Assembly (NCBI GenBank): GCA_035288845.1
Contig: DATDZB010000005.1
Coordinates: 1 to 55,223 of the forward strand
DNA: 55,223 nucleotides
Reading direction: 5' to 3'
Source of the DNA: Candidatus Nanoarchaeia archaeon
Lineage (GTDB): Archaea > Nanobdellota > Nanobdellia > SCGC-AAA011-G17 > GW2011-AR18
Below are positions 1 through 55,223 of the stretch, one piece after another. The translations under genes were made by a program, and so were the position numbers. Each line of letters opens with the position of its first letter. Positions within the stretch are counted from its first letter, which is position 1. Below the pieces are notes generated by a model, which had not been told where the DNA came from, searched no databases, and worked only from the letters and a program-made list of their open reading frames with translations.

Positions 1-114
1 TGCAGCAGCTATTCTTTTAGCTACTTTTAAAGATTTTCCTTGTTTTCTTACAGATCTTTTAATTTTCTCATATTGTCTCTTTCTTTTCTCACTGGTTACA
101 CCTCTTGGCGGCAT
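1..114 (-). CDS. Small basic protein, partial (runs off left edge)
   Basis: Hand translation MPPRGVTSEKRKRQYEKIKRSVRKQGKSLKVAKRIAAA; AAGGAGG RBS just upstream; resembles the bacterial KRERQYEHIK...IAAAT small-protein family. Confidence 0.6.
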   Translation of the reverse strand, partial: MPPRGVTSEKRKRQYEKIKRSVRKQGKSLKVAKRIAAA

Positions 115-311
115 AATTCCTCCTTAAAGATAATTAAACAACAGCATTAATAATCCTGAAATTATAAAATACAAACCAACAATTAATCTTAAGAAATTTG
201 GAAATGCTAAAACAAGTATTCCAAACAAGATTGTTACCATTGCAATAATAGTTACAGATAATATCATAAAAATTAATTGATTTAGTTATTAATAAGTTTA
301 ATGTATAGATT

Positions 312-671
312 TTATAGTTTACAATCACTGCAAACACCAGTTAGTTCAATTTGAAAATGACAAACTTCATCTACAAAATCACTAAGAAAATCAGCATTCT
401 TAATTTTAATATGTTTTACTTTACCGCATTTTTCACAAGTAAAATGAGCATGATTAGTTGTAGAATTAGAATAAATCTTTTTATTATCGCAAATAAAATG
501 ATGTATATTCCCATCTTTCTCTAAATTATTAAGAAATCTATAAACAGTAGCTAAACTTATTTTTTTATTTTTCTTAGCTATTTTAGTATGAAATTCATAC
601 GCATCAAAAAAAGAATTAAAACTTTTAACTTGTTCATACAAAAGTTTTTTCTGATTAGTCATTCTTCGCAT
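312..671 (-). CDS. fur: Fur-family metalloregulator, probably Zur-like
   Basis: ISLATVYRFLNNLEKDG wHTH, HAHFTCEKCG and C-terminal CSDC motifs; start reset to MRRMT (671); divergent from a ZIP transporter. Confidence 0.9.
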   Translation of the reverse strand: MRRMTNQKKLLYEQVKSFNSFFDAYEFHTKIAKKNKKISLATVYRFLNNLEKDGNIHHFICDNKKIYSNSTTNHAHFTCEKCGKVKHIKIKNADFLSDFVDEVCHFQIELTGVCSDCKL

Positions 672-702
672 AATAAAAAAATAGAGAAAAAGTATATAAA
701 AC

Positions 703-725
703 TTATTGAGAATGGTTATCAATAA
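703..725. promoter_or_regulatory. Putative Fur/Zur operator between divergent promoters
   Basis: TTATTGAGAATGGTTATCAATAA, a 10-3-10 inverted repeat with 1 mismatch; core TGAGAAT-G-GTTATCA matches the 7-1-7 Fur box TGATAATnATTATCA at 12/14; TATA-like boxes at 692-701 (-) and 729-736 (+). Confidence 0.62.
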
Positions 726-756
726 AGCTTATAAATAAAATAAAGTTAAATATTGT

Positions 757-1506
757 ATGGAATTAGCAACTATTTGGCTTTATAGCTTAATAAGCACATT
801 AATTGTAAGTTTAATTTCTTTAGTAGGAGTAATAACTTTATCTATAAAAACTAAAAATTTACAAAGATATTTATTATATTTAGTAAGCTTCTCAGCAGGT
901 GCATTATTAGGAGATGCATTTTTACATTTATTACCAGAAACAATAGAAGAGTTTGGTTTAACACTAGAAATATCTTTAGCAATATTAACAGGAATAATAA
1001 TTTTCTTCATAATTGAAAAAGTAATACATTGGAGACATTGTCATGTAGAAGAGGAACATCATCATCCATTTGCAATAACAAATTTAATTGGAGATATAGT
1101 ACATAACTTTTTAGATGGAATAATAATTGGTGCTTCTTATCTAGTAAGTATACCAGCAGGAATGGCAACAACAGTAGCAGTTATTCTTCATGAAATACCT
1201 CAAGAAATTGGAGATTTTGCAGTTTTATTACATGGAGGATTCACAAAAAATAAAGCATTATTAATGAATTTTTTAACAGCATTATCAGCAGTTCTTGGAG
1301 TAGTAATTGTATTAATCGCAAGTAATTATATTGGAAGTTTAACAAAATATTTAGTTCCTATTGCAGCAGGCGGATTTATTTATATTGCTGGTGCAGATTT
1401 AATTCCAGAATTACATAAAGAAGTAAAAATATCAAGTTCATTAATACAATTAATTTCATTTGTTATTGGAATTTTAGTAATGGTTTCTCTATTATTTTTA
1501 GAATAA
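757..1506 (+). CDS. zupT: ZIP-family zinc/divalent metal transporter
   Basis: Multi-TM; HLLPE, His-rich loop HWRHCHVEEEHHH, HNFLDG and HEIPQEIGD motifs. Confidence 0.92.
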   Translation: MELATIWLYSLISTLIVSLISLVGVITLSIKTKNLQRYLLYLVSFSAGALLGDAFLHLLPETIEEFGLTLEISLAILTGIIIFFIIEKVIHWRHCHVEEEHHHPFAITNLIGDIVHNFLDGIIIGASYLVSIPAGMATTVAVILHEIPQEIGDFAVLLHGGFTKNKALLMNFLTALSAVLGVVIVLIASNYIGSLTKYLVPIAAGGFIYIAGADLIPELHKEVKISSSLIQLISFVIGILVMVSLLFLE

Positions 1507-2091
1507 TTATTTTTCCCAGTGCATTAAAGCTCTTTGATAATAAAGAACTTGTTTTCTTTCTTTACTAGTTAAAGATTCTATATCTAAATCACATAATCTA
1601 AAACCAGTATCTGAAAAACCTCTTTCTTCATAAAATGCAGATTCTCTTGGATCAGCAACTAATTGCAAAGCTCCATATCTATTTTGTAAATGATCAAGAA
1701 AAGCACTTCTATGATCTTGTCCATCAAGAGATTCAACATCATCAAAAAAAGCATAATCTCCAAGAAAACTATTTCTATAACGAAGAAAAATTGAAGCTAA
1801 TTCTACTTCATTTCCTTTTAAATCTACAAAATCATCACATCCATTAGAATAAATTAAACTATTAAAAAAACTAGAAAGATCTGCACGTTTAGGCGAATAA
1901 TGAACTGAATAAGCTTGTACAATATTATCACCAACTACAAGAATTCTAGGATGAGGAAAAATAAAAGTATGGTCTGTTACGTCAACCAAACCACTGTCTC
2001 TAACTCTAGAATTTAAGGCTAATTTATTACGAGCTGAAATAAGAGAACTTAACGTAGAACTATTTAACTCATCCAAACCAAATCTACCCAT
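1507..2091 (-). CDS. Hypothetical protein with degenerate GNAT-like C-terminus
   Basis: LVADPRESAFYEERGFSDTG resembles the GNAT FY..xGF motif; acetyl-CoA loop degenerate (DGQDHRSAFL). Confidence 0.45.
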   Translation of the reverse strand: MGRFGLDELNSSTLSSLISARNKLALNSRVRDSGLVDVTDHTFIFPHPRILVVGDNIVQAYSVHYSPKRADLSSFFNSLIYSNGCDDFVDLKGNEVELASIFLRYRNSFLGDYAFFDDVESLDGQDHRSAFLDHLQNRYGALQLVADPRESAFYEERGFSDTGFRLCDLDIESLTSKERKQVLYYQRALMHWEK

Positions 2092-2137
2092 GCTATTTTA
2101 GTATGCGAAAGCCTTTTAAAATTTTATATACCACTGT

Positions 2138-2541
2138 ATAATGTAGGTAAAGTACTTAACCAACGCACCCAATCAAGTTTTAGTTCTGAAAAACTAAATT
2201 TTGAGGGTTGTGAGGAAAGTCCGTCCACTACCGTAAAAGGTCTCTTAAGAGGATTACTTACTAAGTAAGTTCCAGTAATGGAAGGAAACCTTAAAGAAAC
2301 GGCACGCCCCATAAGATTGGAATGATTCAGTGAGGGTTTTGGTGACAAAACTTAGATAACCTGTTGACGTCCTTATGGGAAACGATGAAACGAAGGACCT
2401 GATCAGTGCAAGTTTACGAAACACAGGAATCAAACCTGGTTTTTACAACGCTTAGTAGAATGTTAAGACAAAGCATCGCGAGAAATTCAATGTTTTTCGT
2501 TTGGCTTTGACAAAAGACGGCTTACACTTTACCTACATTAT
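2138..2541 (+). ncRNA. rnpB: RNase P RNA, archaeal type A-like
   Basis: GAGGAAAGTCC (2212-2222) and ACAAAAGACGGCTTAC (2510-2525) conserved regions; perfect 16-bp P1 (2138-2153/2526-2541); P12 CCCATAAG/CTTATGGG followed by GAAAC..GAAAC; CGCTTAGTAGAATG motif. Confidence 0.93.
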
Positions 2542-2584
2542 TTTCTTAGAAAAAATAATAAATACTTAAAATAAATTTAATACT

Positions 2585-2956
2585 ATGGGTAAAATTCCAA
2601 GAAAAATTCTTAGTAATAAAATAAAAGGTTATATTGTAATAAAAAACTGGGGTGTTTTTCCATTCGAAGATGAACAAGATAAAGAAATTTTAAAAAGATT
2701 AGGAAAAGAATATTTAGAAAACGAAGGGACAAAATATATGGCTAGAAAAAATAATTTTCCAATTTTAAATATAAGGTTAGCTCGAGTTGTTGATAAATCA
2801 CTAGGAGATAGTTTAGGAGACGATTTATTAGATATTTTAAGAGATCATATACTCGAAAACTTACCATATTTAGAAGAAAAAATAATAAAAGATCTTAAAA
2901 AGTTAAGAGAAAAAAGCGGAAAAGACATTATTTCTATAAAAGTAGAAGATATCTAA
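2585..2956 (+). CDS. Hypothetical protein
   Basis: 123-aa ORF with host-like codon use; no recognised motif. Confidence 0.6.
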   Translation: MGKIPRKILSNKIKGYIVIKNWGVFPFEDEQDKEILKRLGKEYLENEGTKYMARKNNFPILNIRLARVVDKSLGDSLGDDLLDILRDHILENLPYLEEKIIKDLKKLREKSGKDIISIKVEDI

Positions 2957-3108
2957 ACAAATAAATGTAAATAAATTCCAACAACAATTACAACACCTAT
3001 AGCAACAAGAACATACATTGGCGGAATTTCTAAAGCGCCTTTAATTTCATCAGAATAATTTATTAATCCGCCTCCAGAAGAAGGCATTCTTATACCACTA
3101 TCAGCCAT
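2953..3108 (-). CDS. secG: Preprotein translocase subunit Sec61-beta (archaeal SecG)
   Basis: Hand translation, 51 aa: MADSGIRMPSSGGGLINYSDEIKGALEIPPMYVLVAIGVVIVVGIYLHLFV; MPxSxGGL..Y motif plus one C-terminal TM helix. Confidence 0.85.
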   Translation of the reverse strand: MADSGIRMPSSGGGLINYSDEIKGALEIPPMYVLVAIGVVIVVGIYLHLFV

Positions 3109-3196
3109 AAAATAAGGATATAAAACAACTATATAAAATTAACTTAACAGCTCAGTTTAAAGATAAATTTATATACAAAAAACAAAACTCTTAAAT

Positions 3197-4012
3197 ATGA
3201 ATAGCGAAAAAGCTACAGAAAAATTCTTCACCCATGGAATAGAGCGTTACGGTACTTTTCATGGAAACTATTTAAACTTTGGTCTATGGGAAAACAACAT
3301 AACTAATTATATAAAAGCTGCTGAAAATATGATAAGCAGAGTAGCTTCAAAAATAAAACTCAATAAAAATTCAATTCTATTAGATGTTGCTTGCGGAATG
3401 GGATCTCAAGACCTATTTATAATAAAAACATTTAATTGTAAAAGAATAAATGCAATAGATTTAACTACTAAACATATTGCTATTGCAAAAGAAAGAAATA
3501 CTTTCCCAAATATTACTTATCAAGTAGGAAATGCTTGTGCTATCCCTTACAAAAAAGAAACATTCACCCACGTTACAGGTATAGAAGGACCAGTCAATTT
3601 TAACACTCGTGAAAAATTCTTCCAAGAAGCATACAGGGTCCTCAAACCTAAAGGAAAACTTGGAATCAGCGATTTTACCTTGAAAAGAAAACCAAAAAAT
3701 AAACTAGAATTAGTTTTAGTTAAATTCTGCACTTGGCTGTGGCATATTCCATGGGATAATGTCGATACTAAAGAAACTTATAAACATAAATTAGAAAGAA
3801 ATGGATTTATAAAAGTAGAAATTGAAGACGTCAGCAGCTTTGCATATCCTGGATACTACAATGAACAAGCTAAACTAGAAACAAGAAAAGCTTTGTATAA
3901 TATACGTGGTCAAGTTATTGGAAGAATAAGTTTTTTCATTGACTGGGTAACTTATGTTCTATATAAAAAAGGATTAATTGGATACATTCTTGTCTCTGCT
4001 GAAAAGAAATAA
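3197..4012 (+). CDS. Class I SAM-dependent methyltransferase (small-molecule MT-like)
   Basis: YLNFGLW N-terminal motif, LLDVACGMG SAM motif I, FQEAYRVLKPKGKL. Confidence 0.88.
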   Translation: MNSEKATEKFFTHGIERYGTFHGNYLNFGLWENNITNYIKAAENMISRVASKIKLNKNSILLDVACGMGSQDLFIIKTFNCKRINAIDLTTKHIAIAKERNTFPNITYQVGNACAIPYKKETFTHVTGIEGPVNFNTREKFFQEAYRVLKPKGKLGISDFTLKRKPKNKLELVLVKFCTWLWHIPWDNVDTKETYKHKLERNGFIKVEIEDVSSFAYPGYYNEQAKLETRKALYNIRGQVIGRISFFIDWVTYVLYKKGLIGYILVSAEKK

Positions 4013-4071
4013 TTCCTTCTGTACTTTAAATTTGGCAAATATTTAAATAGAATATTACTAAAATAGCCTTA

Positions 4072-4323
4072 ATGACAAAAAAAGAAATCGCTGCTGGAAT
4101 AATACATAAAGTACCAAAAGATTTAGAAAAAGCAATTGTCTCTTCTCAGAAAACTCTAGATGCTTGGAATGATCTTACATCTCTTGGACGTAATGAATGG
4201 ATTTGTTGGACTACCTCAGTCAAGAAACCTGAGACAAGAAAAGAACATATCGAAAGAGTATGTGCCGAAATAACAAAAGGAAAACGTAGACCTTGTTGCT
4301 GGTCTGGCTGTCCTCATCGTTAA
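4072..4323 (+). CDS. YdeI/OmpD-associated family protein
   Basis: VPKDL..A...W..LT..GRNEWICW...KKPETR pattern; ends RPCCWSGCPHR. Confidence 0.8.
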   Translation: MTKKEIAAGIIHKVPKDLEKAIVSSQKTLDAWNDLTSLGRNEWICWTTSVKKPETRKEHIERVCAEITKGKRRPCCWSGCPHR

Positions 4324-4329
4324 AATAAA

Positions 4330-4458
4330 TTAATTTTGTTTCTTTCCACACCAAGGACAAAACCATTCTTGCGTTTCAGGTGCATCTCCAATACTCCACC
4401 ATTTATTACAAAATTCACAAATAAAATGAAATAAATTCTCATGAGATTTTTTAACCAT
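4330..4458 (-). CDS. Micro zinc-finger protein (42 aa)
   Basis: Hand translation MVKKSHENLFHFICEFCNKWWSIGDAPETQEWFCPWCGKKQN; two CxxC pairs; start directly abuts the NUDIX stop. Confidence 0.7.
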   Translation of the reverse strand: MVKKSHENLFHFICEFCNKWWSIGDAPETQEWFCPWCGKKQN

Positions 4459-4932
4459 TTAAATCTCATCCACTTTTAAGCTAATTAAATTCTTGTAATC
4501 ATCATATTTTGCATGTGCATGAAATTTTTTGTCCTGAAAAAGTAAAGGAAGAAGTTTTTTATCTGCTTCAGGCATTTCTAAATTTTGAGTTTCATTTTCA
4601 TCAACCCAAACTAATTTACCTTCTGGCGAGTTTTCCATCAACTCTCCTTCGAATCCTTCAGAAATAAAAATATGAGCTTCCCAATCAACATCAGAAGGCC
4701 TTGAAAAAGTAACTACTCCCTTCCATATTGGATTAATATTAATACCTGCTTCCTCTTTAACTTCTCTAATTACACAATCAATAGGACTTTCTCCTTGTTC
4801 TGCTTTTCCTCCAAGTCCTCTAAAAAATTGTTTATTATTCAATCCTTCTTTTTTATTTCTATGTAAAAAAAGTATCTTTCCTTTATCTCGAACATAACAA
4901 CAAGTAGAAATTATTTTAGCATATTTTTCCAT
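4459..4932 (-). CDS. NUDIX hydrolase (MutT/MTH1-like)
   Basis: Nudix box GGKAEQGESPIDCVIREVKEEAGI. Confidence 0.9.
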   Translation of the reverse strand: MEKYAKIISTCCYVRDKGKILFLHRNKKEGLNNKQFFRGLGGKAEQGESPIDCVIREVKEEAGININPIWKGVVTFSRPSDVDWEAHIFISEGFEGELMENSPEGKLVWVDENETQNLEMPEADKKLLPLLFQDKKFHAHAKYDDYKNLISLKVDEI

Positions 4933-5078
4933 GCAATTTACTAAGTATTATTATTTATATAATTTTTCTAAATAACATTTAGTAACTAAAAATTAAATTT
5001 AATAACATATTATTCGAAAATCCTTCAAAAATTTCTAACAAATTCATTTAAAGAATAATTAACTAATAGATAAAAGAG

Positions 5079-5429
5079 GTGATTAATATTATTGAAATAA
5101 GTTTACATCTATATGGAAAACCAAGTTGGGATTTAGATATTGAAGGTAAAAGCTACATTGATCCACTTATATTTAAAAAACATGCAGATCATATGAGAGA
5201 TCACTTATATTTTATAGGTGAAGTACTAGAAAAATTACAAGAAAATAATTGGAAGGTAGCTGAATCTTATGGTGCAATATATGCATTAAGCGTGTATAAA
5301 GAAGGTGTTGATACTAAAGAAGATGCAGAAAAAGAATTAATTAAAATTGGAATAGATCCAGAAGAAATAGACATTATGGAGCTAGAAGATGAAGACGATG
5401 ACGACGACACGACAGACCTGTACGCGTAA
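5079..5429 (+). CDS. Hypothetical acidic protein
   Basis: 116-aa ORF with D-rich tail; start uncertain because the GTG lies inside an RBS-like GAGGTGA. Confidence 0.6.
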   Translation: MINIIEISLHLYGKPSWDLDIEGKSYIDPLIFKKHADHMRDHLYFIGEVLEKLQENNWKVAESYGAIYALSVYKEGVDTKEDAEKELIKIGIDPEEIDIMELEDEDDDDDTTDLYA

Positions 5430-5514
5430 GAGTTTTTAAATAAACTTTCTTATTTTTAATATGAAAAATAAAGAATTATGAATTTATTGAGAAAGATTTA
5501 AATACTTATTTACC

Positions 5515-5531
5515 TTATTTAAGTTAAATAA
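5515..5531. promoter_or_regulatory. Putative antitoxin operator
   Basis: Perfect 8-1-8 palindrome TTATTTAA-G-TTAAATAA between a TATA-like box (5497-5504) and RBS GGAGGT (5536-5541). Confidence 0.45.
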
Positions 5532-5547
5532 ATGTGGAGGTAAGTAA

Positions 5548-5772
5548 ATGGTTAATATGACTTTAGCATTGCCAGAAGATATTCATAGTAAAATGAAGCA
5601 TTTTTCTGAAATTAAATGGACAGAAGTAGCTAGAAAAGCAATTGAAAATAAATTGAAAGATTTAGAAGTATTAGAAAAAATAGCTTCTAAAAGTAAGTTA
5701 ACACAAAAAGACATGGAAGAACTTGGAAAGAAAATTAAGATGGCAGCTTCAAAGAGATTTATGGAACAATGA
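5548..5772 (+). CDS. vapB: Ribbon-helix-helix-type antitoxin (VapB-like)
   Basis: MVNMTLALPEDIH..MK....IKWTEVARKAI pattern; overlaps the PIN gene by 4 nt. Confidence 0.75.
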   Translation: MVNMTLALPEDIHSKMKHFSEIKWTEVARKAIENKLKDLEVLEKIASKSKLTQKDMEELGKKIKMAASKRFMEQ

Positions 5773-6182
5773 CTATTGTTGTAGATTCGAATATTATATT
5801 TGCTGCCCTAATTAAAGATTCAACAGTAAGAAAAATAATTTATCAGATAAATAATAGTTTTGTAATACCTGAAATAGTATTGGAAGAAATAAGAAACTAT
5901 AAAAAAGAAATTTTAGAAAAATCAGGATTATCTGAAAAATATTTTGAAGAAGCTTTAGGTCTAATACTAAAATGTATTAGAATTATTCCAAATGAACAAA
6001 TTCATAATTATAAAACCGAGGCTTGGAATTTAATAAAAGATCATTCTCCTGAAGACGTTATGTTTATTGCTTGTGCCTTAGCTTTTGAGGATAGCATTTT
6101 ATGGTCTGATGATAAAAAGTTAAAGAGACAAAATAAAATTAAAGTATTAAACACTTCTGAATTGATCAAGACATTTCAGTAG
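5769..6182 (+). CDS. vapC: PIN-domain toxin (VapC-like)
   Basis: VVDSNIIFAAL, conserved E, EDVMFIACAL and LWSDDK acidic PIN residues. Confidence 0.88.
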   Translation: MTIVVDSNIIFAALIKDSTVRKIIYQINNSFVIPEIVLEEIRNYKKEILEKSGLSEKYFEEALGLILKCIRIIPNEQIHNYKTEAWNLIKDHSPEDVMFIACALAFEDSILWSDDKKLKRQNKIKVLNTSELIKTFQ

Positions 6183-6239
6183 AAGATTTTTATTCAAGAA
6201 TATTTAAAATAAATTATATGGTAGAAAATATATATTCCA

Positions 6240-6638
6240 TCATACACGACGCCCACGCTTACCCCCTTTTTTACGACAGCTATCTGTAGGGAAAGTTGTT
6301 ACATCTTCAATAACACCAATTCTAAATCCTAATCTACTTAATGCTCTAACAGCAGCATTTGCACCAGGTCCTGTACTACTTGGTCCATTATGTCCACCAG
6401 GAGCTCTAACTTTAATATGTAAAGCATTAATTCCTTTTTCTTTAGCTTGTTCAGCAGCAATCTTAGCAGCATTCATAGCAGCAGTAGGAGAACTTTCCAT
6501 TCTGTGAGCTTTAACAACCATACCACCAGAAGCTTTTCCTAAAGTTTCGCAGCCAGTAACATCTGTAATATGAATAATTGTATTATTATAACTAGAATAA
6601 ATATGCGCAATTCCCCATCTAGATTTTCCTTCAATCAT
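6240..6638 (-). CDS. rps11: 30S ribosomal protein uS11
   Basis: [18 protein letters not shown]; [11 protein letters not shown]; [21 protein letters not shown]. Confidence 0.98.
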
Positions 6639-7282
6639 ACTTCAACCCTTCCAACTTCTTTTTCAATTTTATCAAGTTCAGCTTCACTTATACCAATGTC
6701 AGCATCAGGTTCTGCATTTTCAATTTTCTTCTTAGCTTTATCTGCTTCCCTAACTTGAGTCTTCTTAACTCTTTCAGGATGTTGATCAGAATTCAAACTT
6801 GAATTTGCATTAAATGTAATTAAAGATTCTTCACTTCTATTAACATAATAAGAAGGAATTGTTATTTTTTTACCATTAACAAAAATATGACCATGTAAAA
6901 TAAATTGTCTTGCTTGTTTTGCAGTTAAGCATAAACCCATTTTGAAAACAATTGTTTGTAATCTTCTATTTAATAAATTTTTAATATCTAAAGCTAAAAC
7001 ATCTGCTAAAGAAGTTCCTTCAGCAATTAATGATAATTTATTTAATCTATCCAATAATTGTTTTTCTTCTAATTCTGCTTGAGGATTTCCTTTACTTTTT
7101 TCACGGATTAATTTTTTAACTTGCGTACTAATTCTTCTTAAATCAGATCTAATTTTCCAAATTTCTCTTTTATTTTTTAAACCATAATCTCTTTCTAGAA
7201 CTTTTTCTTCTTTTATTCTCCACAATTGCCATGGATGATCAGGACTTTTATATTTTCTTCTGGATTTTCTTGGATCTCCCAT
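6635..7282 (-). CDS. rps4: 30S ribosomal protein uS4
   Basis: Start reset to MGDPRK; [29 protein letters not shown]. Confidence 0.97.
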
Positions 7283-7283
7283 T

Positions 7284-7802
7284 TTACTTTTTTCCTCCAG
7301 CAGCTTTACCAGATTTAGCAGGTGCAGCAGCTGGTTTTGCAGGAGCAGCTCCAACCTTTTGTTTCATAACACCAAGTGCTCTTCCATGTCTAAAGTGACT
7401 TCTTGTTCTTTGTCCTCTAGATGGTTGACCTAATGCATGTCTAATTCCTCTATAAGCTTTAATTTTCTTTAATTTTTTAATATCTAAATCAACAGTAAAA
7501 TTCCAATCAGAACCAGTTAAATGTTTAGTTTCTCCTGTTTCTATATCTAATCTTCTATTAAACATCCAATGTGGTAAAGATTCAGGTTTTTTCAAAATTT
7601 CTTCAATGCTTTTAGCATCTTGTTCAGTTAACAAACCTGCTTTTTTAGTCTTAGGAATATTTAAAGCAATACAAATAGCATTACTTAATGAAAATCCTAT
7701 ACCTTTAACTTTCAATAAAGCCATAGAAATTGGTTTACCACCTATTAAATCTGTATTTAAAACCCTGAAAAAAGGCTTTATCTGTTGTTTCTCTTCACTC
7801 AT
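7284..7802 (-). CDS. rps13: 30S ribosomal protein uS13
   Basis: LLKVKGIG, YRGIRHALGQPSRGQRTRS; S13-S4-S11 order. Confidence 0.97.
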   Translation of the reverse strand: MSEEKQQIKPFFRVLNTDLIGGKPISMALLKVKGIGFSLSNAICIALNIPKTKKAGLLTEQDAKSIEEILKKPESLPHWMFNRRLDIETGETKHLTGSDWNFTVDLDIKKLKKIKAYRGIRHALGQPSRGQRTRSHFRHGRALGVMKQKVGAAPAKPAAAPAKSGKAAGGKK

Positions 7803-7846
7803 AGAAAAACTGACTATAGCCTTATTTATAAATGTTTTTATCGAAT

Positions 7847-10660
7847 TTATCTAAATACTGGAGGCCTTTTTGGAACAACTTCTACTACAACATAACTGTT
7901 TGCAGGATAACCTTTACTTAGAACATAATTTTGAACAGTAATTGCTAAATTAACTGTATTTTTTCCTTCTGCTCCATGAAATTCAACTTCTTTTCTTTGA
8001 TTAGGGAAATCAGATTTTAAAGCACCGCCTGCAAGAAGAGGTCTTCCATTTTCATCTGTAACAAAAGAAAATTTATTTCCTGGAGAAACCCTACGATCAT
8101 TATCTAAAACTATTAATTCTTCTTCATGAACAATACTAGAAGAAAGCTTGTAATCATCTTTCATTTGTTTAAAGTATTCAGGTTTTAATAAAAGTTTACC
8201 AGGTACTTCATTATTTTTATAAGTTAAAGAGCTAACTCTTTTTGTTGGAACATAAGGTTGAATTTGAACTAAAGTTTCTTCAGTTGTTTCATCTAAATCA
8301 TCATCACTTCCAGATTTTTTTAATTCAAGATCTGGTTCTTTATTTTCTCTTTCAGGAGGTTCTACTGTGAAATCTTGCATTCCGGTTTTTTCAGATGGTC
8401 TAACATCAGGAAGATCTGTTGTTGTGTCTGCTCTCTCCACTTGATCTAAATCGCCCTTTCTAGGATCTTGAGTAGAAATAACACTATTTGTTAATGCTTT
8501 TTGATAATCAATATTTTCTTCAGCAAACTTTCTTCTTAATTTATTTTCTCTATGAACTTCTTGTTCATCTTTAGAAGATTCAACAACTTGAATATTTCCA
8601 TCATCCATAACAACAACTTTAGCTAATGAATCAAATTTATTTACACCGATTTCAAATTTATTGCTATCTACAATGACCATTGGTACAGTAGGTTGAGTTA
8701 AACTTTCTTTAGGAGAAAGTCCATATCTATTTGCAAATTTTCTTTCATACTCTTTACCAAGAAATTTAACATTACCAACTGAAGGAATTATATCTTTAGG
8801 ATAAACACTTATTTCTCTATTTCCATTTACAATTTTACTCTTCCAAGCTTGTGCATTCAAATTAACTCTAGGTAAATATAATTCCTCAGGTGAAGGAAGA
8901 ACTGGTGGTGGGAAAACTTCCATTTCACTGCCGCTTCCTAAATTAAAACTTAAATCTATATCTCTACCTTCAGTACTAAAACCTCTAATTAAAGTATCAG
9001 TATCTTGAACTTCAAATTTCAATTCTCTATTTTCTTCATCACCAACATTTACAATTAAAGAATCCTCTATTTTTCTAAGACATGTTATTTTATTTGCTTT
9101 ACAATAATCAAAAACAGGATCATCGACATCAGTATCTAAAATTAAAACAGATTGAGATTCTTTTTCAACTTCAAATAACAAATCATCTTTTACTGCTATT
9201 CCTTTTTTAACTAAAAATCCAGTTCCTTCTTGTCTATTAACAATGTCAACAGTATAAGGAGAAACAACATTCCCACTTCCATCTGAAAGACTTCCAATAT
9301 TAATAGATTCTCTGCCTGCTACACTTATAATTACCTCATCACCAGTACCTTCAATTAAAGTTCCATCTATAAAAAAATCATCTTCACCGTTTACAGAAAT
9401 ACTATTTCCTGCAGAATTTCTATTAAAAGATCCATCTTCTAAAGGCAAGTCAATAAAAACTTCTCTGCCTTTTAATTCACTAATTGAAATAAGACTTTCT
9501 TCCCCATTATAAATTATATTTGCACCTTCTGGTAATTCATATGCTTTATTTCCTAAAACATAAGTACTTCCAGATTTAGAATCAACAACAATATTTGCTT
9601 CAGTAACTTCTCCTTCATCATTTAATTTTATTATACTTCCTTTTTTCATACCTGTAAAAGAAATTGGTCTTTTGTCTTTTAAATTAATTACTAGATTTTC
9701 ATCTGAACTAGTAACACTTAATTCAGTAATTCCATTTTCTTTAGTTCCTTTAAATCCTTTTAATTTAATTTCATTTCCTTCTTCTTTAGCTAATTTTTCA
9801 TTTAAAAAATATTTAGAAGCATCAACACTTTCTGCATCTTTTCCTATAAAATCAATATTTTTAAAATTAACATTTCCTTCAGAATTAATTTCAAAATGAT
9901 TTTTTTCTGAACCAGGAGGATTTTCCCAACCGCAAACTTCTTGACCTTTATTTTCTGCAACAAAAGAAGGCTTACAAATATAATTTCCACCAAACCCAAC
10001 TTTTCCTGCATTGTATAATTCATCAATTCCACTTTTTATTTGTAACATCCAGCCAATTCTAGGTTCAGCTTTAGCTAATTGTGTTAAAACTTCTTTACTA
10101 ACAGCACCTTTTGCATATTGAGCAAGTACATCACCAGGACCAAAACCAGGATTAGCAACAAAAGTTAAACCTTGTAAAATTTCAGGACCAGTAGGACCAA
10201 CAACACCTGCTAATTGATTAGAAGCTACACCTTTGAATTTATCTTTAGCAAGATCTGAAGCTTTATCATTTCCAGCAATGCCAGCTAAGAAAAATAAAGT
10301 TGGAGTTGCTAAACCAATAACTAAATCCCACGGAATACTTCCACCAGAACTTTCATTATTAGCTACATTAGTCTCTTCTTTATTTTTAGTATCAACAGGA
10401 GGTTTTGCTCCACCACTTTCATCACTATCTGCAGGACCAAAACATCCAGGATCTTTTTTCTTTATGTCTCCATTTCCATCATAATCAACTAAGCCATCTC
10501 CATCATTATCTAAACCATCATCACATTTACTATTCAAATTAAAACTTTGATTTTTTGCATCATCTCTTTTAGTAAAATTAGTAGAATTAGTTTCATTAGC
10601 AGCTAAAACATTAAAGCTAAGTAAAATTAAAATAACAACAAAAGTAAATATTTTTTTCAT
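7847..10660 (-). CDS. Large secreted/surface protein (937 aa)
   Basis: Sec signal peptide; CDDGLDNDGDGLVDY..DPGC Ca/metal-binding motif; Gly/hydrophobic segment; beta-rich body; acidic linker. Confidence 0.8.
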   Translation of the reverse strand: MKKIFTFVVILILLSFNVLAANETNSTNFTKRDDAKNQSFNLNSKCDDGLDNDGDGLVDYDGNGDIKKKDPGCFGPADSDESGGAKPPVDTKNKEETNVANNESSGGSIPWDLVIGLATPTLFFLAGIAGNDKASDLAKDKFKGVASNQLAGVVGPTGPEILQGLTFVANPGFGPGDVLAQYAKGAVSKEVLTQLAKAEPRIGWMLQIKSGIDELYNAGKVGFGGNYICKPSFVAENKGQEVCGWENPPGSEKNHFEINSEGNVNFKNIDFIGKDAESVDASKYFLNEKLAKEEGNEIKLKGFKGTKENGITELSVTSSDENLVINLKDKRPISFTGMKKGSIIKLNDEGEVTEANIVVDSKSGSTYVLGNKAYELPEGANIIYNGEESLISISELKGREVFIDLPLEDGSFNRNSAGNSISVNGEDDFFIDGTLIEGTGDEVIISVAGRESINIGSLSDGSGNVVSPYTVDIVNRQEGTGFLVKKGIAVKDDLLFEVEKESQSVLILDTDVDDPVFDYCKANKITCLRKIEDSLIVNVGDEENRELKFEVQDTDTLIRGFSTEGRDIDLSFNLGSGSEMEVFPPPVLPSPEELYLPRVNLNAQAWKSKIVNGNREISVYPKDIIPSVGNVKFLGKEYERKFANRYGLSPKESLTQPTVPMVIVDSNKFEIGVNKFDSLAKVVVMDDGNIQVVESSKDEQEVHRENKLRRKFAEENIDYQKALTNSVISTQDPRKGDLDQVERADTTTDLPDVRPSEKTGMQDFTVEPPERENKEPDLELKKSGSDDDLDETTEETLVQIQPYVPTKRVSSLTYKNNEVPGKLLLKPEYFKQMKDDYKLSSSIVHEEELIVLDNDRRVSPGNKFSFVTDENGRPLLAGGALKSDFPNQRKEVEFHGAEGKNTVNLAITVQNYVLSKGYPANSYVVVEVVPKRPPVFR

Positions 10661-11418
10661 TCTTTAAACCTCAATGCAACAATAAATCTATATGGTTCCT
10701 CAAGCAATAAATATTGATTGTCAGTATAAATAAATTCAACTTCATTAGAAACTTGATTATAAATACCAACACTTAAATTACTAGCAAATCCAATATCATA
10801 TAAACAACTAACACAAATATCTTGATAATTTTTTTGTTCATTTAAAGATAAAACAATAACATCATAAATTTTATCTAAATTATTATTAACTGGGATATCA
10901 AAATCTTTTAAAGTAAATATTTTTTCATCTTTTCTTACTTCAATTGGATATTTAATATCAAAAACAACTTGTTGATCACTTATCTTAACATTACTAGAAA
11001 GCTTACTGGATTTAATATCAAAACTATTATTAAATTGATTAAAATTTTGAATACAATATTTTAAATTCTCATTAAAATAATTACTTAAACTTCTTTCAAT
11101 AATTTTTCTAGAAGGAATTCTTAATTGTCCGTCAAGATAATAATATGGAATTTCTCTTTGATTAGAAGACGTAGTAATTCCATAATAACCACCACTCAAA
11201 CCAATTGTTGCTAATGATTCATCAGCAGTTTTTTTCACACAATCTAGAACAAAATTATTTACAGGTTCTACTTCTTTAGGAATTGCTAAACTAGAAATTA
11301 ATTGTTTATCTCTTAAAAAATCTAAAATATTATCTTTAAAAACAAAACCTAAAATAACAGTAGTTAAAATTATAATACCAACTATAAACCAGATTGCGAT
11401 CTGTCCTCTTTTTTGCAT
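10657..11418 (-). CDS. Pilin-like protein with class III signal peptide
   Basis: MQKRG|QIAIWFIVGIII; overlaps the 937-aa gene by 4 nt. Confidence 0.75.
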   Translation of the reverse strand: MQKRGQIAIWFIVGIIILTTVILGFVFKDNILDFLRDKQLISSLAIPKEVEPVNNFVLDCVKKTADESLATIGLSGGYYGITTSSNQREIPYYYLDGQLRIPSRKIIERSLSNYFNENLKYCIQNFNQFNNSFDIKSSKLSSNVKISDQQVVFDIKYPIEVRKDEKIFTLKDFDIPVNNNLDKIYDVIVLSLNEQKNYQDICVSCLYDIGFASNLSVGIYNQVSNEVEFIYTDNQYLLLEEPYRFIVALRFKE

Positions 11419-11516
11419 GAACTATTAGAAATTATAAGCTATATAAAATTAACTTTTTAATCAAAAAAGTTTAAATAAGAAGTCTCTAATAAACAAGAAG
11501 AGTAATTAGAGTTAAA

Positions 11517-12452
11517 ATGAAAAAAGAAAATATTAATGTTCCTGAAAGTGGAGTTACTGCTTTTGGAGATAAGATTTACAGTATAAAAGAGATTTTCAAT
11601 AATAAAGAAGTTGAAGATTATCTAAAAGACGAACTTTTACTATTTTTTGAAGATGTTGAATTAAAAGAAGAATCTAGAAATAAAATTGTAGAAAAAATAA
11701 TTTCTTCAGCCAAAAATTATAAATCACTTAGAGAATATGAAAAAGAAATCTATAAATTTCTTTCAGATCAAAATGTGTTTGATAAACTTAAGAAAAAAAC
11801 AAGTGGTAGATCTGAAAAGATGTACGAACTTATTTCTCCATTTATAATTAAGAAAACAGTTTTAGATCTTGGATGTGGAAAAGGTAAAGTTGGAGCTTTA
11901 GCATCTAAAGAAGGTTATGAAGTAACTCTCGCAGATGTTTATAAAAATCCACACATTAACCAATTAGATTTACAATTTGTTTTAATGAAACAGGGAAAAG
12001 ATTTTCCTTTTAAAGATAATTCATTTGATAATATATTTATTCTTGCAATGTTGCATCACACTCAAAATCCGATTCATACAATTAAGGAAACAGCTAGAAT
12101 ACTTACAAAGGGTGGAAGATTACATTTAATTGAAACAGTCTATGGAATAGGTAAAGAGTCATTACCAAAATCTTCAACAACAATAGAAAATAAATTTGCA
12201 AGTCTATCTTTTGAATCTCAAAGAATGATAACTATGTTTTTAGATTATTTTGGAAATCACATAACTTGGGATTACACAGAAGATCCAGATAAATTTATTC
12301 CTGTTCCATTTAATTTTAATAAACCAAAAAAATGGGAAATTATTTTTAAGAAATTTGGATTTAAGAAAATAATATCAAAACCCATAGGAAGAGATAAAGC
12401 ATCAGGAGTTTATCACATTCTTTATATTTTCGAATTAGAAATTAAAGTCTAA
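11517..12452 (+). CDS. Class I SAM-dependent methyltransferase
   Basis: VLDLGCGKG, FPFKDNSFD, LHHT, RILTKGG. Confidence 0.85.
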   Translation: MKKENINVPESGVTAFGDKIYSIKEIFNNKEVEDYLKDELLLFFEDVELKEESRNKIVEKIISSAKNYKSLREYEKEIYKFLSDQNVFDKLKKKTSGRSEKMYELISPFIIKKTVLDLGCGKGKVGALASKEGYEVTLADVYKNPHINQLDLQFVLMKQGKDFPFKDNSFDNIFILAMLHHTQNPIHTIKETARILTKGGRLHLIETVYGIGKESLPKSSTTIENKFASLSFESQRMITMFLDYFGNHITWDYTEDPDKFIPVPFNFNKPKKWEIIFKKFGFKKIISKPIGRDKASGVYHILYIFELEIKV

Positions 12453-12993
12453 CAAATAAATAATGTTTCTCTGTGCCTTCTAGTTCAAGTAATATTCTTT
12501 TAATTATAGCTTTCTCTGGATCAGGTAATAAACTAACCCTATTTTTAAGATCTTCAAAACTTTCAAAAGGTTTTTCTTGTCTAGCTTCAACTATTGCTTG
12601 CATATGTTTTTTACCAACACCAGGCAATAATTCAAGACTATGCATTCTCATATTAATAGGTCCAGCTTTATTAAAAAAATCCAAAAACCTTTCTGGTTTA
12701 TGTGTAACAACTTCTTGTATAATATAATTTAATTCAGATTTAGCTGTCTCTGTAAGTTTACCAGGACCTATTCTTCCAATTATATGATGAATTTTATCTC
12801 TCTTACCTTCTCCAATATAAACTTCTTCATGAGGTTGTAAAAAAGATTCTTTTTTTGGAACTAATTCTAGAATTACTAATGTTTCTTTACCTATAGCTTG
12901 GGCTATTGGAGTTTTCAGATGCATAGGTCTTCTGTCCATAGGATACCCATGTGGTAGAAAATCTAATATTATTGCTTGTTCTTCTTTTGCCAT
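12442..12993 (-). CDS. DUF655 putative RNA-binding protein
   Basis: AIILDFLPHG, RMHSLELLPGVGKK HhH; conserved L21e-RpoF-DUF655 synteny. Confidence 0.92.
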   Translation of the reverse strand: MAKEEQAIILDFLPHGYPMDRRPMHLKTPIAQAIGKETLVILELVPKKESFLQPHEEVYIGEGKRDKIHHIIGRIGPGKLTETAKSELNYIIQEVVTHKPERFLDFFNKAGPINMRMHSLELLPGVGKKHMQAIVEARQEKPFESFEDLKNRVSLLPDPEKAIIKRILLELEGTEKHYLFVRL

Positions 12994-13016
12994 TTTGAAT
13001 AATCTCCGAATACATT

Positions 13017-13352
13017 TTAACCATTAATAACATCTGCAATTTTTTTCAAATCTTCTTGCTTTAAGTTTAGTGATTCACCTGAAAATAACACTTTTATAGT
13101 TTCAGTATCACCAGGCATAGTATCAATTAACTTAACAATATGTCTGTCTCTCAATCTTAAATCTAAAGCAATTAATTTAGCATAAAGCTCTTGTGATTTT
13201 TCTTTGTTTATACTTACTAGTTCATTCAAATAAACATCAACTTTAGCAGCTCTGAAATTCAATTCTACACCACCAGCTTTGATAACATCAAATTTTTCTT
13301 TTAATTCAGCCATAGTTAAAGGCTTTTGTTCAACAATATCAAGTTCAACCAT
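13017..13352 (-). CDS. rpoF: RNA polymerase subunit F (Rpo4)
   Basis: Size, synteny, KLIDTMPGDTETIKVLF pattern. Confidence 0.8.
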   Translation of the reverse strand: MVELDIVEQKPLTMAELKEKFDVIKAGGVELNFRAAKVDVYLNELVSINKEKSQELYAKLIALDLRLRDRHIVKLIDTMPGDTETIKVLFSGESLNLKQEDLKKIADVING

Positions 13353-13643
13353 TTACAATCTCCTCAAATGAACTGGATGTACTAAAACAGTCTTTGATTT
13401 ATTAAGATCTTTAATTTCTACTTGGTAGCATCTTCCTCTTTTAGCCATTACAACACCAGGTTTTCCATGGAATCTAGCATGATAAAAACCAATATGAACA
13501 CTAGGTTCTGCTACTAAACATACTCTGTCTCCATCTTTAAATTTCTGGAAATATCTTAAAAGTTTAATCTTACCTTTATCTCTAACATTTTTAGCAAGTT
13601 TATGTCTTGATTTCCTTCTACTTCCGCCAATTCTTTTAACCAT
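13353..13643 (-). CDS. rpl21e: 50S ribosomal protein eL21
   Basis: FKDGDRV, FHGKPGVV, VHPVHLR. Confidence 0.96.
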   Translation of the reverse strand: MVKRIGGSRRKSRHKLAKNVRDKGKIKLLRYFQKFKDGDRVCLVAEPSVHIGFYHARFHGKPGVVMAKRGRCYQVEIKDLNKSKTVLVHPVHLRRL

Positions 13644-13713
13644 AAAAACGTTAAAATTTAAGAATATTTAAACTTATCGACCAAAGTTTAATTATAAAAT
13701 TAAAGAAATATCT

Positions 13714-14199
13714 CTAAATTTTTAAGTATTGTTTTATTTCAGTTTTAAAGTTTTTAACAAGATCTTTAGCAAGATTATCTACATAATGTTGTTTATCTCC
13801 AGATACAAGTTTTTCATACATAGCCATAAAAAATCTTTTTGATGCAGACTTTCCCCATTTTTCATCATAATCTCTTTCAACATCAGCTTCAATAGTAATT
13901 TTCAAATCACCATCAATAACTTTACTACCATCAACATATCCCTCTTTAGCATTTTTTATTTCATAAACAATAGTTATTATTGCTCGATTATAATCATCAT
14001 ATTTTCTATCCATTTCCCACTTAATTCTAATATTTTTAATAGCATTGCTGCTTTTATCATCATAATTTTTTTCATTCATATCATAATCATATCTAGTAAA
14101 AAAAGATTTAGCAAGAGAAAAGAATTCTTTAAAATCAAAAACACCGTGGTAATTGATTTCTTCTGGTTTTAGTATTTTTTCTTTGTGTCTGCTAGTCAT
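13714..14199 (-). CDS. Hypothetical protein, paralogue 1 of tandem triplet
   Basis: 161 aa; shares GVFDF..F, EKNY, IKW..RKYDDY and G.L.I...DY..KW pattern with its neighbours. Confidence 0.75.
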   Translation of the reverse strand: MTSRHKEKILKPEEINYHGVFDFKEFFSLAKSFFTRYDYDMNEKNYDDKSSNAIKNIRIKWEMDRKYDDYNRAIITIVYEIKNAKEGYVDGSKVIDGDLKITIEADVERDYDEKWGKSASKRFFMAMYEKLVSGDKQHYVDNLAKDLVKNFKTEIKQYLKI

Positions 14200-14236
14200 A
14201 TAATTACACCTTGAACTTAATTAATAATGGTTTCGG

Positions 14237-14743
14237 TTAAAACCTATGAAGGTTAAGTAAATTTTTAACTTCATCCATAACATTCATAGTATCTTTATAC
14301 GAATCAATTTTAGCTTGTTCAATATTATCAAATAAAACCATTTTTCTATAAATTTTATACATAAGAGTATTTTCATCCCAGCTTTTGTTAGCATTTTCAA
14401 TAATACTAGAATTAAAATGCATTTCAATCTCAGCTTTATGTTTATTTACTTTTTGTCCTTCAACTTCAACTTCAACCTCAGTCAATCCTAGAATTAAATA
14501 AACAATTTCTAATTTTTTTAATATGAAGCCGTCATTTTCTTTTTTACTTGACTGCCAAATAATTTCAACTTGTTTACCATTAGGTTTAATCTTCTCTGCA
14601 TATTTAATCTCTCCACCTACACAAGGATCAGTATACTCCTCATCAACAATCCATTGTCTAAGTTTCTGATAAACTATTTCTAATTCAAAAACACCTTTGA
14701 ATTTTACTTTAGCTCCAGTAATAATTGATTCCTCTTTTGGCAT
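14237..14743 (-). CDS. Hypothetical protein, paralogue 2 of tandem triplet
   Basis: 168 aa; KVKFKGVFEL..VY..L..W, EIKY, EIIW..KK. Confidence 0.75.
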   Translation of the reverse strand: MPKEESIITGAKVKFKGVFELEIVYQKLRQWIVDEEYTDPCVGGEIKYAEKIKPNGKQVEIIWQSSKKENDGFILKKLEIVYLILGLTEVEVEVEGQKVNKHKAEIEMHFNSSIIENANKSWDENTLMYKIYRKMVLFDNIEQAKIDSYKDTMNVMDEVKNLLNLHRF

Positions 14744-14779
14744 TAATATACATTTCTAAAAACTGATTAATAAGTCTTT

Positions 14780-15265
14780 CTAACTATAAAGTTCCAGCTT
14801 GGATTTCACAGAATCATAAAATTCCATTGAAACCATAATTAAAGGAATAGTATATTTATTTTTAATATAATTATCTTTAAACAATCTAAAATACAATTTG
14901 AAAAAGAATACCATTAATTTACTGCCACCATATTTATTTTTATAATCTAAAACAAGTTGTGATTTAATATCACCAACACAATCTCCTTTGTAAAAACCGT
15001 TTTTAAGTTGATTTATATTAAAAAAAAGTAATTCTACAGTAATTATGTACCTTGCAAATGGATCTAAATCTTTAATAATTAAAGATTTGAATTCGTATTT
15101 TCTTCCATATTTATCTGGTTTATTTACATGATCAGATTCAACAAAGTCATAACCCTTTTTATCAGCAAAAGCTTTAGCAGCTTTATAAGCGCCTTCCATA
15201 TCAAATTCTTCATTTACAATTCTAATTCTTCTCTTAAAAACTTCCATTGACTCTGGTTTAGGCAT
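14780..15265 (-). CDS. Hypothetical protein, paralogue 3 of tandem triplet
   Basis: 161 aa; FDM..AY, GYDFVE, KDLDPF, G...LVLDY.NKY. Confidence 0.7.
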   Translation of the reverse strand: MPKPESMEVFKRRIRIVNEEFDMEGAYKAAKAFADKKGYDFVESDHVNKPDKYGRKYEFKSLIIKDLDPFARYIITVELLFFNINQLKNGFYKGDCVGDIKSQLVLDYKNKYGGSKLMVFFFKLYFRLFKDNYIKNKYTIPLIMVSMEFYDSVKSKLELYS

Positions 15266-15347
15266 AATAGAAAAATCATTTAATAGCTTAATAATGTTTT
15301 CTATTTACAAACAAAGCCTTATAAATTTTAGCTTTCATATTTTAAAT

Positions 15348-15998
15348 ATGAATTTAAGAGAACTAAATTTAAAATTAACAAAAGAATCTTTAAAGAAAGA
15401 TATAACTAGAGATGTTCTAATAATCCAAACAATTCATACAATAGATGAATTAATAAAAATAATAAATAAATTAGTAGCAAATTTAAGAGAAAGATATGGT
15501 TACTATGCACCAAGAACATGCAAAACAGAAGATATAAACCAATTACTAGAAGCAGTTGATAAAAAAATAAAAGAAGATATTGCGATTGAAATGAATAAAG
15601 AAGATTTAGCTTCTATTCAAGAATTAGCAGATGAAATAAAAAGTTTAATAAAATTAAAAGAAAGCCAGGAAAAATATTTAGAAATGTTAACAAATAATAT
15701 CTGTCCAAATCTAGCAAAAACAGCTACAGTTGCTATAGCAGCAAGATTAATTTCTCAAGCAGGTTCTTTAAAACATTTAGCAGAATTGCCATCTTCAACT
15801 ATTCAAGTTCTAGGAGCTGAAAAAGCATTATTTAGACATTTAAAAATGAAAGCAAAAGCACCTAAATTTGGTATAATCTTTGCACATCCAGACATAAGTA
15901 AAGCAGCTCCCCAAGATAAAGGAAAAGCAGCTAGAAAAATAGCAAGTGAAATTTCAAAAAATGCGAAAATAGATTACTTTAGAGGTAAAAAATGGTAG
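15348..15998 (+). CDS. nop5: Nop5/Nop56-family box C/D protein, short form
   Basis: IIQTIHTIDEL..IN, LAELPSSTIQVLGAEKALFRHL, PKFGIIF, GKAARKIA; start reset to MNLREL. Confidence 0.92.
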   Translation: MNLRELNLKLTKESLKKDITRDVLIIQTIHTIDELIKIINKLVANLRERYGYYAPRTCKTEDINQLLEAVDKKIKEDIAIEMNKEDLASIQELADEIKSLIKLKESQEKYLEMLTNNICPNLAKTATVAIAARLISQAGSLKHLAELPSSTIQVLGAEKALFRHLKMKAKAPKFGIIFAHPDISKAAPQDKGKAARKIASEISKNAKIDYFRGKKW

Positions 15999-16858
15999 TA
16001 GTAAGTAAACGACTAGGAAGTAACGACACAATCGAAAGTGTTTTAAATAGAAAACCTAGATTAATTTTAGAGGGAAGGGGAAATAGTTCGATGACCGAAG
16101 TAGAGAAAAAATCTGCAAGAAGAAGAAACAGAACCATTAGTAATGAAATTAAAGCTAAACAAATACAAGAATCTGAAATTGGAATAGTTCAAAGAATTTC
16201 TCTAGATGTAATAGTTGATGGTATAGATGGTTCTGGAAAAACAACATTAAACGCAAATTTATACAGCGTTTTAGCAAGAGAAGGAATTCATGTAACAATT
16301 GTAAATGAAAGCGAAGCAGATCCTTTCAGAGAAGGAAGAGATAATTATAGAAAGTTTGGAGTTCCCAATCCAAGAGTATTATTACTAAATAAAATTGCAG
16401 GAAGAAGAGCAGTAATTCTAAATACAAGAGAAGAATTAACAGAACCAGGAATTCGTTTATATGAAAGAGGATATGGAACAACTCTCGCAGAATACTTGAC
16501 AAGTACTGCAAGAAATGGTCACTCATCCTCTAACCAAAGATTCGAAGAAATTAGAAGATTAATAACTGTAATTGAAGGAACATACTTAGTTCCAGACCTG
16601 CATATAATTTTAGATGTAGATCCTGAAAAAGCAGCAGAAAGAATAGCAGAAAGGTATATATCACAAGCAAAAACACCAGAAGCTAGTGAAGGAGCTCAAG
16701 CATTAAGAAGAAAAAGAGAATACTTTTTAGCAATAGCAAAATTCCTTCCAAACGCAACCTATATCGATACTACAGAATTAGGAAAAGAAGAAGTATGCGA
16801 AAGAACATTAAAAGCAATTAGGGGTTCAACTAAATATGCAATGTTAAAAAATAGGTAA
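15992..16858 (+). CDS. Thymidylate-kinase-like P-loop kinase with N-terminal extension
   Basis: DGIDGSGKTT P-loop; PDLHIILDVDPEKAAERI; YIDT; DR motif altered to ERG. Confidence 0.72.
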   Translation: MVVVSKRLGSNDTIESVLNRKPRLILEGRGNSSMTEVEKKSARRRNRTISNEIKAKQIQESEIGIVQRISLDVIVDGIDGSGKTTLNANLYSVLAREGIHVTIVNESEADPFREGRDNYRKFGVPNPRVLLLNKIAGRRAVILNTREELTEPGIRLYERGYGTTLAEYLTSTARNGHSSSNQRFEEIRRLITVIEGTYLVPDLHIILDVDPEKAAERIAERYISQAKTPEASEGAQALRRKREYFLAIAKFLPNATYIDTTELGKEEVCERTLKAIRGSTKYAMLKNR

Positions 16859-16862
16859 AATT

Positions 16863-17576
16863 ATGAAAAGTGATTTAAAAGAAAAAAATTATCAAAATTC
16901 TACATTTTTAGAAACTACAAAATATCAAGGAATTTATCTATTAAATATAAGAAATAGAAAAAAAATAGTAACAAAAAATCTAACTCATGGAAAAATATTC
17001 TTTAATGAAAATAAATATTTAGTAGATAATATTGAGTATAGAGAATTTAATCCTGGTCATTCTAAATTAGCAGCAGCAATAGCAAAAAGAATTTCTTTAA
17101 TACCTATAAAAGAAAAAGATAAAATATTATATTTAGGTGCTTCTCATGGTTATACTCCTTCTTTCATATCTGATATGATAGGAGAAAATGGAATGATATT
17201 TTGTTTAGACTTCGCTCCAAGAGTAGTAAGAGATTTACTTTTTGTATGTGAAGAAAGAATTAATATGTCTCCAATATTAGCAAATGCAAAAAAACCAGAC
17301 ACATATAAAAATAGAATTTCTAAAGTAGATGTTATTTATCAAGATGTAGCACAAAAAGATCAAGTAGAAATATTATTAAAAAATCTAGATTTATTAAATC
17401 CAAAAGGTTATGTTTTAATTGCAATAAAATCAAGAAGTATAGATGTAACAAAAAATCCTAGAATAATTTACAAAGAAGTAGAAGAAAAATTAAAGACAAA
17501 ATTAAGAATAATGGATAAAAAAGAACTTGATCCATATCAAAAAGACCATATTTTCTTTGTATGCCAAAAAAAGTAA
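16863..17576 (+). CDS. flpA: Fibrillarin-like rRNA/tRNA 2'-O-methyltransferase
   Basis: SKLAAAI, LYLGASHGYTPSFISD, VIYQDVAQKDQ, LDPYQKDH. Confidence 0.95.
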   Translation: MKSDLKEKNYQNSTFLETTKYQGIYLLNIRNRKKIVTKNLTHGKIFFNENKYLVDNIEYREFNPGHSKLAAAIAKRISLIPIKEKDKILYLGASHGYTPSFISDMIGENGMIFCLDFAPRVVRDLLFVCEERINMSPILANAKKPDTYKNRISKVDVIYQDVAQKDQVEILLKNLDLLNPKGYVLIAIKSRSIDVTKNPRIIYKEVEEKLKTKLRIMDKKELDPYQKDHIFFVCQKK

Positions 17577-17607
17577 TATTTATATTTTAATTCTGTATTG
17601 CATTTTT

Positions 17608-17760
17608 ATGAAAGAGGTAATAAAAGAGACTAAAGGAAAAAAGTGTGATTATTGCGACGAAATTGCAATGTTCAAAATCTTACAAGAAGGGTTATATGAA
17701 TATCTTTGTATAACTTGTGTAAAAGATACTGAACAAGCAAAAAAAGAAATAAACAATTAA
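17608..17760 (+). CDS. Small Zn-binding protein (50 aa)
   Basis: MKEVIKETKGKKCDYC...YLCITC; start reset to ATG 17608. Confidence 0.55.
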   Translation: MKEVIKETKGKKCDYCDEIAMFKILQEGLYEYLCITCVKDTEQAKKEINN

Positions 17761-17778
17761 TAAAGTTTCAAAAATAAT

Positions 17779-18732
17779 CTAAGGTTTTACACCAATACCC
17801 ATCTTCAAAAGAGTCTTAGCAATATTGCCGCAGTAAATGTTCATAATCCTCATCTTTTCTAAAAAATAAATATATTCACTAGGATTATTATTTGTACAAT
17901 AATCTAATTTATTAAAAATAGGTCCTTTATTAGCAATAACATCTAAAGCAAGAGGTAGACTTTTAGTAAAGTTTGCTTTCATTGCTAATTTATATTGTTC
18001 AACTAAAGCATTATATGCATCAATGATATGAGGTTCAACTTTACCTTTCAAATGTCTAGGAATTCTTTTTAATTGATCTCCAATTTTTTCAATAAATAAA
18101 GCAAGTTCCCAATAATAAAAAATATCTTCAGTACTTAAACCAACTTTACCTCCACCAGAATGTTCTAAACCTCTTCTCAATACTTTAAAAATAAGATTCG
18201 TAAGTCTATTAACATCAGATTCTTTTTGTTCTAAAGATTCAAAACATCCTTCCATGTTGCCTTTTAAGGCATTTTGAACATCTTCAGCCATAGAAAGAAC
18301 TATTCTATCAACTCTCCTCAAAATATCAAAAGCAGAAACATCACTAAAATCTAACATATCTTTTAAAACAATTTTATTTGAACTTTGTTGTACTACTTCA
18401 AGAGCAGCAAATCCTTGCACAATTTTTCTTATCTCAATAGAATGCTTATGTAGTTCATTTCCAAAAATATTGATAATATGGTAGTTGTTAATGTAAGCGT
18501 AAATCAATTCTGCTTTAAAACGATAATTATCTGCAGTATATTCAATAGAAACTTCCTTACTTGAATTATCATCAAGAGATTTACTACCAATAGGGCTTAC
18601 ATTAACAGAGTTTGCATGAATATCAACAAGTAACTCATCTCCTTTCTTAAGTCCGTTTTTTTGAACCCAGTCTTTTGGAAGACTAATTACATAAGAAGCA
18701 TCCCCAAAACTGATCAATTTTCTGTAGCCCAT
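17779..18732 (-). CDS. AbrB-PhoU phosphate uptake regulator
   Basis: RKLISFGDASYVISLPKDWV AbrB/SpoVT domain; PhoU repeats ESDVNRL and EKIGD. Confidence 0.88.
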   Translation of the reverse strand: MGYRKLISFGDASYVISLPKDWVQKNGLKKGDELLVDIHANSVNVSPIGSKSLDDNSSKEVSIEYTADNYRFKAELIYAYINNYHIINIFGNELHKHSIEIRKIVQGFAALEVVQQSSNKIVLKDMLDFSDVSAFDILRRVDRIVLSMAEDVQNALKGNMEGCFESLEQKESDVNRLTNLIFKVLRRGLEHSGGGKVGLSTEDIFYYWELALFIEKIGDQLKRIPRHLKGKVEPHIIDAYNALVEQYKLAMKANFTKSLPLALDVIANKGPIFNKLDYCTNNNPSEYIYFLEKMRIMNIYCGNIAKTLLKMGIGVKP

Positions 18733-18833
18733 CTTATAAATCTCTATATACTATATAATTTATAATATTAATATAGGTCACTCTTATATATAAAGTTAGC
18801 TGGTCTTTATTAAGAGCTTAGAGGGTGAAAAAA

Positions 18834-19109
18834 ATGTTAGTATTTGCATTATTGAGCGTAAACCAAAACAAAATTCAAGACATATTACATAAAGTAAAAG
18901 ACATTAGTGGCAAGCACTTAAATAAAGTCCATTTAGTATATGGAGAATACGATTTAATTGCAGAAATTCAAGCACATAATCCAGAAACATCTGTAAATAT
19001 TTTAAGAATGATAAAAGAAACAGAAGGTGTAAACACTCTCAAAACTTATGTTGTCTCAGACCAACTAACAGATGAGGCTGTATTGACATTACCTCCGGAA
19101 CCGTGTTAA
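18834..19109 (+). CDS. Stand-alone Lrp/AsnC ligand-binding domain protein
   Basis: VHLVYGEYDLIAEI, EGV..LKT; GAGGGTGA RBS favours ATG 18834. Confidence 0.8.
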   Translation: MLVFALLSVNQNKIQDILHKVKDISGKHLNKVHLVYGEYDLIAEIQAHNPETSVNILRMIKETEGVNTLKTYVVSDQLTDEAVLTLPPEPC

Positions 19110-19123
19110 TTGTTAATGCATTC

Positions 19124-20308
19124 TTATCTGTTAGCTACTATTTCTATAACATCTCTATGATTCAATAAATAATCTTTACCAACAGTTAATCTAGTTTTTA
19201 CATTAATTGCTCTAATAAAATTTTTACCAAAATCAGTATGTAATTTGTAGGCAAAATCTAAAGCAGTACTTCCTTTTTTTAATAAGAAGCAATCAGGTAA
19301 TGTTCTTCCTTGGCTGTCTGTTAATTTATTTACACCACCAGGATAAATTGCAATATAATTTAATAAATTAAACACAGCTTCATCTAAAACATTCTGAACT
19401 CCGGTACTTTTAAATCTATCAAGAACATTATTTTTAACAAATTCTAAACCTTTTTTCTGTTTCTCATTTAATTCTGTTTTAATCTCAAAATTACTTTCTC
19501 CAGGAACATAATTAATAACTCCTGTTTTAGAAGCTTCTCTTAAAGCAATTTCTGAAGCAGCACTGCAGGGAACAATTAAATAATCAGGAAATTGTTCTCT
19601 TAATCTTTCAATGTTTTTCTCAGTTCCAGGAACATCTACTTTATTTGCAGCAATAATCATTGGTTTTGTTTTTTTTCTAACTTCTACAGCTAATTGAAGC
19701 AAAGTATTCTCATCCCAAGTTTTTAGATCAGGATTAAAGTTTTTTAATAGTTCTTCAGCAATATCTTCTGTAACCTTTAAACCGCTTAATTGCTCAGCAA
19801 TAGCTCTCTGTACAGGTATGCTAGCAGTAACATGTTGTCTAACAAATTTATCCCATCCTTTTTTAATAATTCCTAATAACCATAAATCTAATTCTCTTTC
19901 CAAAAATTTAATATCTTTACAAGGATCATGGCTTAAAGCAATTACTTCATCACCTTTTTCATTTGTACTTCCACTTGCATCTACAACATGAATTAAAATA
20001 TCTGCTTGACTTAAATCATTTAAAAATTTAAAACCTAAACCTTTATCCTCATGTGCACCTTCAATTATTCCAGCAACATCTAATAATTCTACAGGAACAA
20101 ATCTTTTACCATTAATACAAAAACCGCTTCTAGGGTTGCATTGTTTTCCTAGTTCTTTATCAATACAATCTATTTTTACATATCCAACAGCTCTATTAGG
20201 TTTTATTGTTGTAAATGGATAATTAGCTATATCTACTTCTGCCAAAGTACAAGCTTTGAAAAAACTGCTTTTTCCAACTGAAGGTTTACCTACAATTCCG
20301 ATTAACAT
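19124..20308 (-). CDS. ychF: Obg-family YchF/OLA1-like ATPase/GTPase
   Basis: GKPSVGKS, YPFTTIKPN, DVAG, NKVD; C-terminal TGS domain. Confidence 0.93.
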   Translation of the reverse strand: MLIGIVGKPSVGKSSFFKACTLAEVDIANYPFTTIKPNRAVGYVKIDCIDKELGKQCNPRSGFCINGKRFVPVELLDVAGIIEGAHEDKGLGFKFLNDLSQADILIHVVDASGSTNEKGDEVIALSHDPCKDIKFLERELDLWLLGIIKKGWDKFVRQHVTASIPVQRAIAEQLSGLKVTEDIAEELLKNFNPDLKTWDENTLLQLAVEVRKKTKPMIIAANKVDVPGTEKNIERLREQFPDYLIVPCSAASEIALREASKTGVINYVPGESNFEIKTELNEKQKKGLEFVKNNVLDRFKSTGVQNVLDEAVFNLLNYIAIYPGGVNKLTDSQGRTLPDCFLLKKGSTALDFAYKLHTDFGKNFIRAINVKTRLTVGKDYLLNHRDVIEIVANR

Positions 20309-20363
20309 ACAAAAATGTATTTAGCTAATATTTAAATAGCTTTTTAGTCAAATTTTAACATCA

Positions 20364-21035
20364 ATGGCAATAAAAATTATGGCTCATAGATGTGGTGATT
20401 ACTTTGGACCAGAAAATTCCAAGCAAGCTTTACTAAAAACTCTAAAATATAAACCAGATATTATTGAAATAGATGTAAGAAAAAGTTCTGATGGTGTTTT
20501 ATTTTGTTATCATGGAAATATTTTAGAAGTATTATTTAGTAGATTTTATTTCAACAAACCATTTAAAAGATTACAAGAAAAATACAGATCATTAGTAACT
20601 TTAAGAGAAATTGTAAAAATAATAGGAAATAAATGTGAAATATATTTAGATATTAAAGATAGTAGGATTAATGATAAAGATTTAAAAAATGTTTTCAAAG
20701 GAATAAAAACAAAGCAAGTTTATATTGGATCTGCATTATTTAGTTTTATAGAAAAAATAAAAGTTCCAAAAAAATGGAAAAAGGTAGTAGTTGGAGTAAT
20801 TGATTTTAAAATAAATATTGAAAGGGTAAAAAAAGCAAATATTCGCATGGTTCAATTATTCAAATGGAATTCTACTAAAAAAAATTTAGAAAAGCTTAGA
20901 AAAAATAGTGTTGAATTTGCATTAGCAAGTTGGTTTTTAAAACCGAAAAATTTTACAAAAAAAGCAATTGAAAAAAAGTCTACTTGGGTTTGGGATTATA
21001 ATATTCTAAATTTAAAAAAAAGATTAAAAAAATAA
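20364..21035 (+). CDS. Glycerophosphodiester phosphodiesterase family protein
   Basis: AHR...PENS, EIDVRKSSDG..CYH, YLDIK. Confidence 0.8.
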   Translation: MAIKIMAHRCGDYFGPENSKQALLKTLKYKPDIIEIDVRKSSDGVLFCYHGNILEVLFSRFYFNKPFKRLQEKYRSLVTLREIVKIIGNKCEIYLDIKDSRINDKDLKNVFKGIKTKQVYIGSALFSFIEKIKVPKKWKKVVVGVIDFKINIERVKKANIRMVQLFKWNSTKKNLEKLRKNSVEFALASWFLKPKNFTKKAIEKKSTWVWDYNILNLKKRLKK

Positions 21036-21037
21036 TA

Positions 21038-21181
21038 TGGGCGAGAAGAGATTTGAACTCTCGACCTTTGGCTCGCTTAGCAAAACTTCTGGTTTTTTAG
21101 TTTGTGTACCAAAAGTCGTCATATAAGACTTACATTCATTTTTTAATGATCAATGCTCTAACCAAGCTGAGCTACTCGCCC
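21038..21181 (-). tRNA. trnI-UAU: tRNA-Ile(UAU) with two BHB introns (29/30 and 37/38)
   Basis: Exons 21181-21151, 21129-21122 and 21073-21038 splice to a 75-nt cloverleaf with stem UUGGU/GCCAA and loop CU-UAU-AA; introns of 21 and 48 nt each form a BHB. Confidence 0.88.
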
Positions 21182-21292
21182 ATCTAAAAATAAGCCCCGA
21201 AAAACCTATTTAAGCTTTTTTATTAAGAATAAAATTAGTAATTCTAAAAAACAGCTAAATTTATAAAGAAAACCTTTAGTTCCTTCTGTATT

Positions 21293-21367
21293 GCTCCGAT
21301 CGTCTAGTCCGGCCCAGGATGAAGCCCTTTCGAGGCTTTGACGCGAGTTCGAATCTCGCTCGGAGCA
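21293..21367 (+). tRNA. trnE-UUC: tRNA-Glu(UUC)
   Basis: GCTCCGA/TCGGAGC acceptor; AAGCC-CT-TTC-GA-GGCTT; GCGAG-TTCGAAT-CTCGC; no encoded CCA. Confidence 0.97.
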
Positions 21368-21416
21368 TCCTATTATTCTCAAAAATTATATAAACAACTC
21401 TTCCTAAAATTGTAAA

Positions 21417-21953
21417 ATGGAAATAAAACCTTACAAGCAGTCTCTATCTAATAGTTGCTTAGTTGCAGCTTTCTTAATGTTACTAGAATCAGAACATAAA
21501 ATAGAATTTAGTAAAAAAGAGGAAGAAGAAATAGTAATGAAAGGAATGAACAGAAAATTTTCTTTTTATATAGTTGGAGTACCAAAAGAATTTTTCTACA
21601 AGTATAAAAAAAGAATAAATATAGTTGTTGATAATAAATATTTCACAAATGTTTTAATCAAAGAATTTAAAGATAAAAAGAATTTTAAAATAGTTCATGA
21701 AAAAATAACAATTGATTTAATAAAAAAATTAATATTAAAACAACCAGTAATATGTCATATAGATGATAATTTATTAGGAGATTATTCACATGCTTCTCAT
21801 TTCATAGTAATAGAAAAAGCAACAGATAAAAATTTTATGATAATTGATCCATGGAGTGGAAAAAGAAAATTAATTTCATCTAATAAATTAGAAAAAGCAA
21901 TAAAAAGTTTAAAAGAGCATGTTAAAATGTGTCCATTAATATTCTATCTTTAA
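21417..21953 (+). CDS. Peptidase C39-like protein
   Basis: Q..SNSCLVAA (Cys), HFIVI (His), IIDPW (Asp). Confidence 0.75.
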   Translation: MEIKPYKQSLSNSCLVAAFLMLLESEHKIEFSKKEEEEIVMKGMNRKFSFYIVGVPKEFFYKYKKRINIVVDNKYFTNVLIKEFKDKKNFKIVHEKITIDLIKKLILKQPVICHIDDNLLGDYSHASHFIVIEKATDKNFMIIDPWSGKRKLISSNKLEKAIKSLKEHVKMCPLIFYL

Positions 21954-21956
21954 ATT

Positions 21957-23186
21957 TTATTTATTTCTAATCAAAGCCCAGCCAACTAAATGCCATCTAT
22001 TTCCAATTCTTCTAGAAATTGCCATTTTACTTCCAGGAGCAGCACAAACTGGTCTTCTTAATTTAACTTTAATTCCTTTTTTCTCAAGAGATGTAACAAT
22101 TCCAGCAGTAGTCATTGCATTAACATTTAACATTAATGCTTCAGTTTTTTTAATAGGCTCAACTTTTAATTCTTCTTTACTTCCAATAACATGTTTAAGC
22201 AAATAAGTTTCTAAGATTAATTCTTCATATACACCAGGTAATTTATCAACTAAACCTACAACACTGCCAGCTAATTGATCACCTTTAACAATTGCAGGAT
22301 CTAGATTTGTTTGCATAGCAATAGATCCGCCAGGTTTTACACTTTCAACACTAACACCGCCAGTAACTAAAGATAATATATTAGTTTTGATAGAAATCCA
22401 TTTACTAACACCTTTATCATGAATTAATCTGCCAGGCCTAATTTCAATATTATCATTAACTTTGAAAACTCCTTCTTTTATTGCTCCACCTAAAACTCCA
22501 CCATGTAATTTCATAACATCAGATCCAGGTTTATTAATATCAAAACTTCTAGCAACATACAAAATAGGATCTTTATTCAAATCTCTTTCAGGTGTAGGAA
22601 CAAAAGTTTCTATAGCTTCAATAATATAATTAATATTAATATTATGTTTAGCAGAAACAGGAATTACTGGTGCATTTTCAGCAACACTTCCTTTTGTAAA
22701 TTCTTTTATTTTATTATAATTATTAAGTGCATCATCTCTGCTTACTAAATCAATTTTGTTTTGAATTATAATAATATTTTTTATTCCTAGAATTTCTAAA
22801 GCAGTTAAATGTTCTCTAGTTTGTGGTTGAGGACATTCTTCATTTGCAGCAACAAGTAATAAAGCACCATCAACAATAGCACTTCCACTTAACATTGTTG
22901 CCATTAATGTTTCATGTCCAGGAGCATCAACAAAACTAATTGTTCTTAATTTCTCAGAATCATCAGTTTTTTTTGTAGTATAAATTCCATCTTTAGTTTT
23001 ATAAATTGTAATATCTGCATAACCTAATTTAATAGTAATTCCTCTTTTAAGTTCTTCACTATGACTGTCTGTCCACTTGCCAGAAATTCTTTCTAGTAAA
23101 GTAGTCTTGCCATGATCTACATGTCCAACTAAAGCTACATTAACTAATGGTTGAACATCTTCTGTATCTTTGCCTTTCTTAACCAT
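21957..23186 (-). CDS. eif2g: Translation initiation factor 2 gamma subunit
   Basis: GHVDHGKTT, RGITIKLGY, DAPGHE, QPQTREH, NKID, W.LVGW. Confidence 0.97.
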   Translation of the reverse strand: MVKKGKDTEDVQPLVNVALVGHVDHGKTTLLERISGKWTDSHSEELKRGITIKLGYADITIYKTKDGIYTTKKTDDSEKLRTISFVDAPGHETLMATMLSGSAIVDGALLLVAANEECPQPQTREHLTALEILGIKNIIIIQNKIDLVSRDDALNNYNKIKEFTKGSVAENAPVIPVSAKHNININYIIEAIETFVPTPERDLNKDPILYVARSFDINKPGSDVMKLHGGVLGGAIKEGVFKVNDNIEIRPGRLIHDKGVSKWISIKTNILSLVTGGVSVESVKPGGSIAMQTNLDPAIVKGDQLAGSVVGLVDKLPGVYEELILETYLLKHVIGSKEELKVEPIKKTEALMLNVNAMTTAGIVTSLEKKGIKVKLRRPVCAAPGSKMAISRRIGNRWHLVGWALIRNK

Positions 23187-23237
23187 AAAATGTCGAAACA
23201 GAGAACGTTTTTAAATGTTGTCATACAGGTAAATCTT

Positions 23238-23564
23238 ATGATAATAAAAAACAAAAAAGATTCTTTTAATGTAGATCATTACAAAACAACTCTAAAACAT
23301 CTAAGAGGTTTAATACTAAAAAGAGTAAAAAATGATGGTGCATTATTTGAATTCAAAAAAGAAGTATATGTAGCATTGCATACTTTCTTTGTTTTAAGAA
23401 AAATAGATATTGTTTACCTAGATAAAAATAAAGTAGTTACAAAAATAAGGAAAAATATTTTACCTTTCACACTTTACATACCGTACACAAAATGTAATTA
23501 CATTTTAGAATTAAAAAACTCAAAAAATATAAAATTAAAAGATAAATTAAAATTTAAAGAATAA
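23238..23564 (+). CDS. DUF192-family protein
   Basis: RGL..., LHTFFV..KIDIVYLD, YILEL; start reset to MIIKN. Confidence 0.8.
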   Translation: MIIKNKKDSFNVDHYKTTLKHLRGLILKRVKNDGALFEFKKEVYVALHTFFVLRKIDIVYLDKNKVVTKIRKNILPFTLYIPYTKCNYILELKNSKNIKLKDKLKFKE

Positions 23565-23583
23565 GTTTAACGATAATTAAATT

Positions 23584-24009
23584 TTAAAAATTCCTAAGTT
23601 TATTTTCTACTTCATGAAGTTCCATTTTAAGTCTAATAATATCATCATTTGTATATTCAGTTTTAGGTTCTTCTAATTTAGGCATTTCGTGTTTCTTAAT
23701 CTCGACTTTAGACTCTGGTAAATTCAAAGCAGGTAAAATATGATGAAGTTTGCTTAATGATTTTCCTAATTCCTCATAATTTTTTGCAAAAGAAGACATT
23801 AAATTAATTTTTCTTTCTTTAACCATTCTAAGATCATCATAAGATTTAATTAACCTTGTAACTAAAATTGCAGATTCTAAAATAGATCTTCTTAAAGAAA
23901 CAGGATTATTAATTTGAATATGAACTGGTTCTAAATCCTTTTCAACAATTTTCTTATCCTCAACATGTTGATGGTGCTTTTCATGATGCACTTTTTTCTT
24001 AAAGCTCAT
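23584..24009 (-). CDS. Hypothetical coiled-coil protein
   Basis: 141 aa; helical; start abuts the stop of the upstream gene. Confidence 0.7.
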   Translation of the reverse strand: MSFKKKVHHEKHHQHVEDKKIVEKDLEPVHIQINNPVSLRRSILESAILVTRLIKSYDDLRMVKERKINLMSSFAKNYEELGKSLSKLHHILPALNLPESKVEIKKHEMPKLEEPKTEYTNDDIIRLKMELHEVENKLRNF

Positions 24010-24537
24010 CTAAACCTCAAACAAAGATTTATCAACAGACATAAGTTTTTCTTTTACAGTAGATAAATCTCTTTTCCAAGTTTGAAGTTTTTTATCTTCA
24101 TCTTGTCTTACATCTTCCAAAGCTTTTAGTAGCATTTCAGCATTGCTTAATTTTTCTTTTAGAACATTTATAGTATTCATAACTTCTTTGTAATTATCAA
24201 GTCTTACAAATAAAGGCTTACCATCTTGAGGTAAATTTCTAGAACTAGATCTAATAACATTTTCAACAGGAACTTCTTCTAAAAATTCTTCTTCAGGAAC
24301 TGTTTTTATTGTAGCTCCAGCCATTCTACTAGTTCCAAAATTTTTTTGTCTCATTGGAACATCTAAATCATCATTCATTCCATCTCCAATTTCTCTTTTA
24401 ATATCCGCCACTGTAGGCTCATATCTTGGAAAATCTGACATATCATCAGTAGAAGGGAACTCAGGCATGTCTTTCGGCAAATTTGCTTGAGAAATCTTTG
24501 ATTGTTCTTTTTTCTTACCTAATCCGAAAATACCCAT
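24010..24537 (-). CDS. Hypothetical protein with C-terminal coiled coil
   Basis: MGIFGLGKKK N-terminus, disordered middle, PLFVRLD.Y...W...L..VK heptads. Confidence 0.75.
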   Translation of the reverse strand: MGIFGLGKKKEQSKISQANLPKDMPEFPSTDDMSDFPRYEPTVADIKREIGDGMNDDLDVPMRQKNFGTSRMAGATIKTVPEEEFLEEVPVENVIRSSSRNLPQDGKPLFVRLDNYKEVMNTINVLKEKLSNAEMLLKALEDVRQDEDKKLQTWKRDLSTVKEKLMSVDKSLFEV

Positions 24538-24744
24538 AAATACTCCTCTTATTACTTAAAAATTAGAATTAATCCATTAAAAAACTTTTTAATTATTATA
24601 AAATAGTAAAAAAACTAGTAAATATAAATTATAAAGTATATATTAAACAATAATCTTCTATAAAATGACAGTATAACCCAGAAATAGCCAATTTAAAGCA
24701 AGCTTTATAAATTTTGTCCCCCAAAATTGAATTACTACATCAAA

Positions 24745-25284
24745 ATGGCAATAAAGAAAAAGGAACTTGTAAAAAAGGTAAAGGATGCTGAAAAACCTAC
24801 TGAAGATCAAATAAAGGAAACTCTATTAGAAATAGGTGGAGAATTCTCCTATGAGTTATATAAAATCCTAAAAGGTAAAGAAAATGTAGACGAGTTTGAC
24901 ATTGCAGAGAAGATAAAGATCTCTATAAATCAACTTAGAAATTTAATCTATAAATTTGAACAATATAATTTAATTAGTTCTACTAGGAAAAAAGATAGGA
25001 AAAAAGGTTGGTATATTTACTTCTTCACATTAAATCAAAGACAAGTAGAAGACATGGTAAAGAAAATAAAAAGTGACAAAATCAAAAAATTAGAAAAACA
25101 ACTTGAAAGAGAAACAAATTTCCAATTTTATAGATGTCCAAACAAATGTATTAGGATACCAACTGAAAATGCAATGGAAAATAACTTCTTATGTGTTGAA
25201 TGCGGCAGTTTGCTTGAGCATGAAGATCAAGAAAAGATAGTTTCTAAAATTAAAAGATCTATAAAAGATTTAGCTGAAGCTTAA
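24745..25284 (+). CDS. tfe: Transcription factor E (TFE alpha)
   Basis: wHTH DEFDIAEK..NQLRNLIY, GWYIYFF; Zn ribbon CPNKC..CVECG. Confidence 0.9.
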   Translation: MAIKKKELVKKVKDAEKPTEDQIKETLLEIGGEFSYELYKILKGKENVDEFDIAEKIKISINQLRNLIYKFEQYNLISSTRKKDRKKGWYIYFFTLNQRQVEDMVKKIKSDKIKKLEKQLERETNFQFYRCPNKCIRIPTENAMENNFLCVECGSLLEHEDQEKIVSKIKRSIKDLAEA

Positions 25285-25832
25285 AATATCATTTGGAATA
25301 AAGGAATCCAAATTTTAAAACCATCTAAAGGCGGAATAGGTAAAATATTAAAAATAAACAGCCACTTATTAATTTCTTTAGTTAAAGTCAAAAATATAAT
25401 AGTATTTCTAGATTTAATATAAACAAATTTAACAATTAACAAACCACCAATCCATAAAACTAAATTAACTAAAGGACCAGAAGCAGCTGTCACAATTCCT
25501 TGTAAAGCACTAGCATTTGCAATAACAACATAACCAGGAGCCAATAAAATAAAACCACTTCCTAAAAGTTTTAGAATTAAACCTAAACCTAAACCAAAAT
25601 AAGATAATTCAAAGTGAGCACTTAAACCAAATGCAATAGCAACAAATTTATGTCCTAATTCATGTAAAACAATTCCAGGAGCAGCAACTAAACAAGCAAA
25701 CCAAAATCTTTTCCAGTCAAAACCTATTTTTAATTCTTTTGAACTAGAAGGTAAAAAATCAGAAAAAATAAAGCCTATTACAATAGTTGCTATAAATAAA
25801 AAAATAATTTCTATTAAGGTTATAAACACCAT
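25281..25832 (-). CDS. M50 (site-2) membrane metallopeptidase
   Basis: HELGH, GPLVN, NILPIPPLDG. Confidence 0.9.
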   Translation of the reverse strand: MVFITLIEIIFLFIATIVIGFIFSDFLPSSSKELKIGFDWKRFWFACLVAAPGIVLHELGHKFVAIAFGLSAHFELSYFGLGLGLILKLLGSGFILLAPGYVVIANASALQGIVTAASGPLVNLVLWIGGLLIVKFVYIKSRNTIIFLTLTKEINKWLFIFNILPIPPLDGFKIWIPLFQMIF

Positions 25833-26012
25833 TTAGTTTTCGAAACCTAAAAGTAAAAAGATTAAACCTATAACAAAAACTAATACAGGTATCCCTCCTT
25901 TTAGTAAAACTAAAAATTCATCCCACCAGCTTAATGGAGGAAAAAATGAATAAATTGCAGCAACCATTAATATCAAACCAATAACAATTTTTAATATTCC
26001 TGTTGAATTCAT
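25833..26012 (-). CDS. Small 2-TM membrane protein (59 aa)
   Basis: Hand translation MNSTGILKIVIGLILMVAAIYSFFPPLSWWDEFLVLLKGGIPVLVFVIGLIFLLLGFEN; stop abuts the M50 start. Confidence 0.7.
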   Translation of the reverse strand: MNSTGILKIVIGLILMVAAIYSFFPPLSWWDEFLVLLKGGIPVLVFVIGLIFLLLGFEN

Positions 26013-26100
26013 AATGGAATGATCTAAATCACATATTTATAAAGATTTTTATAGTAAAGCACCAGAAAGGTTTATAAACAAAACCTAGTTGGCAAATAAA

Positions 26101-26703
26101 ATGGGATTAATCAAACATCTTAAGTTATTTCAAAGAAAAGAATCTGATGCTTTAAATGAGATAATTAGAACTAGATTAATAGAATGGAGAAAAGAAGCAA
26201 CTCCTTCAAGAATTGAACATCCTACAAATTTAATCTCAGCAAGAAGACTTGGTTACAAAGCAAAACACGGTTTTGTTTTAGTAAGAGTAAGACTTTCTAG
26301 AGGTCAAAAACAAAGACCAAGCATTAGGCATGGTAGAAGATCAGCTCATATGAGACAAAGATTAGTTTTACAAAAAAGTTATCAAAGAATTGCTGAAGAA
26401 AGAGTAAACAGAGCATATCCTAATTTAGAAGTTTTAAATTCATACAAAGTTGGAAAAGATGGCCTTCATTATTGGTATGAGATTATTTTAGTAGATCCAC
26501 AAAGTCCTGAAATAAAAGCAGATAAAGATATTTCATGGATTACTTCTGGTAAACATAAAAATAGAGCAGCAAGAGGTTTAACATCTGCAGGTGACAGATC
26601 TAGAGGTCTTAAAGGAAAAGGAAAAGGACATGAAAAGATGAGACCAAGTAAAACAGCTGCTTATAGAAGAAAAGCTAAACAAAGATACACAAAGTATTAT
26701 TAA
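26101..26703 (+). CDS. rpl15e: 50S ribosomal protein eL15
   Basis: ARRLGYKAKHG, AEERV, VLNSY, RGLTSAG. Confidence 0.97.
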   Translation: MGLIKHLKLFQRKESDALNEIIRTRLIEWRKEATPSRIEHPTNLISARRLGYKAKHGFVLVRVRLSRGQKQRPSIRHGRRSAHMRQRLVLQKSYQRIAEERVNRAYPNLEVLNSYKVGKDGLHYWYEIILVDPQSPEIKADKDISWITSGKHKNRAARGLTSAGDRSRGLKGKGKGHEKMRPSKTAAYRRKAKQRYTKYY

Positions 26704-26772
26704 AATATTTTCTTTTTATTTAAATATAAAACTAATAGAAAAGTTTATAAGAAAAAAGAATTCTATAACTTC

Positions 26773-27171
26773 ATGTTTGGATTTAAGAAAAAACATGAAA
26801 AATTAATAGATGAAGTTAAGAGTGCAGTTACAAAATTTAGAGAATTCTCACTTGAACATCCAGAAATACCAAGTACTTATACAATGGAAGGATTTGAAAA
26901 TATTCTAAAAGATTTAGAAAATGTGAAAAAAGTAATAGATCAAAAACTAGTTTTTGACGAAGGTAAAAAAAGTCCAGAAAAAAAACTTATGGATAGTGCA
27001 GCTAAAGATTATAGTCAAAATGGATTTTTACAAGAAACAGTATATGCTCAAATAGAAGATAGTACATTAAGAAATGAATTAGAAGCACATTATAGAGAAA
27101 TACAAAAAGCAGTCATTAATTTATTAAAGTACATAAATGTAGACTATAAACCAAATATATCAAAATATTAA
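26773..27171 (+). CDS. Hypothetical protein
   Basis: 132-aa ORF starting MFGFKKK. Confidence 0.65.
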   Translation: MFGFKKKHEKLIDEVKSAVTKFREFSLEHPEIPSTYTMEGFENILKDLENVKKVIDQKLVFDEGKKSPEKKLMDSAAKDYSQNGFLQETVYAQIEDSTLRNELEAHYREIQKAVINLLKYINVDYKPNISKY

Positions 27172-27275
27172 AGTTTTATAATTTCTCTTTTTTCCAATTC
27201 TTCAATAACAATCATTATAGGACCAGAAACTAGAATAAACAACAATATCAAAATTAATATTATACTGAATCCCAT
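27168..27275 (-). CDS. Possible 35-aa single-TM peptide
   Basis: MGFSIILILILLFILVSGPIMIVIEELEKREIIKL; starts 1 nt after the histone stop. Confidence 0.4.
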   Translation of the reverse strand: MGFSIILILILLFILVSGPIMIVIEELEKREIIKL

Positions 27276-27276
27276 T

Positions 27277-27489
27277 TTATTTCAAAGATAATTTTATATC
27301 TGATCCTTTAACAGTTTTTCTTCCAGAGTGTAAAGCAATTTTAATTGATTTTTCTCCTAGTTGTTCTGCATATTCTTCTAATAATTCTCTTAAAACTTCC
27401 TTAGCATCCTCGCTAACTCTAGGAGCACCAGATTTTTTAAGTAACTTTTCCATAGCTGCTAAAGGCAGTATTTTTTTCTCGTTTGTCAC
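27277..27489 (-). CDS. Archaeal histone (HMf-like)
   Basis: LPLAAMEKLLKKSGAPRVSEDAK...HSGRKTVKGSDI; GTG start with GAGGGG RBS. Confidence 0.93.
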   Translation of the reverse strand: MTNEKKILPLAAMEKLLKKSGAPRVSEDAKEVLRELLEEYAEQLGEKSIKIALHSGRKTVKGSDIKLSLK

Positions 27490-27529
27490 ATATATATCCC
27501 CTCAAAAAGAACTTATATAAGTTTCGGTA

Positions 27530-27784
27530 TTATTTCTTAAAGAAAATTTTACCCAATTTTACATTCTTCCTTTCTAAGAAAGAAATCAATAAAACAACCA
27601 GGATTAAAATAAGTATTATAGCAATAATTGTAGATATGAATGCAAATAAAAACACTAGAACTAAAGTTGCAGCAACTGCAATTAATAGCCTGTTTAATAT
27701 TGAAAATCTCTTGTCTAATTTAAGAAATACTATAATTCCTATTACTAAAATTAAATAAAATGCTAATGTAGTAAATAACCCCAT
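27530..27784 (-). CDS. Small membrane protein
   Basis: 84 aa, 2-3 hydrophobic helices. Confidence 0.7.
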   Translation of the reverse strand: MGLFTTLAFYLILVIGIIVFLKLDKRFSILNRLLIAVAATLVLVFLFAFISTIIAIILILILVVLLISFLERKNVKLGKIFFKK

Positions 27785-27820
27785 ACAAAGTTTTATATTA
27801 GTCTAGATTTAAACTTTTCC

Positions 27821-28840
27821 ATGTTAACTGAAAAAGAATTAACAGAAATTAGAGAAATATTAGAAAGTTCACAAAACCCAATATATTTCTTTGATGGAGA
27901 TGGAGATGGTCTTTCTTCTTATTTAAATTTAAAAAAACATTATAAAAAAGGTTTAGGTGTTCCAGTTAAAAGTGGTGGACCAGAAGGAATTACATCAGAA
28001 TATTTAAAATATGTTGATGAAGAAAAACCAGATTTAGTCGTAATATTAGATAAAGCAGTTTTAACTCAAGAATTTATAGATAAAATTCCTTGTCAAATAT
28101 TAATTCTAGATCATCATCCTCCAATAAAATTAAAAAAAGTAAAATATTACAATCCGCAGCTTCATGGTTCTAATGTTCCAACTTCTTATTTAGCATATCA
28201 AGTAACAAAAACAAATGCTTGGATAGCAGCAATAGGTTGTTTATTTGATTATTTCATTCCTGATTTTTTAGATGAAATAAAAGAATACATAGAAGATAAA
28301 GAATACAAAACTCCTGGCGATATAACTTATAATACTAAACTAGGAGAAATGATAAAAACAATTTCATTTATAATTAAAGGAAAACATGAAGATGTAAAAA
28401 AATCATTAAAAGCATTAGAAAAAATAAATTCTTTAAATGAAATTTTTAATAAATCAACACCAGAAGGAAAATTCATTAGAGAAAGATATGAAAGACTAAA
28501 CAAAGAATATGAAAAATTATTATCAAAAGCAAAATCTGAAGCAACAAGAAGTAAATTGTTCTTATTTATTTATCCATCTCAAGCAGTAAGTTTCACAGTA
28601 GAACTATCAAATGAACTTTGTTATAGATATCCTAAAAAAACAATAATAGTTGGCAGAGAAAAAGAAAATAAGATAGCTATGAGTTTAAGAGACCAAAATA
28701 GAGATATATCTAAAATATTAGAAATATCACTAAAAGGTTTAGAAGGTTATGGTGGCGGTCACGAACATGCATGTGGTTGTGCTGTAAGCAAAAAGGATTT
28801 TAACATGTTCATAGAGAGAATTAAACAAGAACTAAAATGA
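27821..28840 (+). CDS. DHH/DHHA1 phosphoesterase (RecJ/NrnA-like)
   Basis: DGDGDG, LDHH, C-terminal GGGHEHACG. Confidence 0.88.
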   Translation: MLTEKELTEIREILESSQNPIYFFDGDGDGLSSYLNLKKHYKKGLGVPVKSGGPEGITSEYLKYVDEEKPDLVVILDKAVLTQEFIDKIPCQILILDHHPPIKLKKVKYYNPQLHGSNVPTSYLAYQVTKTNAWIAAIGCLFDYFIPDFLDEIKEYIEDKEYKTPGDITYNTKLGEMIKTISFIIKGKHEDVKKSLKALEKINSLNEIFNKSTPEGKFIRERYERLNKEYEKLLSKAKSEATRSKLFLFIYPSQAVSFTVELSNELCYRYPKKTIIVGREKENKIAMSLRDQNRDISKILEISLKGLEGYGGGHEHACGCAVSKKDFNMFIERIKQELK

Positions 28841-30789
28841 AAAAAGAGAAATTATTAGCAGTTAGTATTATTTTCTTAATATTAGTGCCATTAGTTTTGG
28901 CTGAAAATGAACAAATAAATGATTACAATAATTACAATCAATTAACATTAAAATACAAAATAGAAGGCGGTTTTGAACTGCAAAAAACAGGGTCTAATCC
29001 AAATGTAAAAGAAGCAGAAGCAGTTTTAACATTTTTTCCAAGAAAAGATGATATACAAAAAGTACAAACAATTTCACCTTTTTCAGGACCAAATGCAAAA
29101 ATAACACAAAATCCATCAGAAATTAATTATAAGTGGGATAATCCAGCAATAGGAAACTTCAATTTTGGTGTTGACTCAACAATATCTATAGATAATGGTT
29201 TTGTTATAATTAATGAAAAAGTAAATTTTCCATTAGATGAACCAATAATTAATGAATATACAGAAGCAACAGAATTTATAGATATAAATAATGAAATAAA
29301 AGAGCAAGCTCAGCAAATTGTTGCAGGTGAAGATGATGCGTATTTAGCTTCATTTAAAATGGCAACTTGGATAAATAAAAATATAGAATATAATTTAACA
29401 ACATTAACAGCTGAAGTAGTACAAAAATCAAGTTGGGTTCTAGACAATAGAGAAGGAGTTTGTGATGAAATAACAAATTTATTTATTTCTATGTCAAGAT
29501 CAGTAGGAATACCAGCAAGATTTGTTTATGGAGTTTCTTACACAAATATAGGTTATGATTGGGGTCCTCATGGTTGGGCTGAAGTTTATCTTCCAGATAA
29601 AGGTTGGGTGCCATTTGATGTTACATATGGGCAATTTGGTTGGATAGATCCATCTCACGTTAAATTAAAAGTAAAAGCTGATTCAGGAGATGCAACTGTA
29701 AAATATTCCTGGAAATCTGCAGATACACAGCTAAAAGCAAATGAAATAAAAATGAAAACAAATTTAATTTCAAAAGGAAATGAAATAGAACCGCCAATAA
29801 AAATTACAGTTCATCCAATGATTGAAAAAGTAGGTCCTGGTAGCTACGTTCCAATAAAATTAGAAGTAGTAAATGATAATGAATATTACTTTCCAGACAC
29901 ATTTAGATTAACAAAATCTCCAGAATTAATAGAAGAAAATGTAAAACATGTATTATTAAGACCTAAAGAAATAAAACATGAATATTGGATTTTAAAAATA
30001 CCAGATGAAATAGAAGACAGCTATATTTACACAACAAATATAGAAATAGAAGATCAATTCCATAAAAAAGCAATTAGCAAAATAACATATGGAGAAAATT
30101 ATAAAACAGTTACATTAGATGAAGCTAAAGAAATAGTAGCACAAAATGGAGATAGAGAATTAAACACAATTTCTAGAAATATAGAATTAAAATGTCCAAT
30201 AGATAAAGAGATTTATTCATATGAAGAAAGAAATTTAGTTTGTAATATAAGAAATTCTGGAAATATTCCATTAAAAAATTTAAACATATGTTTTACTAAA
30301 GACTGCCAAGTAACAGATTTGGGAATAGCAGAACAAAAAAATATAACATTCCCAATAAATATAAATCCAGGTGAATACATTTTCAAAGTTAAAGCATATA
30401 ATAATGATGTAAGTATAACTAAAGATGTACAAATAAAAATATTATCTCAGCCAAATTTAAAAATAAAAAGATTAGATTATCCTAAAGAAGTCTCATATGA
30501 AGAAAAAATTGAGTTAAAATTATTATTAACAACAGAAGCTGAAGTAAAAGATTTAAAAATTAAAATCGGCGATGAAGAATTTGAAATTTCAGATTTAAAT
30601 AATTTAGTACAAACAAATTTACCAGTTAATTCAAAAGAACTATACTCAATTAACGAAGAGTCATTTGAAATAGAACTGGAATATAAAGACAAAAATAATA
30701 AAAAATACGAAATAAAAGAAAAATATCCAATAAAAATTAATAATGCACCATGGTATGTTAAAGCACTTTCTTATTTAGGATTAATGTGA
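28837..30789 (+). CDS. Secreted transglutaminase-like protein with Ig-like C-terminal domains
   Basis: Signal peptide; triad GVCDE / HGWAEVY / FDVT. Confidence 0.88.
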   Translation: MKKEKLLAVSIIFLILVPLVLAENEQINDYNNYNQLTLKYKIEGGFELQKTGSNPNVKEAEAVLTFFPRKDDIQKVQTISPFSGPNAKITQNPSEINYKWDNPAIGNFNFGVDSTISIDNGFVIINEKVNFPLDEPIINEYTEATEFIDINNEIKEQAQQIVAGEDDAYLASFKMATWINKNIEYNLTTLTAEVVQKSSWVLDNREGVCDEITNLFISMSRSVGIPARFVYGVSYTNIGYDWGPHGWAEVYLPDKGWVPFDVTYGQFGWIDPSHVKLKVKADSGDATVKYSWKSADTQLKANEIKMKTNLISKGNEIEPPIKITVHPMIEKVGPGSYVPIKLEVVNDNEYYFPDTFRLTKSPELIEENVKHVLLRPKEIKHEYWILKIPDEIEDSYIYTTNIEIEDQFHKKAISKITYGENYKTVTLDEAKEIVAQNGDRELNTISRNIELKCPIDKEIYSYEERNLVCNIRNSGNIPLKNLNICFTKDCQVTDLGIAEQKNITFPININPGEYIFKVKAYNNDVSITKDVQIKILSQPNLKIKRLDYPKEVSYEEKIELKLLLTTEAEVKDLKIKIGDEEFEISDLNNLVQTNLPVNSKELYSINEESFEIELEYKDKNNKKYEIKEKYPIKINNAPWYVKALSYLGLM

Positions 30790-30884
30790 GCCTGGAGGGA
30801 TTCGAACCCCCATTAACCGGTCCCTGGCTAAAATATAGATTATATTTTTGAAGCCGATGGTTCTATCCATTATACTACAGGCCC
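30787..30884 (-). tRNA. trnR-UCG: tRNA-Arg(UCG) with non-canonical intron at 35/36
   Basis: 26-nt intron 30849-30824 forms a strict BHB (GGCU/AGCC helix, 8-bp AT stem); mature loop CU-UCG-GA; A20 Arg identity element. Confidence 0.9.
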
Positions 30885-31014
30885 TTTTATAAAATTATAA
30901 GATCATAACAAGTTTTAAAATTATCTACTATAAAAATATTAAACATTTCTTTACCTGGTTAGTAGTACAACATAATAAGAAAGATATATAAAAGAATAAA
31001 TTCAAGAAAAAATC

Positions 31015-31479
31015 ATGTGTTTTAGAAAATTATTTGGTTTAGGAAAAAAAGAAAAATCAGGAGTAGATGTTTATAATATATTTTCTCATTTCTTAGCAGG
31101 CATAGCTGAAGAATTAGAAATTGAGATGGAACTTGAAAGTAAAGATGAAAAAGAAAAACTCATAAGTTTTTTATTTACAATAAACAATAAATGTTTTGTA
31201 GAAGTTTCATTAAGTTATATAAGTGAAAATGCTTGGTTTCTAGGAACTCAGGTTTTAGATAATGATAAATCAAAAGAAAGTACCAACGAAACAATTTATG
31301 CCTTTTCTTCAAGTGATCTAGGGAAAATAACAAGTGATCAAGAATTAGCAACAGCACTTCAATCTAAACAAGAAAAAATAAAAAAAGTATTAGGAAAAGC
31401 TGCTTCAACAATTAAATCTATAGAAAATGAAAAAGAAAGAAGAGGCTTCTATAAAAGCGTTAGAAAAGATAAAAACTAG
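31015..31479 (+). CDS. Hypothetical protein
   Basis: 154-aa ORF; N-terminal LFGLGKKEK. Confidence 0.65.
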   Translation: MCFRKLFGLGKKEKSGVDVYNIFSHFLAGIAEELEIEMELESKDEKEKLISFLFTINNKCFVEVSLSYISENAWFLGTQVLDNDKSKESTNETIYAFSSSDLGKITSDQELATALQSKQEKIKKVLGKAASTIKSIENEKERRGFYKSVRKDKN

Positions 31480-31562
31480 ATATAATTAAACAAAATAATA
31501 TTGACAAAAACACTTAATAGCTTCTAGGTAAATTTAAATAGAAAGTTTAAGATAATAATCCA

Positions 31563-32150
31563 ATGGTATCTAAGAGCATTAATGTTCCAATTCAGAGCAG
31601 ATATGCTGCTGCTGCAATGGAGATTAGTGCAAGATTACAGTCACGCCAGAATGTAAATTTATATTTAACAACAATTACGATTGCAGGTGTTGCAGCAACT
31701 TGGACTCAGAACGGTATTTGGGGTGTAATTGCATCTGTACTACTAAGCGTATTTTCTCTTTCTTTTGCGTTATGGATTTCTCATAATGATTTAATACTTG
31801 GGTTACTAGGAAAGTTTTGTGAAACTTGCGAGTCTGGATTTGAAAAGAATAATTCAAAATATATATTTCCAAGTTGGTTTAGTAATCAAGGTTGGCTGAA
31901 TGAAGCTCTTCATTTTCGAAAATTTTCAAATTGGGGAACAATTATAGTTTTAGTTGTTATTACATCAAACACTTTATTGAAATTGATGTTTGTTTCTGAA
32001 CTTTCTATTCAGATTCTTTTGTTTATTGCTGCAATTTGGAGTGGATTTAGTATTTTATTAATATGCGGAAATAAGAGAAGACGCCTTGCTATTAAAGAAC
32101 AAGGTATTTATTTATGGAAAGAAGGAAAATATAAACATTATAAAAGGTAA
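31563..32150 (+). CDS. Hypothetical 4-TM membrane protein
   Basis: Four hydrophobic segments. Confidence 0.65.
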   Translation: MVSKSINVPIQSRYAAAAMEISARLQSRQNVNLYLTTITIAGVAATWTQNGIWGVIASVLLSVFSLSFALWISHNDLILGLLGKFCETCESGFEKNNSKYIFPSWFSNQGWLNEALHFRKFSNWGTIIVLVVITSNTLLKLMFVSELSIQILLFIAAIWSGFSILLICGNKRRRLAIKEQGIYLWKEGKYKHYKR

Positions 32151-32181
32151 ATTTAAATAGAACATTTAAAATAATAATGTT

Positions 32182-33513
32182 ATGAAAAAAGAGTTTACAA
32201 TTATAACAAATATTCTTCTATTTTTATTATTAGTAAGTTCAGTAAATGCATATGATTTTTCTTTAGTAACTGGAAGAGCAACACTAAATTGTATAACTGG
32301 TGATGAAGCTGCATATCAAAATTGTGTAGCTAGATATGGAACATGTACAAGAAGTTCTTCTGGTGGTGTTGATTTAATTTGTTGGGCTGAAGATGATAAT
32401 AATCAGCCTCAATGTAGAAGAGATTCAGATTGTTCAAATAATCAAAGATGTAGTTCTGGAAATTGTGTAGCAGCACCACAACAACCTCAACCAGTACAAG
32501 AAATAATACCTCCACAACCGCCACCTATTCAACAAGAAGCAACAGTAGTAGCAACTCCAACTACAGAAGTTCCTGGATTAAAATTAGATTTAAACACAGA
32601 AGAAGGAGATAAGGGTCAAGTAATTTTTAGATTATCAGAAGAAACGCAAGATGGATTTACAGTTCAAAAACCTTCATTAAATATAAACTTAGATCCAAAA
32701 ACTGTTGGTGAAATTTCCAAAAAATTAGATGTAAAAACATATTCATATCCATTTTACGCAATAATAATTTTAGTTTTAGCATCTTTAATAACAGTTCTTT
32801 TTATAATTAAAGAAATTGTAAAACCAGGTCCATTTGTTTCATATAAAAATAAAAAAGGGCAAGTTTTTATCATAGCAGCAATAATATTTTCAATTGCAAT
32901 TTATTCTGTAGTAATACCTTACAATACAATAAAAGAATATCCAGGACCAGAAGATTTTAATGAATTAAGTGAAAATTACAAAGCAGAATATCCCAAAGTT
33001 TTTAATTATGCAACTTATGAAGAAGGTGTTGAATTAGGACCTAAATTAGATGAATTTACAAATGTATTTTTAGGTGAAGCAAGAAAAAAAGATCCAAATT
33101 TTGGAGTGTTATATTTATACAAAGATGTAACAGGAAATGTTCATGTGGTTAATACATTAAATCAAAAAGTACTAAATATTAGATTAACACAGATAGGAGC
33201 AGAAGAATTAAGAATTACAGTTCCAAGTAGTACAACAAACGCTGGTGGAGAAATTTGTGTCGAAGGAATTGGTACAGGGTGTACAACCACAAATACAAAT
33301 CAAGGAAATTTTGGTTCCGGATTTGATAATGTTGAAGATTTCCAAAACGTACAGCAATTATGTTTTGAAGTTCCAGGATCAATACCAAGACAATGTCCAG
33401 ATATAAGTGATTTCTCATCCCATTCAACAGTATTAACTCAAAGTGAAATTCCAATAGCAACAATAAGTGGTAGAAATGGAGTAAGAATAGAAATTGAATT
33501 AAGTGAATTTTAA
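32182..33513 (+). CDS. Membrane/surface protein with internal class III (KKGQ) motif
   Basis: Signal peptide, Cys-rich module, PQ linker, TM helix, then KNKKG|QVFIIAAIIF and a pilin-like domain. Confidence 0.75.
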   Translation: MKKEFTIITNILLFLLLVSSVNAYDFSLVTGRATLNCITGDEAAYQNCVARYGTCTRSSSGGVDLICWAEDDNNQPQCRRDSDCSNNQRCSSGNCVAAPQQPQPVQEIIPPQPPPIQQEATVVATPTTEVPGLKLDLNTEEGDKGQVIFRLSEETQDGFTVQKPSLNINLDPKTVGEISKKLDVKTYSYPFYAIIILVLASLITVLFIIKEIVKPGPFVSYKNKKGQVFIIAAIIFSIAIYSVVIPYNTIKEYPGPEDFNELSENYKAEYPKVFNYATYEEGVELGPKLDEFTNVFLGEARKKDPNFGVLYLYKDVTGNVHVVNTLNQKVLNIRLTQIGAEELRITVPSSTTNAGGEICVEGIGTGCTTTNTNQGNFGSGFDNVEDFQNVQQLCFEVPGSIPRQCPDISDFSSHSTVLTQSEIPIATISGRNGVRIEIELSEF

Positions 33514-34379
33514 CGTCTTCTAGTAACAACAATAATTGCATTATCTGAAGTTCTAGCGCCATCTGGATCTACAGAAACTTTTGTTAAATTATAAGTACCG
33601 GGTTCGGACCAACTTAAACTTACACAAGGTCCTGATTGAGAAACATCGGGCCAATTATCAGCATCAAAATAAGTCTCATGATTAATAGAAGCTCCATCCG
33701 GATCATAATTAGAAAATGGTGTACTTGAATGTCCAGGAGCGTAAGGACCATCTCTACAAGGATGACTTCCACATGCACCATAAACAAAACAATAAGGAGT
33801 ATCAGTTGTTAAATTCATAACATCTGGTCCAGCATTTGCAATAGGAGCAACATTAGCCACAACTTGTAAAGGAGCATTAGTCATTGTTCTAGCACCATAA
33901 TTATCAGTAGCAGAGGCAGTTACCATATAATTACCCATATCAGGTAAAGTTACATTAGTTTTACAAGCACCGTTGCTATTATACATCATACGACCATTAG
34001 AATCTCTAACTTCCCAAGTGCATCTAACAAGATTGCTATCACCATCAGGATCAGTTACTTCAGCTTCTAATTCTGAAGGTCTATTTCTTCTAAATTGAAT
34101 AGGACCACTAGGCATAGGATTTCTAATTTTAATAGTTGGAGCTATATTTGCAATACCTGCATCCATAGAATTAATTCTCACATCAGGTGCATAACCTGCA
34201 TCTAAAGGAGTAGGAACACCAGCATCTGGAGCTTTATAACCAGAATCGTGAACATTAGGCATACTAGAATCTAAACTAGGAGTATTATTAGTATTAGAAT
34301 TATCAGGTTCCATAGAAACCATTTCAGTTCCACAAGCCCCAACTACTAAAGCTAGTGGTAATATTGTTTTTACACCCAT
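33510..34379 (-). CDS. Lipobox protein with PKD/Ig-like domains
   Basis: MGVKTILPLALVVGA|C; DAG-repeat linker; DPDG, APIANAG and GTYNLT PKD-like motifs. Confidence 0.75.
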   Translation of the reverse strand: MGVKTILPLALVVGACGTEMVSMEPDNSNTNNTPSLDSSMPNVHDSGYKAPDAGVPTPLDAGYAPDVRINSMDAGIANIAPTIKIRNPMPSGPIQFRRNRPSELEAEVTDPDGDSNLVRCTWEVRDSNGRMMYNSNGACKTNVTLPDMGNYMVTASATDNYGARTMTNAPLQVVANVAPIANAGPDVMNLTTDTPYCFVYGACGSHPCRDGPYAPGHSSTPFSNYDPDGASINHETYFDADNWPDVSQSGPCVSLSWSEPGTYNLTKVSVDPDGARTSDNAIIVVTRRR

Positions 34380-34474
34380 TTAAACCCTCGAATTTAACTA
34401 TTCAGACCTATATTCACTTAGGTAAGCTTCTTTATATAGCTTACGAAAATATAACTATCAAAGGGTGACAATAA

Positions 34475-34562
34475 TGAGCCCGGAGGGATTCGAACCCCCA
34501 TCCGCAGGTATCTACAAAAAATACCGTAGCCCGCTATTCTATCCAGGTTATACTACGAGCCC
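34475..34562 (-). tRNA. trnR-ACG: tRNA-Arg(ACG) with canonical 37/38 intron
   Basis: GCGGG-CU-ACG-G|14-nt intron 34523-34510|A-CCUGC; BHB central helix CUAC/GUAG; GGAUA D-loop (A20). Confidence 0.92.
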
Positions 34563-34652
34563 ATCATAAGTAAGCTACACTCATATTTTTAAGAATTTGC
34601 TTTATAATAAAATTAAAGAAAGAAACTTAAATTCTATTAAAATATCACTTAT

Positions 34653-35534
34653 ATGACAATACCAGATTTTGGAAATGTAAATCATCTTCTTACTCAGAAA
34701 AAGCTTGAAAAGTTATATCGAGACTTAGAAAAAAATGAAGGTGGTCTTTTAGCAATGGAATGTGAATATGGTCTATCTTGGCTATCAAGGAACGATAGTC
34801 ATCGTAGCATGATTCATTTCGGGAAAATTACTTCACCATATTTAGAAAGGGTTGAAAATAGAGAAGCAAAAAATCTTCCTCCAATTCTTCAAAATAAATT
34901 AAGAGGATTTAGTTTACTTCCAGCTCCAACTCTAAAAGCAAGAGGAATAGTACAATTAGGAAAAATTAGTTTAGAAGATAAAATAGAAGTAAGAAATGCT
35001 GTGAATTTACCAATTTTACAATTTGCAGGAGAAAATACTTTATTTGGTACAGCAGAGCTACTAGAAGTAGAAGATCCAAAAGAATGGGCAGAGAATTTTA
35101 GAAGATTAAACCTTTATGTAGGTGATGAACAAGTAATAGGTTTCTTAGAAGCTAAAGTTGAGTATAATACCCATAACTACGGAAAAAATGCACCTAAACT
35201 TTATGAAGCATTAAAAGAATTGACAAACGAAGATGCACTATCAAGAAAATATTTTGATAAGAAAAAAGAACAACTAGAAAGAGAAAAAATGAGAGAAATA
35301 GGAGAAATGATTTTAAGATTATTTAATAGATATGAGAGTTTAGAAGGGAAAGATTCTAGCGAAAGAAGGAAATCAGAAAAAATGATAAGGGAAGGAATAA
35401 TAAATCTCATTGATCTTGGTGGTCATAAATATAGCTCACCTATAAGTTCACAAAAAGCTTCAGGAATTGTAATTATACCAGATGTTTTCTTAAGAGATTT
35501 AGCTGAAATATATAAAATACCAATTCCAGAATAA
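34653..35534 (+). CDS. Hypothetical protein
   Basis: 293-aa ORF; no recognised motif. Confidence 0.65.
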   Translation: MTIPDFGNVNHLLTQKKLEKLYRDLEKNEGGLLAMECEYGLSWLSRNDSHRSMIHFGKITSPYLERVENREAKNLPPILQNKLRGFSLLPAPTLKARGIVQLGKISLEDKIEVRNAVNLPILQFAGENTLFGTAELLEVEDPKEWAENFRRLNLYVGDEQVIGFLEAKVEYNTHNYGKNAPKLYEALKELTNEDALSRKYFDKKKEQLEREKMREIGEMILRLFNRYESLEGKDSSERRKSEKMIREGIINLIDLGGHKYSSPISSQKASGIVIIPDVFLRDLAEIYKIPIPE

Positions 35535-35554
35535 AGAAGTTTTAAAAATTTTAT

Positions 35555-35980
35555 CTATCTAAAACTCGGATCTATAAAACAAATACTAACTTCAGTTTTT
35601 TCAGGTTCTTCTTCAGAAATATAAGCATCAGTTAAAAGAAGAACATTTTTACCACCAAAACAATCTCCTTTTCCTAAGACAAGAGGGTTTCCAGGAAGTC
35701 TACTTTCTCTTTTATAACCTATAGGTTGACCATTCACTTCTAAAGCAACAGCATAATTCCCTTCATGTTCAATTATTCCTTTTAATCTTAATAAATATTG
35801 AGAACCATTAAATTCTTGAAAAGTATCTTCAGGAGAAAATTTAACATCAAAAGAGGTATCACAAAATTCTTCTCTACAAAAAGGATATCTAGAATCATTG
35901 GTATTAAAAGAAATAGTATCTGCTTCACAAGCTAAAGCAGCTAAACCAACAAAACCTAAAGTAAATAATCTTTTACCCAT
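35555..35980 (-). CDS. Putative lipobox protein
   Basis: Start reset to MGKRLFTLGFVGLAALA|C. Confidence 0.6.
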   Translation of the reverse strand: MGKRLFTLGFVGLAALACEADTISFNTNDSRYPFCREEFCDTSFDVKFSPEDTFQEFNGSQYLLRLKGIIEHEGNYAVALEVNGQPIGYKRESRLPGNPLVLGKGDCFGGKNVLLLTDAYISEEEPEKTEVSICFIDPSFR

Positions 35981-36030
35981 AGAAAAGAAATTCAAAATAA
36001 AAATTTATAAGCATATCTTTTATTAAGAAT

Positions 36031-39000
36031 CTATCTTTTTCTTCTAATTACAAAGAACATAACTAAACCAATTATAATTAATAATATAACAACAACTCCA
36101 ATAATAAATTTAAGTTTACTTTCTTTCACAAGTTGTTCTTCAACAAGAGGTTCACTAATAGTTTTGTCTTCAGCTGTAATAACAAAATAACTATTATCTT
36201 CAACATGAACAGTAACTACTAAATCATCTCCATCTATTGTTTCTTCAGTTTCTAATTTATCTCTAGTGCCATCATCATGAACTTGATAGCAGCCAATATT
36301 TACATTAATTAAATCACTAGCAGATAAGCCATCAGGTAGTCTTTGAGTTCTTAAACTCTTTAATGGGATTCTGAATACTAAATCCATTTGCTCAACCAAT
36401 TCTTCTTCAGTTTCATTTGGCAATTCAACTTCATAAATTAAAACATTTCCATTAAATTCATCAGCTAATTCTTGTAAAGAACTTTTATCTGAATCAGGAA
36501 CTTGATCTATACTTGAATATTGATTAAGATTTACATTTATTTCTTTTCCATCTACAGTAACATCTAAACTAGACCCATCTTCAAAACTTTCTTTAACAGA
36601 AGTACTTGAAGTTGTTTGAGTTGTACTACTTGATGAACTACTAGAAGTTCCTCTTCCTGTAGCTGCTCCACCTCCAGCACCAGAACCTCCACCTGAACTT
36701 CCTGAACTGGTTGAAGAAGCAACTGCTTTCATAGCAACAGCTGCATAAGTATTGTAAGTAGTTAAAGAAGGAATAGAACCAATTGCAGTAACAATATCTG
36801 AAGTAGTGTTCAATCTCAAATTATTTCCAGTTGATTCCCATCCACTATTATATCTTGCAACAACAATATCAGATTCAACAAAATCTGAAGTTAATAAAGT
36901 TGAATTATAATAAATTGTTAAGTTTTGTAAATCTGGATTAGTAGTTAAATTATTAATAACAACTAAATTAGAAACTAATTGACAAGTGAATCCAGAAACA
37001 CAAGTAGTAGTTCCTGTACTTTCAGTAGTTGCATTTGTTGTTCTTAAACTTACATTTGAAGAATTGGCGAAACTTAAATTTAAGAAATCAGTCTCTAAAA
37101 CATTATGTTCTATAAGAACATTCATTAAAAAAGAATTGGTACTTAAATTAAATATTGGAATAAAAGGTGATTGTAAATTAAAGTAGTTTCTTGCAGTAAA
37201 ATTTGCAACAGAACTATTAAGATAAATTTGAAGGGCATTATTAGTAAGATTATTAGAAGATAAGTTGCTAGAAAAACTTCTATCAAAAAGAACCCCAATT
37301 GTGTTATTAAGAGCAATATTCGAAGAAATAATACTTGTATTAGAACTTACTAAATAAATTCCGTAGCTACCATTAATTGCTGTATTGTTTGTAATATTTA
37401 CAGAATTACTTGTATTGACAACAAGATTATTGGTATTGTTTGTAAGTAAACCGTTATCATAAACCGTCAATGAATTTGAATTGAAAATATGAATTCCTGA
37501 AGCTAAACCATTTGTATGATTGTAAACAGTGTTAGCAAAAATTCTAGCGCTAGAAAAACCGTTTGTGAATATTCCTGAACCAGAATTATTAAAAAGAGTG
37601 TTAGAGTAAACAGATCCCAAAAGTGCACGAATAGTAATACCATTCCTAGAATTACTATGTATTGTATTTCTACTTATATTAAGATCATATGCACCATCAT
37701 CAACAATAGCTGCCCCTTCATTTTGCCATATTGAATTATTATAAATAAGTACAGAAGAAGCATTAGCCAGATTTATACCATTGCCATTTCCTGCTCCAGC
37801 TGAATTAGTAAAACTAATATTATTTGAACTTATATTATTTCTTGAGTCACTTACAGAAAATATTCCATCAGATAAACTTATACTAATATTGTTGTTTGCA
37901 ATAAAAATTGAATTAGTTTCTACAGTGTGTATGCCTCTAGTATTATTTATAAGAGTATTATTTGTAATATTACCTAAATGAGAAGAATCATAAAATATTC
38001 CATCAGTAGTATTAGTAATAAAATTATCAGAAACGTATGAATTATTAAAAGAACCAACATCAAGAAAATAAATTCCTGCCCCAGTAGTACCTCTACTCCC
38101 ATAAATTATATTTGAAGTTATATTAACAATACCAGGGAACCATGTACTAATTGCAGTAGTAACAGCAATTCCAGCACGAATATTAGTAAAAACACTATTA
38201 TTAGCAATTAAAGTATCGGGATGAGCGTCGTTACCTTGAACATTAATTCCATAAATTGTAAAGTTAAAGATTGTATTTCCTTCAATTCTATTTGGTATAT
38301 TAGTTCCTGCAGCAATACTAGATTGAACAACAACACCATAACTAGTTCTATTATAACCGTTAATAGTATTTGAAGTTATGTTTGTATTTTTACTCGCAAT
38401 ATTCACACACATGTTTGTACAGTTAAAAATATTATTTCCAATTATTGTAATATTTTCTGCTGCACTGCCCGTGTTTATACCTTGAGAAAAAGAAGCAGAA
38501 AAATTATGAAGAACATTATAACTAATATTTGCAACACCATCAACTATTTGTATACCTAAATAGATAAAATTAAAAGTATTATTAAAAATAACTGCATCTC
38601 GTTGACGACCATTTATATTAATACCTTGTGCATTATTACTATCATTAAAAAAAGTATTATAACTTATATTGGTATTATTTGGTTGTGCTAAAATAACACC
38701 AAAACTATCAAAACCAGTAAAAGTATTATTAGCAATAGTTACATTACCAGTTGGAGTAGCGAAGTTAATATTAGTATCAAATCCTCTAAAATTACAATTT
38801 TTAATAGTAATATTTCCAAAGGCAGTTGCGTTATTAAGGAAAACAGCAGTTGAGGATAGACCTGTAGTATCTGTAACATTAAAAGTATTACAATCTAAAA
38901 CAGAATTGTTTGCCCAAATAAAGAAACAAGTAGTATTTACTCCTGTATTCATATGATCTGTCAATTGATAAGTATCTCCAGTAGATAAGTTAGCACATCC

Positions 39001-39090
39001 ATTTATAGCAACAAGAGCATTGCTTTGATGAGAAAGAAATAATAAGGATAATAGAACTATAGCTGCAAACACGATCTTTTTTAATTGCAT
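36031..39090 (-). CDS. Parallel beta-helix (NosD/pectin-lyase-like) surface glycoprotein with C-terminal TM anchor
   Basis: Signal peptide; repeated I.NN.I/F motifs; many NxS/T sequons; Ser/Gly linker; PGF-pre-PGF-like domain; TM plus RRKR. Confidence 0.85.
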   Translation of the reverse strand: MQLKKIVFAAIVLLSLLFLSHQSNALVAINGCANLSTGDTYQLTDHMNTGVNTTCFFIWANNSVLDCNTFNVTDTTGLSSTAVFLNNATAFGNITIKNCNFRGFDTNINFATPTGNVTIANNTFTGFDSFGVILAQPNNTNISYNTFFNDSNNAQGININGRQRDAVIFNNTFNFIYLGIQIVDGVANISYNVLHNFSASFSQGINTGSAAENITIIGNNIFNCTNMCVNIASKNTNITSNTINGYNRTSYGVVVQSSIAAGTNIPNRIEGNTIFNFTIYGINVQGNDAHPDTLIANNSVFTNIRAGIAVTTAISTWFPGIVNITSNIIYGSRGTTGAGIYFLDVGSFNNSYVSDNFITNTTDGIFYDSSHLGNITNNTLINNTRGIHTVETNSIFIANNNISISLSDGIFSVSDSRNNISSNNISFTNSAGAGNGNGINLANASSVLIYNNSIWQNEGAAIVDDGAYDLNISRNTIHSNSRNGITIRALLGSVYSNTLFNNSGSGIFTNGFSSARIFANTVYNHTNGLASGIHIFNSNSLTVYDNGLLTNNTNNLVVNTSNSVNITNNTAINGSYGIYLVSSNTSIISSNIALNNTIGVLFDRSFSSNLSSNNLTNNALQIYLNSSVANFTARNYFNLQSPFIPIFNLSTNSFLMNVLIEHNVLETDFLNLSFANSSNVSLRTTNATTESTGTTTCVSGFTCQLVSNLVVINNLTTNPDLQNLTIYYNSTLLTSDFVESDIVVARYNSGWESTGNNLRLNTTSDIVTAIGSIPSLTTYNTYAAVAMKAVASSTSSGSSGGGSGAGGGAATGRGTSSSSSSSTTQTTSSTSVKESFEDGSSLDVTVDGKEINVNLNQYSSIDQVPDSDKSSLQELADEFNGNVLIYEVELPNETEEELVEQMDLVFRIPLKSLRTQRLPDGLSASDLINVNIGCYQVHDDGTRDKLETEETIDGDDLVVTVHVEDNSYFVITAEDKTISEPLVEEQLVKESKLKFIIGVVVILLIIIGLVMFFVIRRKR

Positions 39091-39185
39091 AAAAGTATAA
39101 ATTACAAGTTCTATTTAAATATATTTCGTTAAAAATAAGGGGCATTAAACGATAGGTTTTAATATTTATCCCCCTCACTATATTT

Positions 39186-39695
39186 ATGTCAAAACCATAC
39201 TCATTAGCTTTAATTTTGGCTGCTGCAGCATGTTCTAATAATCCAGAATCTATTGCTACAAAGGTTGAAAATTCTACAAATATATCACAAGAAAGACAAA
39301 CTGGAAAGTTAGATATAAGTGAAGAAAAATCTAAAAGAGATTTAATAAATATCTACGAATCACAATTAGTTGGTGCACAAATAACCTATTTAATAGATGA
39401 AGGATATAATGTACAAGTACCTAGAAGTTTATCTGAAGGAGATTCAATTTGTTTAATGGATGGAAAATTATGGTTTAGACCCAACGAAGATTTAAATAGT
39501 TTATATCCATTAAGAGGGGTATTAAGTGAAATAGGTAAAAGACCTTTTAGAATAGACATAAGAGAAGTAATTAATGGAAATGAGATAGGATGTTACGTTG
39601 CTGGAGCTTTAGGTGGAGGACCAGCTAGAGGTTATATAGCTCCACCGATTAGAAAAGATTCACAAAAAAAAGTGTCTGGAGCAATTAAAATTTAA
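39186..39695 (+). CDS. Putative lipobox protein (cassette copy 1)
   Basis: MSKPYSLALILAAAA|CS; L.EGDS.C and .CYVAG shared with the 42465 ORF. Confidence 0.7.
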   Translation: MSKPYSLALILAAAACSNNPESIATKVENSTNISQERQTGKLDISEEKSKRDLINIYESQLVGAQITYLIDEGYNVQVPRSLSEGDSICLMDGKLWFRPNEDLNSLYPLRGVLSEIGKRPFRIDIREVINGNEIGCYVAGALGGGPARGYIAPPIRKDSQKKVSGAIKI

Positions 39696-39783
39696 TTTTT
39701 TTCTTTAATAAAAAACTAGACCAAAAATAATTAAAAGAGAAATGTTTGAATAAAAATTTATAAGCATATCTTTTATTAAGAAT

Positions 39784-42336
39784 CTATCTTTTTCTTCTAA
39801 TTACAAAGAACATAACTAAACCAATTATAATTAATAATATAACAACAATTAAAATAATAAATTTAAGTTTACTTTCTTTCACAAGTTGTTCTTCAACAAC
39901 TTCTTTAGTAATAACTTCTCTGTCTTCAGCTGTAATAACAAAGTAACTATTATCTTCAACATGAACAGTAACTATTAAATCGTCTCCATCTATTGTTTCT
40001 TCAGTTTCTAATTTATCTCTAGTTCCATCATCATGTACTTGATAGCAACCAATACTAACAGATTCAACATCAATAGGTGCTAAACCATCAGGGAATTTAA
40101 TAGTTTTTAAACTTCTTAATGGAATTCTAAATACTAAATTCATTTCATTAACTAATTCTTCTGCAGTTTCATTTGGTAATTCAACTTCATAAATTAAAAC
40201 ATTCCCATTAAATTCATCAGCTAATTCTTGTAAAGATTCTTTATCTGAATCTGGAACACTATCAATATTAGAATATTGATTAAGATTTACATTTATTTCT
40301 TTTCCATTTACTGTAACATCTAAACTAGACCCATCATCAAAATTTTCTTTAACAGAAGTTGTTTGTGTTGTAGAACTGCTTGTGCTTGTTGAATCACTAG
40401 AAGATCCGCTTCCTGTAGTTCCTCCACCACCAGATCCAGAACTGCCGCCAGTGCCTGAGCCACTAGAAGATCCGCTTCCTGTAGTTTTAATTACAACTGC
40501 CGCATATACAGCTGAATAATCATCTAAAGATCCCAATAAAGTTACATAATTACTGGTGGCATTAACAAAATTAGTTCCTACTTCTCTCCATCCGCCTTCA
40601 TATCTAGCAATCTGTACCTGATTTTCATTAAAATTATTTTCAGTAATTAATGTTTCATTATAATTAAGAGTTAAATTAAAAACACCAGGAGTATTTGTAA
40701 CATTATCAATTACAAGTAAATTAGATATAAGTTGACAAGTATATCCAGCAGCTTGACAATTAGTTGCACTCACACCTTCTTCATTTGTATTATTAGTAAC
40801 TCTTAAACTTACATTCGAAGAATTGAAAAAAGTTAAATTCAAAACATCTACACTTTCTATAATATCTGAAATATAATTAATTGTAAGCAAACTAGACCTA
40901 TTGGTTAAATTAATAATCTGACTAATAGAATTATTATATCTCTCAAAGTAATTTCTTCCAAATAAAGTAAGATTAGAACTATTTAAATAAATATTAAAAG
41001 TATTATTACTTAAGTTATTTAAAGAAAAATTTGTAGCAAATGAATCTCTAGAGAAAAGAGAATAATTATTTCTAAGAAGAGTATTGTTCTTTAAAATATT
41101 TAAAGAGGAATTAAAGAAATAAATTCCATAAGTATTATTGAAAATAGTATTATTTGTGAGATTTACATTATTAGAAGCATTAATTAAAACCCCATAAGTA
41201 TTATTTGCTATTAAAGCATTATCGTAAATAAAAGTATTATTTAAAATAGTACCAAGTTTATCTCCACCGAAATTTGTAAGATATCCATTTATAAATATTC
41301 CAGCACCAGGATTTCCATAACTACCATAAATCCTATTTCCAGTTATATTTGTTACACCAGTGAAATAAGTTTCAATTGTAGTATCAATACCAATATTTGC
41401 CCAATAATTTGAATAGATATTATTATTATAAATAAAATTATCGGGATGAGCATCATTACCACGAACATTAATTCCATACGCTGAACAATTAGTTATTGTA
41501 TTTCCTTCAACTCTAGTGGGATAAATAGTTCCAGTAGTAACACTAGGTTGAATAATTATACAATGAACAGTTTGGTTAAAACCATCAAAAGTGTTTAAAG
41601 TAATATTTGTATTTCTGCTATTAACATTTATACAAGAAGCACCTCCGCTCCAAGTACAATTGAAAAAAGTATTTCCTATAACTGTAACGTTTTCTGCACT
41701 ACTTGCAAGAGCTAGTTGTTCAGATACGCCACTAGAAAAAAAGTTATAACTTACATTTGCTATTCCATTATTAATTTGTACTCCAGCAGTACTGTGATTA
41801 AAAGTATTATTGAATATTAAAGCATCTCGTTGTCTTCCATTTATATTTAAAAGTGTTGAACCACTATTATTATAAAAAGTGTTATAACTTATGTTAGTAT
41901 TATTTGCTTGTACTAAAGTCATAATAGTTGAGAATTCACCACGATGATGATTAAAAGTGTTATTAGCAATAGTTACATTTCCACTTGCAGTAACAAAGTT
42001 AATAGTTTGATAAAAATTTCTAAAATTACAATTCATAATAGTAATATTACCAAAAACTGTTGCATTATTTAATTGAATACCAATATCATTTGTTGATCCT
42101 CCAGGAAGACCAAAATTATCACTTACATTAAAACCGTTACAATCTAAAACAGAATTATTAGAATAAACCCAGAAACAAACAGAACTTATATTAGAACTAA
42201 TATTTTGTGTTAATTGATAGGTATCTCCAGTAGATAAGTTAGTACAGCCATTAATAGCAACTAAAGCATTACTTGGCTGAAATATAAATAATAAAGATAA
42301 TAGAATTATAAATACAAGCACGATCTTTTTTAACAT
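39784..42336 (-). CDS. Parallel beta-helix surface glycoprotein, paralogue
   Basis: Same architecture as 36031-39090, with a shorter helix and near-identical C-terminal ~200 aa. Confidence 0.85.
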   Translation of the reverse strand: MLKKIVLVFIILLSLLFIFQPSNALVAINGCTNLSTGDTYQLTQNISSNISSVCFWVYSNNSVLDCNGFNVSDNFGLPGGSTNDIGIQLNNATVFGNITIMNCNFRNFYQTINFVTASGNVTIANNTFNHHRGEFSTIMTLVQANNTNISYNTFYNNSGSTLLNINGRQRDALIFNNTFNHSTAGVQINNGIANVSYNFFSSGVSEQLALASSAENVTVIGNTFFNCTWSGGASCINVNSRNTNITLNTFDGFNQTVHCIIIQPSVTTGTIYPTRVEGNTITNCSAYGINVRGNDAHPDNFIYNNNIYSNYWANIGIDTTIETYFTGVTNITGNRIYGSYGNPGAGIFINGYLTNFGGDKLGTILNNTFIYDNALIANNTYGVLINASNNVNLTNNTIFNNTYGIYFFNSSLNILKNNTLLRNNYSLFSRDSFATNFSLNNLSNNTFNIYLNSSNLTLFGRNYFERYNNSISQIINLTNRSSLLTINYISDIIESVDVLNLTFFNSSNVSLRVTNNTNEEGVSATNCQAAGYTCQLISNLLVIDNVTNTPGVFNLTLNYNETLITENNFNENQVQIARYEGGWREVGTNFVNATSNYVTLLGSLDDYSAVYAAVVIKTTGSGSSSGSGTGGSSGSGGGGTTGSGSSSDSTSTSSSTTQTTSVKENFDDGSSLDVTVNGKEINVNLNQYSNIDSVPDSDKESLQELADEFNGNVLIYEVELPNETAEELVNEMNLVFRIPLRSLKTIKFPDGLAPIDVESVSIGCYQVHDDGTRDKLETEETIDGDDLIVTVHVEDNSYFVITAEDREVITKEVVEEQLVKESKLKFIILIVVILLIIIGLVMFFVIRRKR

Positions 42337-42464
42337 AAAATCTAATTTGAATTTCTTATTTAAATATATTTCGCTAAAATAAAATTAAAATTATTAAAAA
42401 TAATGAGAAATTTAGGGCTATTTTCAATCGTAAGGTTTTAATATTTATCTATCTAATATATACT

Positions 42465-42905
42465 ATGGAAAGACCAAACTTAGCTTTAGTAGCTTTAGCG
42501 TTAGCAGCATGTAGTCCTGAGTCTACTGAGAATAATACAAGTGCAAAAGATATTTCTAATTTAGCTCAAGAAAGAGGAAATAATTTTACTCCAAAATCAG
42601 TTGTAGTAGTAAATTATTTAAGAGGAGTAAATATTAATTATTTAGTGGGTAATGCAGGATATGAAGTAGCAGTTAACTATACACTTAGAGAAGGAGATTC
42701 ACTTTGTAATTTAGGAGAAAAAAATACTGTTTATTTTGTTCCAAGAAACACAAAACAACGTTACGTGTTAACTGACTCAGTTCTACCAGGAAACCAACCA
42801 ACACCGCAAGAATGTTATGTGGCTGGCAATATACCGCGAAACATTAGAAGAATTCCTAAGGGAAAACCGAGTATGGTAGCAACTGGCAAAACAACAAGAA
42901 TTTAA
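42465..42905 (+). CDS. Putative lipobox protein (cassette copy 2)
   Basis: MERPNLALVALALAA|CS canonical lipobox. Confidence 0.72.
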   Translation: MERPNLALVALALAACSPESTENNTSAKDISNLAQERGNNFTPKSVVVVNYLRGVNINYLVGNAGYEVAVNYTLREGDSLCNLGEKNTVYFVPRNTKQRYVLTDSVLPGNQPTPQECYVAGNIPRNIRRIPKGKPSMVATGKTTRI

Positions 42906-43315
42906 TTTTTTTCTTTAATAAAATAAAACAACAACAAACCTATTCCTATAATAATAAAAGAATCTGCTAAATTAAAAACATACCAAAATCCTAAATCAAT
43001 AAAATCAACCACAAAACCATGAATAATTCTATCTAATAAATTACCAAAAGCACCAGCTAAAATAAAATTCCAAGCAATATTATATTTATCATATTTCTTA
43101 TAAAAATAAAAAACTAAACCAATAATAATTAAACTAAAAATAATAAAAAATAAATTATTACCTTGAAATAAACCAAAAGTCACACCTGTATTTTCAATAT
43201 AATTAAAAGAAAAATATTTGAATAAAAAAATACTTTTTCCAAAGAAATAAAATTTAGTTAATTGATCAATTAATAAGAGTAGAATAATAAACAATAAGTT
43301 TCTAACATATTTCAT
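42902..43315 (-). CDS. lspA: Lipoprotein signal peptidase (signal peptidase II)
   Basis: DQLTK, NTGVTFG, GAFGNLLDRI, VVDFI and FNLAD with both catalytic Asp. Confidence 0.93.
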   Translation of the reverse strand: MKYVRNLLFIILLLLIDQLTKFYFFGKSIFLFKYFSFNYIENTGVTFGLFQGNNLFFIIFSLIIIGLVFYFYKKYDKYNIAWNFILAGAFGNLLDRIIHGFVVDFIDLGFWYVFNLADSFIIIGIGLLLFYFIKEKN

Positions 43316-43623
43316 TGATTCTCCTTAGCTACTTTTTCTATAAATTCTAGCCTTTTATCAATCTCCTCTAATTTGTCTTTAACTTCATCTAATCTTTTAA
43401 TAATTTCAGAATTATCTTGTCTATTCTCAATTGGAAGTTGTCTGTTTAAAATGTCAGGTCTAAATTCTTCATGTAATCTACGCTTATCAAAATCATTTTC
43501 AAATGCAGGTTTAAAATCATTATCACCTAAATCTTCTTCTACATTTGAATCTAAAGTCTCTTCAAAATTACCAGAATCATCTTCACTTTCTTTTTTTCTT
43601 TTAAAAAAACCAAATATACCCAT
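43312..43623 (-). CDS. Hypothetical acidic protein with C-terminal coiled coil
   Basis: Start reset to MGIFGFFKRKK; IIKRLDEVKDKLEEIDKRL heptads. Confidence 0.75.
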   Translation of the reverse strand: MGIFGFFKRKKESEDDSGNFEETLDSNVEEDLGDNDFKPAFENDFDKRRLHEEFRPDILNRQLPIENRQDNSEIIKRLDEVKDKLEEIDKRLEFIEKVAKENQ

Positions 43624-43669
43624 TACAAAAATTTTAAATACGTCAGGATATAAATATCTTTTGATATAA

Positions 43670-45253
43670 ATGAAATCGAAAGAGGTTGTAAGGCAGGAAT
43701 TAGGTAACAAAACAGCTCAGCAGTTTCTAAAAGAGTCTTTGCAAGTTAAAGATATTGAAGTAGTAAAAAAAGAACTAAATGAAACAAAAGGCAAAGATGA
43801 AAAAGAAACTATGCAAAAAAGAATAGGTTTTCTTAAATCAATTATTAAAGATGAAAATTATAAAGAAATAAAAGGAGAAATATTAAGAGAACTAGCTCCT
43901 TTAGTTGAAAAAGTAGATAAAAAAACTTATACTTTAATCTATGATTCATTAAATGAAGGAATAGAACCAATATATTTCTGGGTTCTAGATTTTATGGCAG
44001 ATAGCAAACCCACAGGTCTTAAACTAGATGTTTGGAAAGGTAAAGAAGAATATGAAGCATCTGCTAGTTCAGGATATTTTGGGGAAATGGGACAAAGAAC
44101 AAGTTTAATGCAGCAAAAAGCAATGGAATATTTAGGTGCAATTAATAATGTGATAAAAAGTATTTTAAATTTAATTTATGATTTAAGAGAATTTGAAATG
44201 AGATTAAAACCATATAATGATTTAAAAGATCCAAAGGGAAAAACAGAAGATGAAAAGAAAGAAAATAAACAAGCAGGAAAATTCTCATTAAAGGGAATTT
44301 GGATGGATCAAGTAGATGCAAGAAAAGGAAGAGGAAGTATAAATTTATTAGCTCAAGATTTATCATTTGTAACTCTAAGAGATGCATTTTTCTATGTTGA
44401 AGATATAGAACATATAAACAGATTAGATTTAAATGAAAGAGTAAAAAATATTTTAAAAAGAAAATTAGTAGAATATCAAGCTTGGGAAGAAAATAGCGAA
44501 TTAGAAATAAGAAAAAGATATGAAGTTGAAAAAATTTATTTAAGATCGCAAGTTGGAACTTTAACTTTATATGCTAATTGGGCAAAACCATATTTAGTTG
44601 CAGCACAAAAATTGAAGATGAGAAATCCAACTGCTGAAACATTAAAAAATCCAAACATAGTAGACGCATTCAGTAATATGGAATTAGAACTTAAATTATT
44701 AGGTAAAAGAGAAATAAAACCTGGTGATGTTCACGAATCATATAAAGATATAAAAGTTAAGAAAAAATATTTTTGTATTATAGAAGCAAAAATGAAATTT
44801 AGAAGTTTGCCGTCTTCAGTTTCTGGTCAAGGAGGAAGACATTATGTTCACGGAGGAAGAACTGATATAGAATTTAGTGCATATGGTTTAGATGAAACTG
44901 AACTTGAAGCTTTAGAAACAAAAGAACTTTATGATGACTTATATTTAATAGAAGATTTTGTAGGTGTAAGTTTAAAAAAATTAATTGATGATGTTAAATA
45001 TTTCACAAGTGGACCAGAAATAAAAGAAGAAAAACCTAAACCAAAGAAAAAACAAAGATTATTTGGAGATATAAGACAAGGTTTCAAAGATTTATACGAA
45101 CTGCTAAAAGAAGCAGTTATTCCATTTGAAAAGAAAGATGCTCCAGATATAATAGAAGAAGATATGAAAGCTACTGCAAGAAAAGCAGCAGAAGGAATGA
45201 CTTACTTAATTTACAATCAATATAAAAAACAGCATGGAATGTTATCAACATGA
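43670..45253 (+). CDS. Hypothetical protein (527 aa)
   Basis: Long ORF with host codon use; no function assignable from motifs. Confidence 0.8.
   Translation: MKSKEVVRQELGNKTAQQFLKESLQVKDIEVVKKELNETKGKDEKETMQKRIGFLKSIIKDENYKEIKGEILRELAPLVEKVDKKTYTLIYDSLNEGIEPIYFWVLDFMADSKPTGLKLDVWKGKEEYEASASSGYFGEMGQRTSLMQQKAMEYLGAINNVIKSILNLIYDLREFEMRLKPYNDLKDPKGKTEDEKKENKQAGKFSLKGIWMDQVDARKGRGSINLLAQDLSFVTLRDAFFYVEDIEHINRLDLNERVKNILKRKLVEYQAWEENSELEIRKRYEVEKIYLRSQVGTLTLYANWAKPYLVAAQKLKMRNPTAETLKNPNIVDAFSNMELELKLLGKREIKPGDVHESYKDIKVKKKYFCIIEAKMKFRSLPSSVSGQGGRHYVHGGRTDIEFSAYGLDETELEALETKELYDDLYLIEDFVGVSLKKLIDDVKYFTSGPEIKEEKPKPKKKQRLFGDIRQGFKDLYELLKEAVIPFEKKDAPDIIEEDMKATARKAAEGMTYLIYNQYKKQHGMLST
44698..44727 (+). 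repeat. Exact 30-bp direct repeat, copy 1
   Basis: ATTAGGTAAAAGAGAAATAAAACCTGGTGA, identical to 46636-46665. Confidence 0.9.
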
Positions 45254-45741
45254 AAGATAAAATATTTACTTTAGCAAATTTATTAACATTTAGCAGACTA
45301 GTATTAACATTTATATTTATTTATTTAATTTCTAGAGAACAAATAATTCCAGCAATAATTTGTTTATTGCTTGCAGGTCTGTCAGATTTACTTGATGGTT
45401 ATGTTGCTAGAAAATTAAATCAAGTATCAGAATACGGAAGAATTTTTGATACAGCAGTAGATGGAATATTTTTAACACTAACATCTTTATCACTATTAGC
45501 TTATGATTACATAAATATTGGAATTGTAATTATATTTTTAGTTGGTGGAGCAATAAGATGTTTCAGTTATATTAAAAAAGATAAAATAAGTCCAACAATA
45601 TTTAGTAAGGCAGTAGTAGTTTTAATTTATGCTTTAATGATCTTATCTCTAACAGAAGAAATGATATTTAATCTTGTTAAATGGCCGGTAGCAGGATATC
45701 ATCTAGTAATTTCTTCAATAGATTTATACAGAAAACTATAA
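45250..45741 (+). CDS. CDP-alcohol phosphatidyltransferase (PgsA-like)
   Basis: DLLDGYVARKLNQVSEYGRIFDTAVD signature; ANLLTFSRL. Confidence 0.88.
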   Translation: MKDKIFTLANLLTFSRLVLTFIFIYLISREQIIPAIICLLLAGLSDLLDGYVARKLNQVSEYGRIFDTAVDGIFLTLTSLSLLAYDYINIGIVIIFLVGGAIRCFSYIKKDKISPTIFSKAVVVLIYALMILSLTEEMIFNLVKWPVAGYHLVISSIDLYRKL

Positions 45742-45811
45742 AAATATTTTCTAAGAAAAATTTTACAAATTAATAAAATTTATAAACATTCTCTCTAATA
45801 GTTATTATACC

Positions 45812-47863
45812 ATGACATCATTCTACAAAAGCTATTCAAATAAAAAAACTGCATTTGAAAATAAATTCAACTCTACTTTAGGTTCTCCTACAAGTCCAAT
45901 GGTAGCTAAACAATTAGAAGAAACAGGTAAAAGATTAAATGAAGGAGTAAAAAATGTTGAAATTGGTACAATAGCTACTGATAAATTCGAAATGATTCCT
46001 AAGCAGCATTTCGAAGAAATAAGAAGAATTGCTCAATTAACAGATGCAAATATTTCAGTTCATGCTCCTTTAGTAGATCTTGCAGGATTTCCGCAAGGTG
46101 AAGGTCAAAGAACATGGGCTGAAGATCAAAGAAAAACAGCAGAGTCACAAGTATTTTCAATAATGGAAAGATCTGTACCACTAACAACTAGAGATGAAAA
46201 AGGAAAAGTAAAAGCAAATGTTCCAATAGTATTTCATGCAGGTCATTTTTCAAGTCAAGAATATGGAGTTCCATATGATCCAGTAAAACATCCTGAAGGA
46301 TTAAAAAAAGAAGTTCATAAAAAAGATGAGTACGGTAATATCAAAACAGATGCTTTTGGAAATCCAGAAATAGAAAGATACGATCCAGTTGATATTAGAT
46401 CAATGACAATTGTAAATCAAGAAACAGGTGATATTCATAGAGTAGAACATGATGAGAAAAAAAGAATTGGTGGGAGAACTGAAATTTGGGATGTAGATAA
46501 GAGACTAAGAACTTTAAATCAAACACAATGGGATGAAGAACAATTAAAAATGCTTAATTATCAAAAAGATATAGAAGAATTAAAAGAAAAATTAGAAATA
46601 AGAAGACAGCAAAATGATGCAATAGAAAAAACAGGATTAGGTAAAAGAGAAATAAAACCTGGTGAAATAAATTATCAAGCAATGGCTCAAAATAATGAGT
46701 TAGATATTGTAAGATTGCAAAGACATATTCAAGAAATAAATCAAAGATTAAATTCAGAAGCAGAAAATATATTCCATAAATATGATAAATGGGCAGATGA
46801 AAAAGTAAAAGATAAAACAAAAGATAGAATGGAGCATATAAGAAATGTGTTCAAAGAAGTACAAACTCACGAAGATGAGTTAAATGAAAAATTCAACAAT
46901 TTATCAGAACAAGATCAAAAAAAATCATACAAAGAATATCAAAACCAATTATTAGATTTAGAATTACATAAATCAAAAGTAGTAGTAACAGAAATGGCAG
47001 CAATTAGAGCTCCAAAATTATGGGTTCCTGTAGGAGAATTCGCAATAGGAAAAACAGCAGAAACAGTTTCTAATGCAGCAACAAACTTATTTAAAAAATT
47101 AAAAAATGAAAAAAGACCTGATGGAACAACAAGAGAAGATGAAATGCCATTTTTAGCTCTAGAAAATTTCTTTGTAAATGCACCAATGTCAAGAGCAAAA
47201 GATCTAAAAGAAGTAGTAAAACAAGGACGTGATTTAATAACTAAAAAATTAATGGGTGATAAAGATTTGAAAATGTCAGAAAGTGATGCAAGAAAAGCAG
47301 CTGAATCAATGTTATCAGCAACATGGGATGTTGGACATATTAACAACTTAAGAAAAGCAGGTTTTGAAGGTGAAGAATTAAAAGAACTAGTGTTAAGAGA
47401 AACAAAAGAAATAGCAGATGTAACAAGACATGTTCACATTACAGATAATTTTGGTTTCTTTGATTCACATCTGCCTCCAGGAATGGGTAATGTTCCAATT
47501 AGAGAAATAATGGAAATATTAGAAAAAAAATGGGCAGATCAAAAAGCAGTAAATCCCCATATGCAGGATCCAAGAAGTATTGTTGAAGCAGGTGGTTTCG
47601 TAGCAGAAATTGGCCAAAATCCAACAGTGGGAGTTCTTGAATTTTTTGGAAGTCCATTATACAGAATGGGTCCTAGTCCTTATTTTTCACAAAATATGTC
47701 AAGAACAGTTGGACATACTTATTCACCATATACAGAATCATTTATAGATTTCCCTCAGCAGCACTTTAATTTATATGGAAGTAGTTTCACAACTTTACCA
47801 AAATCAGTTGGTGGAGAAGTAGGTGGAGCAAATTCAAGATTTAGTGGTACTCCAAATCAATAG
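45812..47863 (+). CDS. Xylose-isomerase/endonuclease-IV-like TIM barrel with large coiled-coil insertion
   Basis: SVHAP, VFHAG, LALEN, WDVGH, HVHITDN, DSHLPPG.G, IVEAG. Confidence 0.8.
   Translation: MTSFYKSYSNKKTAFENKFNSTLGSPTSPMVAKQLEETGKRLNEGVKNVEIGTIATDKFEMIPKQHFEEIRRIAQLTDANISVHAPLVDLAGFPQGEGQRTWAEDQRKTAESQVFSIMERSVPLTTRDEKGKVKANVPIVFHAGHFSSQEYGVPYDPVKHPEGLKKEVHKKDEYGNIKTDAFGNPEIERYDPVDIRSMTIVNQETGDIHRVEHDEKKRIGGRTEIWDVDKRLRTLNQTQWDEEQLKMLNYQKDIEELKEKLEIRRQQNDAIEKTGLGKREIKPGEINYQAMAQNNELDIVRLQRHIQEINQRLNSEAENIFHKYDKWADEKVKDKTKDRMEHIRNVFKEVQTHEDELNEKFNNLSEQDQKKSYKEYQNQLLDLELHKSKVVVTEMAAIRAPKLWVPVGEFAIGKTAETVSNAATNLFKKLKNEKRPDGTTREDEMPFLALENFFVNAPMSRAKDLKEVVKQGRDLITKKLMGDKDLKMSESDARKAAESMLSATWDVGHINNLRKAGFEGEELKELVLRETKEIADVTRHVHITDNFGFFDSHLPPGMGNVPIREIMEILEKKWADQKAVNPHMQDPRSIVEAGGFVAEIGQNPTVGVLEFFGSPLYRMGPSPYFSQNMSRTVGHTYSPYTESFIDFPQQHFNLYGSSFTTLPKSVGGEVGGANSRFSGTPNQ
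46636..46665 (+). repeat. Exact 30-bp direct repeat, copy 2
   Basis: Identical to 44698-44727; encodes LGKREIKPG in both genes. Confidence 0.9.
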
Positions 47864-47895
47864 TTTTATATAAAAAATAAAATCAATAAATAAAG

Positions 47896-48747
47896 ATGAA
47901 AAAGAAAAAAGTGGTGAAAATAGATAAGAAAGAAATCATTCTAAATACAAATAGAGATATAGCTTTTGACTTCGCTACAAGAGTTTATAAAAAATTTACA
48001 AATGTAATAAAAGCAATTGCATTATTTGGTTCAACAACAAAATTAGAAGCAAATGAAAAAAGTGATATTGACTTAGTAATAATAATAGATGATTGTACAA
48101 TAAATTGGGATGATGAATTAATTGCATGGTATCGTGAAGAATTAGCAAAATTAATTGCAGAAAAAGATTACAAAAGAGAATTACATGTTAACACTGTAAC
48201 ACTAACATCATTCTGGGAAGAAGTAAGAGCAGGTGAACCTCTTGTTATTAATGTTTTAAGATATGGTGAACCTTTAATTGACATTGGTGGATTTTTTGAT
48301 CCATTAAAAGTTTTATTAGCAAAAGGAAAAATAAGACCAAGTGCAGAAGCAATATTTACTACAATGGAAAGAGCAGGCCAGCATTTAGGAAGAGCAAATA
48401 ATTTTATTCTTAATAGTGTTGAAGGATTTTATTGGGCAATGGTAGACGCAGCACATGCAACACTAATGGCGCTGAAAGTAGTTCCACCATCACCAGAACA
48501 AATTCCACAATTATTAAAAGAAGTTTTAGTAGATAAAAACATGTTAAATAAAAAATATATTGACTATTATGAAAGAGTAAGAAAAGTTGCAAAAGCAGTT
48601 TTACATAACGAAAAAGCAAAATTAGAAGGAAAAGAAGTTGAAGAATTAAAAAACTTAGCAGAAAGTTTTGTATATGAATTAAATGAAATTACAAAAGCAC
48701 TAATTAGAAATGAAAAAATAATAAGATATGAAGTAAAACAAAATTAA
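47896..48747 (+). CDS. Minimal nucleotidyltransferase (Pol-beta-like) fused to HEPN-like domain
   Basis: LFGS...SDIDLVII; C-terminal helical domain GFYWAMVDAAHATL. Confidence 0.85.
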   Translation: MKKKKVVKIDKKEIILNTNRDIAFDFATRVYKKFTNVIKAIALFGSTTKLEANEKSDIDLVIIIDDCTINWDDELIAWYREELAKLIAEKDYKRELHVNTVTLTSFWEEVRAGEPLVINVLRYGEPLIDIGGFFDPLKVLLAKGKIRPSAEAIFTTMERAGQHLGRANNFILNSVEGFYWAMVDAAHATLMALKVVPPSPEQIPQLLKEVLVDKNMLNKKYIDYYERVRKVAKAVLHNEKAKLEGKEVEELKNLAESFVYELNEITKALIRNEKIIRYEVKQN

Positions 48748-49157
48748 GCACATTTTTTATCATTATCAAATTCTGAATAATTACATTTTGGTAAATCTTT
48801 TCTAACTACAACTTTAGGACGTGCATTAAAATATTTTTGAGCTTGATCCCAAGTTAAATTATCTGGTAAACAACCATCTCTTACCAAACTAGGACTTCTA
48901 GTAAATATATTAGTATTACAAGGTAAAAATTTTCTAGTAGTACGAATTTGATCCACAATATAATCGTTATTTGTATCACAAATCAAATAACCAATAACAT
49001 CTACTTCTTGTTTTTCAGAGTTAAAAGATAAATTATAATGTCCAACACATCTGCCAGTTAAACCTTCAGAAATATTAATCTCTGGTTCTTTAGCATTAGC
49101 ACTAGAAGAAAGAACATACAATAAACTACTCAGACCAATTCCTAATATTCTTCTCAT
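48744..49157 (-). CDS. Hypothetical secreted Cys-containing protein
   Basis: Signal-peptide-like N-terminus; 6 Cys. Confidence 0.6.
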   Translation of the reverse strand: MRRILGIGLSSLLYVLSSSANAKEPEINISEGLTGRCVGHYNLSFNSEKQEVDVIGYLICDTNNDYIVDQIRTTRKFLPCNTNIFTRSPSLVRDGCLPDNLTWDQAQKYFNARPKVVVRKDLPKCNYSEFDNDKKCA

Positions 49158-49174
49158 TTTAAAAAAATAAAAAA

Positions 49175-50002
49175 TTAAGCTGATTCTTCTCTTTCAGTTT
49201 CAGCTTGTTTGTAAGCTTCGTACATTTTCAAGAAAGCTTTAGCTTTTGTTCCTTGATCTTTTTCCATAGCTTTGTCTATTAAAGCATAAGCGCCACTTTC
49301 ATTTAGTTTCTTTGGAAGCTCACTTACTTCTGCTTGAAGTAATTTTAACCTATTATTATAATGTATAGCAGACCTTTCTTGAGCTAAATTAGGTGTATAC
49401 AATCTAACTAAAGATAAACTATACAAACTAGCCCCACTATCATTTTCAGCAACTAATTGTTCAGCTGCAGCAAGATTCCCTTGTTTTAATGCAATTTCTA
49501 GTTTTGCAGCATATTGAATTCTTTTTATTGCTGAATCTAAATCAGTAAATACTTTTTTCTCATCATCAGAAGCTTTATCATCTGGTTTTACAGGTTTAAA
49601 TCCTTGTAGTATAGCCATATTCATATAAAACTCAAATTTAGCATCGTCACCTAAATCACCAACAAATGTTTCTCTAGCACCTTGAAGATCTTTATCAGTA
49701 ACTGCTTTTTCAAATTTAGTATAAATTCCTTCTACTTTATCACTCCCACCAAGCATGTAATCTAAATTTTCTCTTATACCTTGAGCAGGAGCTACTTTAG
49801 CAAATTTAGGATCCATTGGATCATCATGTAATTTTTCATTTTGAATAAAAGTTAAGTAACCAGCAACACCATTTCTAATTTGATCATGTTCAGCTTTACC
49901 AGAATTGTCTAAGTCTTGAGCTAAATCTTTCAGTCTTAATCCAGTGCTAGCTGCACTAACTAGTTTTTCAAGACCTTCACTTATTGTGTATTGTGTTGCC
50001 AT
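49175..50002 (-). CDS. Hypothetical helical protein
   Basis: 275-aa ORF with GAGGT RBS. Confidence 0.65.
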   Translation of the reverse strand: MATQYTISEGLEKLVSAASTGLRLKDLAQDLDNSGKAEHDQIRNGVAGYLTFIQNEKLHDDPMDPKFAKVAPAQGIRENLDYMLGGSDKVEGIYTKFEKAVTDKDLQGARETFVGDLGDDAKFEFYMNMAILQGFKPVKPDDKASDDEKKVFTDLDSAIKRIQYAAKLEIALKQGNLAAAEQLVAENDSGASLYSLSLVRLYTPNLAQERSAIHYNNRLKLLQAEVSELPKKLNESGAYALIDKAMEKDQGTKAKAFLKMYEAYKQAETEREESA

Positions 50003-50112
50003 TTTATCTTTTTTACCTCATATTACTTACTATTTAGTAGTAAATACTTACTTATAAACATTTCTATTATAAAGATATAACCATAAAAGATTAAAAAGTT
50101 AACTATAAACAA

Positions 50113-51585
50113 CTAAAAATCAACAAATTTAAAGTTCTCAGAACTGTTAAAATGACCTTTAATAGCCTTTAAAGCTGAATCCTTATCTAAAGTATGTATT
50201 GAATAAGTTTCATCCCAAAAATCTCCACCCCATAAAATATCTCTAAGTTCTGAATAATCATCTAATATTTTCTTAGTACTAATACTCTTAATAACATTTA
50301 AAATTTCATTAGGACTATATTTTGGACTAGCACCTAAAACTAAATGAAATTCATCATTATTAATTCCAAAATTAAAAAATTCAAAACCATATCTAGCACC
50401 TAATCCTTTTAATAAATCTTTAATATAATCTAAAGAAATCCTATCTAACATTCCTTGTTGCTTATAACTAACTGAAAACATTAAATGATAAATTAATTTA
50501 GAAGCAATTTGTTTTTTAATATCCGAATTAACATTTTCAGAAATAACTAAATCATCTTTAATTTCCTGTAAATTATTTTCTACAGTAATTTCTGGAATAG
50601 CAATACTTTCTTCATTTGCAATATAAGGTTTAACACCAACTAAGTAAATTTTTCCAGATTCCATTGTCCATTCAATTTCAACAGGTTTATTATAAACTTG
50701 TTCTAAAGTTCTAGCATATTCAGCCAAATAAGAAATGTCTTCATCTCTAACTTTCTGTATACTTCCTCCGCCATCACTAAAATTATTTTTAACATTTTTT
50801 CCAGTATATCTATCTCTAAAATAACCATAATGTTGCAATCCCAACTGTTTATCTTTAATTCCTAAATTTTCTTTATCCAAAAAATAAATATCATATTCAA
50901 CATTATCACTAAAAACAGTTCCAAGGCCTAAAACAGATTTAACTTTAATATTGTCGCCGCTAAAAACAAATCCAGATTTATCAGCATCAACCATTTTCTG
51001 AATAACAACAGAAACTAAAGAATCTTCTAATGAAAATCCTTCTTTAATAAAATATTTTAAATTATTAGGTTTAAATAAAGAAGCCCAGCATTTTTGTATT
51101 GCAAATATTAATTCGTCTCTGCCTCGAACATTTAAATAAACTTCAAATTTACAATTATTATCAAAATTAGAACTAACTCTTACAGCAACAAAAGGAAGCT
51201 CTCTTCCAGCTTTAATAAAACTATTAATAATATTTCCACCTACAGCCTGGCTTACAGCTCTGTCTATATTCAAATTATCATAAGATTCTAAAATTTTATC
51301 TTTTAAATGATGAGAAACTTGAGAACTTAAAATTAAATCTATAATTTTATCAGAAGTTTCTTCTAAAATAATATTATTATCAACATCTAAATTATTTAAT
51401 AAATTTAAAATATTAGATTTTAATGTTGAATATTCTAAATATTGGCTAAAAGCATATGAAGAAATAACAAAACCATTAGGAACAGGAAGTCTTAAACCAT
51501 ATAAAACACTTAAACCTAAAGCTTTACTACCTACTAATGAAAAATCATCCTCTTTTATTTCAGAAAACCAAATTATTTGATTCAT
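50113..51585 (-). CDS. PEP-synthase/PPDK N-terminal domain fused to inactive-looking IS200/IS605 TnpA (Y1) domain
   Basis: VGSKALGL, LPVPNGFVI, AVRVSS, VVIQKMV, IEW...IYLV; C-terminal YHLMFSVSY..PKYSPNEI..IKSIS..LWGGDFW.ETY; start reset to MNQIIWF. Confidence 0.82.
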   Translation of the reverse strand: MNQIIWFSEIKEDDFSLVGSKALGLSVLYGLRLPVPNGFVISSYAFSQYLEYSTLKSNILNLLNNLDVDNNIILEETSDKIIDLILSSQVSHHLKDKILESYDNLNIDRAVSQAVGGNIINSFIKAGRELPFVAVRVSSNFDNNCKFEVYLNVRGRDELIFAIQKCWASLFKPNNLKYFIKEGFSLEDSLVSVVIQKMVDADKSGFVFSGDNIKVKSVLGLGTVFSDNVEYDIYFLDKENLGIKDKQLGLQHYGYFRDRYTGKNVKNNFSDGGGSIQKVRDEDISYLAEYARTLEQVYNKPVEIEWTMESGKIYLVGVKPYIANEESIAIPEITVENNLQEIKDDLVISENVNSDIKKQIASKLIYHLMFSVSYKQQGMLDRISLDYIKDLLKGLGARYGFEFFNFGINNDEFHLVLGASPKYSPNEILNVIKSISTKKILDDYSELRDILWGGDFWDETYSIHTLDKDSALKAIKGHFNSSENFKFVDF

Positions 51586-51729
51586 TATAAGATAACAATT
51601 AAAGATCTTTATTAAAATTTCTATAATAAACATCAAGTTTAAAAAGAGAAGTAAATAGAAAATAATAAAGGGAAAAAGAGTTTATTCAATTTAAAATAAC
51701 TTATCAACCATTTGTAGCAAGAGGGGAAT

Positions 51730-54700
51730 ATGAAAAATAAAAATATAGTTAAATTACTAATATTTTATTTCTTGTTTCTATTCTCATTAAATTTTACTTT
51801 TGCTGCAGTTACTACTTTTGATTTAACAGGGACAGATACTGGAAATTGGTTAGGTACTAATGGTGTTGCTTCCATGGCTTATGATCCTCTAAATAATATG
51901 ACTTATATAGGTGGGTCTACTGGTTCTTTCGGAGTTTATAATAGAACTGAAAATGTAACTCATTCTCTCAGTGCAACTGATTCTGGAAACTGGATAGGCA
52001 CAAGAGCACTTCAAGCAATGGTATTTGATATTAACAAAAGTTTAGTTTACTTTGCTGGAGGTACTGCTACTTTTGGAGTTTATAATAGAACTACAAATAT
52101 ATCAACTGATCTTAGAGCAACTGATACTGATGATTGGATTCTTACAAGTGGTTTTCGTGGACTAGCTTATGATCCAGTTCACTTTGCTCTTTATCAAGGA
52201 ATAGTTAGCGGAAAATTTGGATCTTATTCTCGTGAAACAAACGTTTCAACAGATCTTTCTGCAACAGATGCAGGAGACTGGGTAGGCACAAATGCAGTTT
52301 TTGCAACAACTTATGTTGTTAATGGTAATCGTACTTATACAGGTATTGGTGCTGGCAGATTTGGAGCATTTAACGGAACTACTGGAGCATGGGATGATCT
52401 TTCTGCAACAGATGGTGGCACAGGTATAGGTTCTGCTAACAGTGTTTTAGCTTTAGCTTATGATACTAGTCGTGATCTTGTTTATTTAGGAGTAACTCTA
52501 GGAAATTTTTTAGTATATAACAGAACTGCAAATCAAATAACAAATCTTACTACAACTGATCCTTCTGATTGGATAAGCACTAGCGGTTTTTTAGCCCTTG
52601 CATTTGATGATAGAAGAAATTTAATTTATATGGGATTAGCTTCTGGAAAAATTGGAGTATACAATAGAACTACAAACACAACAGTTGATCTTTCTGCAAC
52701 AGACACAGGAGACTGGATGGGTACGGATTCTATTCAAACAATGACTGCAGATACTGCTAGTAATTTAATTTATATTGGTTTAACTACTGGAAAATTCGGA
52801 GTCATAAATATCAGTATGCCGACAGTAACTGCAGTTACTGTAAGTGATAATAATTTAGATTCAACAGAAACTGGAACAGATAATTGGGCACTTTCACTTA
52901 CATTTACAGAAGCAATGAATACTTCAAGAAATGCAACTATTCAGTTTTCTCCTAGCGCAAGTACTGCATTAACAAGTTGTTTTGCAAATTGGTCAACAAC
53001 TACAAATTTTAGTTATGTTTGTGATGTTGCAAATGCTAATGCAAATATTTCAAATATAAATGTTATTGCTAGTTCAGCTCAAGAAAATACTTACAGTTTC
53101 ACAATGGATCAATATACAAATACAAGTGTGTTTAATGTTAACATGGCAGCTGCTGGAGATTCAGTTTTTCCAAATTTAAATCTAATTGCTCCAGTAAATA
53201 ATGCAAATTATTCTGGAAATTCAGTAGACATTACCTATACAGCAACAGATGATGTAGCAATAAGCACTTGTTGGTACAATTTTGATGCAATAAATACAAC
53301 AGTTCCCGCATGTACCAATGCATCAATAGCTCTTGTAGAAGGGGTTCATTATTTAAAATTTTATGTAAATGATACTGCAGGAAATGTTAATGCCTCTGAC
53401 AATAGAACTTTCACAATTAATACTCCTCCATTCATAAATACTTTAATTTTAAATTCAACAAACTTAGCAAATAATAATACAAATCAAAACTTAACTGTTT
53501 ATGTTAATTATTCTGATACAAGTGGAAATGGTGTTAAATTAATTTATGATTGGATTGTTAATGGAACTTCACTTGCTCACTTAAACATGCCTTTTGAAGT
53601 AGGAAGCAATTCAACTTTCGCAAGAGATTTTTCACAAAATAAAAGCCACGGAATTGTTTCTGGAGCAACATATAGTTCAAGCAGTGGTTTTGATGGAAAA
53701 GGTGCATATACTTTTGATGGAACAGATGATTTTATTAGAATTAATGGAACTGAAAGTTTAATAATGATAGACCATCTATCTGTATGCCATTGGGTTAATC
53801 CTAATACTGCACCTGGAATCTACCTTGTAAAATGTAATAGTGCTGCTGAAGGTTGTAATGGTGATTGGTGGTTTACTGCTAGCGGTGCCTCATGGTCAGC
53901 TAATACTGGAGGAGGAGTTGGTACAACAGCAGGTGGAGCTGTTAACCTTAATCAATGGCAGCACGTATGTTTGACTTATAATACAACACTTCTCACCTTA
54001 TATGTTAATGGTACTAGCGCAGGTACTGATACAAGCCCAGGTGTATTAGTTGGTACAACTGATAAACTACAAATTGGCAGATATACAACTACTTATTTTA
54101 ATGGAACATTTGATGAATTAACAGTATACAATCGTACTTTGTCCCCATCTCAAATTTTAAACTTATATCAAAATAGATCAGATCTAATCTCATATGAAGA
54201 AACAAGAACAGGAGAAAATTGGACTGTAAACATAACTCCAACTGATGGTGTAAATGTTGGAACAACAAATTCTTCTAGTAATGTAACAATTTTAGAAGCA
54301 GATACAACACCGCCTCAAATAAGATTACTTAGTCCTGGAAATAATTCTAATTTTACTTCTTCTGTAGCTTTAAATTATACAGCAACAGATGATATAGCAT
54401 TAGGTTCATGCTGGTATGATTTAAACGGAACAAATACAACAATAGCAAATTGTGGTAATACAACTTTAACTTTAAATCATGGTTCTTATTACATAACTGT
54501 TTACTCAAATGATTCAAGTGGAAATGGAAATCAATCAAATAACCATTCATTTAATGTAGATACAATTGCTCCAAATCTTTCAATTACAAACCCAGCAAAT
54601 CTTTCTAATTTTTCTGTTAATTCTGTAACAATAAATTTTACAGTTACAGATACAAACACAGGAGTAAATACATGTTGGTACCAGTTAGATGTAACAAATA

Positions 54701-55223
54701 CAACAATAGCAAGTTGTAATAATTTCACAATAATTCCAAATGAAGGAAAACATTCAATTAGAATTTATGCAAATGATACAGTTGGCAATACAAACGCAAC
54801 AGTAAACAGAACTTTTGAAATTGATACTTTAGCTCCTTCTTTCTCGGAATTTAATACAACTGCTGCAGGAAACAGAAGTCAAGTTTACATAGAAGCAAAT
54901 TTAACAGCAAATGATATTAATCTTAATACACTTGTTGTTTATTTATATAACACTACGCACTTAGTAACAGTAAATTCTTCTTCAACAAGCCCATTCCCAA
55001 GTAATTTTAGTTCTCTACCAAATGGACTATATTTTATTAATGCAACAGCAAATGATACATTTGGAAATATTAACTCATCAGAAACAAGAACGATAACTTT
55101 AGATACACAAGCACCTAATTTAAGTATACAAACTCCAGCAACTAATTCAAATTCTATAACCACAACTATAAATTTAAATTTTACAGCAACAGATAACAAT
55201 AGTATTTCATCTTGCTATTACTC
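51730..55223 (+). CDS. Giant surface glycoprotein: 7 x 48-aa repeats, Ig-like repeats, LamG domain (partial, open at right edge)
   Basis: GAGGGG RBS plus ATG; signal peptide; no in-frame stop seen in the stretches read; LamG QWQHV.LTY..YVNG and FNGTFDELTVYNRTL; dense NxT sequons. Confidence 0.9.
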   Translation, partial: MKNKNIVKLLIFYFLFLFSLNFTFAAVTTFDLTGTDTGNWLGTNGVASMAYDPLNNMTYIGGSTGSFGVYNRTENVTHSLSATDSGNWIGTRALQAMVFDINKSLVYFAGGTATFGVYNRTTNISTDLRATDTDDWILTSGFRGLAYDPVHFALYQGIVSGKFGSYSRETNVSTDLSATDAGDWVGTNAVFATTYVVNGNRTYTGIGAGRFGAFNGTTGAWDDLSATDGGTGIGSANSVLALAYDTSRDLVYLGVTLGNFLVYNRTANQITNLTTTDPSDWISTSGFLALAFDDRRNLIYMGLASGKIGVYNRTTNTTVDLSATDTGDWMGTDSIQTMTADTASNLIYIGLTTGKFGVINISMPTVTAVTVSDNNLDSTETGTDNWALSLTFTEAMNTSRNATIQFSPSASTALTSCFANWSTTTNFSYVCDVANANANISNINVIASSAQENTYSFTMDQYTNTSVFNVNMAAAGDSVFPNLNLIAPVNNANYSGNSVDITYTATDDVAISTCWYNFDAINTTVPACTNASIALVEGVHYLKFYVNDTAGNVNASDNRTFTINTPPFINTLILNSTNLANNNTNQNLTVYVNYSDTSGNGVKLIYDWIVNGTSLAHLNMPFEVGSNSTFARDFSQNKSHGIVSGATYSSSSGFDGKGAYTFDGTDDFIRINGTESLIMIDHLSVCHWVNPNTAPGIYLVKCNSAAEGCNGDWWFTASGASWSANTGGGVGTTAGGAVNLNQWQHVCLTYNTTLLTLYVNGTSAGTDTSPGVLVGTTDKLQIGRYTTTYFNGTFDELTVYNRTLSPSQILNLYQNRSDLISYEETRTGENWTVNITPTDGVNVGTTNSSSNVTILEADTTPPQIRLLSPGNNSNFTSSVALNYTATDDIALGSCWYDLNGTNTTIANCGNTTLTLNHGSYYITVYSNDSSGNGNQSNNHSFNVDTIAPNLSITNPANLSNFSVNSVTINFTVTDTNTGVNTCWYQLDVTNTTIASCNNFTIIPNEGKHSIRIYANDTVGNTNATVNRTFEIDTLAPSFSEFNTTAAGNRSQVYIEANLTANDINLNTLVVYLYNTTHLVTVNSSSTSPFPSNFSSLPNGLYFINATANDTFGNINSSETRTITLDTQAPNLSIQTPATNSNSITTTINLNFTATDNNSISSCYY

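Follow-up and report, generated by a model that had tools for sequence, protein, structure and literature searches.

Canonical archaeal nop5-flpA operons, such as those of Pyrococcus and Methanocaldococcus (2nnw, 3nmu, 3id5, 1nt2), place a Nop-domain gene directly upstream of, and co-oriented with, the gene for fibrillarin. The locus described here shares this arrangement and, in sister genera of the host, the usual 4-nt ATGA overlap between the two genes is kept. Unlike in the canonical operon, the pair is parted in the host's own subclade by a 0.9-1.1 kb gene whose product resembles thymidylate kinase (Tmk), and the Nop5 protein has neither its N-terminal domain nor the helix that follows the DYF motif. 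A literature search returned nothing on DPANN Nop5 proteins without an N-terminal domain, nor on a kinase within a nop5-flpA operon. On the evidence presented below we consider it highly probable that the locus is a three-gene cluster whose middle gene became fixed before the lineages that carry it diverged, that the octamers flanking this gene are coding and Shine-Dalgarno-like sequence and not scars, and that the flpA start has recently shifted.

Gene order in the window and in relatives

The cluster occupies positions 15348-17576 of the window, by which we mean the whole 55,223-nt stretch of DNA that was analysed, from a genome with a G+C content of 28%. Its genes are arranged in the order nop5, Tmk-like kinase paralogue and flpA, all on the (+) strand, and may be co-transcribed. 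The features discussed in this work are as follows.

15348..15998, + strand: nop5, 216 aa from the ATG at 15348 (longest ORF from 15294), Nop domain only
15983..15990, + strand: AGGTAAAA copy 1, inside nop5, in codons AGA GGT AAA AAA (R-G-K-K) of the tail DYFRGKKW
15992..16858, + strand: Tmk-like P-loop kinase paralogue, longest ORF 288 aa, probable start ATG 16091 (255 aa)
16041..16093, + strand: candidate kinase promoter and start, with TATA-like TTTTAAATA (16041-16049), Shine-Dalgarno-like GAGGGAAGGGG (16070-16080) and ATG 16091
16853..16860, + strand: AGGTAAAA copy 2, the kinase's last sense codon and stop (AGG TAA), then A-rich spacer
16863..17576, + strand: flpA (fibrillarin), 237 aa; PF01269, E 3.2e-74, 249 bits
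16863..16901, + strand: 13-codon fibrillarin extension MKSDLKEKNYQNS, apparently lineage-specific and from the former kinase-flpA spacer

The initial annotation had proposed that a gene-sized insertion separates nop5 from flpA, and the gene order of relatives bears this out as a real event. A Tmk-like gene is found between the two genes in 14 genomes from nine genera (g1, g3, g4, g5, g7, g10, g11, g14 and g16), whereas 12 relatives (genera g2, g6, g8, g12, g13 and g15; families f7 and f19) have nop5 directly against flpA or overlapping it. In two further genomes the Tmk-like gene is directly downstream of flpA, and one more metagenome contig has it between nop5 and flpA; the gene is thus between or beside nop5 and flpA in 16 of the 18 genomes possessing it. 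The intervening ORFs are all homologous, with a P-loop, two conserved arginines and 13-46% identity. Where no kinase intervenes, the two genes are read in different frames as separate ORFs, which typically share a 4-nt ATGA overlap. The annotation had also suggested that close relatives be compared for an empty site or a fused ORF; separate ORFs were found in 26 of 26, with no fused Nop5-fibrillarin ORF among them, and the genomes without the intervening kinase are all from genera or families other than the host's.

On the fibrillarin tree, which is poorly resolved and in which the relatives' genus labels are anonymous GTDB bins, the state in which the kinase lies between the two genes requires two changes (one being possible), where shuffling gave a mean of 9.0. 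That the nop5-kinase-flpA order arose only once is allowed by this tree but not proven. We propose that the Tmk-like gene settled between two box C/D RNP genes in the ancestor of one Woesearchaeota-type (DPANN) subclade, an event that would predate the divergence of at least nine present-day genera.

The Tmk-like kinase family

The middle ORF matches PF02223 (E 8.8e-13, 48.8 bits against a cut-off of 27) and scores 45.5 bits against TIGR00041, the NCBIfam dTMP-kinase equivalog, whose cut-off is 83.25. When an AF2 model of the protein (pLDDT 85 overall, below 50 at residues 1-31) was submitted to Foldseek, the top 50 matches were all Tmk, the best being 2pbr (prob 1.00, TMt 0.77). The P-loop reads DGIDGSGKTT, so that the GxxGxGK[ST] pattern and the Tmk fold are both present. 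Four residues, G77, G82, K83 and R217, are invariant in the family alignment, and R217, which falls in the stretch aligned to ALRRL of Aquifex Tmk, is probably the LID arginine. The DR(Y/F/H) site is ERG in the window, with Asp changed to Glu and the Arg (R156) kept, and is TR, SR, NR, HR or DR in relatives. Type-A homologues start at the residue equivalent to ATG 16091 (MVNESEKK or MSRKN), and this ATG is probably the true start of the kinase. The idea that the nop5-linked gene is the housekeeping tmk was rejected for the clade, where relatives encode a separate canonical Tmk of approximately 205-215 aa; it is not settled for the host, in whose 70%-complete genome the nop5-linked gene is the only Tmk-like gene found. 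Searches of the genome contigs with the kinase alignment and protein yielded neither a usable pattern nor relatives.

The host's kinase is of type A within this fast-evolving flpA-linked family. The kinase tree separates types A (99/99; G000, G005 and G022) and B (100/100; G001, G003, G004, G010, G016 and G017), and each of the genera g1 and g5 is divided between the two types. Within the host's own genus, the kinase of G001 is 13% identical to that of the host as against 70% for fibrillarin. These observations are consistent with the interval between nop5 and flpA being a hotspot at which divergent Tmk-like alleles are swapped between lineages, the host's gene being a secondary arrival. Ancient paralogues with differential loss would nevertheless give the same pattern, and G003 has a second copy elsewhere; the long branches of the kinase tree, the anonymity of the GTDB genus bins and the lack of resolution in the fibrillarin tree also count against reading the pattern as exchange. 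We regard such exchange as quite possible, while leaning slightly against it. It is compatible with an anciently fixed three-gene cluster, as an account of how the arrangement is maintained.

The ends of Nop5 and the start of fibrillarin

The Nop5 protein matches PF01798 (E 2.5e-38, 132 bits) and has the Nop domain of archaeal Nop5 proteins, comprising the coiled-coil and the C-terminal RNA/L7Ae-binding domain; its 194 bits against NCBIfam aNOP56 are under the cut-off of 452 because the protein is truncated. It aligns to residues 112-164 and 196-345 of P. furiosus (Pfu) Nop5, with GAEKALFRH conserved, and begins at the equivalent of Pfu residue ~103-112, such that the N-terminal fibrillarin-binding domain is missing. 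This loss had been recognized in the initial annotation, and the alignments to Pfu and DPANN Nop5 agree with it. Within the 70%-complete genome no PF08156 match (a weak model) was found that could represent the domain elsewhere, and DPANN Nop5 N-terminal domains used as tblastn or ad hoc HMM queries gave nothing significant. Alignment with canonical DPANN Nop5 indicates that the C-terminal helix is missing as well. In canonical DPANN proteins the C-terminus reads DYFKGxYIGDKLKKELEEKF, whereas in the host's family it ends 1-8 residues past DYF, in kinase-bearing and kinase-free genomes alike; the canonical sequences came from distant DPANN and euryarchaeal loci retrieved via a fibrillarin query. 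As these ends are alike with or without the kinase, no piece appears to have been split off, and with separate ORFs in all 26 relatives neither the split nop5 3' end nor the ancestral fusion envisaged at the outset is supported. [quoted passage not shown]

To our knowledge, the domain lost from Nop5 in the host's subclade is the only one that holds fibrillarin. A fast-evolving Tmk-fold protein with a basic N-terminal helix could in principle have been co-opted by the box C/D RNP as a nucleotide-dependent partner, tethering or loading fibrillarin, for example, instead of serving as a dTMP kinase, and in a weaker variant of this reading the host's new fibrillarin N-terminus would mimic the lost terminal helix of Nop5. 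We consider such co-option improbable.

Fibrillarin itself scores 243 bits against NF003276 (cut-off 113), contains a full-length SAM methyltransferase domain, and is encoded as an identical 237-aa protein on four contigs. In a DNA alignment with five relatives, the codon at 16902-16904 (ACA) occupies the position of the ancestral ATG, and positions 16863-16901 align with the non-coding kinase-flpA spacers of relatives, 13 of which were compared. Nearly all of a further 119 close homologues are 216-226 aa long and cover 94% of the query, and in the four longer ones inspected the N-terminal surplus resembles over-extended ORF calls or unrelated sequence. As judged by these comparisons, the extension is confined to the host organism. 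The ancestral flpA start changed from ATG to ACA, and we propose that an in-frame ATG 13 codons upstream was recruited, in AT-rich DNA that was formerly spacer and promoter. Such a shift would be recent and particular to the host, and would leave flpA 4 nt past the kinase stop, led by a Shine-Dalgarno-like site.

The residues around this new start had been noted to resemble the missing terminal helix of Nop5, and the resemblance is measurable. Scored with a PSSM built from seven C-terminal helices of canonical DPANN Nop5, IGKIMKSDLKEKN (from 16851) comes 25th among 470,469 six-frame 13-mers and second among 556 gene starts (p ~0.004). These ranks, and the placement of the match exactly where the 3' end of a canonical nop5 overlaps the flpA start, would fit a model in which the kinase entered a full-length nop5 after DYF(K/R)G and ahead of the terminal helix, leaving KIGKIMKSDLKEK, directly before and at the flpA start, as the stranded helix. 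However, kinase-free relatives are also without the helix, their nop5 stop overlapping flpA, and the spacers of the 13 kinase-bearing relatives score at most 9.3 and have stops in the flpA frame. An unconstrained 39-nt remnant should not outlast a divergence that has left the kinase at 13-46% identity. Four of the 13 residues of IGKIMKSDLKEKN precede the flpA ATG, straight after a stop codon; the D-L-K-E-K portion of the match is the translation of a TATA-like A/T run, GATTTAAAAGAAAAA; and a score of 18.1 is also reached by chance in an unrelated K/E-rich helix of one relative's kinase. As the helix-like stretch aligns with non-coding, TATA-containing spacer in relatives, its likeness to the helix is most likely a coincidence, and its origin as a relic of nop5 is very unlikely.

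The flanking octamers and comparison with known systems

The two copies of AGGTAAAA at 15983-15990 and 16853-16860 were reported correctly in the initial annotation, as was the in-frame join that their deletion produces; both can be read directly from the sequence. The copies are spaced by 870 nt (3 x 290), and in-silico removal of one copy with the interval joins DYFRGK to IMKSDLKEK in one 452-aa frame without a stop. The octamers and this arithmetic are genuine, and were taken to suggest that the kinase is an excisable insert bounded by repeats resembling an 8-bp target-site duplication, recombination between which would restore a Nop5-fibrillarin fusion making up for the absent N-terminal domain. 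If true, this would make the locus a striking split or switchable RNP gene. The frame shared by nop5 (15348) and flpA (16863) is a one-in-three coincidence. An exact 8-mer common to the start and stop windows was found for 37 of 557 genes genome-wide (6.6%), in line with the annotation's own caveat that such repeats arise easily by chance. Over the window AGGTAAAA has 15 occurrences where 6.3 would be expected, mostly as GGT-AAA (Gly-Lys) codons within genes. In the 1.4 kb around the locus, direct repeats of 8 nt or longer form no fewer than 25 families, alongside 34 inverted pairs of that minimum length. The octamers bracket the kinase almost exactly if its longest ORF (15992) is considered, but not if it begins at the likelier ATG 16091, which is 100 nt 3' of copy 1.

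The same octamer bracket was found in none of the 13 kinase-bearing relatives with the same gene order, among them G001 of the same genus. The kinase segment, whose sole ORF is the Tmk-like gene, contains neither a transposase nor an integrase gene and has no terminal inverted repeats. With the insertion common to at least nine genera and their kinases at 13-46% identity, an original duplication would have decayed. The two copies of AGGTAAAA are not insertion scars, and their match is at chance level. Given also that kinase-free relatives have separate nop5 and flpA genes with no fused ORF among the 26, and that the fibrillarin extension is derived from spacer, excision through these repeats is scarcely credible; the impression of it is an artefact produced by AT-rich sequence, translation signals and the frame coincidence.

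Part of the octamer sequence may instead serve in translation. The tetramers GAGG, AGGT, GGAG and GGTG are found at -16..-7 of 30.5% of operon-internal genes genome-wide as compared to 6.4% of random sites, a 4.7-fold enrichment 5' of these genes with its maximum at -14..-9. There is no rRNA in the assembly, the 3' end of the 16S rRNA included, so the anti-Shine-Dalgarno sequence is assumed to be the one general among archaea. The AGGT of copy 2 is at -10 from the flpA ATG and is a candidate Shine-Dalgarno site. Copy 1 would likewise give a Shine-Dalgarno-like GAGGT at -10 were the kinase to start at 15992. The proposal that both octamers are purely the Shine-Dalgarno sites of the next genes was softened, as copy 1 precedes only the 15992 start and homology favours 16091; it is best described as codons of the Nop5 tail.

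Placed beside described systems, the locus recalls the target-site duplications of IS elements and other mobile insertions in having short direct repeats at either end of a gene-sized segment, and differs in that mobility genes and terminal inverted repeats are missing and the repeat is at chance frequency and absent from the same insertion in relatives. With thymidylate kinase (EC 2.7.4.9; PF02223; Aquifex 2pbr, T. thermophilus 5x7j, S. aureus 4dwj) the middle gene product shares the fold, the P-loop GSGKT and the arginine of the DR(Y/F) motif. It departs from that enzyme in its score below the equivalog cut-off, in having Glu for the Asp of DRY (a position variable in relatives), in a basic N-terminal extension of 35-70 aa, and in belonging to a family that evolves extremely fast, with 13-46% identity within one family. 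A hypervariable, lineage-specific Tmk-like paralogue sits inside a gene pair that ranks among the most conserved in archaea. That Nop5 is family-wide without its fibrillarin-binding domain bears on how, or whether, fibrillarin joins guide RNPs in reduced DPANN archaea. A parallel here is the eukaryotic Prp31 (2ozb, 3siu; PDB matches at E ~1e-11), which has a Nop domain and coiled-coil with no fibrillarin-binding N-terminal domain and is described as derived from Nop5 by loss of that domain (PMC11213020). The protein encoded in the window lies much nearer to archaeal Nop5 (E 2e-40) than to Prp31 and is still linked to fibrillarin.

The nop5-kinase-flpA locus and its repeat pair

The assembly comprises 14 contigs (556 kb, 28% G+C, approximately 70% complete), of which the window is contig C5, and its closest named relatives by fibrillarin are Candidatus Woesearchaeota / Nanoarchaeia MAGs. 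The locus consists of three co-oriented genes:

15348-15998 (longest ORF from 15294), + strand: nop5 (PF01798 Nop, E 2.5e-38)
15992-16858 (longest ORF), + strand: thymidylate kinase (Tmk)-like ORF (PF02223, E 8.8e-13)
16863-17576, + strand: flpA, encoding fibrillarin (PF01269, E 3.2e-74)

Divergent from and upstream of nop5 are three tandem ORFs of ~161-168 aa each (13714-15265, - strand), one of which was used in a Pfam search and matched no family. Immediately 3' of flpA lies a small ORF of ~50 aa (17608-17760, + strand) with two CxxC pairs (CDYC...CITC) and no Pfam match; a comparable zinc-ribbon ORF follows flpA in the relative G007 (L020 2154-2366).

The initial annotation proposed that the kinase gene, almost exactly bracketed by two copies of the octamer AGGTAAAA, could be excised to yield a latent Nop5-fibrillarin fusion. 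The octamer is indeed found at both 15983-15990 (copy 1) and 16853-16860 (copy 2), the 870-nt spacing is a multiple of three (3 x 290), nop5 and flpA share a frame, and removal of one octamer with the interval leaves an uninterrupted 452-aa frame in which ...KIDYFRGK is joined to IMKSDLKEKNYQ... Such a pair is nevertheless unremarkable. AGGTAAAA occurs 15 times in the window versus 6.3 expected, mostly as GGT-AAA (Gly-Lys) codons within genes, and at least 25 direct-repeat families can be counted within the surrounding 1.4 kb, along with 34 inverted pairs, all of 8 nt or longer. Genome-wide, using crude gene calls, the 25 nt surrounding the start and the 30 nt surrounding the stop have an exact 8-mer in common in 37 of 557 genes (6.6%); with a 1-in-3 chance of the two neighbours being in one frame, roughly a dozen genes of this genome are expected to combine bracketing repeats with an in-frame join.

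Copy 1 falls within AGA GGT AAA AAA codons (R-G-K-K) of the Nop5 tail DYFRGKKW, while copy 2 comprises the final sense codon and stop of the kinase (AGG TAA) followed by AA, with its AGGT at -10 relative to the flpA ATG. Shine-Dalgarno-like tetramers (GAGG, AGGT, GGAG or GGTG, beginning at -16 to -7) precede 30.5% of operon-internal genes, compared to 14.7% of the remaining genes and a random-site frequency of 6.4%, with a positional peak at -14 to -9, which suggests that copy 2 is very probably the ribosome-binding site of flpA. Copy 1 would have the same role if the kinase starts at ATG 15992. A start at ATG 16091 (M34) appears more likely, as homologues of the same kinase clade (type A, see below) begin at the equivalent residue (MVNESEKK, MSRKN), pLDDT is below 50 over residues 1-31, TATA-like TTTTAAATA (16041-16049) and GAGGGAAGGGG (16070-16080) lie upstream of that ATG, and the resulting 92-nt nop5-kinase spacer agrees with those of relatives. 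With this start, the bracketing is no longer precise. Composition, coding sequence and translation signals account for the octamers.

Conservation of the locus and of the Nop5 terminus

Queries with the kinase, fibrillarin and a kinase-family profile were run against 60 related genomes, and the positions of nop5, kinase and flpA were determined in the retrieved loci. Counting the window's own, 14 genomes (genera g1, g3, g4, g5, g7, g10, g11, g14 and g16) have an ORF of 253-367 aa between nop5 and flpA, as does one additional metagenome contig. All of these ORFs can be aligned to the window's kinase, at just 13-46% identity, and have in common the P-loop (G77, G82, K83) and arginines R116 and R217. 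Kinase homologues are found immediately 3' of flpA in G002 and G018, and on a separate contig in G012 and G015; these genomes are among the 12 in which nop5 directly adjoins flpA (genera g2, g6, g8, g12, g13 and g15; families f7 and f19). At kinase-less junctions nop5 and flpA never share a frame and are in every case distinct ORFs, mostly with a classic 4-nt ATGA overlap.

Excision and a latent fusion are thus unsupported: neither AGGTAAAA nor any conserved 8-mer is present at both junctions in any of the 13 kinase-bearing relatives, and none of 26 loci contains a fused ORF. That a gene was once inserted between nop5 and flpA does hold, and since many genera share the insertion and the relatives' junctions have no conserved 8-mer, it is old and fixed. 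It carries no mobility gene and leaves no conserved scar. On the fibrillarin tree, which is poorly resolved, the intervening state requires 2 changes versus 9.0 with shuffled labels; a single origin would be compatible with these data.

The absence of the Nop5 terminal helix was borne out by comparison with canonical DPANN Nop5 proteins (295-350 aa, N-terminal domain present, taken upstream of more distant fibrillarins), which end in ...DYFKG-x-(Y/F)-I-G-D-K-L-K-K-E-L-E-E-K-F, and with the crystallised P. furiosus and S. solfataricus constructs, which extend ~20-30 residues beyond DYF. The helix is absent in every member of the window's family (f1), where Nop5 ends 1-8 residues past D(Y/F)(F/Y), both upstream of the kinase and directly upstream of flpA. 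Helix loss is therefore not tied to the kinase, and the idea that the insertion split the nop5 3' end is not supported. Every fibrillarin-bearing relative with a complete nop5 among the fetched loci (L016-L042) encodes a Nop5 of 210-220 aa without the fibrillarin-binding N-terminal domain, which is also independently missing from the Nop5 of two further MAGs, the more distant Woesearchaeota L051 (237 aa) and the Nanobdellota L052 (224 aa); no such domain was found elsewhere in this ~70%-complete genome. Fibrillarin matches at E <= 1e-5 are absent from 30 of the 61 genomes of the order (among G027-G060), many of them >95% complete; apparently, this order has lost the box C/D machinery more than once.

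The fibrillarin start

The extended fibrillarin start had been likened to the missing Nop5 helix. The resemblance is real: using a PSSM built from seven canonical DPANN helices, independent of the window, IGKIMKSDLKEKN (from 16851) ranks 25th among 470,469 stop-free six-frame 13-mers of the genome and second of 556 gene starts (p roughly 0.004). Several observations argue against homology, with IGKIMKSDLKEKN as a remnant of that helix. Its residues 1-4 precede the flpA ATG and come directly after a stop codon, window positions 16863-16901 align at the DNA level with relatives' non-coding spacers, and the D-L-K-E-K portion of the match is simply GATTTAAAAGAAAAA translated, an A/T run of TATA-like character with a comparable TGATTTAAA in another relative's spacer. 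The kinase-flpA spacers of the 13 relatives (26-110 nt) score at most 9.3 and are interrupted by stop codons in frame with flpA. By chance, a score of 18.1 is also reached in the kinase of one relative, inside a helix rich in K and E. Survival of a neutral 39-nt relic is also implausible while the adjoining kinase diverged so far.

The extension is best explained, from these alignments, as a recent start-codon shift. ACA at 16902-16904 aligns with relatives' flpA ATG, and 119 other close homologues from a 5.8-billion-protein collection are nearly all 216-226 aa, covering 94% of the query. Of four longer homologues inspected, two keep Met at the canonical position and a third begins a few residues before it, so these three look like ORFs called too long; in the fourth, the additional length comes from internal and C-terminal residues. 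An assembly error does not account for the extension, given that four contigs carry the identical 237-aa protein. The ancestral ATG would have become ACA and translation moved 13 codons upstream, to 16863, converting flpA from a probably leaderless gene with its own promoter to a Shine-Dalgarno-led one 4 nt past the kinase stop.

The Tmk-like gene

Only 25 proteins match the kinase at E <= 1e-30 in a library of 1.84 billion representatives, with ordinary ~200-aa Tmks appearing from about 1e-17; by sequence similarity it is a member of a small, lineage-restricted subfamily. Relatives possess a separate canonical Tmk (e.g. 215 aa in G001, a same-genus relative, and ~205 aa in G013), and the nop5-linked gene is the sole Tmk-like gene found in this incomplete genome. 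The kinase tree resolves two strongly supported types, A (the window's G000, G005, G022) and B (G001, G003, G004, G010, G016, G017). Both g1 and g5 are divided between the two types, a pattern that points to either allele replacement at the nop5-flpA locus or sorting of old paralogues. The same-genus relative shares 70% identity in fibrillarin and 13% in the kinase.

Genera such as g13, which have the same truncated Nop5 and no linked kinase, argue against an obligatory adaptor role, so that co-option of this Tmk-fold protein as a box C/D RNP partner, for example to tether or load fibrillarin, is very unlikely. The real interest of the locus lies in a family-wide Nop5 without its fibrillarin-binding domain and a hypervariable Tmk-fold gene retained beside flpA.

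The kinase scores 45.5 bits against the dTMP-kinase equivalog, well below the cut-off of 83.25, and its same-genus orthologue matches no NCBIfam model. Its AF2 model (pLDDT 85, pTM 0.81) matches the thymidylate kinases of Aquifex, Thermus, S. aureus, E. coli and human with probability 1.00 (TMt <=0.79), and the kinase profile aligns over the full length of Aquifex Tmk. The P-loop lysine and the Arg of the DR(F) motif (R156) are kept, whereas the motif Asp is Glu in the window and variable in relatives; R217, aligned inside the Aquifex ALRRL stretch, is probably the LID arginine.

Follow-up and report, generated by a model that had tools for sequence, protein, structure and literature searches.

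A tRNA-Ile(UAU) gene with its anticodon on an 8-nt exon between two BHB introns in a Woesearchaeota-type DPANN archaeon

Overall organization of the tRNA-Ile(UAU) gene

The window, which is the whole 55,223-nt stretch of DNA analysed in this study, harbors at 21038..21181 on the minus strand a confirmed tRNA-Ile(UAU) gene, in which the anticodon sits on an 8-nt exon between two BHB introns. Very probably, it is a functional gene of a small, AT-rich Woesearchaeota-type DPANN archaeon, the product of which reads AUA after splicing of both introns, likely with the intron at position 29/30 leaving first, and replaces the TiaS system.

A search of the window with the Rfam tRNA model (RF00005) gave a match of 46.6 bits, compared to a gathering score of 29, over 21038-21181 of the minus strand and model positions 1-71. 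The alignment contains an 80-nt insert between positions 29 and 41, in place of 11 model positions. The gene encodes a 144-nt precursor and a 75-nt mature tRNA, with the CCA end not encoded, and all of its parts lie on the minus strand. Exon 1 (21181-21151; GGGCGAGTAGCTCAGCTTGGTTAGAGCATTG, 31 nt) covers tRNA positions 1-29, comprising the 5' strand of the acceptor stem, the D arm and U27 U28 G29, and is colinear with the single-intron orthologues of two genomes of the same family (G005 and G014). It is followed by intron 1 (21150-21130; ATCATTAAAAAATGAATGTAA, 21 nt) at position 29/30, and by exon 2 (21129-21122), the 8 nt of which (GUCUUAUA in RNA, GTCTTATA in DNA) correspond to positions 30-37 and hold the whole anticodon UAU (U34 A35 U36, 21125-21123) within the loop CUUAUAA that is the same in the orthologues. 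Intron 2 (21121-21074, 48 nt) occupies the canonical position 37/38. Exon 3 (21073-21038, 36 nt, positions 38-73) consists of A38, the 3' strand of the anticodon stem GCCAA, the variable loop AGGUC, the T arm, the 3' strand of the acceptor stem and A73.

The spliced 75-nt product folds as a cloverleaf with the anticodon stem UUGGU/GCCAA, the loop CUUAUAA, A37 and the discriminator A73. Compared to shuffled sequences, folding of the precursor gave a z-score of -4.66, and none of 200 shuffles was equally good. An earlier note made from the letters of the window had described a tRNA-Ile(UAU) of three exons with the whole anticodon on a middle exon of 8 nt, a 21-nt intron at 29/30 with the helix GCAU/AUGU and the hairpin UCAUU/AAUGA, and a 48-nt intron at 37/38 with the helix CUUA/UAAG. 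The RF00005 match and the spliced cloverleaf bear out this organization, and all of these elements were located on the minus strand; the sole correction to the description is the strand itself, which the note had left unstated.

Judged by sequence alone, the flanks of the gene carry two putative transcription signals, both on the minus strand. A TATA-like box, TTAAATA (21207..21213), lies 26-32 nt upstream of the mature 5' end, the right position for an archaeal TATA box, and may act as the promoter. A run of seven T (21026..21032), 6 nt past the 3' end, may serve as an archaeal oligo-T terminator. ARAGORN detects the gene only in intron mode, and then as tRNA-Phe(AAA).

Architecture of the two splice motifs

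The archaeal BHB motif comprises a central helix of 4 bp and two bulges of 3 nt, and is cut after the second bulge nucleotide on each strand (cuts are marked by ↓ below). In the motif of intron 1, the central helix GCAU/AUGU lies between the bulges U28 G29↓A and A A↓G30. It is flanked on the inner side by the 5-bp hairpin UCAUU/AAUGA and on the outer side by the 3-bp helix AGA/UCU (A21-U33, G22-C32 and A23-U31), and intron 1 is a strict hBHBh' motif, with h of 3 bp and h' of 5 bp. The motif of intron 2 has the central helix CUUA/UAAG, in which C32-A35 pair with UAAG, and the bulges U36 A37↓U and C G↓A38. Its outer helix has 2 bp (U31-G39 and G30-C40), extended to 5 bp after the removal of intron 1, and its inner side consists of one G-C pair, a 2x3 internal loop and a 10-bp stem. 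This motif is slightly relaxed, because its h' is a single G-C pair before the internal loop. From their motifs, both introns are predicted to be actually spliced.

Among the intron-bearing matches across the order, intron 2 nearly always begins with N-G-R-C. Its nucleotides 2-4 (21119-21121, minus strand) can pair with G30-U31-C32 (21127-21129), giving a predicted mini-hairpin, GUC UUAUAU GAC, which is conserved across the order.

Spread of the gene and of the two-intron layout

Scanning one genome per GTDB species with the pattern GTCTTATA-N20-50-AGCCNNRGGTCNNNNGTTCRAATC revealed intron-bearing tRNA-Ile(UAU) genes in at least 120 GTDB species of Woese-, Pace-, Nano-, Micr- and Aenigmarchaeota. 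Among the matches listed, 114 genes were parsed. The 37/38 intron is the sole one in 86 of them, whereas 19, to which that of the window can be added, are also interrupted exactly at 29/30 by a strict-BHB intron of 16-33 nt. In eight, an extra intron lies elsewhere, mostly within the D loop. With its exact position, the 29/30 intron leaves the same 8-nt exon, and exon 2 is identical in all 19 of the other two-intron genes. One of them sits on the closed 736,802-bp Woesearchaeota chromosome CP066683.1. The UAU anticodon and the split layout are typical of the lineage and not a rarity. The earlier note had regarded UAU as a rare alternative, which is overstated in view of at least 120 species with the intron-bearing gene and at least 19 with the layout of 29/30 plus 37/38. 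No description of this pair of introns in tRNA-Ile(UAU) was found in the literature compared here.

Splicing enzymes and the predicted order of splicing

Neither EndA nor RtcB was found in the organism's own assembly (556,574 bp in 14 contigs, 27.5% G+C, ~70% complete), which is attributed to the incompleteness of the assembly and not to true absence; both enzymes were found in same-genus and same-family genomes. Exactly one EndA match, a single unit of ~200 aa, is present in 11 of 13 relatives. The EndA of the same-genus genome G001 has 198 aa and is of the single-unit α-type, with the catalytic α subunit of N. equitans (1e-33) and the α4 enzyme of M. jannaschii (3e-31) as its best relatives in the PDB. 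It is devoid of the 6-residue insert that precedes the catalytic His in N. equitans α, and is colinear with the M. jannaschii enzyme in this region. No second EndA paralogue was found in G001, G005 or G014 with a query that finds the structural β subunit of N. equitans at 3.6e-14.

Archaeal endonucleases cut strict hBHBh' motifs at any location. Since the 29/30 motif is strict, the gene demands no relaxed endonuclease specificity. The broad-specificity splicing endonuclease that had been suggested from the sequence thus finds no support, with an EndA of the single-unit α-type, no paralogue and a strict motif at 29/30.

The two motifs have C32 and U33 in common: U31-C32-U33 take part in the outer helix of the 29/30 motif, and C32-A35 in the central helix of the 37/38 motif. 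In their strict forms the two motifs thus exclude each other, and the precursor must refold between the two rounds of cutting. We applied constrained folding to the full precursor and to the precursor minus intron 1. In the precursor of the window, the core 29/30 motif lies 0 kcal/mol and the strict 29/30 motif 3.8 kcal/mol above the minimum, compared to 14.0 kcal/mol for the 37/38 motif, a gap that drops to 6.9 kcal/mol once intron 1 is removed. Similar predictions hold for the other two-intron genes. In the full precursors, the core 29/30 motif lies 0-4.3 kcal/mol and the 37/38 motif 6.8-22.8 kcal/mol above the minimum free energy (MFE) in 19 of 19; after removal of intron 1, the 37/38 motif lies 0-7.3 kcal/mol above the MFE in 18 of 19.

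In the MFE fold of the window precursor, the D arm is paired with the 3' end of intron 2 in place of the 37/38 motif, so that an order based on energies is merely suggestive. The segment concerned (21074-21085, minus strand), which covers the 3' end of intron 2 and the start of exon 3, GCUAAGCGAGC, complements the 5' strand of the D arm and the D loop, GCUCAGCUUGGU (21161-21172, minus strand). This pairing of 11 bp dominates the predicted MFE fold, and the gene of the same-genus genome shares ~10 bp of it. Going by these models, the pairing could act as a decoy in folding or simply accompany the UAAG splice helix as its by-product, and it may be absent in cells.

Taken on these predicted energies, the 29/30 intron is most likely removed first. 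Ordered splicing, already put forward in the earlier note, is accordingly plausible as a prediction, with two motifs that compete for C32/U33 and energies that favor 29/30 first in 19 of 19 genes. The order may nevertheless be absent, if a relaxed EndA removes both introns from one conformer or if the 37/38 intron goes first, a course of events that we consider possible but rather doubtful. A conformer with both central helices can indeed be drawn at -29.6 kcal/mol, with the central helix and inner hairpin of intron 1 and no outer helix, but it is predicted to lie 16 kcal/mol above the MFE. Kaneta et al. link α4 EndAs that carry an extra 'L3' loop in Woese-/Pacearchaeota to heavy disruption of tRNA genes (PMC5829648), which would favor such flexible cutting. 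Against it stand the predicted gaps of the 37/38 motif in full precursors and their decrease in 18 of 19 genes after the loss of intron 1.

We retain the ordered pathway as our proposal. Transcription from the minus strand would yield a precursor of ~144 nt, from which EndA would excise both BHB introns, and the RtcB ligase would join the exons of 31, 8 and 36 nt. The precursor would refold between the two cuts, with the 29/30 intron leaving first. Once this intron is lost, the anticodon stem could close and present the canonical 37/38 motif.

AUA decoding and the TiaS system

The AUA codon is used at 33.1 per 1000 codons, corresponding to 38% of the Ile codons, which makes it the 10th commonest codon, nearly twice as frequent as AUG. 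Apart from this gene, the one Ile tRNA found in the assembly is an intronless tRNA-Ile(GAU) on contig 6, identical to the spliced UAU tRNA at 52 of 75 positions. No CAU tRNA, including tRNA-Met(CAU), was found on the 14 contigs of the ~70%-complete assembly, where all matches were noise; the tRNA set is therefore incomplete or hidden by introns.

The TiaS_FLD domain (PF08489) had no match at E<=1 in the organism's own ~70%-complete assembly. As this assembly is incomplete, the absence of TiaS and tRNA-Ile(CAU) in this genome rests on its relatives. In 41 genomes of the order, representing 17 families and including 25 high-quality genomes of at least 90% completeness, TiaS_FLD was found in none, compared to four of four archaeal controls. 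This result supports the earlier suggestion that AUA is decoded without TiaS. Such UAU decoding has been reported before, in ARMAN and N. equitans (PMC3239211; PMC6000648): in ARMAN-2, -4 and -5, tRNA-Ile(UAU) is present, TiaS and tRNA-Ile(CAU) are absent, and the UAU tRNA was proposed as the decoder of AUA (PMC3239211). In the present archaeon, the mature tRNA would likewise read AUA directly and replace the agmatidine (TiaS) system, which is absent from the order. We infer that this tRNA is charged with isoleucine, and any modification of its U34 would be of the same standing.

It is very unlikely that the tRNA, spliced as predicted, shares this task with a second decoder, either because the missing part of the genome (~30% or more) carries the genes for a TiaS-type enzyme and a tRNA-Ile2(CAU), or because TiaS is too divergent for the Pfam model. 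The size of the assembly, 0.56 Mb at 70% completeness, compared to 1.2 Mb for a genome of the same genus, leaves room for such genes. In addition, CAU tRNAs from two other families, at L034 (genome G035) and L038 (genome G039), are closest to the UAU tRNA among non-orthologous sequences and have the same U31-G39 anticodon stem (CCGGU UUCAUAA GCCGG). However, G035 and G039 are also without TiaS, as are all the genomes of the order that were searched, most of them of high quality. Since G039 has a UAU gene as well, its CAU tRNA is best read as an elongator tRNA-Met, and the ARMAN precedent argues in the same direction. To judge from this resemblance in sequence, the UAU tRNA itself may have originated from an elongator tRNA-Met or from a former tRNA-Ile2(CAU).

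Orthologues and covariation define the splice junctions

All site pairs with a 4-bp helix and 3-nt bulges were enumerated in the precursor. Such pairs are frequent by chance in this AT-rich sequence, and the criterion of helix plus bulges is too permissive, so that flanking helices, product geometry and orthologues are required in addition. Flanking helices, together with a product in which a 5-bp anticodon stem closes and U33 is present, are found only for the pairs 29/30 and 37/38.

BLAST searches with the spliced sequence against 40 relatives revealed three informative orthologues, in G001, G005 and G014. In the gene of G001 (same genus), both introns are present, with lengths of 21 and 46 nt, and exon 2 is identical. 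In its intron-1 splice helix, U27-A is replaced by C27-G, with a compensatory change of the mature partner A43 to G43, and the inner hairpin of its intron 1 is ACUCU/AGGGU instead of UCAUU/AAUGA. The genes of G005 and G014 (same family) have the 37/38 intron only, with an uninterrupted GGTCTTATA, then the intron and then AGCC; their anticodon arm reads GAGCA AUGGU CUUAUA, followed by the intron and by A GCCAU. These single-intron orthologues fix the order of the exons and the anticodon independently of the motif rules.

Covariation was analyzed in an anchored gapless alignment of the 19 two-intron genes. L124 was excluded from this set since its '29/30' call is a false parse, whereas L145 was retained, in both the covariation and the energy totals, despite its poor fit to the 37/38 register. 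The 29/30 motif is 97.1% paired, compared to 82.4% in shuffles, and has 30 doubly changed cells, compared to 8.7 expected; neither value was reached in any of 500 shuffles. When the partners were slid by 1-3 columns as controls, pairing fell to 18-53%. The pair 26:(j-4) is G-C in 11 genes, A-U in six and unpaired in none, and the inner hairpin of intron 1 has 4-5 pair types at each position. The 37/38 motif together with the anticodon stem is 92% paired. Support for the junctions is above the level of chance, as shown by the sequences of the single-intron orthologues and the covariation at 29/30.

These data leave little room for other junctions or another anticodon, such as a tRNA-Phe(AAA) with one 48-nt intron or a reading of the CAU triplet inside intron 1, which we regard as highly improbable. 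Such readings could draw on the ARAGORN call in intron mode and on the many chance helices of the precursor. Yet a complete motif together with a 5-bp anticodon stem and U33 occurs solely at 29/30 and 37/38, GGTCTTATA runs without interruption in the single-intron orthologues, covariation collapses once the partners are slid, and ARAGORN errs likewise on the neighboring tRNA-Arg(UCG) gene. It is scarcely credible, too, that two insertions have broken the gene and left it an unprocessed, decaying pseudogene, to which its invisibility to standard finders might point, given that at least 19 other species retain the architecture, with both exon-intron helices showing compensatory substitutions, that the gene encodes the sole AUA decoder seen for so common a codon, that the TATA-like box and the T-run are intact on its flanks, and that most tRNA genes of the genome have 1-3 introns.

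The 37/38 intron as a constant companion of the UAU anticodon

Of 201 genomes of the order, 57, from 38 genera, carry the intron-bearing form with the same anticodon arm, and none carries the intronless form GTCTTATAAGCCNNRGGTC, searched with identical exon constraints. Nor did 401 high-quality genomes of the phylum yield a genuine intronless copy; the single match to the intronless pattern, L180, was rejected as it is not a tRNA. By contrast, tRNA-Ile(GAU) is intronless.

In eukaryotes, the intron of nuclear tRNA-Ile(UAU) is needed for the pseudouridines at positions 34 and 36. There, as here, UAU always comes with a 37/38 intron that pairs with the anticodon, but the eukaryotic endonuclease measures the distance from the mature tRNA body, whereas the archaeal one relies on the BHB. 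A ΨAΨ anticodon is mentioned for eukaryotic tRNA-Ile (PMC6000648). By analogy, the 37/38 intron might be an obligate partner of UAU in this phylum: a duplex of intron and anticodon would direct modification of U34/U36 that guards against misreading of AUG, and the 29/30 intron would impose an order that keeps the anticodon exon in the duplex until late. We consider this idea speculative and, on balance, unlikely.

Comparison with known systems

The closest known counterparts are the tRNA-Ile(UAU) genes of ARMAN-2, -4 and -5 (Fujishima et al. 2011, PMC3239211). Like the present archaeon, they belong to DPANN, encode UAU, have a 37/38 BHB intron that pairs with the anticodon, and are devoid of TiaS. 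In ARMAN-2 (Ca. Micrarchaeum acidiphilum), this intron was cut in vitro; however, the gene has one intron, of 25 nt, and the endonuclease is a three-unit ε2 enzyme (PMC3239211), compared to a second strict intron at 29/30 and relatives with a single-unit α-type EndA here.

UAU isoleucine tRNAs are also shared with N. equitans and Ca. Korarchaeum cryptofilum, the gene of the latter being intron-bearing. In a survey of 167 archaeal genomes they were the only two with UAU and were treated as isolated gains (PMC6000648), whereas the gene described here is lineage-wide, in at least 120 GTDB species. Multi-intron tRNA genes are described in Thermoproteales (Sugahara et al. 2007, 2008, as cited in PMC4090602) and in DPANN and Asgard archaea (PMC5829648); as here, they have 2-3 BHB introns, some of them non-canonical, and are missed by standard finders. 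Thermoproteales are a different lineage, however, with an (αβ)2 endonuclease that carries a Crenarchaea-specific loop, compared to the α-type here. Moreover, the tRNA-Ile(UAU) of Mycoplasma mobile also belongs to an AT-rich reduced genome that has lost its C34-modifying enzyme and reads AUA by UAU (Taniguchi et al. 2013, PMC3575796), but this tRNA is bacterial and intronless, and the enzyme lost is TilS in place of TiaS (PMC3575796).

Other tRNA genes and RNA elements of the genome

Several further RNA genes are present in the window. At 30787-30884 (minus strand), ARAGORN calls a tRNA-SeC(tca). A selenocysteine or suppressor tRNA at this site was rejected, as removal of a 26-nt intron at 35/36, inside the anticodon, restores UCG and gives a tRNA-Arg(UCG); this intron is a perfect hBHBh' motif with the central helix GGCU/AGCC, the bulges UC↓A and AG↓G, and an AT inner stem of 7 bp. 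A tRNA at 34475-34562 (minus strand) has a canonical intron of 14 nt (CUAC/GUAG, bulges GG↓U and AU↓A), the removal of which gives the anticodon ACG. Arginine tRNAs with A34 are unusual in archaea. A tRNA-Glu(UUC) gene at 21293-21367 (plus strand) lies 111 nt from tRNA-Ile(UAU) and is divergently transcribed. In G005 (L048), the Glu and Ile(UAU) genes are arranged head-to-tail with 2 nt between them, and an intron interrupts the Glu gene; the two genes are thus neighbors in both the window and G005, but their orientation differs. The archaeal RNase P RNA (RF00373, 110.7 bits) lies at 2146-2533 (plus strand).

Most tRNA genes of the genome have 1-3 introns. Five extra multi-intron tRNA genes, missed by ARAGORN and Rfam, were exposed as GC-rich islands in intergenic DNA at C1:58275-58425 (plus), C1:62433-62570 (plus), C2:21955-22110 (minus), C9:37760-37880 (minus) and C9:58750-58895 (minus). 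They comprise a Gln(UUG)-like gene with three inserts, a Thr(UGU)-like gene and others with T-loop introns, and a Lys(UUU)-like gene. A regular expression for the T arm plus acceptor stem, used for a census of tRNAs, returned 12 genes along with many AT-rich false positives, and the Rfam search of the whole genome, in batches of ~145 kb, was less sensitive and found fewer tRNAs than the search of the 55-kb window. In addition, a GC-rich intergenic repeat of ~40 nt, AAAAAG(C/G)(G/C)TTACGCG...GTCGTGTCGT, is present in at least five copies (C1:89750-89790, C14:3757-3797, C9:2283-2320, C9:8935-8970 and C1:21908-21941) and could be a small RNA or a regulatory element.

Implications

Because standard finders miss or miscall the Ile(UAU) and Arg(UCG) genes, automated annotation of such a genome would lead to the false conclusion that an AUA decoder is missing or that a stop codon is recoded. 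The reading of AUA by UAU, known from a few DPANN genomes, is found here to be lineage-wide in Woesearchaeota-type archaea that are devoid of TiaS. The series of genes, comprising among the matches listed 86 with a single intron, 19 that add the one at 29/30 and further ones interrupted in the D loop, is suited to the study of intron gain and loss, and could show how one α-type endonuclease copes with two mutually exclusive motifs. Finally, the constant presence of the 37/38 intron raises the question of its role in modification of the anticodon.

Follow-up and report, generated by a model that had tools for sequence, protein, structure and literature searches.

An archaeal tRNA-Arg gene with an ACG anticodon appears to stand in place of tRNA-Arg(GCG) in a clade without a recognisable TadA

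The whole stretch of DNA analysed in this work (55,223 nucleotides, referred to below as the window) carries a tRNA gene on its minus strand at 34475..34562, in a 273-nt gap between the open reading frames 33510-34379(-) and 34653-35534(+) of the ORF list. An archaeal RNase P RNA was also detected in the window by the Rfam search. The tRNA precursor is 88 nt long, and the spliced product comprises 74 nt. Exon 1 (34524..34562) covers tRNA positions 1-37, including A20 (34542) and the anticodon nucleotides A34, C35 and G36 (34527, 34526 and 34525, respectively). Exon 2 (34475..34509) covers positions 38-73, i.e., A38, the CCUGC strand of the anticodon stem, the variable loop, the T arm, the 3′ strand of the acceptor stem and the discriminator base A; a CCA end is not encoded. 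Read along the minus strand, the precursor starts with GGGCUCG UA GUAU AACCUGGAUA GAAU A GCGGG CUACGG, followed by the intron UAUUUUUUGUAGAU and then by A CCUGC GGAU GGGGG UUCGAAU CCCUC CGGGCUC A. When parsed by hand, this sequence yields an acceptor stem GGGCUCG/CGGGCUC, an anticodon stem GCGGG/CCUGC, a loop C32 U33 A34 C35 G36 G37 separated by the intron from A38, a 4-nt variable loop, and a T arm GGGGG-UUCGAAU-CCCUC ahead of the acceptor strand and discriminator. The D stem bears one A12-A23 mismatch in sequences of the type found in the study genome (G000), and the T loop, G18 G19 and U8, conserved features of a cloverleaf, are all present.

The first-pass annotation described this gene as a complete cloverleaf with an archaeal bulge-helix-bulge (BHB) intron at 37/38 and the anticodon ACG at 34527-34525, and three procedures confirmed it. 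The Rfam tRNA model RF00005 matched 34475-34562(-) from end to end with 34.4 bits (cut-off 29), and ARAGORN run with introns allowed reported tRNA-Arg(acg) with a 14-nt intron. Our own BHB scanner, which searches for a 4-bp helix between two 3-nt bulges and cuts after the second bulge base, gave its best score to the 14-nt intron 34510..34523 between positions 37 and 38, the canonical site. This BHB consists of the helix CUAC/GUAG with bulges GG|U and AU|A, an outer helix provided by the 5-bp anticodon stem, and an inner helix of 1 bp. The intron sequence GUAG (34515-34512) pairs with C32-U33-A34-C35 (34529-34526), and the partner of A34 in the splice helix is U, just as had been proposed. With both a cloverleaf and a BHB, the gene belongs to the intron-bearing archaeal tRNA type.

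An anticodon of this kind might be an artefact produced by an error at 34527, by bacterial contamination, or by wrong placement of the intron. The gene comes from a single metagenome-assembled genome (556 kb in 14 contigs, 28% GC) with an estimated completeness of 70%; ARAGORN with default settings gave a different, truncated call (a tRNA-Gln, discarded as a mis-call), and no cloverleaf emerged when the single sequence was folded to minimum free energy (z = -1.0), a result that carries no information for a transcript rich in AT and free of modifications. Against this stand an estimated bin contamination of 0.48%, an archaeal BHB intron in an archaeal syntenic setting, and the hand enumeration of all 14-nt excisions from the 21-nt loop region, every one of which leaves A34 in place. 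The same A is present, moreover, in 17 other independent assemblies, and in six of them the gene has no intron at all. An artefact is thus extremely improbable.

The determinants recognised by ArgRS in bacterial and yeast systems are C35, G36 or U36, A20 and A/G73. The gene possesses C35, G36, A20 and A/G73 and has no long variable arm, and these elements are invariant in an alignment of the 18 spliced ACG orthologues (alignment A2), by which it can be assigned to arginine. The orthologues were collected from metagenome-assembled bins in two ways. A BLAST search with the 88 nt against 60 relatives revealed full-length orthologues in 11 members of the family, ten of which read CUACGG at the anticodon; the remaining one, G017, reads CUUCGG. 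In a pattern survey of 240 genomes of the order, the signature GGCUACGG was found in 15 of the 27 family genomes, among them the second genome of the genus (G001), and also in G208, G209 and G127, three genomes classified in other families, which makes 18 ACG genomes in the order and places the CUACGGA loop in 17 genomes besides the one studied. ACG matches outside the signature were about as frequent as those of a reversed-pattern control, and the three that we inspected (in G066, G081 and G112) lay in non-tRNA DNA. Six of the ACG genes (in G001, G009, G019, G020, G208 and G209) are intronless, so that the reading of the anticodon does not depend on where the intron is placed.

Alignment A2 clearly shows the marks of a maintained RNA structure. 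The loop CUACGGA is invariant, 97.6% of the stem cells are paired, double changes occur in 13 of the 21 pairs, and all four stems covary; none of 500 shuffles matched this covariation, and the slid controls were likewise far off. In the 12 intron-bearing orthologues, the central helix of the BHB is paired in 87.5% of cells. The G017 orthologue (L010:1501-1587), compared with that of G005 (L003), has exchanged A34 for U34, giving the anticodon UCG, and its intron has changed from GUAG to GAAG; this matched change indicates that the splice helix is under selection. Taken together, the data argue that the gene encodes a working tRNA under selection. They also bear out the initial view of the gene as native to its genome and not a contaminant, which had been based on the intron and to which the covarying stems and the position of the gene at the GCG locus (see below) can now be added.

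A further intronless tRNA-Arg(ACG) was noticed on the 271-kb JGI metagenome contig Ga0208597_1000001 (L221:1930-2040, minus strand); its anticodon and T arms are identical, and its acceptor stem is different (GCCCCGG). This DNA contig was the sole match in one metagenome scan for spliced forms with A or G, which returned no RNA-derived sequence.

Of the 240 genomes of the order, about 100 match the same narrow pattern with G34, so that GCG is the usual state there. Within the family, 15 genomes carry ACG and eight carry GCG (G006, G008, G012, G013, G015, G018, G021 and G024), none carries both, and four carry neither; an apparent GCG match in one ACG genome (G011) turned out to be coding, non-tRNA DNA. 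A scan of the 556-kb study assembly for a GCG anticodon arm plus T arm returned nothing, and the ACG gene was found. A third Arg-like tRNA, located on contig C2, was considered as the missing GCG gene and proved to be a tRNA-Trp(CCA) with a C/D-box-like intron.

In genomes of both kinds, the [A/G]CG gene is followed 0.1-4 kb downstream by a tRNA-Arg(UCG) gene of the same orientation. In the window this partner occupies 30787..30884 on the minus strand, 3.7 kb downstream of the ACG gene, as established with Rfam and the BHB scan. Its 26-nt intron (30849-30824) resides at the non-canonical site 35/36, inside the anticodon, and its removal leaves the loop CUUCGGA; the only good BHB in this gene has the helix GGCU/AGCC, bulges UC|A and AG|G, and an 8-bp inner helix. 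ARAGORN reported a tRNA-SeC(tca) at 30787..30884, a mis-call that may be confused with a UGA-decoding tRNA.

The conserved position suggests that tRNA-Arg(ACG) replaces GCG at the same chromosomal site. Like a standard archaeal tRNA-Arg(GCG), of which it is the positional orthologue, it has the corresponding body, identity elements and intron type, and differs in having A34 along with an invariable C32 and G31-C39. We also considered an origin of the ACG gene from a duplicated UCG gene, with which it shares G30 G31 C32. Synteny makes orthology with GCG the likelier origin, with the reservation that the bodies of arginine tRNAs evolve in concert within one genome. We regard tRNA-Arg(ACG) as a genuine, functional and vertically inherited archaeal gene in which the wobble base has presumably changed from G34 to A34. 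As for the loop context, all 18 ACG tRNAs have C32 and the closing pair G31-C39, like the UCG tRNAs, whereas U32 is found in seven of the family's eight GCG tRNAs, usually together with C31-G39. This difference would stem either from a retuning of the loop context at the origin of A34 or from copying of the arm from the neighbouring UCG gene.

These results should be viewed in light of the generally weak detection of tRNA genes in this group, which affects the entire analysis. Standard finders recovered only 13 tRNAs in the study genome, 22 in G005 and 27 in G014, because many genes in these genomes contain two or three BHB introns, also at non-canonical positions. A GCG gene with odd introns could therefore be hidden in some genomes, and its absence is not fully certain in every one. 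On multi-intron genes ARAGORN gives wrong anticodons and often a false A34. This applies to the A34 calls obtained with it in relatives (Phe aaa, Ser aga, Leu aag, Asp atc, Ile aat), all of which are intron mis-parses: in two complete relatives, BHB-guided splicing converted such calls into Lys CUU, His GUG, Phe GAA and others. The other family boxes that could be resolved retain G34 (Thr GGU, Ala GGC, Gly GCC). A generally rewired decoding strategy, as raised in the first-pass annotation, is not supported by these data. That the switch is confined to the arginine box is explained by the general strong-box argument alone.

The history of the two anticodons was traced on a tree of a single protein, EF-2, from 29 genomes. 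Ten ACG genomes form one group with G017 nested inside it; the GCG-bearing G013 joins this group in an unresolved fork, and the GCG-bearing G015 is placed just outside, the clade of the ACG group, G013 and G015 being supported at 97/94. The ACG genomes G009 and G019 lie apart from the main group, and G208 and G209 come from a different family, in which the remaining genera carry GCG. The ACG/GCG label is strongly clustered (0 of 500 shuffles equal), and at least three label changes are required on this single-gene tree. In our interpretation, G was replaced by A independently on at least two or three occasions, or on fewer occasions with some reversions. GCG occupies the locus in the sister lineages and in most of the order, which points to an ancestor with G34. 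Among the ACG genomes, EF-2 identity can be as low as about 66-75%, and the retention of ACG over such a divergence (about 25-35%) means that it is not a transient state. G017 is the sister of the ACG-bearing G005, which indicates that its change from A34 to U34 occurred later than the origin of ACG.

Some of the EF-2 reading frames (L214, L216, L217, L218 and L201, from G001, G003, G017, G011 and G012, respectively) are about 1200 aa long instead of about 730. The match to the protein model begins in them near model residue 31, some 470-500 residues into the frame, which looks like an intein or another insert near the N-terminal GTPase motif.

In bacteria and eukaryotes, A34 of tRNA-Arg(ACG) is converted to inosine by TadA or ADAT2/3, and the archaeal gene resembles these tRNA-Arg(ICG) genes in its anticodon, in the loop C32 U33 A34 C35 G36, and in the absence of GCG wherever ACG is present. 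The resemblance ends at the enzyme: no TadA/ADAT2-type deaminase was found alongside, and the ACG anticodon is known here from genes. With the TadA model NCBI NF008113 (cut-off 150 bits), none of the 240 genomes scored above the cut-off. Weaker TadA-like proteins, with 34-101 bits, were present in 32 genomes, comprising one of the 18 ACG genomes (G009, 71 bits) versus 31 of the 222 others; most of these others, e.g., G012, carry GCG. As TadA-like proteins are not enriched in ACG genomes, they show no association with A34.

A broader search was made for the deaminase fold. The models PF00383 and PF14437 matched in all 12 control genomes where matches were expected, and gave no match in G000, G005, G010, G011, G014, G019, G020 and G023, i.e., in eight of the family's 15 ACG genomes; among these, G005 and G014 are rated 100% complete. 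In the study genome, an unfiltered local HMM search combined with a zinc-motif scan of all six frames likewise revealed no deaminase. The ADAR/ADAT1 family PF02137 gave no matches, its control being silent too. The deaminase-fold genes of the other ACG genomes comprise ComEB-type dCMP deaminases (one of them beside nrdR), kinase-dCMP deaminase fusions, RibD-like proteins, a cytidylyltransferase-deaminase fusion and a tandem cytidine deaminase. High scores for MafB19-deam (PF14437), which could suggest TadA, were traced to kinase-dCMP deaminase fusions of about 345 aa. Such dCMP deaminase fusions are located at L032:1420-2448 (G003), L034:1420-2457 (G004) and L050:1003-1824 (G016), and their partner domain is either an N-terminal nucleotide-kinase-like part (in proteins of about 345 aa) or a cytidylyltransferase (273 aa).

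Could A34 nevertheless be converted to inosine by an unrecognised deaminase, with a divergent CDA fold or another fold, so that the resulting ICG would read CGU, CGC and CGA? The absence of a recognisable family does not amount to the absence of the activity, and the long retention of ACG over the EF-2 divergence given above would fit such an enzyme, as would the C32-U33-A34-C35-G36 loop, the sequence that TadA recognises in bacteria. To our knowledge, the enzyme that makes m1I57 in archaea has yet to be identified. Elsewhere in cellular life, a conserved ACG that replaces GCG is accompanied by I34 (PMC8007984). On the other hand, a CDA-fold gene is missing from more than half of the family ACG genomes, those rated 100% complete among them, the TadA-like proteins are not enriched where ACG occurs, and unmodified ACG works in other organisms (PMC10454642, PMC3711424). 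The retention of the UCG tRNA beside ACG also means that reading of CGA by I34 is not needed. We therefore consider deamination of A34 possible but unlikely; that it is performed by an enzyme outside the recognised tRNA-deaminase families, as an independently invented form of ICG decoding, seems to us slightly less likely still.

Codon usage in the study genome was determined from 430 long ORFs (144,170 codons). Arginine is encoded there by CGU 225 times, CGC 9, CGA 53, CGG 10, AGA 4892 and AGG 485, so CGU makes up 76% and CGC 3% of the CGN box, and CGN codons occur at 2 per 1000 codons versus 37 per 1000 for AGR. The share of CGC among CGY is 0.04, compared with 0.035-0.05 in the boxes that retain G34 tRNAs. 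CGC is thus as rare as NNC in every four-codon box, which reflects mutation bias and is no specific mark of A34. The sample from the relatives was small (1.7-16 kb of loci per genome, unverified ORFs included); in it, CGN codons amount to 3.6 per 1000 in ACG versus 11.9 in GCG genomes of the family, and CGC to 0.15 versus 0.33 of CGY. This sample suggests that the ACG genomes are more AT-rich and use fewer CGN codons and less CGC than the GCG genomes of the family.

Such a low demand for CGN could also mean that the cell can do without the ACG tRNA or makes little use of it; G34A would then be a near-neutral change under AT pressure, and UCG would read all CGN codons through four-way wobble. 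The conversion of the gene into UCG in G017, inside the ACG clade, fits this explanation, as it implies that the decoding roles of ACG and UCG overlap. A dispensable gene would be expected to decay, yet across 18 genomes the stems covary and none of the 7 loop nucleotides varies; the compensating intron change in G017 shows that splicing and function were maintained, and at least two or three lineages have acquired or retained A34. On balance, we find this explanation improbable.

The reading that we prefer is that A34 stays unmodified and forms a Watson-Crick pair with CGU, with UCG covering CGA and CGG and no deaminase being involved; this is probably the case, judging from the genomic evidence. 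The switch could have proceeded as follows. Under AT pressure, the CGY codons of AT-rich reduced DPANN genomes would have become almost entirely CGU, after which a change from G34 to A34 would have swapped a G-U wobble for a Watson-Crick pair with CGU at little cost. The neighbouring tRNA-Arg(UCG) would read CGA and CGG, and the rare CGC would be read either through a weak A-C pair, made tolerable by the two strong pairs of C35 and G36, or by the same tRNA-Arg(UCG). Without a deaminase, the mature tRNA would keep A34, and the A34 state would have been reached from a G34 ancestor and not through the loss of TadA. The first-pass annotation had named the right two alternatives, an unrecognised wobble deaminase or an unmodified A34, and the evidence leans towards the latter; its further suggestion of superwobble is not needed, since a tRNA-Arg(UCG) is encoded 3.7 kb away and CGU accounts for 76% of CGN.

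Unmodified A34 is known to function in other organisms. In a viable B. subtilis tadA deletion, the unmodified ACG decodes the entire CGN box, and frameshifting at CGA is increased (PMC10454642); Mollicutes without TadA use an unmodified tRNA-Arg(ACG) (PMC3711424). Orthogonal tRNAs with unmodified A34 read mainly U-ending codons, and those ending in C and G too if the first two pairs are G-C (PMC11066159). The archaeal genomes studied here are similar to Mollicutes (PMC3711424) and to the B. subtilis yaaJ/tadA deletion (PMC10454642) in that ACG is encoded and both TadA and GCG are lacking, and to Mollicutes also in having an AT-rich reduced genome (28% GC, 0.56 Mb at 70% completeness) with few CGN codons. 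In contrast to those bacteria, which lost the enzyme from an I34 system, the archaeal lineage would have had a G34 ancestor and never TadA; it differs further in belonging to Archaea, in the BHB intron and in keeping the UCG partner, and we infer its unmodified state from genomic data. Yeast mitochondrial tRNA-Arg(ACG) and Mycoplasma tRNA-Thr(AGU) provide similar cases of A34 in a rarely used four-codon box of an AT-rich reduced system (PMC11066159). In yeast mitochondria ACG is the sole reader of its box, whereas UCG is present here, so that four-way reading by ACG is not required.

Archaea are described as lacking both ANN anticodons and an A34 deaminase (PMC8007984, PMC11066159), in agreement with the first-pass annotation, and a recent preprint counted 3 ANN anticodons among 10,517 archaeal tRNAs (10.64898/2026.05.15.725136). 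Ancient and strong selection against unmodified A34 has been deduced from this absence. In the present case, an archaeal clade keeps tRNA-Arg(ACG) instead of GCG, apparently with at least two origins and without TadA. A deaminase-free tRNA-Arg(ACG) as such is known from Mollicutes and mitochondria; what is new is its occurrence in Archaea, its origin from G34, and its conservation across a clade. If A34 is unmodified, a change from G34 to A34 would be naturally tolerated or favoured in archaea under AT pressure, and ACG would be reachable without a prior deaminase, which bears on the beginnings of ICG decoding in bacteria and eukaryotes. If A34 is converted to inosine, there would be an unknown enzyme to find, and Archaea would have gained its first case of wobble inosine.

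The tRNA-Trp(CCA) gene mentioned above lies outside the window, on contig C2 of the study genome at about 21960-22126 (minus strand), and has two introns, one interrupting the anticodon loop and the other the T loop. The anticodon-loop intron contains the C/D-box-like motifs GAUGAG...CUGA...AAUGAUC...CUGA, as does the known guide RNA in the intron of euryarchaeal tRNA-Trp. The same arrangement of the tRNA-Trp gene was observed in G001, G015, G025 and G012 (L021, L019, L004 and L027, respectively).
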